Shown: one piece after another, positions 1-64,000 of the stretch
How positions within the stretch are numbered: position 1 is the first letter of the stretch
Layout of the letters: each line of letters opens with the position of its first letter
From: Guillardia theta CCMP2712
Lineage: Eukaryota > Protista > Cryptophyta
Assembly: GCF_000315625.1 (NCBI RefSeq)
Contig: NW_005434664.1
Coordinates: 398,345 to 462,344, forward strand
Length of the DNA stretch: 64,000 bases
Direction of reading: 5' to 3'
Program-made: the position numbers and the translations under genes
Notes under the pieces: generated by a model
Seen by the model: the letters and a program-made list of their open reading frames with translations, nothing else
Database searches by the model: none
Told to the model about the DNA's origin: nothing

Positions 1-265
1 GGACACGAACTTGGAACCGGGGAAGGAATCTCGTGCGGCGGAGAAGAAGGGGGAGGAGGATGCGGGGAACGGCAGGTTCACAACTTCCTGCATGAAAGCT
101 CGCGTCAACGCCATGGGAGGGCTTCAGGACTTCAGTCTCGCTTCAGGCAAGTACGTCAACCTGTTTCTCGATGCACCTGGTCACAACACAGACGTCTTCA
201 GCTCTGCGCGGCCCATCACTGGTGGAGATGTTGTGAGCACAGGTGAGCTCACAAGAACTGGTTGA
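1..265 (+). CDS. 3' end of an unidentified gene running in from the left edge
   Basis: Open frame ending at TGA 263-265 with a plausible short GT..AG intron near 151-200; no recognisable domain. Confidence 0.3.
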   Translation, partial: DTNLEPGKESRAAEKKGEEDAGNGRFTTSCMKARVNAMGGLQDFSLASGKYVNLFLDAPGHNTDVFSSARPITGGDVVSTGELTRTG

Positions 266-299
266 CGACGAACAGCTTGTCCGTCGGTTTCGGGATCAG

Positions 300-976
300 A
301 GCTCGAATCTGAAGAGGAGAAACTAAGTCAGACGCCACAAGGCACAAGAGGTGGATCAGTTGGAACAGTTCAGGTCATCCAGTACAACAGCGATGCACCG
401 ATGGGGGGGAAAGGAGCGAATGGTACCTCGTTCGTCTTCTGATCATTCTGAAAGAATTGAACTCCTTCACAATCCATCGCATTCGAGAGAGAGGCTGAGA
501 ACACCTGGACTGTCAGGTCAACACCGCTCCGTGAAAAGGGCATCAGGGATTTCCTTGAGAAGCTCGAAGAATGAGGTGGATTGTGACGACAGCGCTCGTA
601 TGTTTGCATTCATCACCTTTGCGATCACAACTATCATAATACTGCACAACTTGGAGCTTCTCCCACCATAATCGATCTCCCGAATATGTGTATCATCTCC
701 GCGATCTCTCGGAGATTTGTCTGTCGGATGGAAGGAGATATGCTGTCCATCACGTCTATGAACTCCTTCACGTCCTTCTTGCTGCTCCTCAACGTCTTGG
801 ACACGATATCGTGAACCTTTCGTTTTTGTCCCTGCCTAGCAGTCAAGGAGGGCAACGAACAGGAAAAGGAGACAGAGATAATCATGTCAATGAAAATGAT
901 GAGGGTGATGATGTGATGTTGAGGTTCAGAGAGCGAAAAAGAGAATCATGATGAACGATCCACCGACGCTCAACAT

Positions 977-1012
<36 letters not shown>

Positions 1013-2600
1013 ACCAACAAAATTATGACGAATGGAACCATTTTTGCATCTCTTACATCTAGCGTTCGGGGCTGTGACATATGGAACGAGGCAGGTTCTG
1101 TCCCCCAAACCTTGAGCTTCGGAGGTTCAATCGCCTCTGGTTGCCAGATGTGATCAATTGAGGAGGTGGAGGAGAAGGAGGAGGAAGTGGTGGTGGTGGA
1201 GGAGAACGCATGGTGGTGGTGGTGGCAGTGGAAGAGGAGGAGGAGGAGGAGGAGGAGGAGGAGGACGCAAGGTGGAGGACGACAGGGAAATGTTGAGACG
1301 AAACGAGGAGGCACCGTCAGACGTTGACCGCACTGCGCTTGTCAAATTCTGGATCATATCCAACCATTCCACATGCTCGTGGGCTCCTGGAGGGCTTCCT
1401 CTCTCCCCATCCTCCTCTTCAGGAGCACTCCCCCCGATGCCGTTATCTTCTAGATGCGAGACGTGCATGGTCCGCTTGCCATGCTGCTCATGGTAGGACG
1501 AGTCCAACTCCGACGCATGCGTCTGCGCTGGTTTCGGGACGGCCCTTCGAACCATGTCCTTGTCAGGGCTGCTTCTCCTCTGCAGAGCAGGATCAGTCAC
1601 GAGTCTCGTCCTCAAGCACAAGGGCTTCACGATGTTACCTGCAGCCTCTTGAGTTGCCTGTCCTTGGCTCGAACCTGACTGCAAGTCTAAGAGCGAGCAG
1701 GTAGGAGCAAGCGAACCTGCCTGGTCCTCGGCGTGCCGCAGGTTCGCAAGCAGACGCATCTTCTCCCTCTCATGCTGAGATTCATCCTCTCAGCACGGCT
1801 AGTGGGCAGGGCAAGCAACCTGGTCAGCTGACTGCCGGAGGATCCGATTCTCCTCTTGCGCATCCTGGTGCTGAAATCATCGAGGACAGGCAGAAGGCGG
1901 ACAAACGGCAGAAGGAGGAGAGGAGTGAGCACGGGATGGAGGGAGACAGGACGGGACATGAGAAGAGAAAGAGGGGAAGAAGCAGAAGCAGAGGCAGAGG
2001 CAGAAGCAGAAACAGGGACATGGGCAGTACTGAGCAGGAGGAGGGGGAGGAGGAGGAGGATGAGGAGGAGGATGAGGATGAGGAGGAGTTGGTGGTGGTG
2101 GTGGTGGCGGCGGCGGCGGTAGAAAAGGGTGGGGGGTGGGGGTGGCATTGGACGGGGCGGCGACCTCCAGCAGCTTCTTGTATCTCACTAGGAGATCCGC
2201 CATGCAAGTTTGTCGCTGATTGACTTTTTTCTTTCCCGCCAAAACGACCGGGCATGCCGAGCGCCCGTGGCGATGTCGCCGATGCTGCAGATGTCGCCTC
2301 TCAGATCCGAGTTGAGCAGGTTGCACGCGCATGCTTGTGAGCGAGCCTGGAACTCAAGTGGTCGCAAGCTGAGACAAGTCTCAGCTTGGTGAGGAGGATG
2401 GGGAGGGGACGTCGGGGGAGGTTAGGGAGGACATGAACGAAGCTCGTCGTGGGGGAGAAGAGAGCCGCTACCGATAGGGCAGGAGGGGCAGCAGAAGAAG
2501 AAGATCCCTTGATCCCTTCTATGCCTCTTCGCATTGACTTAGGGCTGGTGGGGTTCAAGTTCGCCCTCTAGGGCCATCGTTCCAGCTGGGTTCACAACCA
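300..2600 (-). CDS. Hypothetical multi-exon protein, boundaries unresolved
   Basis: Coding-like minus-strand segments (1154-1759; 634-885 KRKVHDIVSKTLRSSKKDVKEFIDVMD) separated by pyrimidine-rich intron-like tracts; no domain recognised. Confidence 0.3.
979..1011. repeat. (GGCA)n microsatellite
   Basis: About 8 tandem GGCA units seen directly. Confidence 0.9.
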
Positions 2601-2837
2601 GTAATGCGCGAGCAAGGAGAGGGACGCGGCAAGCGTGAGAAGCATCAGCGGGTGCTGCTGCTCACGGTATTACCCTTGGAACAGTCTACGGTGAGAGGAG
2701 CACAACAAACTTGGAACGAGAAGAGCAAGGGACATGGAGCAGGTCGAAACACTTGACAACGTTTGCCAATATTTACAGAACCTCCCCAGTACTCCCAGCA
2801 ACATGCCCAGCACCCTGCCCCACAAACACGGACTTCG

Positions 2838-4477
2838 CTATCTCCTCGGTCGAGAGGGAAGCTCGTCAGGTGGAGGGGAGGGGGTCCTGGGGCCCTTCCT
2901 GTCCGCCAACTCCGGCAGGTCCCCGGTGAAGGAAGTGTTGCTGAACGTCGTGTGTGCTCTGGGAGCATCCTCGTGGGTGTCGTAGGTGACGCTCTTGGCG
3001 ATGGGAGGAAGCTGCTCGTTCGAGCCCCTCAAGTCATACGCCGAGTAGGACGTCTTCACGTTGCCCCTGGGGAACCCCTGGATGGTGTGCGAGCCGCGCA
3101 AGATGGACTGGTTGCCGCTGTAGGCCTTGATGAACGATGCTTTTGTCCTGCATATCTCCCCTCAGCACCGCACACGACGCTGTTCAGCAGCAGTACCTGG
3201 CCTTGGTAGGAGACGTGCTCCGCAGGGTTGACTTCTTGGCGAACTTGAGCTGGGAGCTAGAACTAACGAGTGGGTTAGACGCTCTTCAAAGCGCAGCATG
3301 CTCAGGAAGAAACCTGTGCGGATTCAGCACTGACTGCAGAGGCGACTGCCCATGGGATTGCGAGACCGCAGGGCGCTGACTGTGCGATCGTCTGTTCTTT
3401 GTCTTGGACCTCGCTTCCTCAAGGCTGTGCTTGATCGCTAGAGTCTTGATGTGCCCTTCGCCCCACTCCTTCTCTGCAACCTTGACCGCCTGCTCATAGG
3501 AGGCCAGAGCCTCGTCGACCATGTTGAGATGCTCCTGTTCCACCGCCAGGTTGTGCCAGGCGATCGCCAAGATGCTCGCGTCGTCCGTGGCGTTCTTTCC
3601 TCCGCCATTCTCGTCCTCGCGAACCTTCTGCTTGCGCGACGCGGCCATGGCTTCCAGGAGTTCGAGGGCGCACTGAGCATGCTCCAACGCAGGGCCATGC
3701 CTTCCTAGCTGTGACAGAGTCGCACACAGGTTCAGGTGAGTTCCTGCCGGGTTGTCGACCTCCTCGCTCGTGAGCTCAATCTTGAGCGCTTTCGCCAAGT
3801 ATTGGAGAGCGGCATGGAGCTTGCCCCTCCTCTTGTAGAAGCAGCCGAAGTTGTTGAAGGTGACCGCTCTCAGCTTCATCCTCATCTTCTTGTCTCGGAT
3901 GTAACCCGATGGGGACGTGAGGATCTCAGCTTTCTTCAGCAGCTCATAGGCCAGCAGGTGGTTGTCTAGGGGGCGAAAAGTCAGGCAGGCAGCAAGAGCA
4001 GGGCACGTCATGGCGGAGGAGAAGCATACCTCTCTGAAGGCTGTTCATCGCAAGAGTGTTGCAGCTGGTTGTAAAAATCTGACAGACCTTGCTGACTTCA
4101 GGGTGATCTGGGCCGAACAGCTCCTTCCGGACAAAGAGCCCTTTCTCCAGGTGCTCCAGCGCATCGAAGGGCTTGCTCTGCTGTTGCATGGCAGCATACA
4201 TCTGATCGTGCTGCCTGATTCTCCGCTTGAGATCCGCCGCCTCATCTGGGGAGATATACGGTCTATTTGCCGGCGCATGCGCGACCCCGCTACCGCCGCC
4301 ATTCTCTGCATCGGCCGCGGCTGCCGCTCCATACATTTTCCCTTTAGCCATGTACTCTGCTTCCCATGATCCTCCTTCACCACCGGCACCATCTTCCATC
4401 AGCCTTCGATCGCCGCCTGCTCCTGCTCCTGCTCCTGCTCCTCCCCCTCCCTCCTCCCTCCGACGCTCATCAGCCAT
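2838..4477 (-). CDS. Tetratricopeptide-repeat (kinesin-light-chain-like TPR) protein
   Basis: TPR helices AVTFNNFGCFYKRRGKLHAALQYLAKAL, AGTHLNLCATLSQLGRHGPAL, AIAWHNLAVEQEHLNMVDEALASYEQA and FGPDHPEV; at least 3 exons (introns near 3966-4027 and 3150-3196). Confidence 0.8.
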
Positions 4478-5012
4478 GAAGCCAACCGTTAGTCCTGACC
4501 ACCCCTGCTCGCCCCACCATCAAACACCTGTTGACTCGATACCCCTACCTCCCCGAAACACCCTACCCACTCACAATCACATGCAATGATGACACCCCTC
4601 CAAATATCCTTAAATGTACCCCACTTTAAAAGAATTTGCCTTCATGTTGTTACTATCACCCCCTCATTTGAAATACTACCCCCCAGACTCCTTCTCTAAG
4701 TGTCGATACCCCCACCCCCTTTAATAAAGTTCATCGTCCCTGAAGTAAGTTGACCACCGAAGGCCGGGAAAAGGAACAGGGGATAGAGGGGAAAAGAACG
4801 ATGGTGGAGGGGAGGGAAACTGCACTTGAGGAGAAGGACCCAGCAAGGAAGACATGTTATCAGCTGTATGAATGATCGACAGAAGAACAACTCACACGTT
4901 GCTCTCTCTGTTTCTTTGAAGGAGGGTGGGAAGAGCGAAGCAACGAGGGATCGAGGTAGCAAGTTGCGGCACCGAGCGTATTTACATGTAAAATAAGGAA
5001 ACAATAAGACTG

Positions 5013-6380
5013 TCACGATCTTTTACAGTCTGCATCAGTATCGAGGTTCACAAACTCGAACTCATCCTCGTCGAACAACTCTAACTTGCGCCTTTGCTCC
5101 TCCTTAGCGCGCAGAGCAGCAATCCTGTCCCTGTCAGTGAGAATCTCCAACGCCAGCACTTCCTCGTTCTGCGTCTACAAGCACAGGAAATTAGCGTCGC
5201 ACGGGAGAGGCGCGCGCGCAAGGCTGCAGAGAAGAAGGAAGGAGGTGAAGGTGAGGGTGGGGGCCGGGTTGGAAGGAAGGGACCTCTTTCAGTGCCAAAG
5301 CCACGTCTTCCCTTCCAAACCCCAGCTTTTCCATCTGTGACACGAGCTCCTTTTTGTTCCCTCCTCTCAGCACCGTCGCACACGGAGAGCATGGGAGTGC
5401 GTACCTCGTCCACACTGGAGGTCGAGTACATGCCCGTGAGGATCTCAAGTGCCTTCGTAGCATCATTCTGCACACGGACCAGCACCTGCACTTCATCACC
5501 CTCCTGGGAACACGTCCCCACTCCTCTACCTTGAGCACATCGGCGCGAGAGAACCCGTTAGAACAGAGCTGATCGCACAGAACGGGGTTCGGAGACACCT
5601 TCCGCACACCTATCCTTCCCCCATGGATGGACTGCTTCCACCCGAACCCCGAGAACAGATTCGCGAACAAGCCCGTCGGTCTGCCCCCCGCTTGAGGAGC
5701 CTGTATCATCGTATCACTCAAACATAGTATCATGATGTAGGGTTACCTGGGGTCTTGGGCGCCTTGAGCCAGGTTTGAGCTCTCGCTGCATGCTCGTCCT
5801 CAATTCAGGACTTTCTGAGGCTGCTGGATCGGCAGCTGCTTCCTCCTCTTGCAAAGGTGGCGGCAGCTGGATGGCGGCGAAAAGAGGGTCAGACAAGACT
5901 CCAGGGGAGGAGTAAGGAGACAAGGAAAGAGCTCGTGCAAACACACCGCCGCAATGCACTCACATGCTGCTCTGCTCTCTGGACCGCATCAGCCGCGATC
6001 ATCTTCAGCATCTTGAAGGCATCGGACATCTCATGGTGGTTCGTCTCGTGCAGTGCCTTGACCACTTCTTTGCACAGTCTCAAGAGCTCCCCGTACATTC
6101 TTGAGGGCTCGTCTGCGAACGCCATGGAGATCTTCTCGCCCGCTATCCTGAGCGCTGCCAGCACCGGGTAAGTACGACAACGAGAGAGGAGCTCGTGTAC
6201 GTTCAAAGTCGTCGCACACTGACAGAGTTTCGTCGTGCTCTGCCATGAACGATCCAAGCTCGTCCTCGCTGGCCAAATAGATGTCCACCTCAGAATCATC
6301 CTGCGCTTCCAATCCACTTGGTTCCATCTGCAGAGATCATCGTCAAGCATCATGGCTGTGGCTCGAGAAGGCTCCTGCAT
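5013..6380 (-). CDS. Protein with two C-terminal UBA-like domains
   Basis: Spliced segments QLCSNGFSRADVLK/VLVRVQNDATKALEIL and MEKLGFGREDVALALKE/TQNEEVLALEIL match the UBA MGF pattern; ends EFVNLDTDADCKRS-stop at 5013; start approximate. Confidence 0.65.
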
Positions 6381-6706
6381 CAGTCACATGTCGTAACCAG
6401 GTTCCTAGCTAGGGTTTGCAACACCCGCGGCAAAGTTCGTCGACACGGTGCTTTACAGGCGACCATCTCTCATACTCTTCTGGGTTTCAATCTACACACA
6501 TGCATGTAACTGTCTCTATCTCCCTCTTCCCTCCCTTGTCTCTCCATCCCTCACTTCGGCTCTACCCCACCGGTTTCCTCCCTGCATTTTTGGCCTTCCG
6601 ATCTTGTACTCGATCGGATGTAACCGGTTGAACTTGGTCGGGGTCCTGAAACTGCTGTAACCGACAGTAGTTACAACGGTCGCCCGGAAATAGGAGAATG
6701 CTATAA

Positions 6707-8810
6707 ATGGCGGAGGGAGGAGGGGACGGGAGGGCAACAATGGGGGGCAGGATGCAGCAGGGTGGGAGACACAGCAGGAATGCGAGGCTTGTAGGAGCGG
6801 GGGCACTCGGGACGGTGGGGCTACTGGTGGTTGCGCTCCTTGTTGGAAGCGACATGGCTGCTCGAGAGCACATGGGGCGACCTGCCAGTGAACTTGAGCA
6901 GCGTGGGGACATGGAGAGAAGATGGAGAGGCATCGATGGTGGGAGAGAGAGTGCAAAGTTGCGTCTTGAAGCCCTTCAGAGGAGGCTGCAGAGAAGTGCT
7001 GAGGAGCTGCAAGGGTCTGACGGGAGCGACGACGATTTGATCAGCCACCTTATCGTGGGTCAAGGGAGCAAGGACCATGGGAGGAAGGACGCCAGCCGAC
7101 GGGTGCTGGATGAAAAATTCCGCCGTTGGATGGATGAAAGGAAGCAGAGGGAGGTCCATCAAATGCAGCAGCTGCAAACCGCTCCCATACCGAGCGATCA
7201 GCAAGGACTGCGAAATACGGAACCTGTCTATCATGCCCGCCCGGAAAGACTGAACACTGGCGCGAGGAGTGTACGATCGAAGAGAACAGACCGTCTTACA
7301 CCCTACCAGGCAAGAATGCTCTCGGACCTGTTCAAAGCATCATCAAGAGCTCCCAACACCTTCCCATCCACCACCTTTCTCAAAAGCTCTTCAACGACAA
7401 CGCTGAGATCAGGGCCGTACAAGGCACCTATGTCACAGCCTCATGCATGGGACGAGCCTGTCCGAGCCACCTCGCTGAAGGAAGTCAATGCATCGATCAT
7501 ATCTCGCACGCTGTTGGACTCGGATGCAGTGTTGAGACATGCGAGCAAGGATCTGTTAGCGCTCGAGGGCTTTCTGAGGAATCTTTCGCTCCGCGTTCAA
7601 CGAAGTGAAACGACGGCCAGCAGCGCGCGCAAGGGCGAGAAGCCGAGTGACTTGCAAGTCATTGAATCCGCAACAGCAGGAGCTGTGAAAGCTGTTCTTG
7701 CGATGCTGTTCTCTCATGAACAGATCTCTGAGGTCCATGACACCGAAATGGCATCGCCGCCAGTCAACGAAACAGAGGACGGTCTGAGTACGATCCCGCG
7801 ATCTTTGTCGTCGAGTGCTCAAAGTATTGGATCTTCTATCTTGAAGATCATGAATGTGTCGGTGCTCGGAAATCAGAGCAAAGTTGAGAAGGCAACGGGC
7901 AAGGCTGTTCTGCAGGAGCTCACTACAGCGTTTCGACACCATCAGGTTGTTCAGAGAAACAAGACGAAACTAGTCAGGATGCCGAAACAGTCCGTCAAGG
8001 TAAAACACCAGCGTGCAAAGCATGGTAGGTCTAAGATCGGAAGGATTCTTGAGAAAGTGACTCAGTGACAAGGTTGTGGTGAGCTGTGTCAACTACATTC
8101 GCTGATTGCCAACATACACTCAACTTTGAGTCACTTGAATATCAAACCTGCATCTCGTCACTCAATCAGAAAAGTTGCAAGGCGCAAGGCGACACGCGGA
8201 GGCTCCCCTGTAAATTTTTAACTTCCTTTTTATCTACCCCGTATCTGACTTCTTGTTGACGCAGCACAAGCCTGACAGCTCAACGTCTGACATTCCTGGC
8301 CTGAAATACGTCGAGAGAGATTACGTCCTCTCGCACATTAACGGGGAGCCGGTGCGTTGCTCCCTCCTCAGTTTCTTGTTCGTCTTACTCTCTTGACAGG
8401 TTATCGTCCCCGAGTTCATTCCTTCCCTTGCGAGCCGTTGGTCCCCCATGTCCCCCTCTCAGCAGCAACTTTCCTCAGACGGGATCGATGACGCGGGGGG
8501 CTGGAGGGCAGGTTCAGAGCTATCAACTATGGTGAGCCCACCAATAGCAGACCAGGAGTGGCAATTCTCCCAGGACGCCCACTCCGGTCGATCAGGTCAC
8601 TCCGAGCCCAAGGACATAAGGGAGACTGTCCTGAGGCGAGAGAACATGGGGACGCAAGCAGTTTCGTCTGCTTCCTCGTATGATGGCAGAAAGCGGCCGC
8701 AGCAACCTGGTTACTACGGGGCCACAGCGAGCATCTACGAGTCGATCGACAGGGTCGACAGGCTTTTGAAGGCATCAGAGGACGTCGCAGGTTTCGCCTC
8801 CTTGTCTTGA
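6707..8810 (+). CDS. Hypothetical type II membrane protein
   Basis: 453-aa ORF with an N-terminal hydrophobic helix (LVGAGALGTVGLLVVALLVG) and coiled region; further exons to the stop at 8810 are likely. Confidence 0.5.
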
Positions 8811-8935
8811 TAGAAGAGCCACCGAAATCTTCTGGTTCAGTCAGTGCTGCCCTCTCCGACTGTAAATAGGACGATGAGCGTGTATGTGAGCTCTGTGTAC
8901 AGGTTATCTATTAACAGCACAAGACTTGTCTCCTT

Positions 8936-10774
8936 CAAGCCGTGATCTTCAAGTTTCTCATACCCCCATGAGCGCATCTTCGTTCACAACTCGTCATCAT
9001 GCGCTTCGACTGAAAGTTCCTTGCTCACCTGTATCATCTCACCCCCTTCGCTGCCTCTGAGTTTAACTTGGCTCGCTCCGTAAACACCTGCGACAATAAG
9101 GGTCATACTGCCTTGCTCCTCGCCCTTTCCTCTAACCTCCGCAGCAGCCTTCAGCTTGTGATCTTCGCCTCCCCATGCCTTGAGAGCGGAGCTCTGCAGG
9201 TCACCATACATCAGCACTTGCAGGGAAGGGAGGTCAAGGCTGAACCTGCAACGCTCTCCCGAAGGAGAAGGTCAGCGCCCACGGTCTGCAGCTCCACTCA
9301 ATCACGAGTCGACGTCATCCTCACCTGCACAGGCTCACCTGTCCCGAGGGGCCTTCTTGACTATAGCATGAAGGTGATTGGTGGCCTCGTCTTCGGACTA
9401 TCATCATCATTGATGAGGACAGAAACATCATCAACTAGTCACTTGCCTGCCCCCCCGACAAGAAGCAGATGGTGGAAACAGCTAGAGCGAATGTGAGGCT
9501 GGCTTCTCAAGGACAAAAATATCTACCCGGCGGAACCACTCTCATCAGCGTCCGAACTTCAAAACCTTCGTCAACGGGCGATAACAACTCCTTGCCAGCT
9601 ACCTGTATACTCCGCCACATCCAGAGGAGCAAAGGGCTGGATAGACTCCGAACCAGGACGAACCTACCTCCCTCCATCAGACCCGATTGCCCACTGTCTC
9701 AACTCACCATGTTCGGCAGCAGAACTATAGCCTCGATGCACACGTGATTATCGATGAGCGCCTTGAACACCGCAGCCAGGACCTTCTCTGTGACCTTGGA
9801 GCACCGCTCGATCGAGTGCGAGCCATCTATGAGGATGTCCGGCTCGATCAGCGGCGTCAGACCCTTTGACTGACAGACAGCAGCGAATCGCGCCAGGCAC
9901 CATGCGTTGTCCTGTATCGCTAGGGCGCTCGGACACCCGTTCCTCTCGTCTATCCTCAGCACCGATCTCCACTTGGCAAACCTTGCTCCAAGTTTTTGGT
10001 ACGATGCACAGCGCTGGGCGAGGCCGTCCAGCCCCGTCGTCGAAGTCTCTCCGCAAGTCCCGGGGATTTCAACGACGCCCGTGTCAACCTTAATGCCGAC
10101 CTCGATGCCTCGCTGTTGCAGCAACTTCACAAAAGGCGTCCCGTCGTCGCATTGCTGGTACAGCGATTCTTCGAAGAGGATGACGCCCGAGATGTACTTT
10201 TCAATGTCTGGAGCCATGAGCAGCATCTGCCGGAATTTTCTTCTGTTCATGTCGTTGTTCTCTACCCCGTGGTGTGAGAACCTTTTGCCGATCGTCCCTA
10301 TGGACTCGTCGGCTGCAAGAATGCCTTTACCATTCGCCCCCAATGCACGTGCCGTCTCCTTCATCTGGTCGAGCATAGGAGGTGTCCATAGATACCTGCA
10401 GGAGTAGATCTCACAGTGAATCATCCAACAATGACGCTCGAGTATTCCCTAATTCCTCAACGTCAATGCATGCTCGATACAGGCTAACAGATCCAACCAC
10501 AAAGCCTCTCTCCCATCTTTAAAGCCACTTCAACCTCTAGGAACTTTCGTGACAATGCCATGTAGGTGTCAACAGGGTCATATGTGAGATACCAAGAGCA
10601 GGCTACCCGAGTCCATCTTTTCGGAGCTTACCTCAATTTCAGTGCCTGATCCCACTTCGGTATCTACATCATTCCCCCCTCCTCTCCCAGCCATCCTAAT
10701 CAACCTCATACTTTCGTATCCTTCAGTCATTCGTTGGTTTTCTTACCCTGCTTCCACAATACCCAGGGTCGCCA
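8936..10774 (-). CDS. Class I fructose-bisphosphate aldolase-like protein lacking the catalytic Lys
   Basis: GKGILAADES, GIKVD, GLDGL, FAKWRSVL, PLIEPDI, FLSGGQSEDEA and PWALTFSFGRALQ motifs across many exons; first exon (MATLGIVEAG) and last exon are tentative. Confidence 0.9.
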
Positions 10775-11310
10775 TCGCCAGCGTCGCTGCAACCGCTACT
10801 GCCGCCGCCCCCCGCATTCCGCCTTTTTCTTGACTACAGACCATCAATTTTGAGCACCATCACCCCCCATTTCCATCCATAATCATGCATAAACCCACCG
10901 GTACTTTCACTTTTTGGTACGAAGGTTTATAGTCAAGATAATGGAGTATGTCTCTACCACCCCACCCCATACTATCCATTCAAGTACCCCAGTCACCATC
11001 TTCATGTCCAGTACCCCAAGTACCCACCTGATCTAGAACCAAAAAGTCAGAGAAAACGACCGGTCATGAATCACTACCCGTCGACCCCAAAAATCACCCC
11101 TGTCTCGCTGGGGGTTTTACCCCAGCCAGCCACCCCTGCATTACTTTTACCACCCACCCTCTATCAGCCCTTTTACATTCACAGGATCCGACTACCCCCT
11201 TTGACACTACCCATTACCTTGAGGACTTCTACCCCAGTTTATGCTGGAATATTCAGCGGTCCTTTACTACCCCACCTTACTCATCAACGAGCACAGCTCA
11301 CCCCTACCCC

Positions 11311-14300
11311 ATGGAACCAGCCTCAACACCTCCAGCCGCCATGCAGGTAAGACGGCGATGTATAGGAATATCCCCGAATATGCACAATGGTGTTTCCCTT
11401 GCGGTCCTCGCTGGCAGATGTTCTTTATGTTACATCCAATGTCACTTGTGCTCCATGCTCTCGCATAGGAGGTCTTGGATCCTTGCCAGACTCACTTGAA
11501 CGTCTCTGTCCTAGTTATCCGACCCTTCCGTATCCTCCCACCCACTGCCCTCGCTATTCAGCATATTGATATGATCCCAGCACTGCAACCCCCCCTCTTC
11601 CCCCTTTCCATCCTGCCTCGCCTGCCGCATCTTGTGTGTCCTTTGTATCGCTCGAATATCCGAAACTGCATACTCGGTGCTGTTGTCGCGGAGATTGTTG
11701 GATACCTCGGAGTTTGTAATGAGTACTTGTGCAGTGAAAATGGCGCGGAGCTTTATACACACACCCTGCAAATAGGCAGGTGGGTGAGGGAAATCGATTT
11801 GTTGACCCATGGTATAAACGAATCCCTCTCGATTGGTGAACATCAATACGATGGGGGAGGTAGCGGCAACCAATCAGCTGACGATCAACGACTGGATTCC
11901 ATGTGGGAAAGATGTTAGAGCAGATTCGTCGGTCTATCTTCCCTCCATCGTGCGGGGAATTCTCGATGGCTGTGCCAGCGGCGATTGGCACAAGTTGTTG
12001 AGGAAATCCGTCCATGCGTTGAAGCGCTACATGGACTTGAAGCACACCGTGCCTGTGAAAGAAAGAGCCTTGATCATCAATGCACTGTATCGAGTGGTGA
12101 CGGAGGAAGATGGCCTAGATCAATACCTGCAGAAGATCTTTGCACAACAGCTCGTCCGCCTTCTCAAAAAGCGAGGCCAAGAAAAGTTAGACATCGTCCT
12201 GGATTGGCGTCCGCTGTACCGAGTGATTGACTTCCTGTTCTTCGGCAAGGCCAGGATCCCTCAGACTCCACTGTGCCCCTACCTTGGATACTACATCATA
12301 TGCTTGGCGAGGTCGGCGCGGCACTACTTCAACAAGGAGTCAGTTGGCGAGATAGTCAATCACCTCCGGCCTTTCTTCTGTGCGCAGCACACGGCATCTT
12401 GCCTGAAGGGTCAGGTGATGCTCACCCTTCTCATGAAGCGAACGGAGGACGTGGACTTTAGGCTCTTAAAGGAGATCATGTCAATATGGGGTTGGGTGGT
12501 CGCATACGCTGATTGGGATCTGCACTGGATGGTCTTGCTTGCGTCGCTGTGCAGATATACCTATCGAACTCGCTCTAGCGACTGGAAAGTCTTCATCCCT
12601 TCTCTCATGTCTCATATCCTCCATATCATCGATCTTCCTGTTGGCGTCTCAAGGATTCACATCTATGGAAACATGGAGAGCTCTTTGTCTTCGCCTGAAG
12701 GGAGCCCATTCTATTCCTTGGCAAGCTTCGTGCACCTCGACGACAATCGAACTAAGATTCTGCAACTTGTGCACAAGTCTGCCAAGTTGATCATCTACCT
12801 GCAGCAACCAGGAGGAGGGGAGCCGCTTGGTATGTTGGGCAAGATAATCCGAGCGATTGAGTCCTACCTGCATCCTTCCAACGGCGGTTACTGGACTCAC
12901 AGGCTGTCTCAGCTGCTGGCTTCATTGTGCGAATATCTTATGGAAAGAGTCCGTGCTGAGCGCGATGTTGCTGACAGCGAGAGCTACAAATTGAAACCCA
13001 GTGACATCAGCAACATCGCAAGGTTGATCCTGCCCGTTGCCCTACAGGGGCTCTACTCGAAGAGCAACACAGCGACCCTGCAGTCCTGTGTGGCACTGAA
13101 GTATCTTGCAAGCCTTGACCCTAACAACACTCTCCCTCCCCTGCTGGATCGCATTTCTGATGCGTTGACAACCTTGACTCAAGTACACCAGACCTCGAGT
13201 GCCCTAGAGGCCCTGGCAGCAGTAATCTTCCCTGTTATACGTGCAGGGAATTTCGAGTCGGGAGCCAAACACATTCCAGATTTGATGGAGCTTACACTCT
13301 CGGGGATCGACTCGAATGATCTTCCCAAGACTTGGGCCACCCTTCGCTTTTACACTGTGCTGTTGTCTGGTCTGCCTCTCATAACCATCACCGAGGTGAG
13401 ATTGCTAGGTCCGTGTGTTGTGCTGATGGGTTGAAACAGACATGTCCTGTTGGATATGACCCTGATCGGCATGAAGTGGCAAGGGCAGTCACAGATACAT
13501 TTGCAGACTGGGCTTTCAGATTTCTAGATCAGACTTTCTCTTTCATCTCAAACCACAACTCCATGGCGCCCCCGCAAGGCCATGAACACACGAAGAAGGC
13601 GGACTCAGAGACTCGCACATCAGAGTATTTTTTTAACTGCACACTTGAAGTCTTTTTCATGCAGCTCGGAGATGAACTCTTCGTTTCTGCTCTGAACAAG
13701 GTCGCCAACTTCTGCTTCACAAACCTCCTTTTGTTGCAGCAACAGGCACAACTCGGTGTCGTCATATCAGCGATGACTGCAGTCAATCCCAGTGTCGTTG
13801 CTCAAAAGTTCTTGCCAGTGTGCCTGCGGATACTTCTGGTTTCGCCTTACGATGTTGTGCAAGTGGCTGTGAAATGCTTTACTCTGACTTGTCTCCGACA
13901 GAGTGTTCCTCGGACACCGAGAACTCCAGGCTCTGCTCGTTCTTTCACTCGCGCTGCAAGTGCCTCCAAATCTCCTGGGCTTTCCTGGGCTTCGCCTCCA
14001 ATGACGCATGGGATGGGATCTGTGGACGTCGAAAGCCCAATGCTGAATGCTGACGGAAAAGGTTTGGATTTGACTTGCTTCTCATGTTTGATCCGCTCTT
14101 CTCCCTCACTTCCTTTGTTTTGTCCAGTTGAAGGTGTTGTGTTCAGACTTGCACTGTTGTCTGAGATGGAGATCATCTACTATCTCAACATCATGCGATA
14201 TGTCGTGGAGAATGCCGGGGATGCAGTGATCCCGTACATCGATAAGGTCGTTGCTGCCGTGGATCTTGTTCTCAAGTATGAGGAGCGGCCGGGAGTGATT

Positions 14301-17300
14301 TCACTGCAAGTCTTCAAGGCTGCCAACAAGCTCATCCGGTCCCTTATCCACGCCCTCATCACTTGTCGACCCAAGGAGTATCGCTCGGTAGACCCGACTC
14401 TTTGGAACGACCCCAACTGGAAGAACGTACACTATGAGCATTGGGGAAACGTGATCGACCTGTCTGCAGCGAACGTCAGTTGGAATGCCCCGTCGCGCGA
14501 AGGCCTGCAGTGGGCAGCGGATCTTGCTGCCAAGTACATCAACAACTCTGTTCAAGTCCTCCGACGGTATCATGCCGACGCGCAAGAATGGGCGAATCAT
14601 AAGGAGGACATGGAGGTCGAAGCAGCTCAACCCAAAGGTAAGCTCGGATGCATCGATCACGTGCCAGGAAGTCTGACGGCTCTCCTTCTCTCAGAGTCAG
14701 ACGAGGGCAGCCCGTCCCCTTGTGTGCTGGACCTCAACTCTGACAACGACATCGTGATGATGGACTCCGATGCCGCTGCGGACGAGGCTGTTGAGCCAGC
14801 GCAGAAGCAGCGCAAGTCACAGAGCAAGGTTGCTTTTGCCAAGTTGAAGGAGCTCGAGATCCCGGCGCACATCCTGAGCTCCCAACGGCAGAGCTGTCGG
14901 CGGAGCAGTCTCAGGGGATTCAGCGACAGGGCGAAGAGGAAGGATGGATCACGAGGCTCGCCAACGTCCATTGAGGCACGTTATGCAGTCCTCCAGATGC
15001 GATTCGTGCTCGAAGGACTTGTGGCAGCCTTGCCTGCATGGGACGAGGGGAGAGAGGATTCTTCGGAAATGCAGTTGGACGGAGATCTGGATGACGACGA
15101 GCGTGAGCTCTTGCCTGGGAATGAGGGGTATGCCTCTGGCACTTACGACCTCCCAAAGTCAAGGGTTGATGTTTCAAATATCGGCAAGGATGGGTTGTTG
15201 TCTCGTTCGCGTATCGCAAGCATCCTTCATGACCTCAACACGCTCTTCCTCCAGCAGAACTCCGAAGACTCGAAGATGTTGAAGGCCTTGGCAAAGTGCC
15301 TCGACGTCTGCATGAATGGAGTTGACATCTTGCAGAAGCAGACGAGACGTCTAAGGCTCAGATACTCCATCATGAAAGCAAGGAACAGAGAGACTGGGAC
15401 AGATGGCAAGGCAAAACTGCTCCCCCGCTACATGCTCCTCACGAAGATTCATCATCATTACCTTTCTCGCGTTATGTTGCGACATCGCAAACTTCATGAC
15501 TCTCTGTTGGTGCAGAACCTCCTCAAACAAGTTAACCTCCTTTCGACAAACGAGCATTCTGGTGTTAGAGGACGTGGTCAGCTTGCACTTTTGTCTTGCT
15601 GCCGGAGGTACAGGAACGCTTGCGCGTACTCCCTTCCTCGTCTCATCTCTCTCCTCGAGGACAAGAATGTAGATGCTGCTGGACACGAGCAGCGCATCAT
15701 CGGAGCGACTATCCTTCTTCAAACTAAGTACTTCCAAGGTAGAATCCTACGGGACTGGAGCATGATCGAGCATTTTCTTCTCACCCTGTGTCGAAGTCAT
15801 CATAACGACAAAGAGAGCGTTCTCGATGCGCTGGACAACCTCTTCGCAACATTCCTTTCGTACTGGTATCAGATCTCTCTTGACATCCCGGCTTACGTGC
15901 ACTGGGACGAGTCTCTTATCAAGTTGGAGCAGTCAACGGTACCGTTTGTTGGCTACTCCCGCATGCTCGAGGCTCTCGTCGCCCTTCTCAAGACGAACCC
16001 TAACGTGCACTGGAGGTTCAAGCTCATGATCATCGATGCGGTCACTGTCATGATCAGAGACGATGTGCCCACTCCGATCTCCGTGTGGGAGGCGATTCTT
16101 GACGGCATGGTATCCGACATATCTCACATCCGAGAGGCGTGCTTTCCTGCTCTCAGCAGCGCGCTCGAGCTGATTCAGACTACTCAGCGGAGCAAAGAAG
16201 AATCACTTCTCGGCAATCGCCTGTTGCCGGACAAGTGCTTCACTCACTGGAACGGCCCGCCTCCCAAAGCTTCTTTCACTGAGTGGAACTCCAACGTTCG
16301 GAAGAAGGTCGTCACGAAGGAGTACTCCGAGCAGGTGCGGGCATGTATTATGCAGTACTTCTGCAACGACGAGTACATCGAGAAGCTCTGCTCCTTCATG
16401 TCTGTAGTCCAGCTGGGGAGAGGAAAGTCGTTCATCGGGTCTCATGCACAGATGTTCAAGGGTCTCTTGAAAGCCTTCGGCTTGCAGGTGATCACCAAGC
16501 TCCGCACGTTCCTCGAGGCACTTCTAGCTGACGCCCAGGCTTACTCCCATGAGAGCTCTGACGTGTACATCGGGAAGCAGTGCCTCGCTTCAGAGTTGCT
16601 GGGCGGGTTGGTGAGGGGCATGAAGTATTGGCCGGAGCAGGACCAAGAGGAGGCGAAGGGTATGGCTTTCCAGCTCATTTCCTACGTGCTAGCAACACCC
16701 GAGCTGGAGAGCGTGGGGATATGGGCAGCTTGCCTGAGGTTCTGCTTGTACGATCGCCATCCGAGACGAACTTCATGGTTGGTCGAGTTCCTGGTGGAGC
16801 GAGCTCTTCCAGCCCACATCGATCTCTCCTCGCACTCCATCCTCACGTGCAAACGTATCATCCTTGTCAAGCCGATCTTGAAGGAGCTGGGATGGCGGGG
16901 TGGGCCGATCCACCGGCAGATCGCGCACGACCTTGAGCCTTACCTGCACCATCCTTACGCTCAGATGCGTGCTTGTGTCGGCTCCATCCTGTCAGTTCTC
17001 TCCAGGGTCACATGGGAACCTAGGGAGTTCGCCTCCATGCCTTCTCCAGCTGATGCTGAGCACCTGTCATCGGAACAGTCGCACCATATGCACCTTCTGT
17101 GCTGCTCGAGGCAAGCTGGGATGTCTGAGCTGCTGGAAGCCCCACCTCACACAGAGTGCAAGCTCATCGGGTCTGAGACGATGCTCCGCCTCGTGGACAA
17201 GTGCGCACGGGAGTGGTCAACGTTGGCTAATCGCTGCAAGTACATGAGCGACGGAAAGAATTGCTCGGTAAGGGAGGGAGAGACTTGTTTATGCTGGAAG

Positions 17301-18762
17301 TGACCCAAGTAATCCGCAGGACGAGGCCGAGGAACAAGCCATGAAGGACTCCCGCGTTCAACTTCGGCATCTTCGACACACTCTCATCACGTGGACTTGC
17401 TCTGTCTGTCCCGAGTACGAGGCGATGTACCGTAAGTAGAACCTTTGCTCATCTCGATGTTTGATGGGTCGTTTGGCAAGGCTGTCCAGTCGAGTCCTTC
17501 CTTCCCATTCTCCTCCCCCCCCTCTTGCAAGCTCTGGACGACAAAGATCCAGGTGCGCACGTAGAACCCGAGGCATGGCCGGCTAACGACCTAGACAGAA
17601 CTGCTTCGGCAAGCGAAGGGATGCGCCGAGCTCACGGCAAATACACCGATCGTCGATGAGGTCGACCTTCCCCTCTCTGAGCTCTGCCAGCTCACCTTAT
17701 CTCCTTGTCAGGTCTTGCCGCACGTCCTCTTGGCTGTTCGATCGGTGGGACAGGACTCTGCGATCGTTCTGCGTGCTGACGTCACTCCAGGTCTCCAAGT
17801 CACAGTCGTGGCAAGTGAGGTCGAGCGTCCTCCCGTTCCTGCAGATCATCATCTTCCGGCACCAGTATGCCTTGACCCGCTTCTGAATCGCTCCTTAACC
17901 CTGGGTGCGCCTCAGATGCTCCATCAGGAAGGAGGACATGAAGATGGTGCAAGACCTTATGGTTTCGCTGCTTCAAGACTCTCAAGTAGAAGTGCGCGAG
18001 ATGGCCTCCGTTGCGGTCTCGGTGAGCTACGGCCACACCCTTCCCGCTCCTTACCCTCCTTGCAAGGTTCTGGTCCGCATTACAGGGGAGGAGCTTGCCA
18101 TGGACCTGAAGACTCTCTTCGTCCAGTGGTCGCAGCACGACATCTCGAGCATGCAAGGCCGGGCAGGCGAGCCTGTTGACGATGCGAGGGAAGGGAAAGC
18201 TGGGGAAGACAGTAGCGACAAGAAGGCGCTGAAGGCTTCATTGCAGCTTCGCCACGCTGGGGTGAGGGGTGGAGGAGGCATGGTAGCGTGTCTTGTAACC
18301 ATCAATAGGTGCTCGGCTTGTCTGCTCTGGTTGGAGCATATCCATACGATGTGCCACAGTGGATGCCGGAAATTCTCGTACAGTTGGTAGGCTCCATTCT
18401 GCGCCCCCTCCTCTCCTATTCGCTCTTGATTCGCTCCACCCCTTTCCCCTGCTTCGGATGACCTGGTTGATACCTTGGTTACTATCTTTGTCTGCCTTTC
18501 TTCAACGTTTCCCTTCTTTCTTTCGTTCATTGATATGACATTCAGGCACTCCACGTGCTTGACCCCATGCCAATCAAGCACACTGTTCGCAACACCTTTG
18601 GGGAGTTTTGGAGAACTCATCAGGTGTGTTTCATCTCTCTTGGGCTTGAGAAGATTAACAGCCATGACGTAGGATGCTTGGCCTGTGCTCAAAGGACGAT
18701 TCACTGAAGAGCAGCTGACGGCGTTGACCAACTTGCTAGCGTCACCCACCTACTTCTCGTGA
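11311..18762 (+). CDS. PSME4: Proteasome activator subunit 4 (PA200/Blm10)
   Basis: LDWRPLY, IESYLHPSNGGYWT, GIDSNDLPKT, VEVREMAS and LRHAGV motifs; C-terminal SPTYFS-stop at 18760-18762; start exon approximate. Confidence 0.92.
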
Positions 18763-18890
18763 GCGAGGTAACAGGGAACCTGTAATGATGACAAAACGAG
18801 GAAGAGAGGGAGAAACATGTACACTACAACCAGTCTATAGCACAGACGGATTTATTGTTTCAAGAAGACTTCCAAATTTACACTGCTCGT

Positions 18891-19430
18891 TCACTTGTGT
18901 GAAAAACTGCTGTACTCTTCCGTGTACCACCTTGCTGCCCGAGATCCTACTTGCCTGTACGGCCACCTCCTCACCCCCAGCTGCCTGCACACAAGCTTCA
19001 TCGTCGACTTGCCGATGCCGATCTTGGCCGCCGCGACCTCGAGGCTCTCGTGGAAGTGGCAGGACAGCAGCTCCAGGGTGATCTCCACGGGCTTGTCTGA
19101 CCTGGCGTGCGCCTGGCGGGATTGTATGCGGACGACGCTGCAGAGCTTCGGAGATGCCTTGGCGGGAGGGGTCTGGGCCGCGAGGGAGGGAGAGACCGAG
19201 GATGTGCACAGCAGCGGAGGCGACGGGGAAGCCCATGCCGAGCCTGACCCTGACGATGGTGATGGGGGGCGAGCTGAAGGCATCTGAGACACGCTGCAGT
19301 CGTCGGGATGGGAGGGGGGCAGTGGGTAGGGGAAGAGCTGGAGCAACGCGCAGTCGTCAGGATCATCGAGAGAGGCGAAAGGGTCGGGGGGGAGGGAGGA
19401 GGAGGAGAGAGCGTTTTGCATGGCGAGCAT
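18891..19430 (-). CDS. RWP-RK domain transcription factor, copy 1
   Basis: ITLELLSCHFHESLEVAAAKIGIGKSTMKLVCRQLGVRRWPYRQV; intronless ORF from ATG 19430. Confidence 0.88.
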   Translation of the reverse strand: MLAMQNALSSSSLPPDPFASLDDPDDCALLQLFPYPLPPSHPDDCSVSQMPSARPPSPSSGSGSAWASPSPPLLCTSSVSPSLAAQTPPAKASPKLCSVVRIQSRQAHARSDKPVEITLELLSCHFHESLEVAAAKIGIGKSTMKLVCRQLGVRRWPYRQVGSRAARWYTEEYSSFSHK

Positions 19431-20075
19431 CGGGTGATGAAGGCCTCGCAGTGCCAACCACGAAACTTAAAAGAGGCGGGTTATGGGGGCCTCGAGATCG
19501 GAGGCCATGAAGGGTTGTATGTTTCTGATCTTTGAGATTCGAAATGCTCTTAATTATGTTTATCTCAAGATCGGGGGCCACGAAGCGTTGCTTGTTGATT
19601 ATGTCCTTTTCTTGAAGGGTTGTAATGGGTTGTAATAATAGATCCACAGGCCCCTGGACTTCCGGTCGCATTGGAGAGCTCAATCTGAAGATTGGAGGCC
19701 AGGAAGCGGTGTGATATTCACATCAGGATGAGGACACGGAGACCACCACTGCAATCATCATGATGTCATCATTGCTATCAATGTATCTTTTTATGACAGG
19801 CGCCGACAAACGTTGCGCCCAAAAGGGCAAGGAGTCACTTAAACGTTGAAAAGACCCGTCGTTTCGCTTGTAGCCCGTGATCCGTGACCGTTGAATCGTT
19901 GCGTTCTTATTTTGACTACACGGAGATTTGGGCTAGGAATGCGACCGGAAGTCCTCCACCTCCTTTTCTTTGATCCCTTCTCCCACCGCCATCCCTCACC
20001 AACCCTGACACGTTTCAGCGTCTCCCTTCCCTTCCTTTCATTCCATCGCCCCCTTTCACTGCTTGCACATCAAAT

Positions 20076-20660
20076 ATGGTGGACATGCTGCGATGCTTCA
20101 ACACGTTCCCATCTTCCACGCACGCCCACTCCCTCATCCTGCCCCCTGCCGAGTTTTCTACTGCCTCGACCTCAACCCCTCTAACTGACCCTCTTCCCCC
20201 TCTCGATGATCCTGATGACTCCTCTCTGCTCAATCTCTTCCCCTACCCCCTGCCCCCCTCCCATCCCGACGACACTCTCTGGGACCGCCTCCAGCTCGCA
20301 ACTTCTGAGAGACCACTTCAGCCGATTCCCAACGAGGACCCTGGCACTTTCCTTCAGAATCCTTGGGGTCAAACCTCTGCTTGCTCGGCCTCTCCCTCCC
20401 TCGCGGCCCAGACCCCTCCTGCCAAACCCTCTGGAGTCGTGCGCATTCATTCCCGCCAGGCGCATGCCAGGTCAGACAAGCCCGTGGAGATCACCCTGGA
20501 GCTGCTGTCCTGCCACTTCCACGAGAGCCTCGAGGTCGCGGCGGCCAAGATCGGCATCGGCAAGTCGACGATGAAGCTTGTGTGCAGGCAGCTGGGGGTG
20601 AGGAGGTGGCCGTACAGGCATGTGGGGACCCGTGCAGGCCGGTTGTATTTGGTTGACTAG
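20076..20660 (+). CDS. RWP-RK domain transcription factor, copy 2 (divergent N-terminal half)
   Basis: Same domain ending RRWPYRHV; intronless 194-aa ORF. Confidence 0.88.
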   Translation: MVDMLRCFNTFPSSTHAHSLILPPAEFSTASTSTPLTDPLPPLDDPDDSSLLNLFPYPLPPSHPDDTLWDRLQLATSERPLQPIPNEDPGTFLQNPWGQTSACSASPSLAAQTPPAKPSGVVRIHSRQAHARSDKPVEITLELLSCHFHESLEVAAAKIGIGKSTMKLVCRQLGVRRWPYRHVGTRAGRLYLVD

Positions 20661-21563
20661 AAGAGGAAGTATGCCAGTGTGAATAAACATGCGATGCTCT
20701 ATGAATCAGTATCTTCGAGATCCGATTGCGTTGAGTGAGAGGCTTGGATTTCTTTGCTATCATCAAGGTCTGGCGTCGCGTTCTTTGAGTATTGCTGTAG
20801 TCATGGTACAATGGTAAGACAGAGAACGCTACGAGTGGAATAAGAACGAGAGAAGAAGAGAATCAGAAGATCGAGGTCTCTCATTTTTTCTTGAGATAAG
20901 CTCCTAAAAAGCATCGTGCTTGCTGCGCACGAAATGGCAAAGGAAGGAGGGGGAACGCTAACGACGCGTCCGTTTAAGTAGGAAGTATCCGTACGATGGC
21001 TTTGGATCCACATGGATATGAACCTAGTCCTTTACTCAAAGTTAAGTTAAAAATCAGTACGACATTTCCCCACGCCTGATCAAAGTGTCCGTTTCCGAGC
21101 CTCCGGCTATGGTACTTTACTCAGAATAGCGGGACAGCAATCTGACAATTAGCCTACATGATTGCTGCCCTGTCGTCTCACGATGGGCCATGACTTCGTG
21201 GCGGCGGGCAGAAAAGTACTACATGTACAAACACACCGCTTCCTGGCCTCCAATCTTCAGATTGCAATGAACACATCGTTTCCAATCTCTGACATCAAAA
21301 GCACAACCCTTCGTGGCCTCCACTTTCGAGTGGACAACCCCCTACCACCGTTTCTACTGGAGCAATCGGGTGTAGGGGGAGGTAGGGGCTCTTATAACCT
21401 TTACAACTGCAGTGATATCCTCCCCTCCGGAGTCATCAAAACCCATCCCGACCCAACAACTCCCTCAAGAGACAGCCACACCACTGCTGCTCCACGCCCC
21501 GTTGCTCCCATCCTTCCACTGCCCCATAGCACGCCTCTCCCTCTCCCTCCCCCTCCTGCTATC

Positions 21564-22130
21564 ATGGAAGACTTGATACAGCCCGCCCTCATCCTCCCCC
21601 TTGACCCTCACTTCCTGTCTTTCTACTTCCAAGACTCCTCCTCCTCCTCCCTCCCCCCCGACCCCTTCGCCTCTCTCGATGATCCTGACGACTGCGCGTT
21701 GCTCCAGCTCTTCCCCTACCCACTGCCCCCCCCCCATCCCGACGACTGCAGCGTGTCTCAGATGCCTTCAGCTCGCCCCCCATCACCATCGTCAGGGTCA
21801 GGCTCGGCATGGGCTTCCCCGTCGCCTCCGCTGCTGTGCGCATCCTCGGTCCCTCCCTCCCTCGCGGCCCAGACCCCTCCCGCCAAGGCATCTCCGAAGC
21901 TCTGCAGCGTCGTCCGCATACAATCCCGCCAGGCGCACGCCAGGTCAGACAAGCCCGTGGAGATCACCCTGGAGCTGCTGTCCTGCCACTTCCACGAGAG
22001 CCTCGAGGTCGCGGCGGCCAAGATCGGCATCGGCAAGTCGACGATGAAGCTTGTGTGCAGGCAGCTGGGGGTGAGGAGGTGGCCGTACAGGCAAGTAGGA
22101 TCTCGGGCAGGGCTTCGTTGGGTCAACTAG
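21564..22130 (+). CDS. RWP-RK domain transcription factor, copy 3
   Basis: ATG of MEDLIQ at 21564; RWP-RK domain ending RRWPYRQV. Confidence 0.88.
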   Translation: MEDLIQPALILPLDPHFLSFYFQDSSSSSLPPDPFASLDDPDDCALLQLFPYPLPPPHPDDCSVSQMPSARPPSPSSGSGSAWASPSPPLLCASSVPPSLAAQTPPAKASPKLCSVVRIQSRQAHARSDKPVEITLELLSCHFHESLEVAAAKIGIGKSTMKLVCRQLGVRRWPYRQVGSRAGLRWVN

Positions 22131-22339
22131 AGGACGCCTTGTGATCGGATACAGTTAGGAGTATTATTGTCGGAATAAACACGATGGTCACTGTCACATA
22201 TGTTTTCGTTGCCAGTCTCTCGATGGATCAGAAGCTTTGACGTGGCCTGTGTCTTTTTGTTTCTGTCCTGATGATCGTTTAAGCAACGGCATGATAGAAG
22301 GACCGGGATCATTTTATCGTGAAGTCGGCAGTAAACCGT

Positions 22340-23150
22340 GCCAGTGGCCGCCGCACTGCACACCGTCGATCAGCCCGATGATCGGACGGCATCCCGCTGC
22401 CGTCAAATCCAATCCAGCCTCGGATGATCACAAGTTGCGAAGGCCGGACTCCGGATAGTATAGGTCGCAGGAGGCTCAGCGGCTCTGAGGCCGGGCACGA
22501 CGGTTCCGGCCCGGGCCACGGGTGACTGCACCGCTGGGGTGGCAACCGACGGACTCGTGGCACCGCGGGGTCCGACCGTACCGTATCATCATCCGGGCCC
22601 TGAGTGACTCGGTCGGACCGCCGCCGCCGGCACGGTCACCCACGGCGTACATTCCGCTACGACAGTACTGACCGGGCCGGCGGCCCGGGTAGCCTCGGAC
22701 TCCGCCTGCCGCGAGTCCGATCCGAGTCAGTGGCCGGGCCGCCGGGGCCCGGCCGCGCGGCGAGTGATCGCCGGGACCCGCCGCGGGGTACAGGCTGAAT
22801 CATCCCCGAAAGTTCGGCCCGAAATGCGCTAACCGAACGGTTCGTACCAGTGGTCTGGCACCGTGTCACGGTCCGGCCCGCGGGCCCGCCCCGCGGGTCC
22901 GTCAGACTGAGACGGGCCACTCGACAAATCGTTGAACGGTCACGGTCACGGTTGGATCGTTGTGCGCGGCGCGGACTCCGGCCGGGCCCGCCCCGGCCCC
23001 GGCCCCGGCGGCGCCGGGAGTGCGGCCCTGGGGCCACTGCCAGGAACGGGCCGGGTTCACTGAGACGGTGAACGGCCCGACCAACTCTACTAGCCCAACT
23101 TGCCGCCGCACCTGACAGTGCCAATTTTCCGCATGTAGCCTAGAAAACAC
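22340..23150. repeat. GC/CpG-rich interspersed repeat-like tract
   Basis: Very GC-rich with recurring CCGGGCC, TGACTCGG, ACCGTACCGT and CACGGTCAC words also seen at 47035-47455 and 39723-39830. Confidence 0.55.
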
Positions 23151-23452
23151 AACGCTTCCTGGCCTCCAATCTCAAGATCTTGATTGAAGCACACCGCTTC
23201 CTATCTCTGACCTCAAAAGCACAACCCTTCGTGGCCTCCACTTTCAGATCTTGCGTCCTATACCAACCCCTACCCCTTCTTTATCAGGAAAAGTCTGTTA
23301 CAGGGGAGGTAGGGGCTCTTCTAACCTTTACAACCGCAGCCGAAATAAAAAATTACGAGGTCTTCATATTCCCCTTTCACCCCGCCACCTACGTGCCCTC
23401 CCTTCCACTGCCCCATAGCACGCCCCCACCTCCGCCCCCCCCTCCTGCTATC

Positions 23453-24006
23453 ATGGAAGACTTGATACAGCCCGCCCTCATCCTCCCCCTTGACCCTCAC
23501 TTCCTGTCTTTCTACTTCCAAGACTCCTCCTCCTCCTCCTCCCCCCCGGACCCCTTCGCCTCTCTCGATGATCCCTGACGACTGCGCGTTGCTCCAGCTC
23601 TTCCCCTACCCACTGCCCCCCTCCCATCCCCGACGACTGCAGCGTGTCTCAGATGCCTTCAGCTCGCCCCCCATCACCATCGTCAGGGTCAGGCTCGGCA
23701 TGGGCTTCCCCGTCGCCTCCGCTGCTGTGCGCATCCTCGGTCCCTCCCTCCCTCGCGGCCCAGACCCCTCCCGCCAAGGCATCTCCGAAGCTCTGCAGCG
23801 TCGTCCGCATACAATCCCGCCAGGCACATGCCAGGTCAGACAAGCCCGTGGAGATCACCCTGGAGCTGCTGTCCTGTCACTTCCACGAGAGCCTCGAGGT
23901 CGCGGCGGCCAAGATCGGCATCGGCAAGTCGACGATGAAGCTTGTGTGCAGGCAGCTGGGGGTAAGGAGGTGGCCGTACAGGCAAGTAGGACCCCGTCTA
24001 AACTGA
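23453..24006 (+). pseudogene. RWP-RK copy 4 with two +1 C insertions (pseudogene or sequencing error)
   Basis: Near-identical to copy 3 but has gatCCCtgac near 23573 and catCCCCgac near 23628, shifting the frame. Confidence 0.7.
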
Positions 24007-24185
24007 TTTTGTGATTAGGAACTTGTTTTATTAGGGCCAAGCTGATTTAAATGAAATATCTGCCTGCTCTTTTGCTAAGATTATTTCTCTTTCTCAAAAG
24101 CCTTTTATTTAACAAGGATTCACTGAATGTCCATGGTTGCAAAAACTGCGATCAGAGCAACACCGTAACTATTCATTCACTTCCA

Positions 24186-25537
24186 TTACTCTTCGTCTTC
24201 CAGATTCGTCGACTCTCCTTCATCCTCTTTAGCTTGGTTTTCAGCATCATCCTTATTATTGTCCTCGACCGCATCATGCGCTTCATGGTGGATCGCTGTC
24301 CCCTGAGACGGCTTTGCAGAATCACGTCTGTAAAAGGCGGGGAGGCAGCGAGGAATGAATCCACTGTAACTTGGGTGAAGAGAAAGATGATCAATGGTCT
24401 TTCCATCGACAGGATCTGTCAGCGGGGCCCAGGGTTTCATCACAGGCTCCAACAACGCTTGCCTCGACAGCTTCGATGTGCTCTGTCCAAACCTCTCCGA
24501 GATGCCCCGAACGTACAGCATGGTACCGGGGATGAACCCCCGATCATCGTAGAGCTTCTTCGTCTCGCCCTTGCTCACTGAGTCCGGCATGGCAGAGATG
24601 GTTGAGGAAGGAGTCTTGACCCGAGGAGATCGAGCCGTTTCTCTCGTTCGGTTGAGGAAATCTGTCATCACTGCTGAGCTATAGGCCCCCATCGTCTTCC
24701 CGTACGTCCTCTGCCACTTGGGGCAGTGACCCTGGTAGTGAGGGATGATCGTCGCGTTGCTCTCCGGGCGCTTTCGGTAGATCTCCTCCTTGAACGGGAA
24801 GTCTTCATGACCTGCGAAACTGTCACGTTCCCGCCCTCCCGCCCACCAGCGGCCTCGCCTGGGATAGTGTAACCATCGTGACGGTGGCTGAGGATCGAGT
24901 GCGAGGTGATGCGCGAGCGAACGGATGGGTCTTGCGCTTCCAGCACTGACTTGCTGTACGTCATGCCGACCTGATGGCGAATGTATGGCACATGTCCGCG
25001 GTAGCCTGCGAATGGTACTCTCAGTCTTTCGCCCCCCTACTTCTACTCCTCCAAGTTCGACCTGGGATCTTGGCCGGTCGGCTCTCGTTCGCCTCCCCTC
25101 TAGTGGTGATCTCAACCATCTGAGTCAAAGATTGCGTTAAGAGACTGGAAGATCAAGGTGGCTTGCTTCAGTCTTAGCAGTTCTTGTTGTTCCCTTGGGT
25201 GGAGGTTTTGGGGGCGAGGAGAGGGATGCGGGTTCTGAGGGAATACACAGAGGTGAGAGAGGAAATAAAACCAGGCCAGCCAGATCATCTTGTCCTGTAG
25301 TTTTGATCACGGATGCTTGCAGCAAGGTGCTCGATGAAGAGCAAGTGAGGGAAGAGCAGTTGTGAGAGAAAGGGGTTGACCAGGCTGGAAGGCAATGTGA
25401 TGAGGTAAGAGCGATGAGCGGGGTGAGATGATGAGGAGATACGAAAGTGAGATGATAGAGTGCTGGACGATGGGTTGATGTGTCTGTCCCTCCCTTGTCC
25501 TCCTGTCAACTCGGTCCATGGCCTTCCGCACTACCAT
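24186..25537 (-). CDS. FAM166/CIMIP2-like ciliary microtubule inner protein (PGY-type repeats)
   Basis: Repeats AGYRGHVPYIRHQVGMTYSK, IPG/FAGH, IPHYQGHCPKWQRTYGKTMG, IPGTMLYVRGISERFGQS and PSYSGFIPR; 5' exons uncertain. Confidence 0.65.
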
Positions 25538-26324
25538 GCCAACCGTTATCCTGCGACTTCCTCCCCACCCCTCCTAGGAGTACCCCACTAACTATACCCC
25601 TAGCCTTTCTTGTACCCCCCAGTGCTGAGCCTCGACATTGATTCCAACGTGTACCCACCATCCAAAGCTATTTAAAGGTTAAATTGAGGGGTACCTTCTT
25701 GACCACCGGGTGGTGAATCGAAATTGTGATAGACATGACCCTACCCCAAAGTAAGCTATCACACGCAGACACTACCCCTACCACCACCCAACTCGTCAGA
25801 TGCGCTTGTGGTGACTACTTTCAGCGCACTAGAGTCATCTAGATCACATCTACTCCCAACTGCGTGGAGGAGGATGAGAAGCAGAGGCAGCGGAAGGAGA
25901 GGAGCAGTAGGAGGAGGAAGAGGAAGAATGCTGGGAGGAGGCAGAGGAGGGGGATAGGAGAAGGAGTAGGAGAGGTAGTAGGAGGAGGCAGAGGCAGAGG
26001 AGGAGGAGAATGGAGGACAGAAAGAGTGAGCGTAGGAGGAACATGCTACTTCGATAGGTGCGGACGTTGATGCAGTTATTCCGTACTGAGAGCGAGAAGA
26101 TGCCGAAAGGCTGTTGCGCTGCCAGGGAACGTGCATCTGCATTTAGCAACATCTTGGATGATAATGCGAGGGAGGATCAATTGTTAGTGGTGTGCCTCAA
26201 TGTCTGAAACTATCCAGACTGAAGCGCAAAAGATCGCCAAATGTGAACTCCGTTGTATACGAACAAGAGTTTTCTAGATAGTTTCGTTTCGTCAGCCTGG
26301 TTACGCTTGAAGGTCAGAGATCAT

Positions 26325-27020
26325 TCAGTTTTTCTTCTTCTTCGCATCCTCCTCATTCTTGATAACTTCCTCAATGTCGAACCCGATTTCCTTCCAGTCT
26401 GCATGCAGCTCAGTCATCAGAAAACGAATGTGAAGAAATGGCCGTACCATCAATTGCATCCTCGAGGTCATCCTTGTTCCCCTTCTTCTTGTCTCCTCCG
26501 AAAATCCCTCCAAACAAACCGCCATCTTCCTGCTCGGAGAGTTCAGAGTGAGCTGTAACCCAAAGGAAATGCGTCATCGATACCCCAGCTTTCAGAGCAA
26601 CGGAGGAGCGAGAGCTCGGCCGAAGAGAGAGAGAGACACTGGCCTGTGGGTTTACATGCATCAAACCCACGTTTGCAGTGTGCGAGTGTGGTTTACCTTG
26701 CCTGACACCGCCAAGTTGGTCGGTGAGATAAGAGAAGGCGAGAAAGCCCTGCATGCGGTAGATAATGAGAAGAATGATGAAAGAGACAAGACAGCGCCAC
26801 TGAATCATCATCGACATCAAGCAAAGGGGTTAGTCTCAACTTGAACACCCCCTGCGGAAAACACATTTCCTCTGGTAGCGCTTCTCAACGCTTTGTATCT
26901 TGCAACACTCATTCTCACACACGTTTGCGTTATCATCTCGTCGCATTCGACTCACATGACAAGCTCAGGCGCCGTCAATGCCAGCGCTGTGGCTGCGAGC
27001 ACAATCTTGCTGCCAACCAT
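26325..27020 (-). CDS. Small plastid-targeted protein of unknown function
   Basis: Five exons join in frame: signal peptide MVGSKIVLAATALALTAPELVM, AF cleavage motif, Ser/Arg-rich transit peptide, then GEDGGLFGGIFGGDKKK...DWKEIGFDIEEVIKNEEDAKKKKN. Confidence 0.7.
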
Positions 27021-28002
27021 GACGAGGAGGCCGCGTAATAGTTTTACTCTGAGTAAAGTTTTCTTTGAGCATAGGTAATTTTGCTGGTTCTCAGTGCCGC
27101 AAGCCGCGCACCTCACCTTACCGGAAAGATTCCCGGCCGGGCCCGAGTTGAAAGGCAGCACCAGGCCGCTGGCTTCCCTGCTGACGGACCCCCCTGGACC
27201 CACCCCTAGCCTTGTCACTTATGTTCACTGTTTTATATCTATGGGTCACTACCCCCACCCTGATCTTGAAATTCACCTATAATGCAGGGGTACTTTCGAC
27301 CCACCTGGAGTTACAAGGACCCGCCGTCATATAAGACCCTGAGGGTTCAAGCCACCCCACCCCGCCATAAAAGAGAATATCTTTGGGTGGTAGGGGTGGC
27401 CTTGTTTTTAAGTGTTGAGTTCGTCCAGCCGAGTACCCGACCCTCAGAATATCACTTTTATCACCCCCACCTACTCATTTTCCAGTAAGTACCCCGCCAC
27501 ATGAGCAAATTGTTCTACACCTCTAACTACCACACCCTGTCCAATTAATGATTCCTCCCCCATCCGTACCCCCACCCTTCTCCATCTACAACCCCTGCAA
27601 ACATTCGATGAAGGTACCCGTGGTGGCCCCCGTTTTAACTCGCCACCACCCCTCCTCCGGAGATCTTATTTTTCATCTCGGCGAATCTCGCCGATTCAAC
27701 TACCCCACCCCCTCCGTGTCAAGGTCTCTTGACCCGTGTCTTGATGACCTACATTCCACCCCTTTCCCCCGAGCAGGCTGTTCTAAAGGGTCCTGACTGT
27801 CCTCCATAGTGAGACCACCCTACCCTTCTGCAATGACTGTTTCACCCCACCCCCCTGAGAGTGCAACTATCGGATCTAGCGTGACATCTACCCCTGTCTA
27901 TCTCTTGCAATCCACCCCCTCTCTTCTTGATGGAAGAACCCACCCCACCCAAAAATTAAACATATAACCCCACCCCGGAGACATCGGCCTCAGATCACCG
28001 CC

Positions 28003-31000
28003 ATGCAGCAGGACATGCAGGGGCTTCATCGCAACCCCAACCGCGACCTCTTCATGAACCTCCAGGGCGCGAAGCCCCTCGCGTCATCGACTTCGTCCTC
28101 TTCCCCAGATGACTACAGCTATCCCAAGCCCGATTCCTGGTACGAGAGCTCGTCTGTCTTTGCTCGAACATGTTACAACGTTTGTTGCTCGCTCCTCCTT
28201 TGCTCTTTGTGTCGGGTTTGCTTCGCTCATGCCTTGTTGTAGGTGGACCGGCAAGCCTCCTGTTCATGGCGTGTGCCCTGGAGTTGACGCGAACGGGAAG
28301 ATCACGTCCCTTCCTCTCCCGGACTGCGAGAAGGGATCACGACAGAGCTTGCTCGACTACTTCGACAACACGTGGACCTTGACGGAGGTTCTTTTCTCTG
28401 GCCTCATGGTAAGATTTCCATCTCGTCTCTACTCGTTTTGTATGTTTGCGTGAGGAGTTGCTCGCAGGGAAGGGATGTGTTCCTTCGAAGCCCCTGGCAC
28501 CAACTTCGTCATCCTCTCATCTTCTATTATGGCCACGTTGCCTGCCTGTACATCAACAAGTTCCGAGTGGCTGGACTCCTCAAGGAGGTGATTTTCATAC
28601 TGTCTTGCAGCATATCATCACTCTCAGCCTTCTGCTGTTGGCATGCTCTGCCCCTGCGAGCTCAACTGATAACTACCCTGTCAGGGCGTCAACGAGTACA
28701 TGGAGCAGATTATGGAGACGGGCGTTGATGAGATGTGAGAAGCTAGAGGCTTGCCAGGGCACGTCTGATCTCGAGCAGGTCTTGGGACGATCTTTCGAAG
28801 AACGAGATGGAGTGGCCGGACCTGCGCGAGGTGACGGAGTACCGTCGAACGGTGTACAACATTGTCAAGGACGGTAAGGGATTGGAGGGCGCTTGAGGCT
28901 AGGAGGTGAAAGGATGGAGCAGTCATTCTCAACGGAGACTGGTCGTTCCCTATCAAGATCGACGACCCTGCATGGGCGATTGTGAGCTGATGTGGAGCTG
29001 AGGAGTCACGAGCGACTAACTCCTGCTGCCCCGAAGGTCATGGGCTTCGAGCACGAGCGCATTCATCTCGAGACCTCCTCCGTGCTGATCCGCGAGCTGC
29101 CAGCGTACCTCGTCACCCGCCCAGCTCAGGTGGGAGTGTTGCGGGTGTCTCTCTGCCTCTTCGTGACCCATGGTTCAGTTCCCTGACTATCACCCCTCTG
29201 CCACCGATGGAAGCTCCTCCAAGCTCGTGACCAACGAGATGGTCCATTTCTCAGGTCGCCCCTCGTTTCCGCCTCCAGCTCGCGGAGAGCTGACTGAGCT
29301 GCAGGGGGAGAGGTCGAGCTGGGAAAGCCGCGTGACTTCCCGTCCTTCGGCTGGGACAACGAGTGAGCGAGATGCGCCGAGTGGAAGAGGGGGAAGCTAA
29401 CTGGGGGGTTTAGGTACGGCACGAGAAAGCTTCAAGTCAACCCGTTCTCTGTCTCCAAGTTCCTCATCACCAACGGAGAGTTCCTCGAGTTTGTGCGGGC
29501 AGGGGGCTACGCCAACCGCAACTACTGGACGGAGGCGGGCTGGCAATGGCGCGTGTTCCGCAACGTTCACTTCCCGACGTTCTGGGTTCCCAACGGACCG
29601 GTGGGCATACAGCTGCTATGCTTGCTGTGATGGTCTATTGGTTACCTTTTCTGTCGTGCTCTGCTCGCAAACATGCCTTGATCGCTCTTCTAATTCTTTT
29701 GTGTCCCGATGGACTCTTGACCGTCTGAGAGGTTCGCACATGCTGTATGAAAGCGAGAGTGACTGTCTTGATTTGTTTCCATTCGTGTTGGAGGAAGGGA
29801 TATGCTTTTGTTTGCTCCTGAACGTCTTTGTGCAGGTTGGCCTTCACCAGTACAAGCTGCGCGTCATCTTCGACATCGTGGACCTTCCTCTCTCCTGGCC
29901 TGTCGACGTGAACGCACACGAGGCTCGAGCATACTGCGCGTGGAAGACAGCACAAGACAAGGTTTGTGAAGGAGAAAAGGGATAAGGCTGGAAGGGGTCG
30001 AAAGAGGACAAACGAATCCAGGAATGAGAATGGGGGCCGGGGGGAGGAGCCTGTGGGCGGGGGGTGGGAGCAGAAGAGGCGGGTTTGTAGGCCGAGGAGG
30101 CAGGAAGGTCGGGGGGGGGGGGGGGGGGCGGCCGAAATTGCTTCCCGTGACTTGCGCGTGAAAACTATCCCCCCCCTGGCCTCCTTTAGCTGGGCATTTC
30201 CCGGGAGATAAAAGAATTGGATACTCTTGATCAAGGGCAACCTNNNNNNNNNNNNNNNNNNNNNNNNNNNNNNNNNNNNNNNNNNNNNNNNNNNNNNNNN
30301 NNNNNNNNNNNNNNNNNNNNNNNNNNNNNNNNNNNNNNNNNNNGATCCCTGCCAATACTTGAGTGAGGGTCTTCTCATGGGGTCTTCCATCTCTGACTTC
30401 TACTTCAGATACGATAGGGGCTTCTGCAACTTTTGTCCCTGCGTCACGTTTGTAAGCATCGTTGGGGGCCTGAAATCAAAACCTGGCGTAGTAAAGACTG
30501 CAGTGTGATTCAGTTGATATGGGCTCTTGGTGCCCATGTGTGCCCTGCAAAGATGCTGTAGTCTTCATGTAGTTGGGAGATTCGCATCGTTCTACGAGTA
30601 GCAGCTCCCCGTGAGCAGGAGGAGGTAGAGGAGGAGAGGAGGGCACAGGCCATACCTGATGCGGAAACCAGCCCAAGGAAAAGGATCAACCCGAGCCTGA
30701 TCACTTCACCCCTCATCGTTTTTAGAGGGGCACAGAGAGTTGACTATAATGGCAGCCGGAGTCACCCTACCGACTGATCACGGAGGGAGAGCACAACATC
30801 ATTCGAGATGCAGCGATCAAGGATACTTCACGAGGAACAGCGAGAGACTTTGTGATGATGTACGCGGGCAACGAGATGTCGTCAAACAGTGAGTCTGGTG
30901 ATGATAACCTTGAAAAGGGGCGCTGACTTTGAGAGCAGCCAAGGGCGACAACAAGTACAACTCGAACCTTGCGTGGGGATCTCAGAGTCCTGTGGATGCT

Positions 31001-32808
31001 CTTGCTCCCTCATCGTCGGGGATTTATGATGTGAGAATTGTTTGCGGCAATGAAATCATTCAGCTTTTATTCAATGTTTTATGGTGATGCGGATGATGAT
31101 GGTGCTGCCGCCGCCGATGATGATGAAAATGATGATGATAATGACGACGACGACGCTCCATTTGTTGTTATGACGATCGTGATGACGATGGCCTGATTTA
31201 TGTGGGACAAATACGGCGATGCCCCCGATTGCCAATTAGAATCTGAACGAGAGTCTCAGGTATTCGGCAACGTGTGGCACTGGTGCGAGGACGACTTCAA
31301 TCCCCTCGACGACTTCAAGATCTCTCCTCTCTACGTGGACTTCTCCACCCCCTGCTACGACGGCCTGCACACTATCATCCTCGGTGGCTCCTTCATCTCC
31401 ACTGGTGACGAGGCCTCGATCTGGTCTCGCTTCCACTTCCGCCCTCACTTCAACCAGCATGCCGGCTTTCGCCTGGCGTGCGGCCCCAACGAGGGCAAGA
31501 TGCTTCCTAAGTTGGGGACCAACGGGGCATCGGTGAGCTCGTCCAGCCTGACGGCAGAGATCGAGAAGCAGGTCAACGAGCACATGCTGTTCCACTACGG
31601 GGCGAAGCAGGACGTGCTGCCCTGGGAGCAGGGCCCCTCAAGCGCCCTCTCCTTTCCTCTCCGCATCGCTAGGCTCGTGCAGGACTGGGCGGCGAAGCTC
31701 AGCGTGGCCAACAAGCGCGTGCTGGACTTGGGGTGCTCGGTGGGAGGGGCTTCGTTTGAGCTGGCCAAGAAGTTCTCCGACGTGGTCGGGGTGGATGTGG
31801 AGCACTTTGTGCAGGCGGCGGAGGAGATGAAGAGGGACGGGCAGAGGAAGTTCTCGCGCAAGGAGGAGGGAAAACTCGCCACTGAGCTCATCGCCTCCAC
31901 GGACTCCTTCGTCGACAGGACACGCGTGACGTTCAGGACAGCAGACTTGGAGAACCTTTGCTCTGCTGACCTCGGACGCTTCAATGTTGTTCTCCTTGAG
32001 CATATCCTGTAAGCTCCTCCTCCCACTCCTCTGCTCTTCCGTGCCAGTTTTTCCTCTCCTCTTCTTTTCCCTTCCCTAGCCTCGCCTACCCTTATCTTCT
32101 CACTTCACTGCTTTGCTCTCCTCCTCTTCCTCTCCTCTTCTTCTTTCTTTGTCGATTCTGTGTCTTCATTTCATCCTCTTATCCCCAACAATGCATTCTT
32201 TCCGCCCCTTCCTTGTCCTCGCATGTCTGACGTTGTTGCTAGGGAGCGGGTGAGCTCGCCGTCAGCCTGCCTGTCCAACATGGTGGGAGACGAGGGGCTT
32301 GTGGAGCGAGGAGGCCTGTTGGTCGTAGCCACCAGCTCCGACTGGAGCGAGGACGTTGCTCTGCCGCAGGAATGGCTGGGAGGAACAGTGGATGCGGAAG
32401 GGAACGAGATCTCCCTCACGACAGCACTGGAAGCTTGCTTCAAGGTAACGCTACATAGTATTCTCCTCTCCCTCCTCTCCCCTTGCCCTCCTTCCTTGAT
32501 TCTCCTCTCTGTTCTGTTAACGTTCACTCCTTCTGATTTTCCTCCTGCTCCTGCTCCTCCTCTCTCCGCTCCTCCTCTCTCCGCTCCTCCTCTCTCCGCT
32601 CCTCCTCTCTCCGCTCCTCCTCTCTCCGCTCCACCTCTCTTACCAACTCTCTTGCCTCCGTCTCCTCGTTTCTTCTGCCTGTTGACTGATATCTGAGCAG
32701 GGCGAGATGGAGCTGCAGCACAGGGAGGACATGCCGATGCTCATCCGCGAGAGCGCTCGCTCCTACAAGTGGCGAGTGATCAACGTGTCCGTGTGGCGCC
32801 GCAAGTGA
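28003..32808 (+). CDS. ovoA: 5-histidylcysteine sulfoxide synthase/methyltransferase (ovothiol synthase)
   Basis: LRHPLIFYYGH, ETGVDEM-SWDDL, MGFEHERIHLETSSVL (HX3HXE iron motif), FGWDNE, GNVWHWCED, GGSFISTG and RPHFNQHAGFR, then a SAM methyltransferase VLDLGCSVGGASFELA; many short introns. Confidence 0.9.
30244..30343. other. Assembly gap (100 N) inside the ovoA locus
   Basis: N run seen directly, near a poly-G tract at about 30110-30128. Confidence 0.99.
32555..32640. repeat. 15-bp tandem repeat (GCTCCTCCTCTCTCC)n in the last ovoA intron
   Basis: About 5 units seen directly. Confidence 0.85.
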
Positions 32809-33349
32809 AACTAGTGAAGAGAGGAGTAGGAGGATGGGGGCCTGTGTGAATATCAAAACCAGACGAGTGTCTTTAATTGCTCTGCGCTTCCGCTTACCCT
32901 ACTCTCCTGCTGAGCATTCTTAACGTTGTCCTCTTCCACTTTGTTTCAAACAGCTCGAAGTTGTTGCTGAAAACTCATCCCTGCAACAACAAGACATGTT
33001 GATGGAGTGTGAACCTGAATGGGTGGAAAGAGAAACCAAATACGAACGTGGGACGGGAGGGTGCCTGAGTGGGAGATAGAGTACAATAACGACAGTAATC
33101 GAAACAAAAGTTTCAAGAATGCCTTGCAAGACTTGTTGTGATGATAAAATGTGCTTTCATCGCATGTTTTCACATACCACGGTTCTCAACATTTTTCGAT
33201 GCGCCCATTTTCTCTCTGCTCAGTTTGCAAGTCCGATGACATGCTGTCCAGCTTGGACAGCCACAGTGTGAAGGGATCTGATGGGTAGGAGGAGGAGCTG
33301 ATGAAGTAGCAGATCAAGAAAACGAAAGTTACAAAGGGGATTGAGAAGT

Positions 33350-33384
<35 letters not shown>

Positions 33385-33405
33385 AAGCAGGAGCAGGAGA
33401 AGGAT

Positions 33406-33437
<32 letters not shown>

Positions 33438-33456
33438 AGAGCAGGAGCAGGAGCAG
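33350..33456. repeat. (AGGAGC)n microsatellite
   Basis: Hexamer tandem seen directly. Confidence 0.85.
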
Positions 33457-33695
33457 GAAAAAGGGGAGGGGGGGGGGATGCAGAGCACTGTCCAGTGGAC
33501 CTCATCCCCCCACATACCCTTCTCCAATTCAACAGGAACTGCGAAGGGAAGCAGCATGCCAGGGGGATGTTGGTGCATGGACAAACGCGAAAGGAACGAC
33601 GTAGCTTTCACATCCTCCTCCTGTTTCTGCTGACTCCGGGCTATCACGGTCTTTCTCCTCCTCCTCTCACTCTCAGTCATCGTCAGGGAGCAAAC

Positions 33696-34685
33696 ATGGC
33701 TGGATCGATGCAACATGAGCTGCGGGCGAGGCAGGTGAACGAGTTTGAGGCCATCCAGGCGATGTTCTCCATCGATGGCTCGTTCGTGTGCGGGGATGAG
33801 GAGTCGCTGCAGCTCCTCAAGGTCGTCGTAGACTCCTGCACTGACCCGGAGCAGTTTGTCGACGAGGGTCTGCCCGATCTCTCCTTCGAGATCTGCAAGG
33901 AATCGCACTACACTGTGAAATTCTCCCTTCCCAAGGAATACCCGCAGCAACCATTGCATTGCCGCCTGGAATGGCAGCAGGGAACGCGTGCAGAGCACGA
34001 GTACCTCAATGGAAACCTGCGGCAGTACGCCGACTCGCTGGCTGGGGAGGAGAGTGTGATGCAGGTGCTGGACAAGGCAGAAGAGCTCTTCACAGAGGTG
34101 CTCAGCGACAAGAGGCAAGAGGAGGCAGATGCCGAGGCGCTGAGGCGAGACAACAAGCCCGTGTTGGTCAGAGATTCCGGGCCCAAGGCGTTGGGGCGTC
34201 GGCTGATCTACTTCCATCACATCATCAATCCTACCAAGAGGCAGTGCGTTCAAGAATGGGCTGTACAACTCAAGCTCGGCGGATATTCAAAGATCGGATG
34301 GCCCGGGATAGGTAAGAGTATGCATGCTCAGACCTGCGACACTCCCGTTGCCCTCCCTTACTGTTTCCCAGTGATTGTCGAGGGCCCGGAGGAGTGTTGT
34401 CAGGAATACGTCCGTTGCCTCCAGCGTCTTCGCTGGAAGCAGATTGTGGTGAGAGGAGAACAGATAGAGCCCTGTCCCAGCGGCATGAGCATAGATCAGA
34501 TGCGGAAGATGCATTATGGGTTCGAAGAGCTTGACTGCAACGGGATGTCTGAACTGGCAGAAAGGTGCAGGAAAGCTGGTCTGGAGGAACTTTTCCTGAC
34601 AGGCATGAAAATCTATCGCAATTCTAGCGATAAGCAGAACGAGCAAGCAGCAGAACCCAAAGTTACGGGGAAAAAGAGAAATTGA
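33696..34685 (+). CDS. RWD domain + DUF1115 protein (RWDD2-like)
   Basis: EFEAIQAMF, FSLPKEYPQQP (RWD YP motif), RRLIYFHHI, LKLGGYSKIGWPG/IVEG and LQRLRWK; intron 34312-34371; extra upstream exons from about 32834 are possible. Confidence 0.8.
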   Translation: MAGSMQHELRARQVNEFEAIQAMFSIDGSFVCGDEESLQLLKVVVDSCTDPEQFVDEGLPDLSFEICKESHYTVKFSLPKEYPQQPLHCRLEWQQGTRAEHEYLNGNLRQYADSLAGEESVMQVLDKAEELFTEVLSDKRQEEADAEALRRDNKPVLVRDSGPKALGRRLIYFHHIINPTKRQCVQEWAVQLKLGGYSKIGWPGIGKSMHAQTCDTPVALPYCFPVIVEGPEECCQEYVRCLQRLRWKQIVVRGEQIEPCPSGMSIDQMRKMHYGFEELDCNGMSELAERCRKAGLEELFLTGMKIYRNSSDKQNEQAAEPKVTGKKRN

Positions 34686-34812
34686 CATTTTTCGATTTTT
34701 CCTCCCCGTCTCCCCCTCAAAGACAGATTCACTCGCACGACTTTTTCTTTCATATACATCACAGTCATTCTGTTAAAAATAAATTCTTCTGTCTCGGAAC
34801 ATCTTCCGAGGC

Positions 34813-35556
34813 TTATCGGATGTGTTGAGTACCATGAAGTTCTCGGATCGAAAAGGCGAATGAACACTTGGTGGTGCTTGCGTCGTGGATGGGGGCAAAG
34901 TTGTCGTAATCCTGATAATCCACTGGCGTGTCTGCCTGAGAAAGGTCTTCATCGCCAGGACTAGAAGGTTTCGGATCCTTCCAGGCAGGCTGACTATGAA
35001 GATTGCTGCGCATAAGGCTTTCCTCGCCGTTGGTTGGCGACCGGAGCTTTGAAAGTCGAAGAGGACTCCAGGAGTTTGGCAGAGGAGAGAAGCAGCTCAT
35101 CCGAGATGCTGCTTGAGGACCTTGATTCTCTTTGCCGTCATCCTCTCCCTTCACGATCTTCATGTAAGAGCTAGAGCACTGGACTTGAGCTTGGGCCTTC
35201 GAAGCGCTGTCATCCACATTGCGCCTGTGCATTGTATGAGTCTGCTGAGCTTGCTCATTGGGAGGACTGTTGTTGTCTCTTGGTTTAAATGCCTTTCCTT
35301 TGTTGGCTCTTCTGCGATGTTTCGCGCAGAACAGCACATACTCACGGCGAAGGACTCGGAGCCACTCGCTCACGACCCACACGATGCCTGACTCCTTGCC
35401 TTCCTGATTTCTTGACGTTACCTTCAACGAGAGGTGGAGGAGGAAGGTGCCAATGAGCAGCAGTGACAGCGAGCAAGCGAAAGACAACATCCTCAAGACT
35501 GCCCAGAGCAGAAGCAGACTACAGCCTGCAGCTCCTGCTGCAGCCCATGCCGGCAT
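34813..35556 (-). CDS. Hypothetical protein with N-terminal hydrophobic hairpin
   Basis: Open frame from MPAWAAAG with two hydrophobic segments and a Ser/Pro-rich tail. Confidence 0.45.
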   Translation of the reverse strand: MPAWAAAGAAGCSLLLLWAVLRMLSFACSLSLLLIGTFLLHLSLKVTSRNQEGKESGIVWVVSEWLRVLRREYVLFCAKHRRRANKGKAFKPRDNNSPPNEQAQQTHTMHRRNVDDSASKAQAQVQCSSSYMKIVKGEDDGKENQGPQAASRMSCFSPLPNSWSPLRLSKLRSPTNGEESLMRSNLHSQPAWKDPKPSSPGDEDLSQADTPVDYQDYDNFAPIHDASTTKCSFAFSIRELHGTQHIR

Positions 35557-36095
35557 TTCAAAAGGGCGTGTCTGACGCTTTGCGTTTGTCCTGAATCCGG
35601 GGTGGGACTTCATGACGGGTAGTAGGGATATGATGGGAAATAGGGTAGGTAGGGTACACCATCCATGCTTGGTATTCACTGAAAAATACGGGTAAAATGG
35701 GGGGTACTCTTTAGATATTCGTTGTCGATAGATGCAGGGGTGGGTATGGAATAAGAAATTGGAAGTCTTTCACGAGGCGGGTTGGGAACTACCATACCGG
35801 TAAAGAAACAGGGAATTTAGGGGGTGGGGGTATATTAAAGATCACCGGTGCACAAGCTCGTGCAGGGGTCCACGATACATGCTATCTCAAATATATACAG
35901 TATTTGAAATATATGAGGAAACTTTCGAACCTTTCCCCCCTTCTCCTGAATGAAATTCTAGTGTATTCAGCCAAAATTATGAAATGTTTCATAAATCATT
36001 GAAACGAGGGGTACTATGAAAACTTTAATGGTGGTGGGTGAGGGGTGGAAGATAAAAAGAACGGCGCGTGCTTGGGAAGAGTAGGAGCGCACAGC

Positions 36096-36686
36096 ATGAC
36101 GAGCACTTTCGCCAACGAGGTCAAGCTGTTCAACAAGTGGAGCTACGATGACATCGAGGTCAGCGACATCTCCCTCGAGGATTACATCGCTGTCAAGCCC
36201 AAGTATGCTCAATTCGTTCCTCACTCCGCCGGTCGCTTCCAGGCGAAGAGGTTCAAGAAGGCCCAGTGCCCCATTGTCGAGCGCCTCACCAACTCGATCA
36301 TGATGCACGGTCGTAACAACGGTAAGAAGATCATGGCCGTTCGCATTGTCAAGCATGCGTTCGACATCATCCATCTCCTCACCGACTCCAACCCGATCCA
36401 ACAGCTCGTCGAGGCTATCATCCAGGCCTCCCCTCGTGAGGACTCTACCCGTATCGGCTCTGGTGGTGTCGTTCGTCGTCAGGCTGTTGACGTTTCTCCT
36501 ATGCGCCGTGTGAACCAGTCCATCTACCTCATCACCCAGGGAGCTCGTCAGGCTGCTTTCAGGAACATCAAGACCATCGCTGAGTGCCTCGCCGATGAGA
36601 TCATCAACGCTGCCAAGGGATCCTCCAACTCTTACGCCATCAAGAAGAAGGATGAGCTCGAGCGCATTGCCAAGGCCAACAGATAA
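36096..36686 (+). CDS. RPS5: 40S ribosomal protein S5 (uS7)
   Basis: [38 protein letters not shown] and [14 protein letters not shown]; intronless with strong codon bias. Confidence 0.98.
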
Positions 36687-37724
36687 ATGTGGATGCCTTG
36701 TGTGCTTGTCTTCCTCCTTCTATGCAGTTTATTGAAAGTCTCAAAATCGCAAGGTCTCGCCCTGCGTCGCTCGAGCAGCCTATGTGCTGGCCTGGAGCGC
36801 TTTGACAGGATCTTGAATACATAAAGTGCATTGAAAAATCGCAAGGTTTCGCCCTGCGTCGCCAATGGCGTGCAAACACTAACAGGGGATGGTTTTTTGC
36901 TTTGTTAGATTGAGGCAGCAGAGCTTGAGGAGAGTGGAGAGTTGAGATGGGTGAGGAGGGATGGAAAGAAAGATGTGTAGGAAGAAAGAGAAGGCCTGAA
37001 GAGAGTATGGCCCGTCCTTGAACAAACCATTTCAACAAGCTGTGATTGCACACGAGCAGAAGGTAAGTTATGTCTTTCAAGCTAAATTTACAGTTACACA
37101 CGTCAAGCTCCAACATTTCATCTTAATCCTGTCGAAACATCATGCATCTGATGAAAAGTGGATATCACAAAACAGCCTTTGCAAGCGGCGTCCTCTCCTA
37201 CACCCATCGACGGGCAGCTGCCTCACCTACATACGACAACAAGCAGCACAAATGAACTCAAAGCAGCGTGGAGACTTTAGAGGTCCTGGAAGATATATAA
37301 ACTTGTTTCGCTCATCTTGTCTCAACCGAATTTATCCTCTTTTGATCCCAGCTAGCAGCGAGATTTAGTCTCTGGTGGGAAAGATGTTCTATGGATTGTT
37401 TAGTTGGCCGAAGCATGCTTGGTATCATACAAAAAGTGAACAACCACGGCAAGTATGCAATTTATGTCTCTTGTTTGCCCGCACAATTTCCTCAGCACTC
37501 ATTGTTATGGTCTGCGAGCTTTTACATGAGACGTGGACAACGGAACTAAGCAAAGTGGAATTTGGTTTTTTGCGTAATTTTTTGTATTTTCGACAATAGA
37601 GGACACTATCGCAAGAAACACTATCCTGCTGGCCGTCTCCAACAAAAGATCGCTAGAGCTCGCAGCTTTCCATACCACGCTCATTTAAACGACACGTTCA
37701 CTTCCTTAATCAACAAGAATCGAT

Positions 37725-38734
37725 TTATCTGCCACGGGCAATCTGCTTCTCGACCTCAGCATACTGCTGAGAGAGACGCTGAAATTCGCTCAAGTCAGCG
37801 GGGAAGTCAAGAGAACATAAATCCAATGCATTCACCTTCTTGCGCTTCTCTGGCACTGGGTACTCAGGGCCGTAGTTCTGGAAGTGTCCGGAGAGGGTGG
37901 AGATGGCGGTGTAAAGAGTGCTGAAGCTAGCAGCTCCCGCGACCTTGTTGTTGCGTCGGTAGTAGGCAACAAACTTGTTCATCTCGTCACGGGTGTCCTC
38001 AACGAGGGCCTTCATGGCTGGGTCACCCTTCTTCATCTCAGTAGCAGCCTTCATCTTGTTCAACAATTCGCTGACATCTAGCACATCATCGTCACTTGCT
38101 TGTCAAGAAGAGGGCAAGATGATGCAGACTAACCTGTCTTGTAGTCACCACTGAGCTTGTACTTCTCTCCACTTGCTGCCTTTGCTGGCGCAGGAGCAGC
38201 TTCCACTGCAGCCTCCCCCTCAGCACGCACGATGGCTCTGAGGAAACGAGAAAAACGAAAAAATCAGGAATGCAGCAAGATTGTGATGGCATACATAAAC
38301 GTCATCATAGACAGATAAAAAGCAAAACTTTGCTACTCCATCGCATTCGCTCAATCTGTGATACACTGAAATCCAATCATCATAGCACTGAACAGGGAAA
38401 CATGAATGATCAGCCCATCGGGGAAATAGAATAACGCGCATGCGCATAATTGCATAGGAATTGAGCCAAGTTTGAGTCAAACAGTCGAACATTGCCATCA
38501 GTGCTACAATGTTGTCACTCACGGCATGCTCAGCCCGGCGATCACAGCGGCTGAACTGGCAAGGACATCCCTGCGGGACAAGACATTCGACGCATCTGAG
38601 CCGGAAGCTCGGAGAGCGCAGACAGCAGGAGCAGACCTAGAGGAAGAAAGAAGAGAGAGGGAGGAAGAGGAGGAGGGGGCAAAGGCAGCGGCCTGGCCGA
38701 TTACGAGAGCGATGGGGAGGAGGAGGCGCAGCAT
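37725..38734 (-). CDS. psb27: Photosystem II assembly factor Psb27
   Basis: Signal peptide + AAAFAP, transit peptide and Tat motif SRRDVL; mature LSGDYK, FVAYYRR, SFSTLYTAISTLSGHFQNYGPEYPVPEKRKKRL and IARGR-stop. Confidence 0.93.
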
Positions 38735-39608
38735 TATCGCGGCTGAAAGACGTGGGGGAGCCGCTGTAGAAAGATTGCCTGAAAATCAAGCATGGACCCA
38801 CACATACTCTATGATTAACTAAACTATATAGAGCATTTCATACAACTGAAAAAATTGAGCTTAAGCTAATCTATTGTTTCTTAATCAAGTGATGACCCAC
38901 CTAAGAAGAGTTGTACCCCTCCGTGGAAGAGAGACGGATCTCCTGGGGTCCTTTGAGTGTGGCCATATGACCGGATACCTTATTTGCAAACATAGCTTCA
39001 AATTTCTGGATTTACATCGAAAACTTCAAATCATATTTCAAGTTCTACCAACATTTGAAATCACCGGATCTCCTCACGGATACTGTATCCGGCCTCGCAC
39101 TACCCCATCACCCCTCGTCTAGATCGGTTCCTATGGTTATTAAGTACCCCATTTCCTACCATGGTATACCCCACCTTTCCTGTTTACCGATCCTGAAATA
39201 ATGTGGACCACCCCCTGTTCAACGAGGTCGCTGATCTTCATGTCAGACGTAAAAGTGTGGGGTGGGAAAAGGGTGGGCGGTCTACCAAATAACTTCCTGG
39301 TGGTACATTGAAAGGGAAAGGCAGGGGTACTCAGATATTGGTGGGGGTCCAGGTGCGCATCAAACTGACAATGGGGTGCAAAGTACGTGTGGGTAGGTTG
39401 TATACGTTTGACAGGAAGGGGAGGGTACTTGATACCCCTCCAGGACACTGGGGTGATCAGGGACCCACCCTACGCACAGTTAATGATAGGGGTGGTACCA
39501 GGGCCCGGCGGCTTCCAAGAGCCGGCTCCCGAGGACTCAACGCCGGGTACTACGGGCACTGACAGCCTGAGTGAGTTATAGGCTGTTCCATTGAAGTCTA
39601 TAACTCAG

Positions 39609-39726
39609 CTGATTGTCCTCTTACTGATTTCTAACTTAACTTTGAGTAAATACTCAGCGGCCGCTTCTTTGACACGCAAGTACCTTTACTCAAAGTTAAG
39701 TTAAAAATCAGTACGAGGACAATCAG
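39609..39726. mobile_element. MITE-like hairpin with 42-bp inverted arms
   Basis: 39609-39650 is the reverse complement of 39685-39726 with 2 mismatches; the arm recurs near 21030-21062 and 39835-39859. Confidence 0.6.
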
Positions 39727-40214
39727 GAGAGACGCCGGGGCGCAGTCCGCGACTCCGCGGCCGGGCCGGGAGCCCTCAGCCGCTGAGCCCGCCCCGGTCG
39801 TACTACTCTAGTCATCAGGCTCTCAGTCAAGCTTTTACTCAAAGTTAAGTTAAAATCAGGCTGTAGCATTGGCATGGTTCCTGCGGGGTACCCTACCATC
39901 AAATCATTCAACCCACCCGTGCTTGAGTACTGTATTGAGGGGGTATAGCCAGGTGAAAGTATTCCACCACCCCTATTGTCTATTGGAGTTCTGGAGGGGT
40001 GTAGCACACACCCCTCAATCCTTCGTAAAGTACCCACCCCCGGGATAAATTTTCCCTGAGACTAAGACCACCCCAGCGAAAGAACCCTTCCTCCACATCA
40101 TGTACCCCTCCATTCGTCCATTTTTCTGATGACTATGTACGGGTGCTTACTGACAACTTTCGACTAGTACCCGTGCATTTTGGAACCACCCTCAACATAC
40201 TCCTACCTATTGCC

Positions 40215-42052
40215 ATGGCAGACGTCGAAAATGGTAAGAACCCACTGCTAAGTGATGGAGTGCTTGTAGTGAGAGAGGCTCAAGTTAGATTTCATCATGC
40301 ATGTTCAAAAGTCGAGACTGATCTTGAAATGAAGCATCGAATCATCCTCAGCCTGTGCGAGGAAATGAACAGGCAATACCAAGGATCAGTTGGCGGGTTA
40401 GGCGAATTTGAATTTTCTAGATGTTTCACGCTGATGGCATTTCACTTTTATCCTCATTTTGCATCAGATTTTTGTGAAGGAATGATTGATCTCGTAGAGC
40501 AATTGAGTTCCTTCATACTCCTCGCTGGATTTTCACGCTTGCATTTACAGAACACGATGAAGTCGCATCACAAAGCACGGACCGCATGTCTATTCCATCA
40601 GGTTGATGCTTACGGCAAAGGATTTGAAGTTTCTTACTGCTGAGCACTGAAGGGCAAAAGAAAGATCTTCTTTACAAGATCAGAAGTTTGAAGAGGAGAA
40701 CTCTTCACTCGATTCAAAAGGTGCGATGGTATAGATTTGTGCTTGCTGTGATTTGAATGATAACAGGCAACCTTGAGGCATAATATGCCAGAGACAAAGT
40801 GATTCTCTTATATTTCATGTCTCAAGTCTCTTACTTCCATGACAGGGACGAAGAGTATGACCACATGTACAATGTATGCCGCAATGAACAACTTTAAGAC
40901 AGGCTGCATGACTGACGGCGTTTTAGCATTTCTTCGAGGTTCACACGCGAGTAGAGGAGCTCAATGGAGCTTTAAAGAAGTTCATTCAAGCACAGGTACG
41001 TTGAAGTGATGAGAAGGCGCCAAGGATGACGAGGAGGCTGATTGATGTCAAGGAATCCTTCTATGAGGCTGGCAGCCAGCTAGCGATTGCGCTTGAGAAT
41101 CTTTACGAGGAGCAGCCGCAGCCTCCCCTGCGTCAGATGTCTGTGTCCCTGTGCGACTTGTTCAGTCAGCTCTGCGAAGAGCTTGTTCCTTCCGTCAGTT
41201 CACAGTGGGATCTTGCAGTAATTGCTCCATCGAATAGGATGCGAGGTCGTTTTCAGGCAATACGCGAAGATCACAACAGGAGGAATAGATACGTTGCCGA
41301 TCTCGATCACTACAAGAACAAGCTCCTGCGGTGTGAGGCAGAGCAGCACAAGAACAATTCGGCCAAGAACCAGGAGAAGGTGAAGGAGACAGAGGCGAAG
41401 TTGCAGGCGGCGGATGTTCGGTACCAACAGATTAACAAGAACTTGACGTCTCGGTTAAAGATTGCGGAAGAGCACAAGAATGCAATGGTAGACGAGGCCT
41501 TGCTATCCATGGTTTCCCTCCTGCGGACGATCCATGAGCAGACTGCAACCCGACTTGCTGCCCTGGACCAGCTCTCGGACAACGAACAATCACGGCAAGC
41601 GGCGAGGATGAGCAGGCAAACGCTGGCTAGACTGGATCGGGAGACGCAAATGGAACAGGGAGTGTCAGGGAAGTCTCCAGAAGAGCCAGTGAGCCCTAGT
41701 CGGGGGAGATGGTCGGACTCGATGCTGCCTCCTCCTCACCATCCTGATCACAACAACTCCAACATCATCGCTGTCGACATGTCTAAACTCTCCGTACAAT
41801 CCCAGCCAATGTCACCGAGGCCTCTCAGCACTATCGTCGTTAGGGCGCTGTATGACTATGATGCAACAGCTGATACAGAGCTGGACTTGAGGTATGGCGA
41901 TCTTGTCACGGTGCTGAAGCAGGACAGGAGTGGATGGTGGCAGGGCGAGGTCGATGGGAGGATTGGATGGTGAGGTGTCTGTTGGGGCTTCTTCAATGCA
42001 CTGACCACCTGTTGCCAGGTTTCCATTCAATTACGTGCAGGTGTTACCATAA
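40215..42052 (+). CDS. BAR + SH3 domain protein (amphiphysin/endophilin-like)
   Basis: Helical BAR-like region (RRNRYVADLDHYKNKL) and SH3 VRALYDY...ELDL...SGWWQGEVDGRIGW/FPFNYV; start tentative. Confidence 0.82.
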
Positions 42053-42697
42053 CTCGGGGAGATGTTCGTCTGCTATTTGTTTTGAGTAGAGGTCCCTGTA
42101 ATGTTATGATGTAAGGCTTGTACGAGCACTCTCGGTCTGACTTTCTTTAATGGTAATTCCTGTACGATTCTCTTATCATGGTATTTGTTCTCTTGAAGAC
42201 AATCTCTCAATGAGTTCAAGTCTTGTCATGGCCAGTCCCTGATCAGGCTGACTCGGATGTTATCATCCGACTCCTGCCGCCGGCCGAGCTGCCGCCTCAG
42301 GCCAGTGCCCGAGGGCCTGTGATTGTGACCGTGCACCACAACTGAAAAAACAAAAGATGAGTTTTGACTTTGACAAGCCGTTTACATTTCAACCGCGCGT
42401 AGAAAAAATGCAAGGAGGGGGGGTGCGAGGAAGGAAGAAATGAGGGAGGAGCTGTGGGCATGAACCTGGAGGCTCCAGCAGTCCTCGAAAGGAAGGAGAG
42501 AGCAGTCGGAGGAGAATCGTTGATTCGTGACTGAGAAGAACAGGAGCGAGGAGAGGAGCGGAAAAGGCTGGCTGATACATAGAAAGCAAGAGTTGTTGCA
42601 GGTAGAGGAGTAGGGAGGGGAGAGGGAAGCAGCAGGCACAACAGCACTGGGAGGAACAGATTAGGTGGAGGCGTCAGGAGCACAAGGAAGTACGGAG

Positions 42698-43265
42698 ATG
42701 TCGCAGAGATCGTTGGAGCTTGCTTCGATCGTCATGTTCTCCTGCTGTTTTCACGGCACCTGGTCCGCTTGTCCTTCCGGGAGCGGCAGCATGGCAGGTT
42801 CTCCCTCCCTCTTCCATCCTTGTCCACCCACAACTTTTCCGCAGGATGCCCGGTGCTGCCCGAGAGCTCGACCGTCCCATGTCGCTCCTCCTGCTCCCTA
42901 GTCACTGAAAGCGCTGCATGCCCGGCAGGGCTGGCCACCGCAGAGTACCCTTGCGGCGTCTACTCCTGCAGGGACACGTTTGGGAGGACGCGGTACTGCA
43001 ACCCGAGCAGAGACATCTTCGTCAACTTGAAGCTTGCTCCCTCCTACATCGGTGTGCAGGTGAGAGAGAGGTCGAACGGGCTGTTGGTTGCAAGCTGAAC
43101 GAGCTCCCGGCAGGGCTGTGACGCGCAGAGTGGAAGGTGGGGGAGCGTTGCCTGCATCGACAAGTTCCATGTAGAGACGAGCAACAGCACATGCTCGTGG
43201 GTGAAGGACAGAACCACGTGGACCAGCGAGCAACAAGTCTATCAGTGCAACGATAAAACACGTAA

Positions 43266-43300
<35 letters not shown>

Positions 43301-46184
43301 GTGGTGGAAGAGATGGTGGTGATCGGAAGACGATGACAATGATGATGACGATCACCACTACGACGATGATGACTATGATGCTTCTCAAAAATGTTTTTTG
43401 TTTTGCATTTTTTGCCGTGACCTCCCACACCACTGATCTCACTTTGTTTGTTCTAGTTTGCAATGTGGGAAGCGACGGCTGGTCGTGCTGCAACCAGCAC
43501 GATTTCATTGCGAGGTGCCCTATCGACATTCCCTACATGTGCAACAACCCGACGCTTTGCTCTGATGGCAAGGATTTCTGCTGTGTGTTTGCAGCAGGTA
43601 AAAATCCATGACAGCAAGGAGGTCAAAAGTGGAGAGAAAGGAGGATCGGGCTGAGGTTTAGGAGAGGAAATGACTGGAAGGAGTGGCAGGGGAGAGATGG
43701 GGAGGGTTGTTGCAAGTAAGGAGGAGATGGCGGTATCGTGATCCTCTTTCCTTCAGATCTCTGCGACGTCCCACCGCAGAACGGATTGAGGCCGTGCAAC
43801 GATTCCTATCTCGTAAAGGAGAGCACCTGCAGCTTGGATGGGTGTGCACCTGCTGGTAAGGAGAGGAAGAGCGAGAAGGGAGAGAGAGACTGGAGAACGG
43901 AGGAAGGAGATGGAGAGGAGAATTTCTCAATGCAGTCTGCATGAAGCGAGTTTCCTGACGTGATGACGGTCAAAAAGCAGATTCTTCTGTCTGTGAAGAC
44001 GTGTCGTCAAGCTCTTCTTTCTCCCTGAACCTTGACGATCCTTATCAAGTCGCCATGAGCCGCTATGGAGTAGATGTCAAGTGTCTGGCCTGTCTGCGCA
44101 ACGGTGAGGCAATCAGTCATCGTGTGAATAACGTTGCTCACGACCCTGTTGTGTCAGGTTGTTCCTCCTGCCAGGCATCCTCCGCCGCTCCTACTCCTCT
44201 TCCTCTGACTTCAACATGCAGATCTTGTACTCCCCGACATCTGCTGCTACGGCAGGAGGCAACGCTCTGTTACTGTCCAATCGCTCCACGTGCCTGGCAC
44301 AGAAAAGTCTTTGCTCGCGCGTTGTCCATGAGTATGGTATCGAGAGCGAAGCGATCGTCATCGAGAAGGAGGAGGACTGCTACAGGTGCGACGCGGAGTC
44401 GGGATGCAGTAGAGACAACGGAGGAAGCTGGTAGAGGGTTTTCGGAAGGGAGAAGCTGAGACAGTGGAGAAAAAAGTGAGGATAGGAGATGGGAAATGAG
44501 ACCATACTGGGGATAGGGAACATCGGGGAAAGAGCATGGAGAGGAGAGGAGAGAAGAGGAGAAAAGAGGAGAGGAGAGGAGAGGAGAGGAGAGGAGAGGA
44601 GAGGAGAGGAGAGGAGAGGAGAGGAGAGGAGAGGAGAGGAGAGGAGAGGAGAGGAGAGGAGAGGAGAGGAGAGGAGAGGAGAGGAGAGGAGAGGAGGTCT
44701 GATGGACGCTCTGCAGCGGCTACTGGAACTACGTGCAGTACCTCGCAGACTACTTCGCCTCTGAGGTTCCTCCAAGGATGAGGAGCGCTCCTCGTGACGA
44801 GCTGCTGGGCAAGAGGACGCGAGTAGAGGTGCAGGTGAGCAACGTCATCCTCCTCGGGCTGGATCTCAGCAAGGAGACCTTCTCCAGCTCTGCGACGGTG
44901 AAGCTGACATGGAAGGACTCCCGGCTCCTCTCGTCCACCAGTAACCCCCTAGGGAGATCCGTCTTCGACGTGGAGAGGCTCAAAGGAGCCATCCTGACAT
45001 GGCGGCCTGACCTCACAAGGACCAACGAGGAGGATGGAGGAGGGTGGGCGGCAGCCCCGAAGTCCGTGTCGCTCAACGCCTCGGGGGCGGTGGAGGAGGA
45101 GAGGAACTTCTCCTCCTCATGGTCGTGTGATCCCCTTGGACTCTGGGTGAACCAGACGGGCATCGCACGCCTACGCATGTCTTGGATGTATCCTGCAGGA
45201 GCACTGGCGGACAACTCCTCCTCCTCCTGGATCAACGACTTCGCGCTAGCTCTTCTCCCTCCCTCCTCCCTCTCCGTGCGTGATCACACCCCCCGCCATC
45301 GCGTCATCTTCGCACACTCTTTCACCGATCCTCAAGGCCTGCACATCGATTTGTTCGTCCAGGAGCTCCCCTCTCGCGTAGCTCTCAAGTTCGTCTATCC
45401 GGTATCTGGTAGTATCTACTGCTTACCCTACTGACCTCCTTCTCCTTCTCCTGCTGCTGCTGCTCCTCCTCCCCCTCCTTCTCCTCCTCCTCCTCCTCCT
45501 CCTCCTCCTCCTCCTCCTTCACAGGTCATCCTACTCATTCTCTTTGTCCTGCTCGTCGCAAGCCTTGAGCCTCCTTCTCCTGAGATCTTGGGTGGAAAGT
45601 TTCTTGCCTTCCAGATCAGCTTGTGGTGCGTGCTGGTTGTCATGAGCATCCGCACCTTCGACGTCTCCTCCTCTCTGCCGTGGCTGGATGTGTTCCTGAC
45701 CTGCTCCCTCACTGCCATCGTCGCAGTGGCTCTAGTCATCGTTCTCTCCTCGTCGCTCTGGGAGCAGCAAGGGACGCAACAAGTTGTCAACAGGAAGCTG
45801 CAACAGGAGATGAGAATGAGGTCTGACAGGCGCAAGGCGAGGATGTTCAAGTGGGGTTGCCTGGGAGCGATTGTGTGCGTTCTCATCACCAGCACTACCT
45901 CGGAGTTTCTGCGGGAGAGAGCGAGGAGGGAGGAGCTGCCTGCTCAAGTCAACAGCTTCCTCTTCGATCCCGGTGCTCCAGGCAACTCTGATCATCACAC
46001 CCTTCTCACTGTTGCTGCAGGAGCAGCTGCCGCGTGCATTTCCCTCGGGACCATCGGAGCTGTGTGCTGCCTCGGACCCTTCACGCTCGAACTCCTCCTT
46101 GAGCTGATCTCGTTTCTGCGCGGGTTGACCATGAAGGTTGTGCCGGCGAGCGGGGAAGGCATGCACGCCGTGAACGTGAACTAG
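42698..46184 (+). CDS. Cys-rich ectodomain fused to a divergent pentameric ligand-gated ion channel-like module
   Basis: Possible signal peptide, Cys-rich exons, then LTWKDSRL and TWRPDL motifs and four TM-like helices with an M1 proline, plus an extra hydrophobic tail. Confidence 0.62.
44541..44695. repeat. (GAGAG)n microsatellite within an intron
   Basis: About 30 pentamer units seen directly. Confidence 0.95.
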
Positions 46185-46311
46185 CTTTAATGTTAAAACT
46201 TCTTGTACGTGGAGATCATTGGAATCTTGGTAAGCTAGACAAACATCATCCAGACACGTGGATGAAAGAGGAAAGAATCAAGAGGAAGCAGAGTCGACAC
46301 GAATCCCTTCA

Positions 46312-46900
46312 TCTACCATCCACCCTGGGACCAGTGTGCGTAGCGCTGGTGCATCTCCTGGCTGATGTTCACAGCAGCATGGTAATCCTTGTCACCGCGC
46401 TCGATGGCTTGCTTGGAAGGGAAGAGACTGAGCAACTCAAACATTGTGCCTGTTGAAGACAATCAGCCATGGCTGTTCAAAGCGAGGGCGTGAATGTAAG
46501 AAATCATTCTACAAGAATCTTTGCATGAGTGCACTCGATTAGAAACCATTCAACAGAAAAGATTGATGCAGTAAGTCAGACGATACATGTTCACACTGTT
46601 GACTTGATACATTACGCATATCATGTTTTGATCAGTGGCTTATCAGGTTGCAAAAAAAATATTGCATCGCATATTCCACTTGAATGACGACATGACAGGT
46701 TCTTACATACTCGGCTACACCTTCTCTTCTTTCTCTTCCTTTTCTTCTTCTCTTTTCATCTTCCTCAACTATCTCATGCACTGTGCATCTTGCTCAGTCA
46801 TGCCATACCTTCAGATGTGCTATTTTGGGAAAACCCGACCTCGACATCTGGTGGGGCACATAGGACCTCTTACACAAAATTGATGAGATTTCTAGGAGCT
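46312..46900 (-). CDS. Possible small multi-exon gene
   Basis: Exon-like MFELLSLFPSKQAIERGDKDYHAAVNISQEMHQRYAHWSQGGW after a cag acceptor; the rest is unresolved. Confidence 0.25.
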
Positions 46901-47034
46901 ATGACCATCGGTATAGCTCGGATACGTAACCTGTAGGTACCTCTGATGTTTTGGTTTCATATCCAGTAGGGGTGCCTAGTTATTACCTTTTGAAATTTTG
47001 TTGCTGATGAGCAAATTAGTCTTGAAACTCAAGC

Positions 47035-47455
47035 TCAGGCCCCGGCGGCCCGGCCGGGGCCCCGGACTGTACACCGTACGGTCACTGCCGTAGCAGGGCC
47101 GACCGCTGACGCGGCTGACCGTACCGTCCGACTCTCAGTCGGTCCGGGGACGGTCTGACTCGGAGGCCGGGCTCTCACCGCACTCAGTGGCGGCTGTCGG
47201 GGCCGGCCAAGTGCCACTCAGCTCGGAGGCAGTGATGCCCGGCCGTCACGTGCAGCACGCGGCCCCGGGCGGCCGGGCCGCACTGCTGCTGCCCGGCCGG
47301 GACTCCCAGCCTGACTCGGAGTGACCGGACCGTCGGACTCCGGGACATTCACTGTTCACACGAGTCAATTGACTAGTAACTACGGACGGAGGCTCCGAGG
47401 CTCCGGGGGGGGGCCGGAGGCCCGCGGCGGCCCGCCGGGCGGCCGGGCTCAGCCT
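47035..47455. repeat. GC/CpG-rich interspersed repeat-like tract at the retrotransposon insertion site
   Basis: Same word content as 22340-23150. Confidence 0.55.
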
Positions 47456-47945
47456 TATTGGAATCAATTCCTGACTCCTAGAGTCTGTGCACAGATGAAT
47501 GACTAGTAGAACAGCTCAACAGCTGACTGATAAGTCCAAAGACCAAGACTCACAGATGATGTGCGCACGAAGACACCAATGACTTTCACAGCCAACCAAA
47601 CACCTCAGATAACTCAGATCAACTTCCCAACAATCCCCAGCACTTTATTCCCAACACTCGTAGCAGCAAGACCAACCAAACAGCTTCCCTTCACACACCA
47701 CCGCCTTACTTCCACCACTGTACGAGTGCTGCCTCTTCGACAGCCGGCGCCTCTTGATTCCTCCGGCGCCGCCTCAGCTTCCCCAGGCTCCAACCAACCG
47801 GATCTTCTAAGTCACAGACTAAGCTCCAGCCCACTAGCTTGGACCTGCAGGCTTCACTTGGTTCACAACCTGATTAGACGCATCCCTTGAACTTATCGCG
47901 TCTGAAAGAACTTCTGAGAGGTTTGTCAGAACCTGAGTTCTTACA
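47456..47945 (-). repeat. 3' LTR (490 bp)
   Basis: Direct repeat of 56044-56533 at offset 8588; no differences seen by eye. Confidence 0.97.
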
Positions 47946-47955
47946 CCCTCCCTTT
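47946..47955 (-). other. Polypurine tract AAAGGGAGGG
   Basis: Directly abuts the TG start of the 3' LTR on the minus strand. Confidence 0.85.
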
Positions 47956-49419
47956 GTGAAGCAAGTCAGAAGTCTGCAACCTTCTCAGCTTGTCAAAATC
48001 ATCTGCTTGACAGCTAAGCAGCTGTCCCCTGCGATGTCCTCCTTTCCAACGATCGCTCTAGCTTCTTGCAGCGTTGTCAGCTGCTCCCATCACCTGACCA
48101 TCAACATCTTTCCCAAGCTGACTTCCATGCTGCTCTCCTCTCCAAGGTCATCTTGCTGCTACCACTCCATCAACCGTTCTGCACAGGCTCATCCCCCATC
48201 TTGCATGCCTCCTGCGCTCCTCCTTCGCTTCAAGTGTGCACCCTGGTGCACCTGCGTTTCGCCTCCTGTGACACCTGCACTCCTCCTCCGCTTGCGCTGC
48301 GGATGCAGTGCGGTCGCACCCCGCCAACAGTGCACCTGTGCTGCTCCTCCACCTGCGCTGCGGCTTCTCCCCACCATCGTAGGGCCTGCGCTGCTCCTCC
48401 AGCGCTTGCGCTTCAGCAGCACTCCTGCAGCACCTGCGCTGTCCTCCTCTAGCGCATCCTGATGCTCGTGCACTCGGGTTCCTCAGCTTGTACCATCCGC
48501 ATGCCACTAGAGACTCTCCTCATCCGCCTGCGCTGTCCGCATGCACCTGTGCTCCTCCTCACCTTCCATCATAAACTCTTCCCAGCTGCCTGCAGTGTCA
48601 GCTCAAGACTAAGTCCTGAACACATCTGCATCTTTCAAGTCAGACAGCTCCTCCTCCTCTTCAACCTGATCCTCATGATGGGATTGGTCATCATGTGACC
48701 TCTCTGAAGCTTGCGCATTGAGCAATGAAGACATCTCCACCCATTGATGATGCCAAGAATTTAGAATTCCAATCAAGCTCCAGAGATCAGGTTCAGAATT
48801 CTTGCAATGCATTGATTGATCTCTGATTGTTTTGAACACAATTTTCTCGTTTCTAATCTATGGGCCCTTTCTATCCTATCTACCCCGGGGATCATTGTTT
48901 TGCCAAGGCACAATCATTTTTGACGTCAGCGCTTTCATTTCAACCACATGACTTATCGATCTCGACTCATCCGTCATTTCTTTCTCAATTTTCATTTTTT
49001 GGCCATTCAATTTCATCGTTCACTACCGTCATGGGTTCCATAGATCAGGATGAGCGAGTTTCTAAGATACTAACCTAGAACAGATGTCTTGGTTGCAGCT
49101 AGCCACAGGCTTGAGGAAGACGTGTCTGTCTTTATCCTCCTTCCGATTCATCCGATTCCTTCACGTTCTCCATGAGAGTCTCCTCGGTGACATCACCCGA
49201 GACACCCTCCCTGAATCGGATAGAAGACGGAAGATAAAGCCTGGAAGCCACCGCAGCAGGATCGGTTAAATCTCCTTGTCGGAGACTAGAGCTCGGATCA
49301 CCGTCAATCACACACGGGGCATACAACTTTGGCGACTGACGGCATGGGAACAGAGTAGCACTGTCCCTGACAGAAGCGCAGAGAGCATGAAGCGCAGAGA
49401 GCATGACAGGCGAGCATCC

Positions 49420-52400
49420 TCAGAGCAGCATATCCGGTAAGGGGTCTCCGAAGAGAAATTCACCAAGGAGCCTCCACCGATTCAAAGGCAGAACTTTCGT
49501 CAGCAAATCGCCAGGCTGATAAGAAGTATGAATCTTTTCTGGATAGAGCTCGTCCTTTTCTACCAAATCAACAGCATACTTCGTTCGAATATCAATGTGT
49601 TTGAGTCGACTATAACTTCGCTTGTCCCACAAAAGCCTCAGACATGGTTCATTGTCGATTAACAAGAGAGTAGGACGAGTCTGCGTAAATCCCATCTGAC
49701 CCAAGAGATTTCTATAAAGCTTGACTAGTTTCGCGCATGTGGTGGCAGCATAAATTTCAGCTTCTGAAGAACTCAGGGCAACAACCTTCTGCATTTTTGA
49801 ACCGAAGACGACTACCCCACCATTCAGAACGATTCCATATCCGCTTTGACTCCGTCTCGTAATAATCTCGGTACCCCAACCAGCATCACTGAATGCAATC
49901 ATCTCATTGACAAAACACTCCTGGTGGTAAGATACTCCGTGACAATGGTATACGATCTGAACCTCCCGAGTAGTGTAAAGGTACTGTAGAAGATGAATTA
50001 AGGCATCCATATCGCACTGCCTAGGAGCCCGAGCAAAGCGACTAAGGACGCTCGTCGCGAATGCGATATCAACCCGCGTACAATTTGCCACGTAGAGAAT
50101 GGACCCCAGAAGACTCTGATAAGTGCGGACTTCCTTCTTGTTCAACAACTTACCCTCCAAGTGATAAGTCTTGAGATAGTGACCAGGTAATACCGTTTTG
50201 ACACCTCTGGCAACGATTTCAAAGCGTTCAACAATCTTTTCAATGAAATGCTGTTGTGACAAAGTTATCCGACCCTGATCGTCATTCTGTTCTATTTTAA
50301 TGCCCAAGAAGGTACCTGTTGCCTCACTCCCCGAAAAGTCGAATACTGTGTTGAGCTTCTCAAGAAACTCAATCTTAACTGCTTCAGTTTGAGAGACAAT
50401 GAGTAAGTCATCCACGAAGACAGTCAGAAGCAAGACGTCCCCCGCACAGTTGGAGTATCGGTAGATGATCTCATCATGTCCTATCCCACTTGCTCCCACC
50501 GTCTTCAACACCTGCGTGAACTTAAGATACCATCTCCTTGGTGCAATGCGAAGTCCATAGAGCGACTTCAAGACTTTGAGGAGGCACTCAGGAGGAAGAC
50601 TCATGATATCTGGAGGAATCAAATACACAGGAACCTCCAAGTCACCATACAAGAAAGCAGCAGAGATATCCCTGAATGTGATTCTCCAACGGTTGCCTGC
50701 CGCGATGCTCAGCAAGAGCCGGATATTGTCCAACGATGTAGTCGGTGCAAACAATTCTTCAGATGAAGGAAGTAAGTTGCCCATGATAACTAGCCGCCCC
50801 TTTCGTTTCAAGATCTTGCCCTTCAAGTCTCGTTTTGAAGCATACACCCACAAGGCGCGAGCAAGGACGGAATGATTTGACTCCCTGTTTTTCTGATCAC
50901 GCGTAACAACTTCCCAGACCCCACGACTTTCGATCTTCGCAATTTCCTCCTTTTCAGCCTGCTCCCAAAGATGCCGATCCGGACGACGTAACATCTCTGA
51001 CCTTGTCTTGGGATCTGGTAACTTGTCAAAACTACTTTCGTTCTCCACATCTCCTGCATCGCAAGCCGCTGTCATCGCGTAATCTGCCTGATTCTCAGGC
51101 ATTGCAGCTGGATTGTCACGGTCGGAAGACATCAGAGATAACAGGTCAGACGCCAGCTCCACCGCGTCCCATACGGGAGAGACCAACGCTAGATTCGCCA
51201 CAAGAAGACGCGTATCCCTGAAAGTAGGGTCCACATTAGCACTGACCTGTGGGGCAGATGACACAGGATCGACATGCTGTAAACGAGTTTTGTACATCTC
51301 ATCCCTCCATACTGGAACAAAACGCTGGGATGCTGGCTGAAGGCTTGTCCTGTCTTCCCCCCTGTCCCAAACATACAAGATCTCTTCAGATTCAGTCGAC
51401 CCCTGCACAATATGTGTAACTTGCAGATACTGTGGAAATTTCTTGTGCTGGGAAAGTACAACCACTTCAGGCGAACCCCCAACTGTAGCTTCGACAACAT
51501 CCATGATCCCATCCGCTGCACGATCAAGACAGGGTTTAAAAACTTTGGTATGGTCGGTCATATCACCAAAGACGTTCGGTGGAAAGCTACACGAGTAATA
51601 ATCTGCTAACATGCAGACCTCTGATATTGTCTCCCCACTTGTAAGCACCACCATTGCCTTCTGTTCGGTTTGTTCCAAAAACTTGATGTCAGGATCAGTG
51701 ACAGACCGTAACACCCAGTAATTGTCGAGAGTTGGGAAAACAATCCGCGCGAGAAACTTTCCCTCCTTGAAAACCATCTGCAAAATTTTGCCTTGCTCTA
51801 CTTGACCATTTACAAGAACTTCGACATCTCGATTGACATATTTGCTTTCCAAGACCCCTCGCTCCGCCTTGAAATCCCTCCGTGTTCTTCTGCCTGCTGG
51901 AGGAACTGGAGACATTGCACCGTCAGGCACATATTCGGTATCATCCCTCAACCGATGCTCTCCTGTATCCTCCCGTTGATCTCCAGATGTCAGGCTTTGG
52001 ACCGAGGAAGGTGGAAATTCCAATTGGAGGCGCTTGCTCGCGGAAACTTCACTTGCGTCAGGACCAGAGCCTCCCTGACAGTGTCGCTTCCTGCCAGACG
52101 TTGCAACTTCCTCAGGAATTTGCAATTCTGTTTCACTCGCATTTTCCGAGGAGTCTTCGTCGTCGTCAGATGCCACTGGTGCACAAGGTACTAGTTCCTT
52201 CAACAATTCATCCTCCACATTAGATGCCTGAAAACGTCGGCAACGTAATGGAAAATACATCTCGTCAAACGTAAGATTATTCGTATGGACGATTCTATCA
52301 TGCTCGATATCCCAAACCAAATACCCCACCTTATATCCAGAGAAAGCGCACGCGTTTCCCAGATTTAAACCATGAATTGCTGGATCATCCACCTTTGACG

Positions 52401-55400
52401 TGCGTAGTTCATTCTTGAAGAAGGTGCTGCACCCAAAAACCTTGAGCTTGCGATAGTCAAACTGCTCGGTTGTATATATCAAGTATGGTGAGGAATACCC
52501 TAGATTTCGTCCACTAGGCAGAATGTTGTACCGTAAAACTGCCTGCTGTACGGAATATTCCCATTTGCTCCGGGGTACTCCGCTCTGACGTAGTAACGTC
52601 CGATGAATGGACATTACGCTTCTGATTCCACGTTCAGCGAACGCATTGTAGACCTGAGAGTACTCTGGAATTTTGTCATGTCGTATCCCATGATCAACGA
52701 AAAAGCTCTCCAGCTCCACAGAGCTGAATTCTGAACCGTTGTCAGATACAATCTTCTGTACCTTAGGACGAGAGCTGTCACGATCCTCTTGTAACAGTAT
52801 TTCCTTGAGGATAGCAGCCGTCTGACTTTTCGTGCGCATAGGTCGTACTCGCACAAATCCGGAAAAGACGTCCACAATGATCAAGAAATATCTATAACCA
52901 CCAGGCTCGGATTGTACAATTATGTCTTTCAAATCCATATGCCAGACTTGATTGACCTCTGATGCCCGCTCCTGTCGGAAATCCGACTGTCGATGGATCG
53001 GCCGTGAGACGAACTTTGCTATTCTACAGGTGTGACAAGGAGATTTCTTTAGGCGCCTGTCGTACGTGATATACTTCACCGAATCGGCTAGTAATTTTTG
53101 AATCTTTGCTTCCAGATGTCCGAGCCGAAGGTGCCAGATGGCCGATTCTGTCGCAGCTGACAATCGGGACTGCTCACACATGTTCTCCTCTGGCTTGAGA
53201 GTCACTAAACTTGATGGACCCCCACTGTAATTATCACCATTGCTCGTACCAGCGCAAGAGGTTGTACTGTTGCACGCCACACTAATCTTCCCATCTCCCA
53301 TGAAAACCGTCTGCAAAAAGTACAACCTATCTCGTTGGAATACATCGATTTTCAATGCACCATCTTCTGAGCAAATGTAAGACTTTAGGGCACTCCTGGA
53401 GCCCCGTGATAACATGTGGTAGTCAGTCCCAAGAACATCATCCAAGCTAAGCAACGATATCGGGACAAGCGGGCATACGCGAACGTTGACAATAATCTCG
53501 TCCAGACAGGTGTTAGTTGTTGGACAAACCAGTTGCAGTCGTAATTTTCCAACCTTATCACAGACGACAGTACCTCCAGCGGTAAGCACCTGAAATTCAG
53601 GTCCAGCTTGGACATCAAACAACATAGACTCTTCCTTGACCATGGAGATATTAGCACCAGAGTCCAGCAAGAACGTATGGCCTCCAGCTCCTTCTTTCTC
53701 CTTTACCTGCAATGCAATTTCCTGCAATTCCTCGATGGTAGACGTGGAGTCGAGACCAAATGTGAAATTTGCTTTCCACGCTCCTTGCCTTCGATTAGCC
53801 TGTGACGCAGATTCCGTTGCATTCTGGGCCGATGAGCGTTCAAATGGATTTGCAGGAACAGAAGATTTCTTTTCTGACTCATTCCGCTGGCCGTCTGCGT
53901 CAGCCTTCTGCTGGTGACTGTGTGAACTTGAAGAAGCATTCGCTGCCATGCGTTGAGCTGCCTGAATCAACGCTTCCCCCATCTTGCGCGTGGTTTCAGC
54001 GTCCACAACTCCCCCTGACAACAAATTCTGCAAGACAGATGACGGTTGTTCACTTTCAACCCCTCGAGGGTTAAACCGCTGATTTTTGTAGTTGCCATTA
54101 TTTTGATTGTAGTTGTTGTTATTGTAGTTGTGGTTGTGATTGAAATTTCCATGACCTCGACCACCCTTCCAACCTTTGCCTCCATGTCCTTTCTGTCCAC
54201 CCTGACCTCTACCATAGCCTCCTTTGAAACTTCCTCTCCCTCCATTATGGTACCCATCCTGATTCCGCCTTCCCCTGCCACGGTAACCCGTATGGTTAGG
54301 TCCGCCGTCCCCCTCGCCTCCGCGGCCAGGGAAACCACCACGGTATGAGCTAGGGTCAAACGCCGCCTGATCTTGTCCCGCCCTACCAGGTCCTGAAGGA
54401 GCTTGACCAGAAGCCTGGTAAAACGTTGGGACGTTCCCGACCGGACCTTGGATAGGAAATGGATACATAGAGGGTTGACCTTGAGCATAGAAATTGAAAA
54501 ACGGGTCTTGGCTGGGAAACATGATACCTTGGGGATATGATGGAGGTATACTCCCACGAACTGGGTAATTACCATACCATTTGGGATCGACGTGAGAATT
54601 CTCTCCCGAATCCGCTTGACCACTATTTTCGCCTGACCCCGAGGATCTCTTCTTGCCCACTGCAACTTCTCCGACAGCCTGCGGTTCATTCGGTACCATC
54701 GGTTCACTTGCCACAGTGATATTCACCACTGACACGTCTCCCTTCGCATCCATCGCGGGCGTCACGGTCGTAGTCGTCTTGCTTCTAGTTTTTAAGATGC
54801 GCCCCCAGTGGAATATTTCGTCGAGAGAAATCTTTTCTGGTCTCATATTACTCTTCTTCCAATTTCGCAATTCTCTATTCAATGCCAATGACTGCAACGA
54901 TTCACAAGTCGATTCTTTACACCTGGCATGCAAGAGTTCAGCGATCTGGATCTCTAACGGCCCCATCCTTTGGTGTGCCCCCACAACACCTTGAATACTA
55001 TCCTTGAGATTCTTAAACAGTAGCTTGATTTTGTCCACGTTCCTCCAGAAGGCTTCTTCAGACTCAAGTGGCTGTTTCGCTAGCGCTCTGAGCTGATCTC
55101 TCCCTTCGTCCTCAGTAAGCTCGATAAGCTCAGCTCCACTTCGTTGCTTTACATTCCAGCGTACCAGTGCCAAAGTTTTGAAGAATGCCAAAGGATAGTT
55201 GCCTCCTCCTGACATCTGCCACTCTATGTCGAAATCATCCTTTAGCTTAACTCGAAAATAACTGTTCGTGCTGACAAGTACCTCAGCAATATCCTCAAAT
55301 AAGACTTCCACCTCCTGTCGATCAGCTGAGGATCTGAACAACCTCGGTGATATTTGGTACTTGTGTGGAGAGAAAACCACAGATGTATCGAGTGGATTAC

Positions 55401-55845
55401 CCATCTCTCCTTCCTCTGAAGCACCATCATTCACATCCTCGCTGGCTGCGATTGCCTCCTCGAATTTTCCTCGCAACTTCTTAAACTTCTCAAGAGCATC
55501 CTTGAATTTCTTCCCATTCTTCCAAATGTACCCAGCATGCAGAAACAACGCCGTGACCTGAATCTTCCACTCCAGCGAAGAGAATTTTTCAAGACCTTCT
55601 GGAGACGACTCCCACATTTCATGAAATTCTCCAACAAACGATCCAGTCTCGTCAATCGGAAACAAGTCCAACAGTTTTAAGAAACAAGCCCCAAGATTTG
55701 GACGAAAACGACTCATGGCACCTGAGAAAGGAAGGAACAGGTCCTCGAGTTTTTCCTTGGAGGTAACCTTCCCATGCTTCAGCTTGTCGACCTGAACATC
55801 ACCATGGCTTCGTTTCAACTCCTCTTGCAGATCTGGCATGCTCAT
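49420..55845 (-). CDS. Copia Gag-Pol polyprotein
   Basis: Protease LLDSGA; HHCC WHLRLGH..CHTC; integrase WHMDL / SDNGSEF / AERGIR; RT FLYG, KSLYGL, FVDDLL; RNase H FSDAGW, SSSEAE, IDN, DLLTK; first ATG at 55845. Confidence 0.97.
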   Translation of the reverse strand: MSMPDLQEELKRSHGDVQVDKLKHGKVTSKEKLEDLFLPFSGAMSRFRPNLGACFLKLLDLFPIDETGSFVGEFHEMWESSPEGLEKFSSLEWKIQVTALFLHAGYIWKNGKKFKDALEKFKKLRGKFEEAIAASEDVNDGASEEGEMGNPLDTSVVFSPHKYQISPRLFRSSADRQEVEVLFEDIAEVLVSTNSYFRVKLKDDFDIEWQMSGGGNYPLAFFKTLALVRWNVKQRSGAELIELTEDEGRDQLRALAKQPLESEEAFWRNVDKIKLLFKNLKDSIQGVVGAHQRMGPLEIQIAELLHARCKESTCESLQSLALNRELRNWKKSNMRPEKISLDEIFHWGRILKTRSKTTTTVTPAMDAKGDVSVVNITVASEPMVPNEPQAVGEVAVGKKRSSGSGENSGQADSGENSHVDPKWYGNYPVRGSIPPSYPQGIMFPSQDPFFNFYAQGQPSMYPFPIQGPVGNVPTFYQASGQAPSGPGRAGQDQAAFDPSSYRGGFPGRGGEGDGGPNHTGYRGRGRRNQDGYHNGGRGSFKGGYGRGQGGQKGHGGKGWKGGRGHGNFNHNHNYNNNNYNQNNGNYKNQRFNPRGVESEQPSSVLQNLLSGGVVDAETTRKMGEALIQAAQRMAANASSSSHSHQQKADADGQRNESEKKSSVPANPFERSSAQNATESASQANRRQGAWKANFTFGLDSTSTIEELQEIALQVKEKEGAGGHTFLLDSGANISMVKEESMLFDVQAGPEFQVLTAGGTVVCDKVGKLRLQLVCPTTNTCLDEIIVNVRVCPLVPISLLSLDDVLGTDYHMLSRGSRSALKSYICSEDGALKIDVFQRDRLYFLQTVFMGDGKISVACNSTTSCAGTSNGDNYSGGPSSLVTLKPEENMCEQSRLSAATESAIWHLRLGHLEAKIQKLLADSVKYITYDRRLKKSPCHTCRIAKFVSRPIHRQSDFRQERASEVNQVWHMDLKDIIVQSEPGGYRYFLIIVDVFSGFVRVRPMRTKSQTAAILKEILLQEDRDSSRPKVQKIVSDNGSEFSSVELESFFVDHGIRHDKIPEYSQVYNAFAERGIRSVMSIHRTLLRQSGVPRSKWEYSVQQAVLRYNILPSGRNLGYSSPYLIYTTEQFDYRKLKVFGCSTFFKNELRTSKVDDPAIHGLNLGNACAFSGYKVGYLVWDIEHDRIVHTNNLTFDEMYFPLRCRRFQASNVEDELLKELVPCAPVASDDDEDSSENASETELQIPEEVATSGRKRHCQGGSGPDASEVSASKRLQLEFPPSSVQSLTSGDQREDTGEHRLRDDTEYVPDGAMSPVPPAGRRTRRDFKAERGVLESKYVNRDVEVLVNGQVEQGKILQMVFKEGKFLARIVFPTLDNYWVLRSVTDPDIKFLEQTEQKAMVVLTSGETISEVCMLADYYSCSFPPNVFGDMTDHTKVFKPCLDRAADGIMDVVEATVGGSPEVVVLSQHKKFPQYLQVTHIVQGSTESEEILYVWDRGEDRTSLQPASQRFVPVWRDEMYKTRLQHVDPVSSAPQVSANVDPTFRDTRLLVANLALVSPVWDAVELASDLLSLMSSDRDNPAAMPENQADYAMTAACDAGDVENESSFDKLPDPKTRSEMLRRPDRHLWEQAEKEEIAKIESRGVWEVVTRDQKNRESNHSVLARALWVYASKRDLKGKILKRKGRLVIMGNLLPSSEELFAPTTSLDNIRLLLSIAAGNRWRITFRDISAAFLYGDLEVPVYLIPPDIMSLPPECLLKVLKSLYGLRIAPRRWYLKFTQVLKTVGASGIGHDEIIYRYSNCAGDVLLLTVFVDDLLIVSQTEAVKIEFLEKLNTVFDFSGSEATGTFLGIKIEQNDDQGRITLSQQHFIEKIVERFEIVARGVKTVLPGHYLKTYHLEGKLLNKKEVRTYQSLLGSILYVANCTRVDIAFATSVLSRFARAPRQCDMDALIHLLQYLYTTREVQIVYHCHGVSYHQECFVNEMIAFSDAGWGTEIITRRSQSGYGIVLNGGVVVFGSKMQKVVALSSSEAEIYAATTCAKLVKLYRNLLGQMGFTQTRPTLLLIDNEPCLRLLWDKRSYSRLKHIDIRTKYAVDLVEKDELYPEKIHTSYQPGDLLTKVLPLNRWRLLGEFLFGDPLPDMLL

Positions 55846-56043
55846 GATCGTCAACTTGGAGTTACCAATACCGTTCCAAAAAAATGAGTAACAGCGTACA
55901 GTATAACTTAAAGAGCCTTCAAACTCGTTGTCAATTCGACGCACAAAGACCAAGAGTCCTCAAACTCGTTGTCCTTGGAATCTTATCGTAGAGTCTTTTT
56001 GTATTCCTTTGTTCGCGAATACAAAAAGAAAATTTTCTTTTTG

Positions 56044-56533
56044 TATTGGAATCAATTCCTGACTCCTAGAGTCTGTGCACAGATGAATGACTAGTAGAAC
56101 AGCTCAACAGCTGACTGATAAGTCCAAAGACCAAGACTCACAGATGATGTGCGCACGAAGACACCAATGACTTTCACAGCCAACCAAACACCTCAGATAA
56201 CTCAGATCAACTTCCCAACAATCCCCAGCACTTTATTCCCAACACTCGTAGCAGCAAGACCAACCAAACAGCTTCCCTTCACACACCACCGCCTTACTTC
56301 CACCACTGTACGAGTGCTGCCTCTTCGACAGCCGGCGCCTCTTGATTCCTCCGGCGCCGCCTCAGCTTCCCCAGGCTCCAACCAACCGGATCTTCTAAGT
56401 CACAGACTAAGCTCCAGCCCACTAGCTTGGACCTGCAGGCTTCACTTGGTTCACAACCTGATTAGACGCATCCCTTGAACTTATCGCGTCTGAAAGAACT
56501 TCTGAGAGGTTTGTCAGAACCTGAGTTCTTACA
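56044..56533 (-). repeat. 5' LTR (490 bp)
   Basis: Begins TGTAAG and ends CCAATA on the minus strand. Confidence 0.97.
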
Positions 56534-56787
56534 AGCCTTTAACTGAGAGATCACTTAACTACCGTGTACTAGCCCGGCGTGGTGGCCCCGCCATGTGAAA
56601 TCCGATGGGCCACTGACAGTCACGCCTTGATACGACTCTTTTGTTCCAGTGTGCCTCGTGACTCAGCGCAAACACACGTCGACTCAAGTCATGATGGCAG
56701 TCAATTGTCCACGTCGAAGCTAGTCTCAGTCAGTCTTGACGCCCAGTTTACCTGCAGTGAAAGTTCTCGAACTTGGTTAAGCCTGGC

Positions 56788-57600
56788 TTAACTCTCGTTA
56801 AAGTATCTCAAATCCCTGTGCACGTGATCAACTGATGCACAATCACAACGTTTCATACCTCCCTCGTGACCAGGAGTGTGACAAAAATCCATCCCACTGG
56901 TTTCCTCCTGCCGCACTAAAGCAATTTTACTGTCGATCATCACGCGGTCCCCTAAACCTCTAGCCCCTTGCTCCTCCTCCACGGCCTGCGAATCATCGCT
57001 GCTGTTCCACACATCGGTTCTCAGCTCAATCGCTATCGGCCATATTGCAACCATCATGATCCCTGCCTTTGAAGCTTCGCAAGAATGCTCGAGCCGAGCT
57101 CACAGGCCATGTGAGAACCAAAATCCCATCATTGCTAGAAGACGATGCTCCTGCTCGACAGATTCAAGAAGATGCGGAGAAAAGTGGGTAACCATGCTGT
57201 ACAGCCGAAGATTATCTTGCTCAATGACTGCGCTCCCTTTTGAGAAAACTAGCCATGCAGTTGTACCAGCAGTCAGATATCCCGAAACAAACAGTCCGTC
57301 CTTGAAGATAGTCACGCCCTCCATTGACAAGAACGGGAACATAGTGGCTGGGGGTGGATATGATGACCTTGGCAGAGCAGTGCGTTCGGGTCTGTCAAGA
57401 TCTATCAGGAATGATGGAAACTTTGTGCGAGACTCAACCGGTGAATGGTTTCCTGTCGAACGACGTACGCAGTCGACCGTCAGTGCAGGTTGTCTCAACA
57501 ATTGCATCGTTTACACGTCTGCCAAAGATATCCTTGCTGGGGTGTATTACTTAGAATGACGTAGAATGGTGTGGAAAGTCTCAGCCCTTGTAAAGATAGT
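56788..57600 (-). CDS. Hypothetical multi-exon protein
   Basis: Coding-like segments (TMFPFLSMEGVTIFKDGLF; MMVAIWPIAIELRTDVW) with plausible short introns; no domain recognised. Confidence 0.3.
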
Positions 57601-57721
57601 CGCATGGATGCATGATTTATTTTGTTGAATAAAAATGTAATGATTTACCAATTCTACGCACAGGCAGCGCAACCCTTCATGGAGCTATTTGCTCTGACCT
57701 TCGCTCAAGAGATTCTGTTTC

Positions 57722-58836
57722 TTATTTTCGTCGAAAGTAGATCCAAACCATCACAAGGATGAAGACTGTTCCTATCATTCCTGCATCGAAATCTATTAAT
57801 ATCCTGAACATGCAAGCAAATCAAACAGGCCAATCAGGGAGTTGAAGAAGGAAAAAACACCACAACATCTCAATTTTTTGTGCAATACCGGCGAACAACA
57901 ATATGATATCCATCGCTTGTCGTTTTTCAATAACTGTTTGCCAGGCGTTAACTTATATAGTCATCATTTGTGGACTGACCTCTTATGAGGGAATTGGAAA
58001 CACCAAGTGTATTCATCACATCCAGAACCTTTCAGCACGTTATCAAAGAACAGCTCTTAAAAGAGATTTGTGTAACAAAATATGACCTTCTTGTGTACAT
58101 TTTTCAATTGTTCTCTTTGACTGAACAGCACATGAGTCCAGAACAGATCTGAAGGAACAAACAACTTACATCCCAAGGTTTGATAGAATTTTAGCCCCTC
58201 TCTCTTCCAACTCATCGATAGCCTAGAAAAAGATCATGGAGGCATCATCATAAAGCCATATATAACATTTCCCAAAGCACTTACAGCATGGGACCTTTGT
58301 AAAGCCATGCGAGATTCGACATCTAGGCTTTCTTGATCTGAAGGCTGACCTCCCTGAATATCTTTGAATAACTGAGCTCGTTCTTCTTCCTGCTTCTCTT
58401 TCCCAAGCAATCTGCATAATCAGGATGAGGATTAAATCTCACACATTTTTTTAACCAACCTCTTTCTTTCCCTTTCATAGAGTCTTGACAAAGATTCAAA
58501 CTCTTCGCGGAGATTTCCAACCTTCAGTGAACCAAGTCAAAACGAGGGAGGCTAGGCTGAAGATACACCTTATTTTTCCACAGATCTTTTTTCGCTGCAG
58601 GTTCACCGAGCACAAGCTGTTCCATGGAATTCTGCAGCACGAATGAACAAATGGGAAAAGAAACAAACCAGCATACTAACCACAAGGCCTTTGGTGTCAA
58701 TTAGTTTGTTTTTTGCATCTTCCAATAATACTTTTGCTTGCTCAGGTGGGCTCGTAGACACTTTGGTCATTATGCTTTCAATCGTCATCGATAACTTGCG
58801 TGAGTTTTTATATTGCTCATCCAACGTGAGGCTCAT
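57722..58836 (-). CDS. Golgi Qb-SNARE of the membrin/Bos1/GOSR2 family
   Basis: Spliced KVLDVMNTLGVSNSLIR/VIEKRQAMDIILLFAG/MIGTVFILVMVWIYFRRK-stop matches the membrin SNARE end plus tail anchor; N-terminus MSLTLDEQYKNSRKL. Confidence 0.8.
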
Positions 58837-59146
58837 CGTTGCTGTTCGCAGTTTCAGAGTTTCAGCACAAAAAAATCTAAGTTCATTCATAAATGATCAT
58901 TTCGATTGGAAGGGAACAGCTTTCTGTTTCAATCACTGGCTAAACCATAGGTGCCTTCCTACCTCTGATGCCATGACTGATGTCTATCAGCATGATTTTT
59001 GGCATAGACGCCAACTCTCACAGACATGTCTGTAATTCACAACAGTTTGACCAAAGGCAATCTTGACAAATCTCAGAGCTATTCCTCAGGCGTGACCGCT
59101 TGTCTTGTAGCTCCATCTTGCATCAATCTGTTTCCTTGCCTCCCGA

Positions 59147-59470
59147 GCTCCTCTCCTTGACCTCTCGTCTCGCTGGCTCCTCTCCTTGACCTCTCGTCTC
59201 GCTGGCTCTGTCTCGCTAGCTCCTCCCCGCCAGCTCTCGTCTCCCTAGCTCTCGTCTCCCTAGCTCTCGTCTCCCTGGCTTACTCCTTTTCATTGGCTCT
59301 GGTCTCCTAAGCACGCTCCTCCTTAGCTCTCGTCTCCTCGCCGGGCTCAGACTCTCTGTAAGTTCCGTGCACAACCCCGCCCTTGCCATTTCCTGCTTCC
59401 ACGTCCTTCGATGCCAACATTCTGAGGCGAACCCCGGATGATGCCAACATTCTGAGGCGAACCCCGGAGA
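59147..59470. repeat. Cluster of short tandem repeats (29-bp x2, 15-bp x3, 30-bp x2)
   Basis: ctcctctccttgacctctcgtctcgctgg x2; ctagctctcgtctcc units; gatgccaacattctgaggcgaaccccgga x2. Confidence 0.8.
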
Positions 59471-59839
59471 GCCGTCCGGGCCCCTGCTCGGTACTACGGT
59501 AGTACGGCGGTCAAACTTAGTAGCACTGCGGTACTGATCATTGAGAGCGGGACAAGATACTGGCGGACCAACTGCCACTACTGGTCGGCACCAGGGGTGG
59601 GGGTGCATGGTACGGTAGTGAGACATGGTGGTGAGTGTCAACTGTCGGGGTACTCCGTGTTGGGTGGGGTGGGTGGGTGGGTGCACCGGTCCCATCCCCC
59701 CGACTCTTGGTGAGTTCCGGGTCTAAATTGGCGGAGAAGGGGGTAACCAGGGGCCGAGAGTGACGAGGGAATCCGAAGGGTGGGGTGGTGCAAAAAGGAA
59801 ATAGGGGTTGTAGAGGGACCAGGTCCGTCAACATTCAGC

Positions 59840-62800
59840 ATGGCGCCCCCCAAGTTGGTGCGACCATCGACGGCAGGGACGGGGTTGCAGCCGAAACCTC
59901 CTCCCAGGTGAGATGCAGAGCCTTCACCTCCTTGCCTCTCTGCTCCTCTCCACACGCTCTCCTGATGCCTCAGTCCTGCACGTCATGCCCAAAAGATTTG
60001 AATCACCAGTCATCTCTGATCCAAAGTCATGCAGGGGGAACAGCAAGACCAGGAGGCCAAGAACGTCAAGGGAAGATCGTTTCTCAAAGAGCCCCAGCAT
60101 GAATTCAAATGAAGGGGAAAATCAAGACGAGACCCTCCAAATTCAGTCAACGCCCAGTGGGAAGAAGTACATCTTTCGTTTGAACAACGTGGCCATGGTG
60201 AACATTGATGAGAATGAAGTGCTAGAAGTAAGCTCAGATGAGGTGTGTGTACATTGTATTTCTTATCTGTCTAAGATACATCTCAGGATGATGGAGAATA
60301 CAATCATTTTGGCAATCGGGGAGGAAAGATAAACTCACCGAATGACGACCTCGGTTTCAACTTCTCGACCGACGAGATTCTGAAACTTGCGAATGCCATG
60401 ACGAATGTTGGAGGCATCCTGCAATTCGATGAGATTGAAAGTCCTGTAGAAGCGGGGAAGGATAACAGTACCACAGACAGCAGCTCATCAAAATCAAGCT
60501 CAGAATCTCACAAAGGTGAGATGGAGACGATGATGCTTTCTCGCGCTGCGAGAATGGATGCAGAGCCTGAACTATTCGTACACCATTCAATCGAGTTTTC
60601 TCACGATGACTCTCGCCATGAGCACACTGCCAGTGTCAGAGATCCAGGCAGCAGCGATCTTCAAGCGCCAAATCAGTCAGAGGAAGTTGTACTGCATAAG
60701 ATGTCAAGACCAAACCTTCACAAGCCCGAAAGTGAAACATTCGAACAAAGAGCGTCAATACATGAAAGAGTCAATGGGAGAACTGGAAGGAGGGAAAAGA
60801 GCGGTATTGAAGAATACAAACACGGCACGCGGCTAGAAAATAAGACAAAGACTCAGCCGATTCACAGCGATTCTTTTCAATCGTCTAAACAGTCAAGCTC
60901 ACAAATAACGACTAATCAACACATTGTGACCACGACAAAGCGATCGCAAGGAGTCAGCGCATTAAGGGAAAATTCAAAGCAAGTGCCAACTGTACACCTG
61001 CAGGGTAAAGAGGATGGACTGGCAGGCAACGATTATTACGCAGAAAGCAGATTGGACAACAAATCAACGCACAAAGCATCATTTCAGGAGCTATACCACA
61101 GCAAAACTGACCAAGATAAGATGTCGATCCAAGAAAAACAAAATGAAAACAGAAAGCTCAAGGAACAACAGATGTATGAATCAAATTACAATGGAAAAGT
61201 GAAGGCTGGAGAGATGAGAGAGGAGGAAGAGCTGGAAGACCCGCCCGCAGCTCACACTGACTCAACGCCCGTTGCCAGGCAGGCCCCTCATGTCGGGGAG
61301 CGGGAAGCTCAGGTGCACGAGGCCTCAGCGGCAGACGACGCGCGTGAGGGCGACGATGAGCCCGGATTGACCCGTGAGGACCACGCGACAGGCTTGAGGG
61401 GGGAGGGCTCGGCGCATCAGATCACGCAAGACGAGGAGGCAAAGGCTGACGACAAGACGCAGAAAGCAGATGTAGAGGAGCAAGCATCGCCGAGGCAGGA
61501 GGCGTCAGCAGGAGAAGGCGAGTTGAGGGACGCGAGTATCGCTGAGCACTCGAGGTATCCGCCTCAGGCAGTGGACCTCCTGGCAGCTGCACATGGAGGG
61601 ATTTCCGACCACCCCGCTTCTCGAGAGACCCCGGCGACAAGCGAGCAAGCTACCGATGCGCTGCAGGTCAAGGCAGGCAAGCAAACTAAGAAGCCAAAGC
61701 AGCCCAAGGCTAAGCCAGCAGCTGGTGAAGTCAAGGCTGGAGAGATGAGAGAGGAGGAAGAGCTGGAAGACCCGCCCGCAGCTCACACTGACTCAACGCC
61801 CGTTGCCAGGCAGGCCCCTCATGTCGGGGAGCGGGAAGCTCAGGTGCACGAGGCCTCAGCGGCAGACGACGCGCGTGAGGGCGACGATGAGCCCGGATTG
61901 ACCCGTGAGGACCACGCGACAGGCTTGAGGGGGGAGGGCTCGGCGCATCAGATCACGCAAGACGAGGAGGCAAAGGCTGACGACAAGACGCAGAAAGCAG
62001 ATGTAGAGGAGCAAGCATCGCCGAGGCAGGAGGCGTCAGCAGGAGAAGGCGAGTTGAGGGACGCGAGTATCGCTGAGCACTCGAGGTATCCGCCTCAGGC
62101 AGTGGACCTCCTGGCAGCTGCACATGGAGGGATTTCCGACCACCCCGCTTCTCGAGAGACCCCGGCGACAAGCGAGCAAGCTACCGATGCGCTGCAGGTC
62201 AAGGCAGGCAAGCAAACTAAGAAGCCAAAGCAGCCCAAGGCTAAGCCAGCAGCTGGTGAAGTCAAGGCTGGAGAGATGAGAGAGGAGGAAGAGCTGGAAG
62301 ACCCGCCCGCAGCTCACACTGACTCAACGCCCGTTGCCAGGCAGGCCCCTCATGTCGGGGAGCGGGAAGCTCAGGTGCACGAGGCCTCAGCGGCAGACGA
62401 CGCGCGTGAGGGCGACGATGAGCCCGGATTGACCCGTGAGGACCACGCGACAGGCTTGAGGGGGGAGGGCTCGGCGCATCAGATCACGCAAGACGAGGAG
62501 GCAAAGGCTGACGACAAGACGCAGAAAGCAGATGTAGAGGAGCAAGCATCGCCGAGGCAGAGGCGTCAGCAGGAGAAGCGAGTTGAGGGACGCGAGTATC
62601 GCTGAGCACTCGAGGTATCCGCTCAGGCAGTGGACCTCCTGGCAGCTGCACATGGAGGGATTTCCGACCACCCCCGCTTCTCGAGAGACCCCGGCGACAA
62701 GCGAGCAAGCTACCGATGCGCTGCAGGTCAAGGCAGGCAAGCAAACTAAGAAGCCAAAGCAGCCCAAGGCTAAGCCAGCAGCTGGTGAAGTCAAGGCTGG

Positions 62801-62954
62801 AGAGATGAGAGAGGAGGAAGAGCTGGAAGACCCGCCCGCAGCTCACACTGACTCAACGCCCGTTGCCAGGCAGGCCCCTCATGTCGGGGAGCGGGAAGCT
62901 CAGGTGCACGAGGCCTCAGCGGCAGACGACGCGCGTGAGCATGAATGTCAGTAA
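59840..62954 (+). CDS. Large, probably disordered acidic protein with 177-aa tandem repeats
   Basis: Exons MAPPKLVRP / ...EVSSDE / DDGEYNHF... join the 60398 ORF; apparent frameshifts in the third repeat. Confidence 0.65.
61202..62939 (+). repeat. 531-bp coding tandem repeat, about 3.3 copies
   Basis: Unit starts at 61202, 61733, 62264 and 62793. Confidence 0.95.
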
Positions 62955-63011
62955 GGCGGCAGCTCACTGGCGAAACCTTGCTCAGCCTCCTCCTCTCAGT
63001 CTTTCCTTCTC

Positions 63012-63482
63012 TCACTCGTTGTTCATGGAGTTCTCTTGCAAGTCCTTCTGTTGTTTGTCGAAGTCCTCGAGCTCTTTCCGTTGCTTCTCCTTCAGATTCT
63101 CCTCCAACGTCTTGATCTCTTTCGCCAGCGCCTTCTTCGCGTTCTTCTTCTCCAGCGTCCCCGCGCCCATGGCCTTCTTGTGGCTCTTCATCGAGTCCAG
63201 CTGGCAGCGCAGAGCTCGCCATTCCTTCTTGTGCCTCTGCAGGATCTTGCCGCGAGTCATGCCCTCCCCCTGCTCCTCTTCTCCCCCGGACCCCCCCTGC
63301 TCTTGCGTCCTCGCCTCTGCCGTCTCTTCCACTGTCGGCTCTCCGTCTTGCATCGCTTCCCCTTCCCTCAGCGTGTTGGCTGTAGACTTTTCTAGCATGT
63401 TGCATAAGTCGGTGATCCTGGTGGTGTCGCGGCCATAAGGGCTGAAGCGACTTGCTCCTCCCTTCTTCTTTGTCTTGCCCAT
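63012..63482 (-). CDS. Small basic coiled-coil protein resembling the N-terminus of OTUD6/Otu2
   Basis: MTRGKILQRHKKEWRALR...KKALAKEIKTLEENLKEKQRKELEDF; no OTU catalytic domain follows. Confidence 0.55.
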   Translation of the reverse strand: MGKTKKKGGASRFSPYGRDTTRITDLCNMLEKSTANTLREGEAMQDGEPTVEETAEARTQEQGGSGGEEEQGEGMTRGKILQRHKKEWRALRCQLDSMKSHKKAMGAGTLEKKNAKKALAKEIKTLEENLKEKQRKELEDFDKQQKDLQENSMNNE

Positions 63483-63859
63483 CCTCTCGATTCAACTGCC
63501 AGCGACCAATATTCAGTTCTCTGCGCTTCTTGTCCTGGAACTCCTTATCTCCTTAACATTCATTCCTTGAGAGCTCGTCTGTTTGCTCGCTATCCATCAC
63601 TTCTTCTCACAAAGCCGCACACTTATTGACTTAGAATCTCATTTCTTCATCGACCGTGTACTCTCTTGTGTCCTAGTTATTACAAACCTTGATTGAACCG
63701 AATGATTTGCTTTATTCCAGCAATGTTTGATGTTCTCTATTTCCTCACAATTCATCACTTCCGATATCTCACCTTCTCCGAAACCTTCTTATCCCTCCTC
63801 TCTTGCTTTTGCTTCTCGTCTCCGTCTGCCTCTCCTCCTGTCCTCTCTCGCTCTCTTGC

Positions 63860-63960
63860 TCTCCTCCTCCTCTCCTCCTCTCCTCCTCTCCTCCTCTCCT
63901 CCTCTCCTCCTCTCCTCCTCTCCTCCTCTCCTCCTCTCCTCCTCTCCTCCTCTCCTCCTC
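63860..63960. repeat. CT-rich 21-bp-period low-complexity tandem repeat
   Basis: Seen directly. Confidence 0.85.
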
Positions 63961-64000
63961 TCTTGTGTCTTTAACCAAAGGAAGATGATATGAGAGAATA

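Follow-up and report, generated by a model that had tools for sequence, protein, structure and literature searches.

The window, by which we mean the whole 64,000-nucleotide stretch of Guillardia theta CCMP2712 DNA that was analysed, carries on its minus strand a class I fructose-bisphosphate aldolase gene of nine exons at about 9034-10844. Its large exon 1 matches the Pfam family PF00274 at E 5.8e-98, and the protein encoded by this exon shares a 90% cluster with XP_005838781.1 / EKX51801.1, a record that is named "hypothetical protein" at NCBI and labelled fructose-bisphosphate aldolase in UniRef. The database model (P0131, 334 residues) maps exactly onto eight exons running from 10376 to 9037, followed by a TGA at 9036-9034, and the seven introns within it are 44-53 nt long, six of them being GT-AG and one GC-AG. 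When a putative first exon lying upstream of this model is included, the coding sequence comes to 1122 nt and stays in frame across its nine exons. Homology searches were run with the exon references or the database record P0131 as queries, and the putative first exon was looked at separately. The features of the gene are the following:

10747-10844, minus strand: putative first coding exon, start Met at 10844 or 10817, donor GG/GTAAGA, without counterpart in the NCBI model
10396-10746, minus strand: putative intron 0, 351 nt, GTAAGA...CTGCAG
9708-10395, minus strand: large exon 1, carrying the PF00274 match; exact match to P0131 residues 1-223, rabbit positions 10-232
9837-9839, minus strand: Asp codon GAC at the Glu189 position, EPE changed to EPD
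9711-9734, minus strand: remodelled strand beta6, I-E-A-I-V-L-L-P against L-E-G-T-L-L-K-P in the family
9717-9719, minus strand: Leu codon CTG at the Schiff-base Lys229 position, from the HMMER alignment to rabbit muscle aldolase
9603-9663, minus strand: exon 2, exact match to P0131 residues 224-243
9527-9556, minus strand: exon 3, from the P0131 mapping and the intron ends
9447-9481, minus strand: exon 4 with the FLSGGQ motif (S271/G272), from the P0131 mapping; the GC-AG intron (donor GCAAGT) comes next
9339-9397, minus strand: exon 5, from the P0131 mapping and the intron ends
9246-9285, minus strand: exon 6 with the FSFGRALQ motif (S300, R303), from the P0131 mapping and the intron ends
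9137-9193, minus strand: exon 7, from the P0131 mapping and the intron ends
9034-9087, minus strand: last exon, ending ...AAKGVR and then TGA 9036-9034

Every exon is open, and canonical ends are found at each of the eight introns (one of them GC-AG), so that the description of the splice sites as intact in the initial annotation of this locus holds. Neither a frameshift, nor a premature stop, nor a broken splice site, the hallmarks of a pseudogene, is present in the window copy. Exon 1 holds D33, K41/R42, K107, K146/R148 and E187 as well as the two changes E189D and K229L.

A careful maximum-likelihood tree (IQ-TREE) places the window protein as sister to the cryptophyte proteins P0001-P0004 with 99/95 support, one of these sister clusters (P0002) including Cryptomonas curvata EP00291_P008971 / MMETSP1050. 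The terminal branch of the window protein (0.79) is the longest in the tree, in which the median is 0.17. All four sisters begin with an N-terminal hydrophobic leader that is followed by W/F-x-P just before the barrel, and the window protein, taken with its putative first exon, would match this arrangement. Its putative first exon encodes a hydrophobic stretch, with Kyte-Doolittle means of about 2.0-2.2 over about 17 residues, and it has a GTAAGA donor together with a phase-compatible acceptor at 10396/10395. This upstream exon likely encodes a signal peptide, and the gene looks like the Guillardia member of a group of secretory or plastid-route aldolases, a member in whose lineage the nucleophile has been lost.

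The loss itself is read directly from the strand. The minus strand at 9746-9708 encodes H V C I E A I V L L P N M, and residue 220 of P0131, a Leu encoded by CTG at 9719-9717, is aligned by HMMER opposite Lys229 of rabbit muscle aldolase, which bears out the leucine that had been called here in place of the Schiff-base lysine. Lys229 forms the obligatory imine in class I aldolase, and canonical turnover by the window protein would therefore be excluded; to judge from the alignment, the protein cannot run the canonical Schiff-base chemistry. It had also been argued that a single miscall is unlikely, given that CTG is two changes away from AAG. This argument stands, since AAG encodes Lys229 in two cryptophyte relatives (L067 and L068) and likewise in the two G. 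theta paralogues (L002 and L005), that is, in all four relatives or paralogues with DNA read, and CTG thus needs at least two base changes; the neighbouring residues are changed as well. The K229L change is neither chance nor a miscall.

A check of the K-to-L change in relatives, which had been proposed along with the first reading of the locus, was carried out among close homologues and metagenome relatives. Lys229 is present in 112 of the 113 close full-length homologues that the first protein search returned, the lone exception (Leu) being a frame-scrambled sequence. JGI metagenome contigs yielded 56 loci, all at 65% identity or below, and the 55 relatives among them that reach the site all have the lysine, none of them Leu229. 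Leu229 orthologues were likewise absent from a protein search with an 85-residue piece around the site.

Further changes surround this one. Glu189 of the EPE motif, found in 113 of 113 close homologues and at 56 of 56 metagenome loci, is Asp in the window protein (codon 9839-9837) with Glu187 kept, just as the initial annotation had it; among 150 distant family representatives, Asp occupies position 189 in 13. Strand beta6 reads IEAIVLL against LEGTLLK, four residues being changed besides Lys229. At near-invariant columns (at least 95% conserved) the window protein deviates at 10 of 105, and three of these ten deviations are located in beta6 (G to A, L to V, K to L), with E189D as one more.

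The C-terminal tail, about 25 residues with the terminal Tyr363, is apparently absent from the window frame as well: relatives end ...VKNYAY, and here the stop comes directly after ...AAKGVR. In aldolase, Tyr363 and the C-terminal tail assist proton exchange. Inspection of 8811-9036, before the convergent neighbouring gene, revealed no phase-compatible tail exon, in line with the earlier remark that no clear C-terminal Tyr tail is visible. A weak LY..L.Y stretch within this interval was considered as a tail exon and rejected, its splice phase being incompatible. Nor was a compensating Lys, for which a check had also been proposed, found near the catalytic face: the only family-novel lysines are residues 171, 280, 311 and 331, all of which, to judge by barrel position, lie away from that face. 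The window protein thus departs from catalytic class I aldolases on three tested features of membership, namely Lys229, Glu189 and the Tyr tail. Together with the lack of a compensating Lys, these losses support the original suggestion that the protein would be catalytically dead.

The remainder of the active site tells of retention. D33, K41, R42, K107, K146, R148, E187, S271, G272, S300 and R303 are identical to rabbit aldolase in the HMMER alignment. All of the acid/base and charge-relay residues (Asp33, Lys146, Glu187) and all of the phosphate-binding residues (K41, R42, K107, S271, G272, R303) are thereby kept, and the claim that the other motifs are intact proves correct. Aldolases in the PDB are matched by phmmer at E about 1e-115 to 4e-115, and the AlphaFold model of the window protein (pLDDT 96.7, pTM 0.93) compares with rabbit, plant and apicomplexan aldolases at TM 0.96-0.97 and an rmsd of 1.1 A. 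According to this model, the complete aldolase TIM barrel is kept. Given that both phosphate sites are kept in addition to D33, K146 and E187, non-covalent binding of sugar phosphates is suggested.

Whether such a gene is maintained or decaying can be approached through the distribution of its changes. The window protein agrees with the family consensus at 90% (95 of 105) of the near-invariant columns and at 24-33% of the variable columns, a contrast that differs from the expectation of uniform divergence with a Fisher p of 1e-14. The sister cryptophyte aldolases agree at 96-99% of the conserved columns and have one to four deviations, as against the ten in the window protein. This lower agreement and the long terminal branch show that constraint has been relaxed.

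The sole close relative found is a 593-bp ENA metagenome contig (L009), which is 96% identical and ends before residue 229. Over 141 codons, 19 synonymous and 5 non-synonymous changes separate the window from this contig, giving a dS of 0.22 and a dN/dS of 0.07 (p 1e-8), a ratio that covers the first 141 codons only, all upstream of residue 229, and has selection after the Lys loss outside its reach. Four lineage-specific deviations of the window protein at conserved columns (M5, H36, L53 and S71) are carried by the contig too, so the fast-evolving phase is older than the split between the two. The contig is a mosaic that matches the window at 100% identity over its first 200 nt, largely intron, and is 6% diverged thereafter; the last 144 nt of putative intron 0 are among the sequence that is 100% identical, and an Rfam scan of 8700-11300, run to account for this perfectly conserved intron stretch, gave no match. 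At its Trp147 codon, 18 nt before the contig ends, there is also an in-frame TGA that is possibly an assembly error, and the contig as a whole may represent either a broken gene copy or an artefact of assembly. When the G. theta genome was searched at the DNA level, no second gene copy resembling the contig was found, and literature searches on the ENA project behind it turned up nothing relevant. Among 5.8 billion proteins searched, none that was derived from a transcript reached 90% identity, which is weak evidence against expression.

On balance, the gene looks maintained and not decaying, as had been claimed at the outset, the support coming from the nine open exons, the uneven divergence across columns and the low dN/dS. 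The definition of a pseudoenzyme appears to fit, in that an essential catalytic residue is lost and the fold is kept in an intact gene under purifying selection, provided that the gene is expressed.

The genomic setting bears on what such a protein could be for. A search of the G. theta assembly (87.1 Mb, 669 contigs) revealed three class I aldolase loci, which are the window gene, a canonical locus with LEGTLLKPNM and EPE (C28), and a very divergent locus (C5) in which Lys229 is kept and phosphate-site residues are changed. Two class II aldolase loci are located elsewhere in the genome. With a canonical class I locus and two class II loci present, the aldolase activity of the cell is independent of the window gene. 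No signal peptide was seen in the canonical class I paralogue and one is probable in the window protein, which makes it less likely that the protein serves as a subunit of the active aldolase, one of the roles first envisaged.

We contend that the window gene is probably a pseudoenzyme, a maintained and non-catalytic derivative of class I fructose-1,6-bisphosphate aldolase, and the G. theta member of the cryptophyte clade with signal peptides. Under this explanation, the loss of Lys229 would prevent formation of the covalent enamine intermediate, and fructose-1,6-bisphosphate (FBP) would be neither cleaved nor made by the mechanism of the family. Sugar bisphosphates and triose phosphates are probably still bound non-covalently, as the kept residues suggest. 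If the signal peptide works, the protein would act along the ER or plastid-envelope lumen route and not in the cytosol, and it may be speculated that it serves there in ligand binding, sensing or scaffolding. The catalytic aldolase activity of the cell would be supplied by the one canonical class I gene and the two class II loci.

A different account of the same data is that the window gene is a young unitary pseudogene, in which case a signal-peptide aldolase would have become dispensable in Guillardia, lost its catalytic Lys and begun to decay, while still being free of frameshifts and splice defects in CCMP2712. We consider this unlikely, although a number of observations are in keeping with it, such as the longest terminal branch in the tree, the excess of near-invariant-column deviations over the sisters, the missing C-terminal tail, the lack of a transcript-derived protein in the large protein search, and the presence of other G. 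theta aldolases by which the activity is covered. The only related sequence, the metagenome contig, even has an in-frame stop; that stop, however, lies just short of the end of a short metagenome contig. Against decay there are the nine open exons and the eight introns with good ends, and the divergence is strongly concentrated in variable columns. The dN/dS of 0.07 at a dS of 0.22 is incompatible with neutrality during that interval, at least for the N-terminal half, and the deviations that did occur are concentrated in the catalytic strand, three of the ten falling in beta6, with every phosphate-site residue intact. That the leucine stems from faulty sequencing or assembly, or from a mutation of the culture strain, with the real gene encoding Lys, is extremely improbable: a single genome assembly was examined, which leaves room for such an error, but the codon would need two base changes, four more substitutions in beta6 as well as E189D and the missing tail would have to be explained along with it, and the lineage-specific substitutions of the N-terminal half recur in the independent metagenome contig.

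The completeness of the pocket raises another possibility, namely that the protein is still an enzyme which acts on a sugar phosphate without Lys229, either by means of another nucleophile, for which Lys146 on beta4 is the candidate, or with no Schiff base at all. In transaldolase, it is on beta4 that the Schiff-base Lys is found. D33, K107, K146, R148, E187, S271 and R303 are all kept, which exceeds the apparent needs of a scaffold, and the window protein is unusually complete when compared with other Lys229-less clusters, which mostly lack E187. Even so, we regard a surviving enzyme as improbable, because replacement of Lys229 in muscle aldolase abolishes activity despite the presence of Lys146, the lost Tyr tail and the loss of the invariant Glu189 point to relaxed selection on catalysis, and no new Lys is found near the active site. 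Likewise improbable is a rewired enzyme in the ER or plastid-envelope lumen that would keep its pocket for chemistry without Lys229, possibly through a transaldolase-like imine at Lys146; if true, it would represent a natural migration of the nucleophile within the FBP-aldolase family. The non-catalytic derivative is thus the reading that we prefer.

Class I aldolase is a textbook enzyme of covalent catalysis that also has moonlighting roles, including binding of actin and V-ATPase, glucose sensing, and bridging of adhesins to actin in apicomplexans, and these roles are usually probed with engineered Lys229/Lys230 mutants. A natural and constrained Lys-less aldolase would show that a non-catalytic function of aldolase has been fixed by evolution. 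G. theta is a model alga whose plastid is complex, and since the window protein probably enters the secretory or plastid-import pathway, it would offer a clean system in which to find that function. For metabolic reconstructions of G. theta, the practical consequence is that the window protein should not be counted as an aldolase despite its UniRef label.

Several known systems help to place the protein. Rabbit muscle aldolase A (1ADO/1ZAH) and Arabidopsis FBA6 (6RNG) share 55-56% identity with it over the whole barrel, from which it differs by Leu229, Asp189, the remodelled beta6, the absence of the Tyr363 tail and the probable signal peptide. The nearest clade, P0001-P0004, is 60-63% identical over the full length; its members keep LEGT(M/C)LKPNM, EPE and the ...VKNYAY tail, and their terminal branches are several times shorter than 0.79. 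Engineered Lys229/Lys230 mutants of animal aldolase A, which are catalytically dead and separate catalytic from moonlighting or sensing roles, resemble the window protein in that the same residue is gone and the fold is kept. Unlike these mutants, the change in the window is natural and is accompanied by remodelling of beta6, E189D, loss of the tail and probable ER routing.

Naturally Lys229-less homologues exist elsewhere. A search of 1.84 billion representative proteins gave 8 such clusters among the best 150 family representatives, one of them a 13-member metagenomic cluster and several of them transcriptome-only, and the replacement of Lys229 is reproducible among the members within each of the eight. 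The clusters are:

Pyropia yezoensis KAK1865126.1: Gln at position 229
Timema spp. CAD7569533.1: Ala at position 229
Metagenomic P0190: Thr at position 229
P0152, P0240, P0258, P0268 and P0274: further Lys229-less clusters

Like the window protein, these clusters belong to the class I aldolase fold family and are usually without the terminal Tyr, and the beta6 strand of P0190 (LEALVLT) parallels the IEAIVLL of the window. None of them falls in the cryptophyte clade, and since their identity to the window protein is only 40-48%, the losses of Lys229 in the eight clusters and in the window protein are likely independent. This distribution suggests that Lys229-less aldolase homologues arose repeatedly, in red algae, stick insects, metagenomic lineages and cryptophytes. 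Full-text literature searches found no papers on the window locus or on natural aldolase pseudoenzymes, nor were any found on the eight other clusters; the phylogeny of class I and class II aldolases in these algae has been treated without the window gene (Petersen et al., 2014; PMC3971594). Lys229-less aldolases, being absent from the literature searched, may therefore be an overlooked class of pseudoenzymes, and the G. theta protein is seemingly a further case of this recurrent and apparently undescribed kind. It differs from most of the other clusters in one respect, as they also lack E187 (Q or A in its place) or phosphate-site residues, and the window protein keeps these.

Lys229 is missing from eight separate clusters of class I aldolase homologues among the best 150 family representatives, the residue at this position being Ala in P0152 and P0232, Thr in P0190, Gln in P0194, Glu in P0240, Asn in P0258, Met in P0268 and Arg in P0274. 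Pyropia yezoensis and three Timema species are represented among these clusters, most of which have also lost Glu187 and the terminal Tyr, and no literature on the eight was found.

Guillardia theta itself harbors a third class I aldolase-like gene, which is highly divergent:

G000:C5:711267-712444 (genome contig C5), plus strand, loci L005/L006/L008

Lys229, Lys146 and Arg148 are all retained here, and several motifs are changed, namely AADES to ACDEG, TIGKRF to TIGDRF (K41D), GIKVD to GVKPH, EPE to EPD and FSYGRALQ to FSWSQVL (R303Q). The gene may have an altered substrate or function. At the canonical class I aldolase locus (L002, on G000:C28), a long unbroken CAG/CTG repeat lies near the gene at ~230-400 of the locus, and in one frame it translates to a stretch of over 60 Gln.

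A metagenome contig, L009, resembles the window gene in a mosaic pattern:

Window 9951-10543, aligned to L009 (ENA ERZ930064, contig k127_69943)

Its nt 1-200, comprising 144 nt of putative intron and the start of an exon, are 100% identical to the window, and the remaining 393 nt, all exon, carry 24 differences, mostly synonymous. The Trp147 codon is changed from TGG to TGA 18 nt before the contig end. An allele altered by recombination or gene conversion could explain the mosaic, as could a paralogue absent from the assembly or an artefact of assembly.

The NCBI model of the window gene, XP_005838781.1, starts at Met 10376, and the introns between its exons are 44-53 nt long and, except for one, GT-AG. 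Two features stand out:

Window 9398-9446, minus strand, GC-AG intron with donor GCAAGT
Window 10747-10844, minus strand, putative 5' exon with a predicted signal peptide, absent from XP_005838781.1

From the sequence, the model appears to be missing a 5' signal-peptide exon, and the putative signal peptide would be the positional homologue of the leaders found in the cryptophyte relatives.

Follow-up and report, generated by a model that had tools for sequence, protein, structure and literature searches.

A perfect palindrome with a co-varying downstream repeat occupies the primer-binding position of a Ty1/copia lineage in the cryptophyte Guillardia theta

The sources from which LTR retroelements obtain their first primer for reverse transcription are held to be settled: the 3' end of a tRNA, one half of a tRNA, or, as in Tf1, the folded-back RNA of the element itself. 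To our knowledge the Tf1 type is the only mode of self-priming which has been established experimentally. Tf1-like self-priming has further been predicted for the plant lineages Tcn1 and TAR (PMC6317226). Fungal copia elements of the GalEa type have no primer-binding site (PBS) and carry a 'Conserved Hairpin Site' (CHS) at this place (Donnart et al. 2017, BMC Genomics 18:410, PMC5445492). The site begins with a 9-bp sequence called CHSeq1 (CTGATCAGT or CTAATTAGT), which together with the last A of the LTR forms a palindrome. It is followed 6-41 bp downstream (text and Additional file 4 of that paper) by CHSeq2, the reverse complement of CHSeq1, so that CHSeq2 is a near-direct repeat of the junction (PMC5445492). 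The CHS has no complement in U5 or R, it is better conserved than the LTRs, and an 'extended CHS' is common to the families of one genome. Metazoan relatives of GalEa retain a tRNA-Met site, and no mechanism has been established for the fungal CHS (PMC5445492).

The element described here is an intact Ty1/copia element of Guillardia theta. It lies on the minus strand at positions 47456-56533 (9078 bp) of the window, by which we mean the whole stretch of 64,000 nucleotides that was analysed. Its 5' LTR (56044-56533, minus strand) and its 3' LTR (47456-47945, minus strand) are direct repeats of 490 bp which are 100% identical and read TGTAAG...CCAATA on the element strand. Their limits were set by the 5-bp target-site duplication (TSD) AGCCT, which is found in a left copy at 47451-47455 and a right copy at 56534-56538. 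A polypurine tract, AAAGGGAGGG (47946-47955, minus strand), adjoins the 3' LTR and precedes it on the element strand; aaagggaggg directly followed by TGTAAG is found at all 3' LTR copies. A single open frame, the gag-pol ORF, extends on the minus strand from an ATG at 55845 to a stop at 49420. It encodes 2142 amino acids, with a DSGA protease motif, an integrase, a reverse transcriptase (RT), and an RNase H. In the numbering of the 2177-amino acid open frame that starts at 55953, the Pfam domains gag_pre-integrs (932-980), rve (998-1096), SH3_retrovirus (1164-1235), and RVT_2 (1700-1915) were detected in the polyprotein, all of them downstream of the DSGA motif. As the integrase precedes the RT in the order of the Pfam domains, the element belongs to Ty1/copia. 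The complete order of protease, integrase, RT, and RNase H, the RVT_2 type of the RT, the direct LTRs, the 5-bp TSD, and the polypurine tract ahead of the 3' LTR are those of a Ty1/copia element as well. The LTR termini are not the canonical TG...CA: they are TG...TA in fam1, the family to which the element belongs, and in its two sister families fam2 and fam3. The identical LTRs, the intact TSD, and the single open frame of 2142 amino acids characterize a young and intact element, and the identical LTRs and intact ORFs show that its family has been active recently.

The 5' LTR terminates on the element strand with ...GATTCCAATA / ...TTCCAATA and continues into CAAAAAGAAAATTTTCTTTTTGTATT. Here, at the junction of U5 and leader and in place of a PBS, a perfect palindrome of 30 nt is found (56018-56047, minus strand). 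A repeat search yielded its two arms at 56018-56032 and 56033-56047, each 15 nt long, 100% complementary, and with 0 nt of spacer between them. The palindrome covers the last 4 bases of the LTR (AATA). The end at CCAATA together with a 5-bp TSD is shared by every other resolvable fam1 copy. A variable end of U5 (CCAATA or CCAATAC), as would be left by an imprecise primer cut, had been suggested by a C after 7 of 14 3' LTRs; it was ruled out, since the extra C is part of the 5-bp TSD in every resolvable case. The LTR boundary is thus exact at CCAATA, and the palindrome therefore truly extends 4 nt into U5. Arm A (56033-56047, minus strand) has the sequence AATACAAAAAGAAAA on the element strand (AAUACAAAAAGAAAA as RNA) and consists of the last 4 nt of U5 and 11 further nucleotides, which from their position at the LTR end must act as the primer-binding stretch. 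Arm A' (56018-56032, minus strand; TTTTCTTTTTGTATT on the element strand, UUUUCUUUUUGUAUU as RNA) is the candidate for an element-encoded primer strand and co-varies with arm A in fam2 and fam3. A third copy, A2 (55994-56006, minus strand; GAATACAAAAAGA on the element strand, GAAUACAAAAAGA as RNA), is a direct repeat of the junction between the end of U5 and the PBS position and is an alternative partner of A'. It pairs with A' plus the next C, that is with 56017-56029, over 13 nt which are 100% complementary and leave 10 nt in between. No other perfect palindrome with arms of at least 9 nt occurs in the 64-kb window; block-shuffled windows contain 0.46 on average and no arm near 15. Within the 9078-nt element RNA, arm A' is the sole complement of arm A of at least 8 nt.

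Neither a TGG-initiated site nor a GGTTATG-type word follows the LTR. The preliminary description of this DNA had reported an intact and recently mobile copia element without a TGG PBS or a half-tRNA-iMet PBS, with a perfect 30-bp palindrome overlapping the last 4 LTR bases and a third copy that forms a competing 13-bp stem. All of this is borne out by the repeat search, the LTR and TSD boundaries, the reading frame, and the sequence that follows the LTR. A PBS for a tRNA 3' end is not seen in this sequence (CAAAAAGAAAA...), whose best complement among the 30 tRNAs sampled is 6 nt. The half-tRNA-iMet PBS GGTTATG(A/G)GCC, the complement of the anticodon arm of initiator tRNA-Met, is absent here and was found in the copia families C46, C29/C70, and C375 of the same genome, which served as positive control. 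The first 20 nt after the LTR were compared with 30 distinct nuclear tRNAs (+CCA), an incomplete and nuclear-only sample; in a search with RF00005, 63 candidates out of about 1940 were scored. The longest contiguous complement in this comparison was 6 nt (fam1 and fam3) or 5 nt (fam2). The 12-mer complementary to positions +1 to +12 occurs 53 times in the genome searched (87.1 Mb, 669 contigs). Twenty four of these occurrences are both arms of 12 element copies and 29 lie elsewhere, and at these 29 sites ARAGORN found 0 tRNA genes. A PBS of the Tf1/sushi type would be complementary to the first ~11 nt of the transcript, which lie in the 5' LTR. The longest match to +1 to +22 in the 490-bp LTR was 6 nt.

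Of the thirteen 5' junctions recovered for fam1, 12 have a perfect palindrome and one, in an older copy, has two substitutions. As the copies are young, conservation within the family is uninformative. The sister families fam2 and fam3 were defined in the same genome by searches with the gag N-terminus and the RT domain; their LTR ends were set from the 3' LTRs and in fam2 additionally by the TSD CTCCC. Compared to fam1 (identity to itself ~100% in RT and ~100% in gag), identity is 64-65% in RT and 33% in gag for fam2, and 50-52% in RT and 24% in gag for fam3. The junctions read ...CCAATA followed by CAAAAAGAAAATTTTCTTTTTGTATT in fam1, with a palindrome of 30 nt that includes 4 LTR bases, ...GATTA followed by CAAAGAGAAAATTTTCTCTTTGT in fam2, with a palindrome of 24 nt including 1 LTR base, and ...ACATA followed by TTCTAAAAATTTTAGAATAT in fam3, where a palindrome of 23 nt with an odd centre base includes 3 LTR bases. 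The palindrome is carried by 13 of 13 fam2 copies and by 8 of 8 fam3 copies. A2 is GAATACAAAAAGA in fam1, GAACAAAGAG in fam2, and GATATTCTA in fam3, located 10, about 57, and 8 nt after A' and forming 13, 10, and 9 perfect pairs, respectively. In the three families it consists of the last 4, 1, and 3 nt of U5 and the first 8, 7, and 5 nt beyond, and in each of them its changes follow those of A and A'.

The stems contain 15 pairs in fam1, 12 in fam2, and 11 in fam3. All of these 38 pairs are Watson-Crick pairs with no G:U among them. In the comparison of these three families of one genome, 6 of the 11 stem positions common to all (positions 5, 6, 7, 8, 10, and 11) are changed on both sides, and the core AAAAUUUU is the only part which the three families have in common. 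Pairs were counted by hand from the centre, as an ungapped MAFFT alignment misregisters the odd-centred stem of fam3. The stretch that follows U5 thus differs by family (CAAAAAGAAAA, CAAAGAGAAAA, and TTCTAAAAA) and keeps a perfect internal complement in each. Because these words differ, one host RNA cannot fit all three. At the level of sequence comparison the covariation favours a pairing partner encoded by the element over a host tRNA, which would mean self-priming, either in cis or between the two RNAs of a genome dimer. A variant on an ENA metagenome contig (L122, 93% identical) keeps the palindrome, with a different and longer spacer and two copies of A2.

In fam3 the stretch of 162 nt between the palindrome and the gag ATG shows 98-99% identity among copies with a diverged LTR (40-57%) or gag start (54%), and recombination or strong selection may be behind this conservation of the leader. 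Two forms of the fam3 centre (AAAAATTTT versus AAAATTTTT) had been considered as a flip/flop footprint of hairpin copying. The variant occurs in 2 of 8 copies only, both of which share two other derived sites and so represent a single event, and this reading was dropped. Two further loci were set aside. The first, C70, had looked like a sister whose palindrome had degenerated. What lies there is a relic LTR and leader of fam1-like sequence with a palindrome 5 nt shorter, interrupted by a copia element of the half-tRNA type, and it is unusable as a live comparison. The second, C158, had been considered as a fourth hairpin family and is a rearranged fam3 copy.

Junctions of the half-tRNA-iMet type are present in the more distant copia families C46, C29/C70, and C375 of the same genome, which have 30-33% RT identity. 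The junction reads ...CCATC followed by GGTTATGAGCCTCG in C46, TGATG...GCATCA followed by GGTTATGAGCCTCGCG in C70, and ...CACATCA followed by GGTTAGAGCCTCGCG in C375. The LTRs of C29/C70 have TG...CA termini, those of C375 end with CA, and those of C46 with ...CCATC. The genome contains about 60 sites of the half-tRNA-iMet type. The word GAGGCTCATAACCTC was matched exactly at four sites, which probably represent the anticodon arm of initiator tRNA-Met. The pattern GGCTCATAACCC was also tried as a probe for initiator tRNA-Met and was rejected, as it matched only PBS sites of retroelements and no tRNAs. The half-tRNA-iMet site is likely the ancestral state. As distant copia elements of the same genome have it, the palindrome is to be seen as derived, limited to one lineage, and replacing the half-tRNA site. 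Outside Guillardia a search of protein databases found generic copia elements only (28-34% identity) and no close relative. Among these relatives are three long polyproteins, one with a classic TGGTAGCAGAGC site and two without a recognisable site. Three observations to which the preliminary description had looked for a decision on its reading are thus available. A host-tRNA complement of at least 10 nt, which it had named as speaking against tRNA independence, contrasts with at most 6 nt in the sampled tRNAs and with a 12-mer that lies in no tRNA gene. Sister copies with a normal PBS, which it had named to the same effect, were not found, such sites occurring only in copia families at 30-33% RT identity. 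The compensatory changes it had looked for in the stems are present between the three families.

Folding calculations were done for several lengths of the leader. For 181 nt around the junction the predicted minimum free energy (MFE) structure contains the A:A' hairpin (-48.3 kcal/mol) and the predicted centroid contains A':A2 (-45.7 kcal/mol); z is -2.6 relative to shuffles. In shorter constructs the monomer MFE of fam1 and fam2 is predicted to have A' paired with A2 and A single-stranded; for the fam3 monomer the A:A' hairpin is the predicted preference. The predicted MFE structure of a fam1 dimer is the 30-bp intermolecular duplex of the palindrome, with -56.0 versus 2 x -22.9 kcal/mol. From these models a two-state RNA switch appears plausible, and the dimer would be a third RNA state to consider. 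The sequence is found in 24 public runs, as assembled contigs, and the family is present in contigs of probable RNA runs from four studies. One contig of 1708 nt extends from the polypurine tract through LTR and leader into gag without genomic flank, a single LTR context as expected for transcripts or circles. Contig ends at 56018 and 56047 have no biological meaning and are an artefact which the 30-nt palindrome causes in k-mer assemblers.

We propose that the palindrome and the downstream repeat form the module for initiation of reverse transcription in a Guillardia-specific Ty1/copia lineage, in which a self-encoded partner replaces the half-tRNA-iMet PBS, and we give this proposal about an even chance of being correct. 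Because U5 ends exactly at CCAATA, the 3' end of the primer must pair at C (+1), inside arm A. The primer strand would be A' of the element's own RNA, a step for which we see the chances as evenly balanced. A' might be donated in cis by folding back or, more plausibly, in trans from a second packaged genome. Donation in trans is favoured because a hairpin acting in cis would leave the genome in two pieces, and two RNAs can pair with each other over 30 bp through a perfect palindrome that has no loop. The palindrome would thereby be dimer linkage and PBS at once, across the palindromic duplex. The 3'-OH would come from endonucleolytic cleavage of A' opposite +1, on the minus strand in fam1 between 56022 and 56021, carried out in analogy with Tf1 by the RNase H of the element. 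The putative cut sites are after ...CUUUUUG in fam1, ...CUCUUUG in fam2, and ...UUUUAGAA in fam3, leaving a paired primer of 11 nt in fam1 and fam2 and of 8-9 nt in fam3. In fam1, element RNA ending with ...CUUUUUG would be joined to strong-stop DNA starting with TATTGGAATC. As the number of U5 bases in the palindrome varies (4, 1, and 3), the distance between the proposed cut and the stem base is not constant, which counts against the model. The A':A2 hairpin might be the resting state of the monomer, with A open and A' masked until dimerisation or packaging, so that the RNA would act as a two-state switch; this role of A2 is conjecture.

Cleavage in cis would sever the coding part from R-U5, and a cis version of the model needs a second template, a point which counts against it. 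The hairpin self-priming independent of tRNA that the preliminary description had suggested is retained in part. The absence of a tRNA-type site and the co-varying, element-encoded partner speak for it, and we consider priming in cis no more likely than priming in trans between the two RNAs of a dimer. Its suggestion of a two-state RNA switch agrees with the two alternative states predicted by folding, the part of A2 in it being conjectural as said above.

Perfect palindromes in or near the PBS are dimerisation sites in some retroviruses. As retroviral palindromes at this place can have that function, conservation alone is no proof of priming, which is a point against the model. The palindrome of Guillardia might likewise be mainly a dimerisation or packaging signal (DIS-like) that covers the PBS, with a host RNA pairing with arm A as primer, for example a fragment of a tRNA, a tRNA of the organelles or the nucleomorph, or a small RNA of another kind. 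A perfect palindrome without a loop is indeed best suited for intermolecular pairing, the predicted dimer is stabler than two monomers, conservation in fam3 spans the whole leader beyond the palindrome, and the inventory of tRNAs and small RNAs used in the comparison is partial. The host primer would, however, have to be a different one for each of CAAAAAGAAAA, CAAAGAGAAAA, and TTCTAAAAA, each of which has its perfect internal complement, the 12-mer complement lies in no tRNA, and no cytosolic tRNA of the sample pairs over more than 6 nt. We regard a mainly dimerising role with a host primer as unlikely.

The repeat A2 can be looked at in another way. In hepadnaviruses the primer is translocated between epsilon and DR1, and on this model no base-paired primer would be present at +1 in Guillardia. 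The hairpin would place the RT, which would begin either de novo or with a short oligonucleotide synthesised on A2, and this oligonucleotide would then be moved to the identical word at the junction. We know of no LTR retroelement with primer translocation of the A2 type, which weighs against this possibility. That A2 directly repeats the junction itself in fam1, fam2, and fam3 would fit, as would the fungal CHSeq2 of GalEa, a near-direct repeat of the last A of the LTR plus CHSeq1 (PMC5445492). A DNA primer made on A2 would, however, lengthen the LTR past CCAATA, which is excluded by the TSD analysis, and the spacing between A' and A2 (10, about 57, and 8 nt) is not kept, so that a transfer of this kind seems improbable.

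That all 38 of 38 stem pairs are Watson-Crick pairs and G:U is missing would also fit a constraint on DNA, on both strands, or copying from arm to arm. The palindrome might then work at the DNA level, for example by binding a dimeric protein or by helping plus-strand transfer, and be unrelated to the choice of the primer. Such a function leaves the primer unexplained, even though the palindrome fills the only possible position of a PBS, and it has no role for the co-varying A2 or the predicted RNA switch; we give it little credence. Self-priming of the Tf1/sushi type, in which the start of the transcript (R) would fold back on the PBS and be cut off as primer and which is predicted for plant TAR copia elements (PMC6317226), is contradicted by the sequence, as the complement of +1 to +22 in the 490-bp LTR never exceeds 6 nt, and can practically be dismissed.

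The proposed initiation by an element-encoded strand can now be set beside the systems known. A full-text search of the literature found no description of such a feature in cryptophytes. With retroviral and Ty1 DIS or PAL sequences the module shares a self-complementary sequence in the 5' leader which is able to pair two genomes; there, a separate tRNA PBS exists, whereas in Guillardia the palindrome stands alone at the PBS position. The copia, Ty5, and Osser elements that are primed by half-tRNA-iMet belong to the same superfamily, and half-tRNA priming likewise depends on endonucleolytic cleavage within a structured RNA, by which the primer end is made. The palindrome families of Guillardia differ from them in having no GGTTATG-type word and a partner that is not a tRNA. 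Tf1 of Schizosaccharomyces pombe resembles the proposed mechanism in its independence from tRNA, in a primer from the element's own RNA which would here also be freed by an internal cut, and in the ~11 nt that would be paired in fam1 and fam2. The Tf1 primer is the 5' end of the transcript, whereas in Guillardia the only partner lies immediately downstream of the PBS position, and Tf1 is a Ty3/gypsy element, whereas the Guillardia element is Ty1/copia.

The closest likeness in layout is to the CHS of GalEa elements. Both have no tRNA PBS, and both have a palindrome at the junction which takes in the last base or bases of the LTR (4 in fam1, 1 in fam2, and 3 in fam3). Both have a second copy downstream that is able to pair with the first, in Guillardia the A2 at 10, about 57, and 8 nt. 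Both have no complement of the Tf1 type in the LTR, a module which is better conserved than the LTRs and occurs in several families of one genome, and relatives that are primed by tRNA. The differences are in the length of the palindrome, 23-30 nt with arms of 11-15 nt in Guillardia versus 10 nt in fungi, in the overlap with the LTR (1-4 bases versus 1), and in a conserved A/A mismatch of the fungal site which is absent in Guillardia, where fam1 and fam2 are all perfect and fam3 has an odd central base only. Guillardia LTRs end with TA, those of the fungal elements with CA (TGT...CA), and the host is a cryptophyte. The fungal GalEa signature of KSRLVI, QTDD, CQPEA, and a gag zinc finger C2C4C4H (Additional file 5, PMC5445492) is matched in Guillardia by KGRLVI, FVDD, TRVDI, and GDLLTK, with no zinc knuckle. 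By its layout the Guillardia module appears CHS-like in function, and judged by these motifs the element appears to lie outside the fungal GalEa clade. Because arms, LTR ends, host, and protein motifs differ, an independent origin is likely. The layout thus has a precedent in the CHS of GalEa.

Since 2017 the fungal GalEa hairpin site has stood as an exception without an explanation, and the Guillardia lineage adds a second, probably independent system. It offers longer perfect stems and covariation across three families. Its intact copies have been active recently, and relatives primed by tRNA are at hand as controls within one genome. The long stems ease the search for the predicted intermediates, an A' cut opposite +1 and element RNA attached to strong-stop DNA. 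Because of the TG...TA ends and the missing tRNA match, programs which find LTR elements by their PBS will miss such families or set their bounds wrongly. Tentatively, and as a possibility to which we give less weight than to the initiation module as such, the lineage may represent a second and independently evolved tRNA-free start in Ty1/copia, in which the palindrome would be dimer linkage and PBS, the partner genome would be cut in trans, and A2 would gate the switch. If this is true and the fungal GalEa hairpin site works alike, the two would stand for a general third mode of priming in LTR retroelements, beside tRNA and the self-priming of Tf1 from the 5' end of its transcript.

Several sets of 5' and 3' LTRs of fam1, the intact Ty1/copia element of the window, each set on one contig of the Guillardia theta genome, are flanked by TSDs which do not match, namely the copies L005/L015/L016, L028/L026, L004/L011 and L008/L014. 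Matching TSDs were found on separate contigs, with C60 pairing with C293, C198 with C100, C384 with C309, and C228 with either C136 or C60. As the TSDs are unmatched within contigs and matched between them, the sequences point to recombination between elements or to assembly misjoins at the fam1 repeat. A mosaic structure was also observed in copies of the sister family fam3 (L093, L104-L106 and L118-L121). The 162-nt leader is 98-99% identical among copies which have diverged in the LTR or in the start of gag, whereas the LTR (C44, C2) or the gag start (C44, C146b) of the same copies is only 40-57% identical. From this comparison, recombination breakpoints at both borders of the leader are indicated, or else a very strong constraint on it.

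In the Gag part of fam1 no CCHC zinc knuckle was found. Instead, at window positions 54040-54350 (about residues 500-600 of gag-pol), an RGG-like stretch rich in Gly and Arg precedes an Asn-rich one of low complexity, and the two may constitute the nucleic-acid chaperone region. Beyond the gag-pol stop, about 1.47 kb of sequence up to the polypurine tract (47946-49419) is non-coding; a 48-nt direct repeat is located inside this region (48304-48401), and a 191-amino-acid open frame is found there on the opposite strand (47887-48462). Outside the element, a unit of about 531 bp occurs in four tandem copies (61192-63082), three of them 99-100% identical in the 300 nt that were compared, and the fourth 64% identical.

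On contig C170 (G000:C170:22900-37300 and 79400-81500) the half-tRNA PBS word, which reads CAGGTTATGAGCCTC on the opposite strand, forms arrays with a spacing of mostly about 300-320 bp; these may be tandem arrays of miniature copia-derived elements. A fam1-like relic at G000:C70:297000-309500 (L078, L115) is interrupted by a copia insertion of the half-tRNA type (TGATG...GCATCA|GGTTATGAGCC, TSD CCAGT). The LTR of this relic is 81% identical to that of fam1 over 127 nt, and its leader, CAAAAAGAAAATTTTTG, contains the palindrome less 5 nt, still forming a 6-bp hairpin. In a subfamily with 93% protein identity from a metagenome contig (ENA ERZ930071; L122, 1-480) the palindrome is unchanged, the spacer is longer than and different from that of fam1, and the word of the downstream repeat A2 occurs twice in tandem. 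Freshwater, aquatic and runoff metagenome runs contain 51-64% of the words of the fam1 element.
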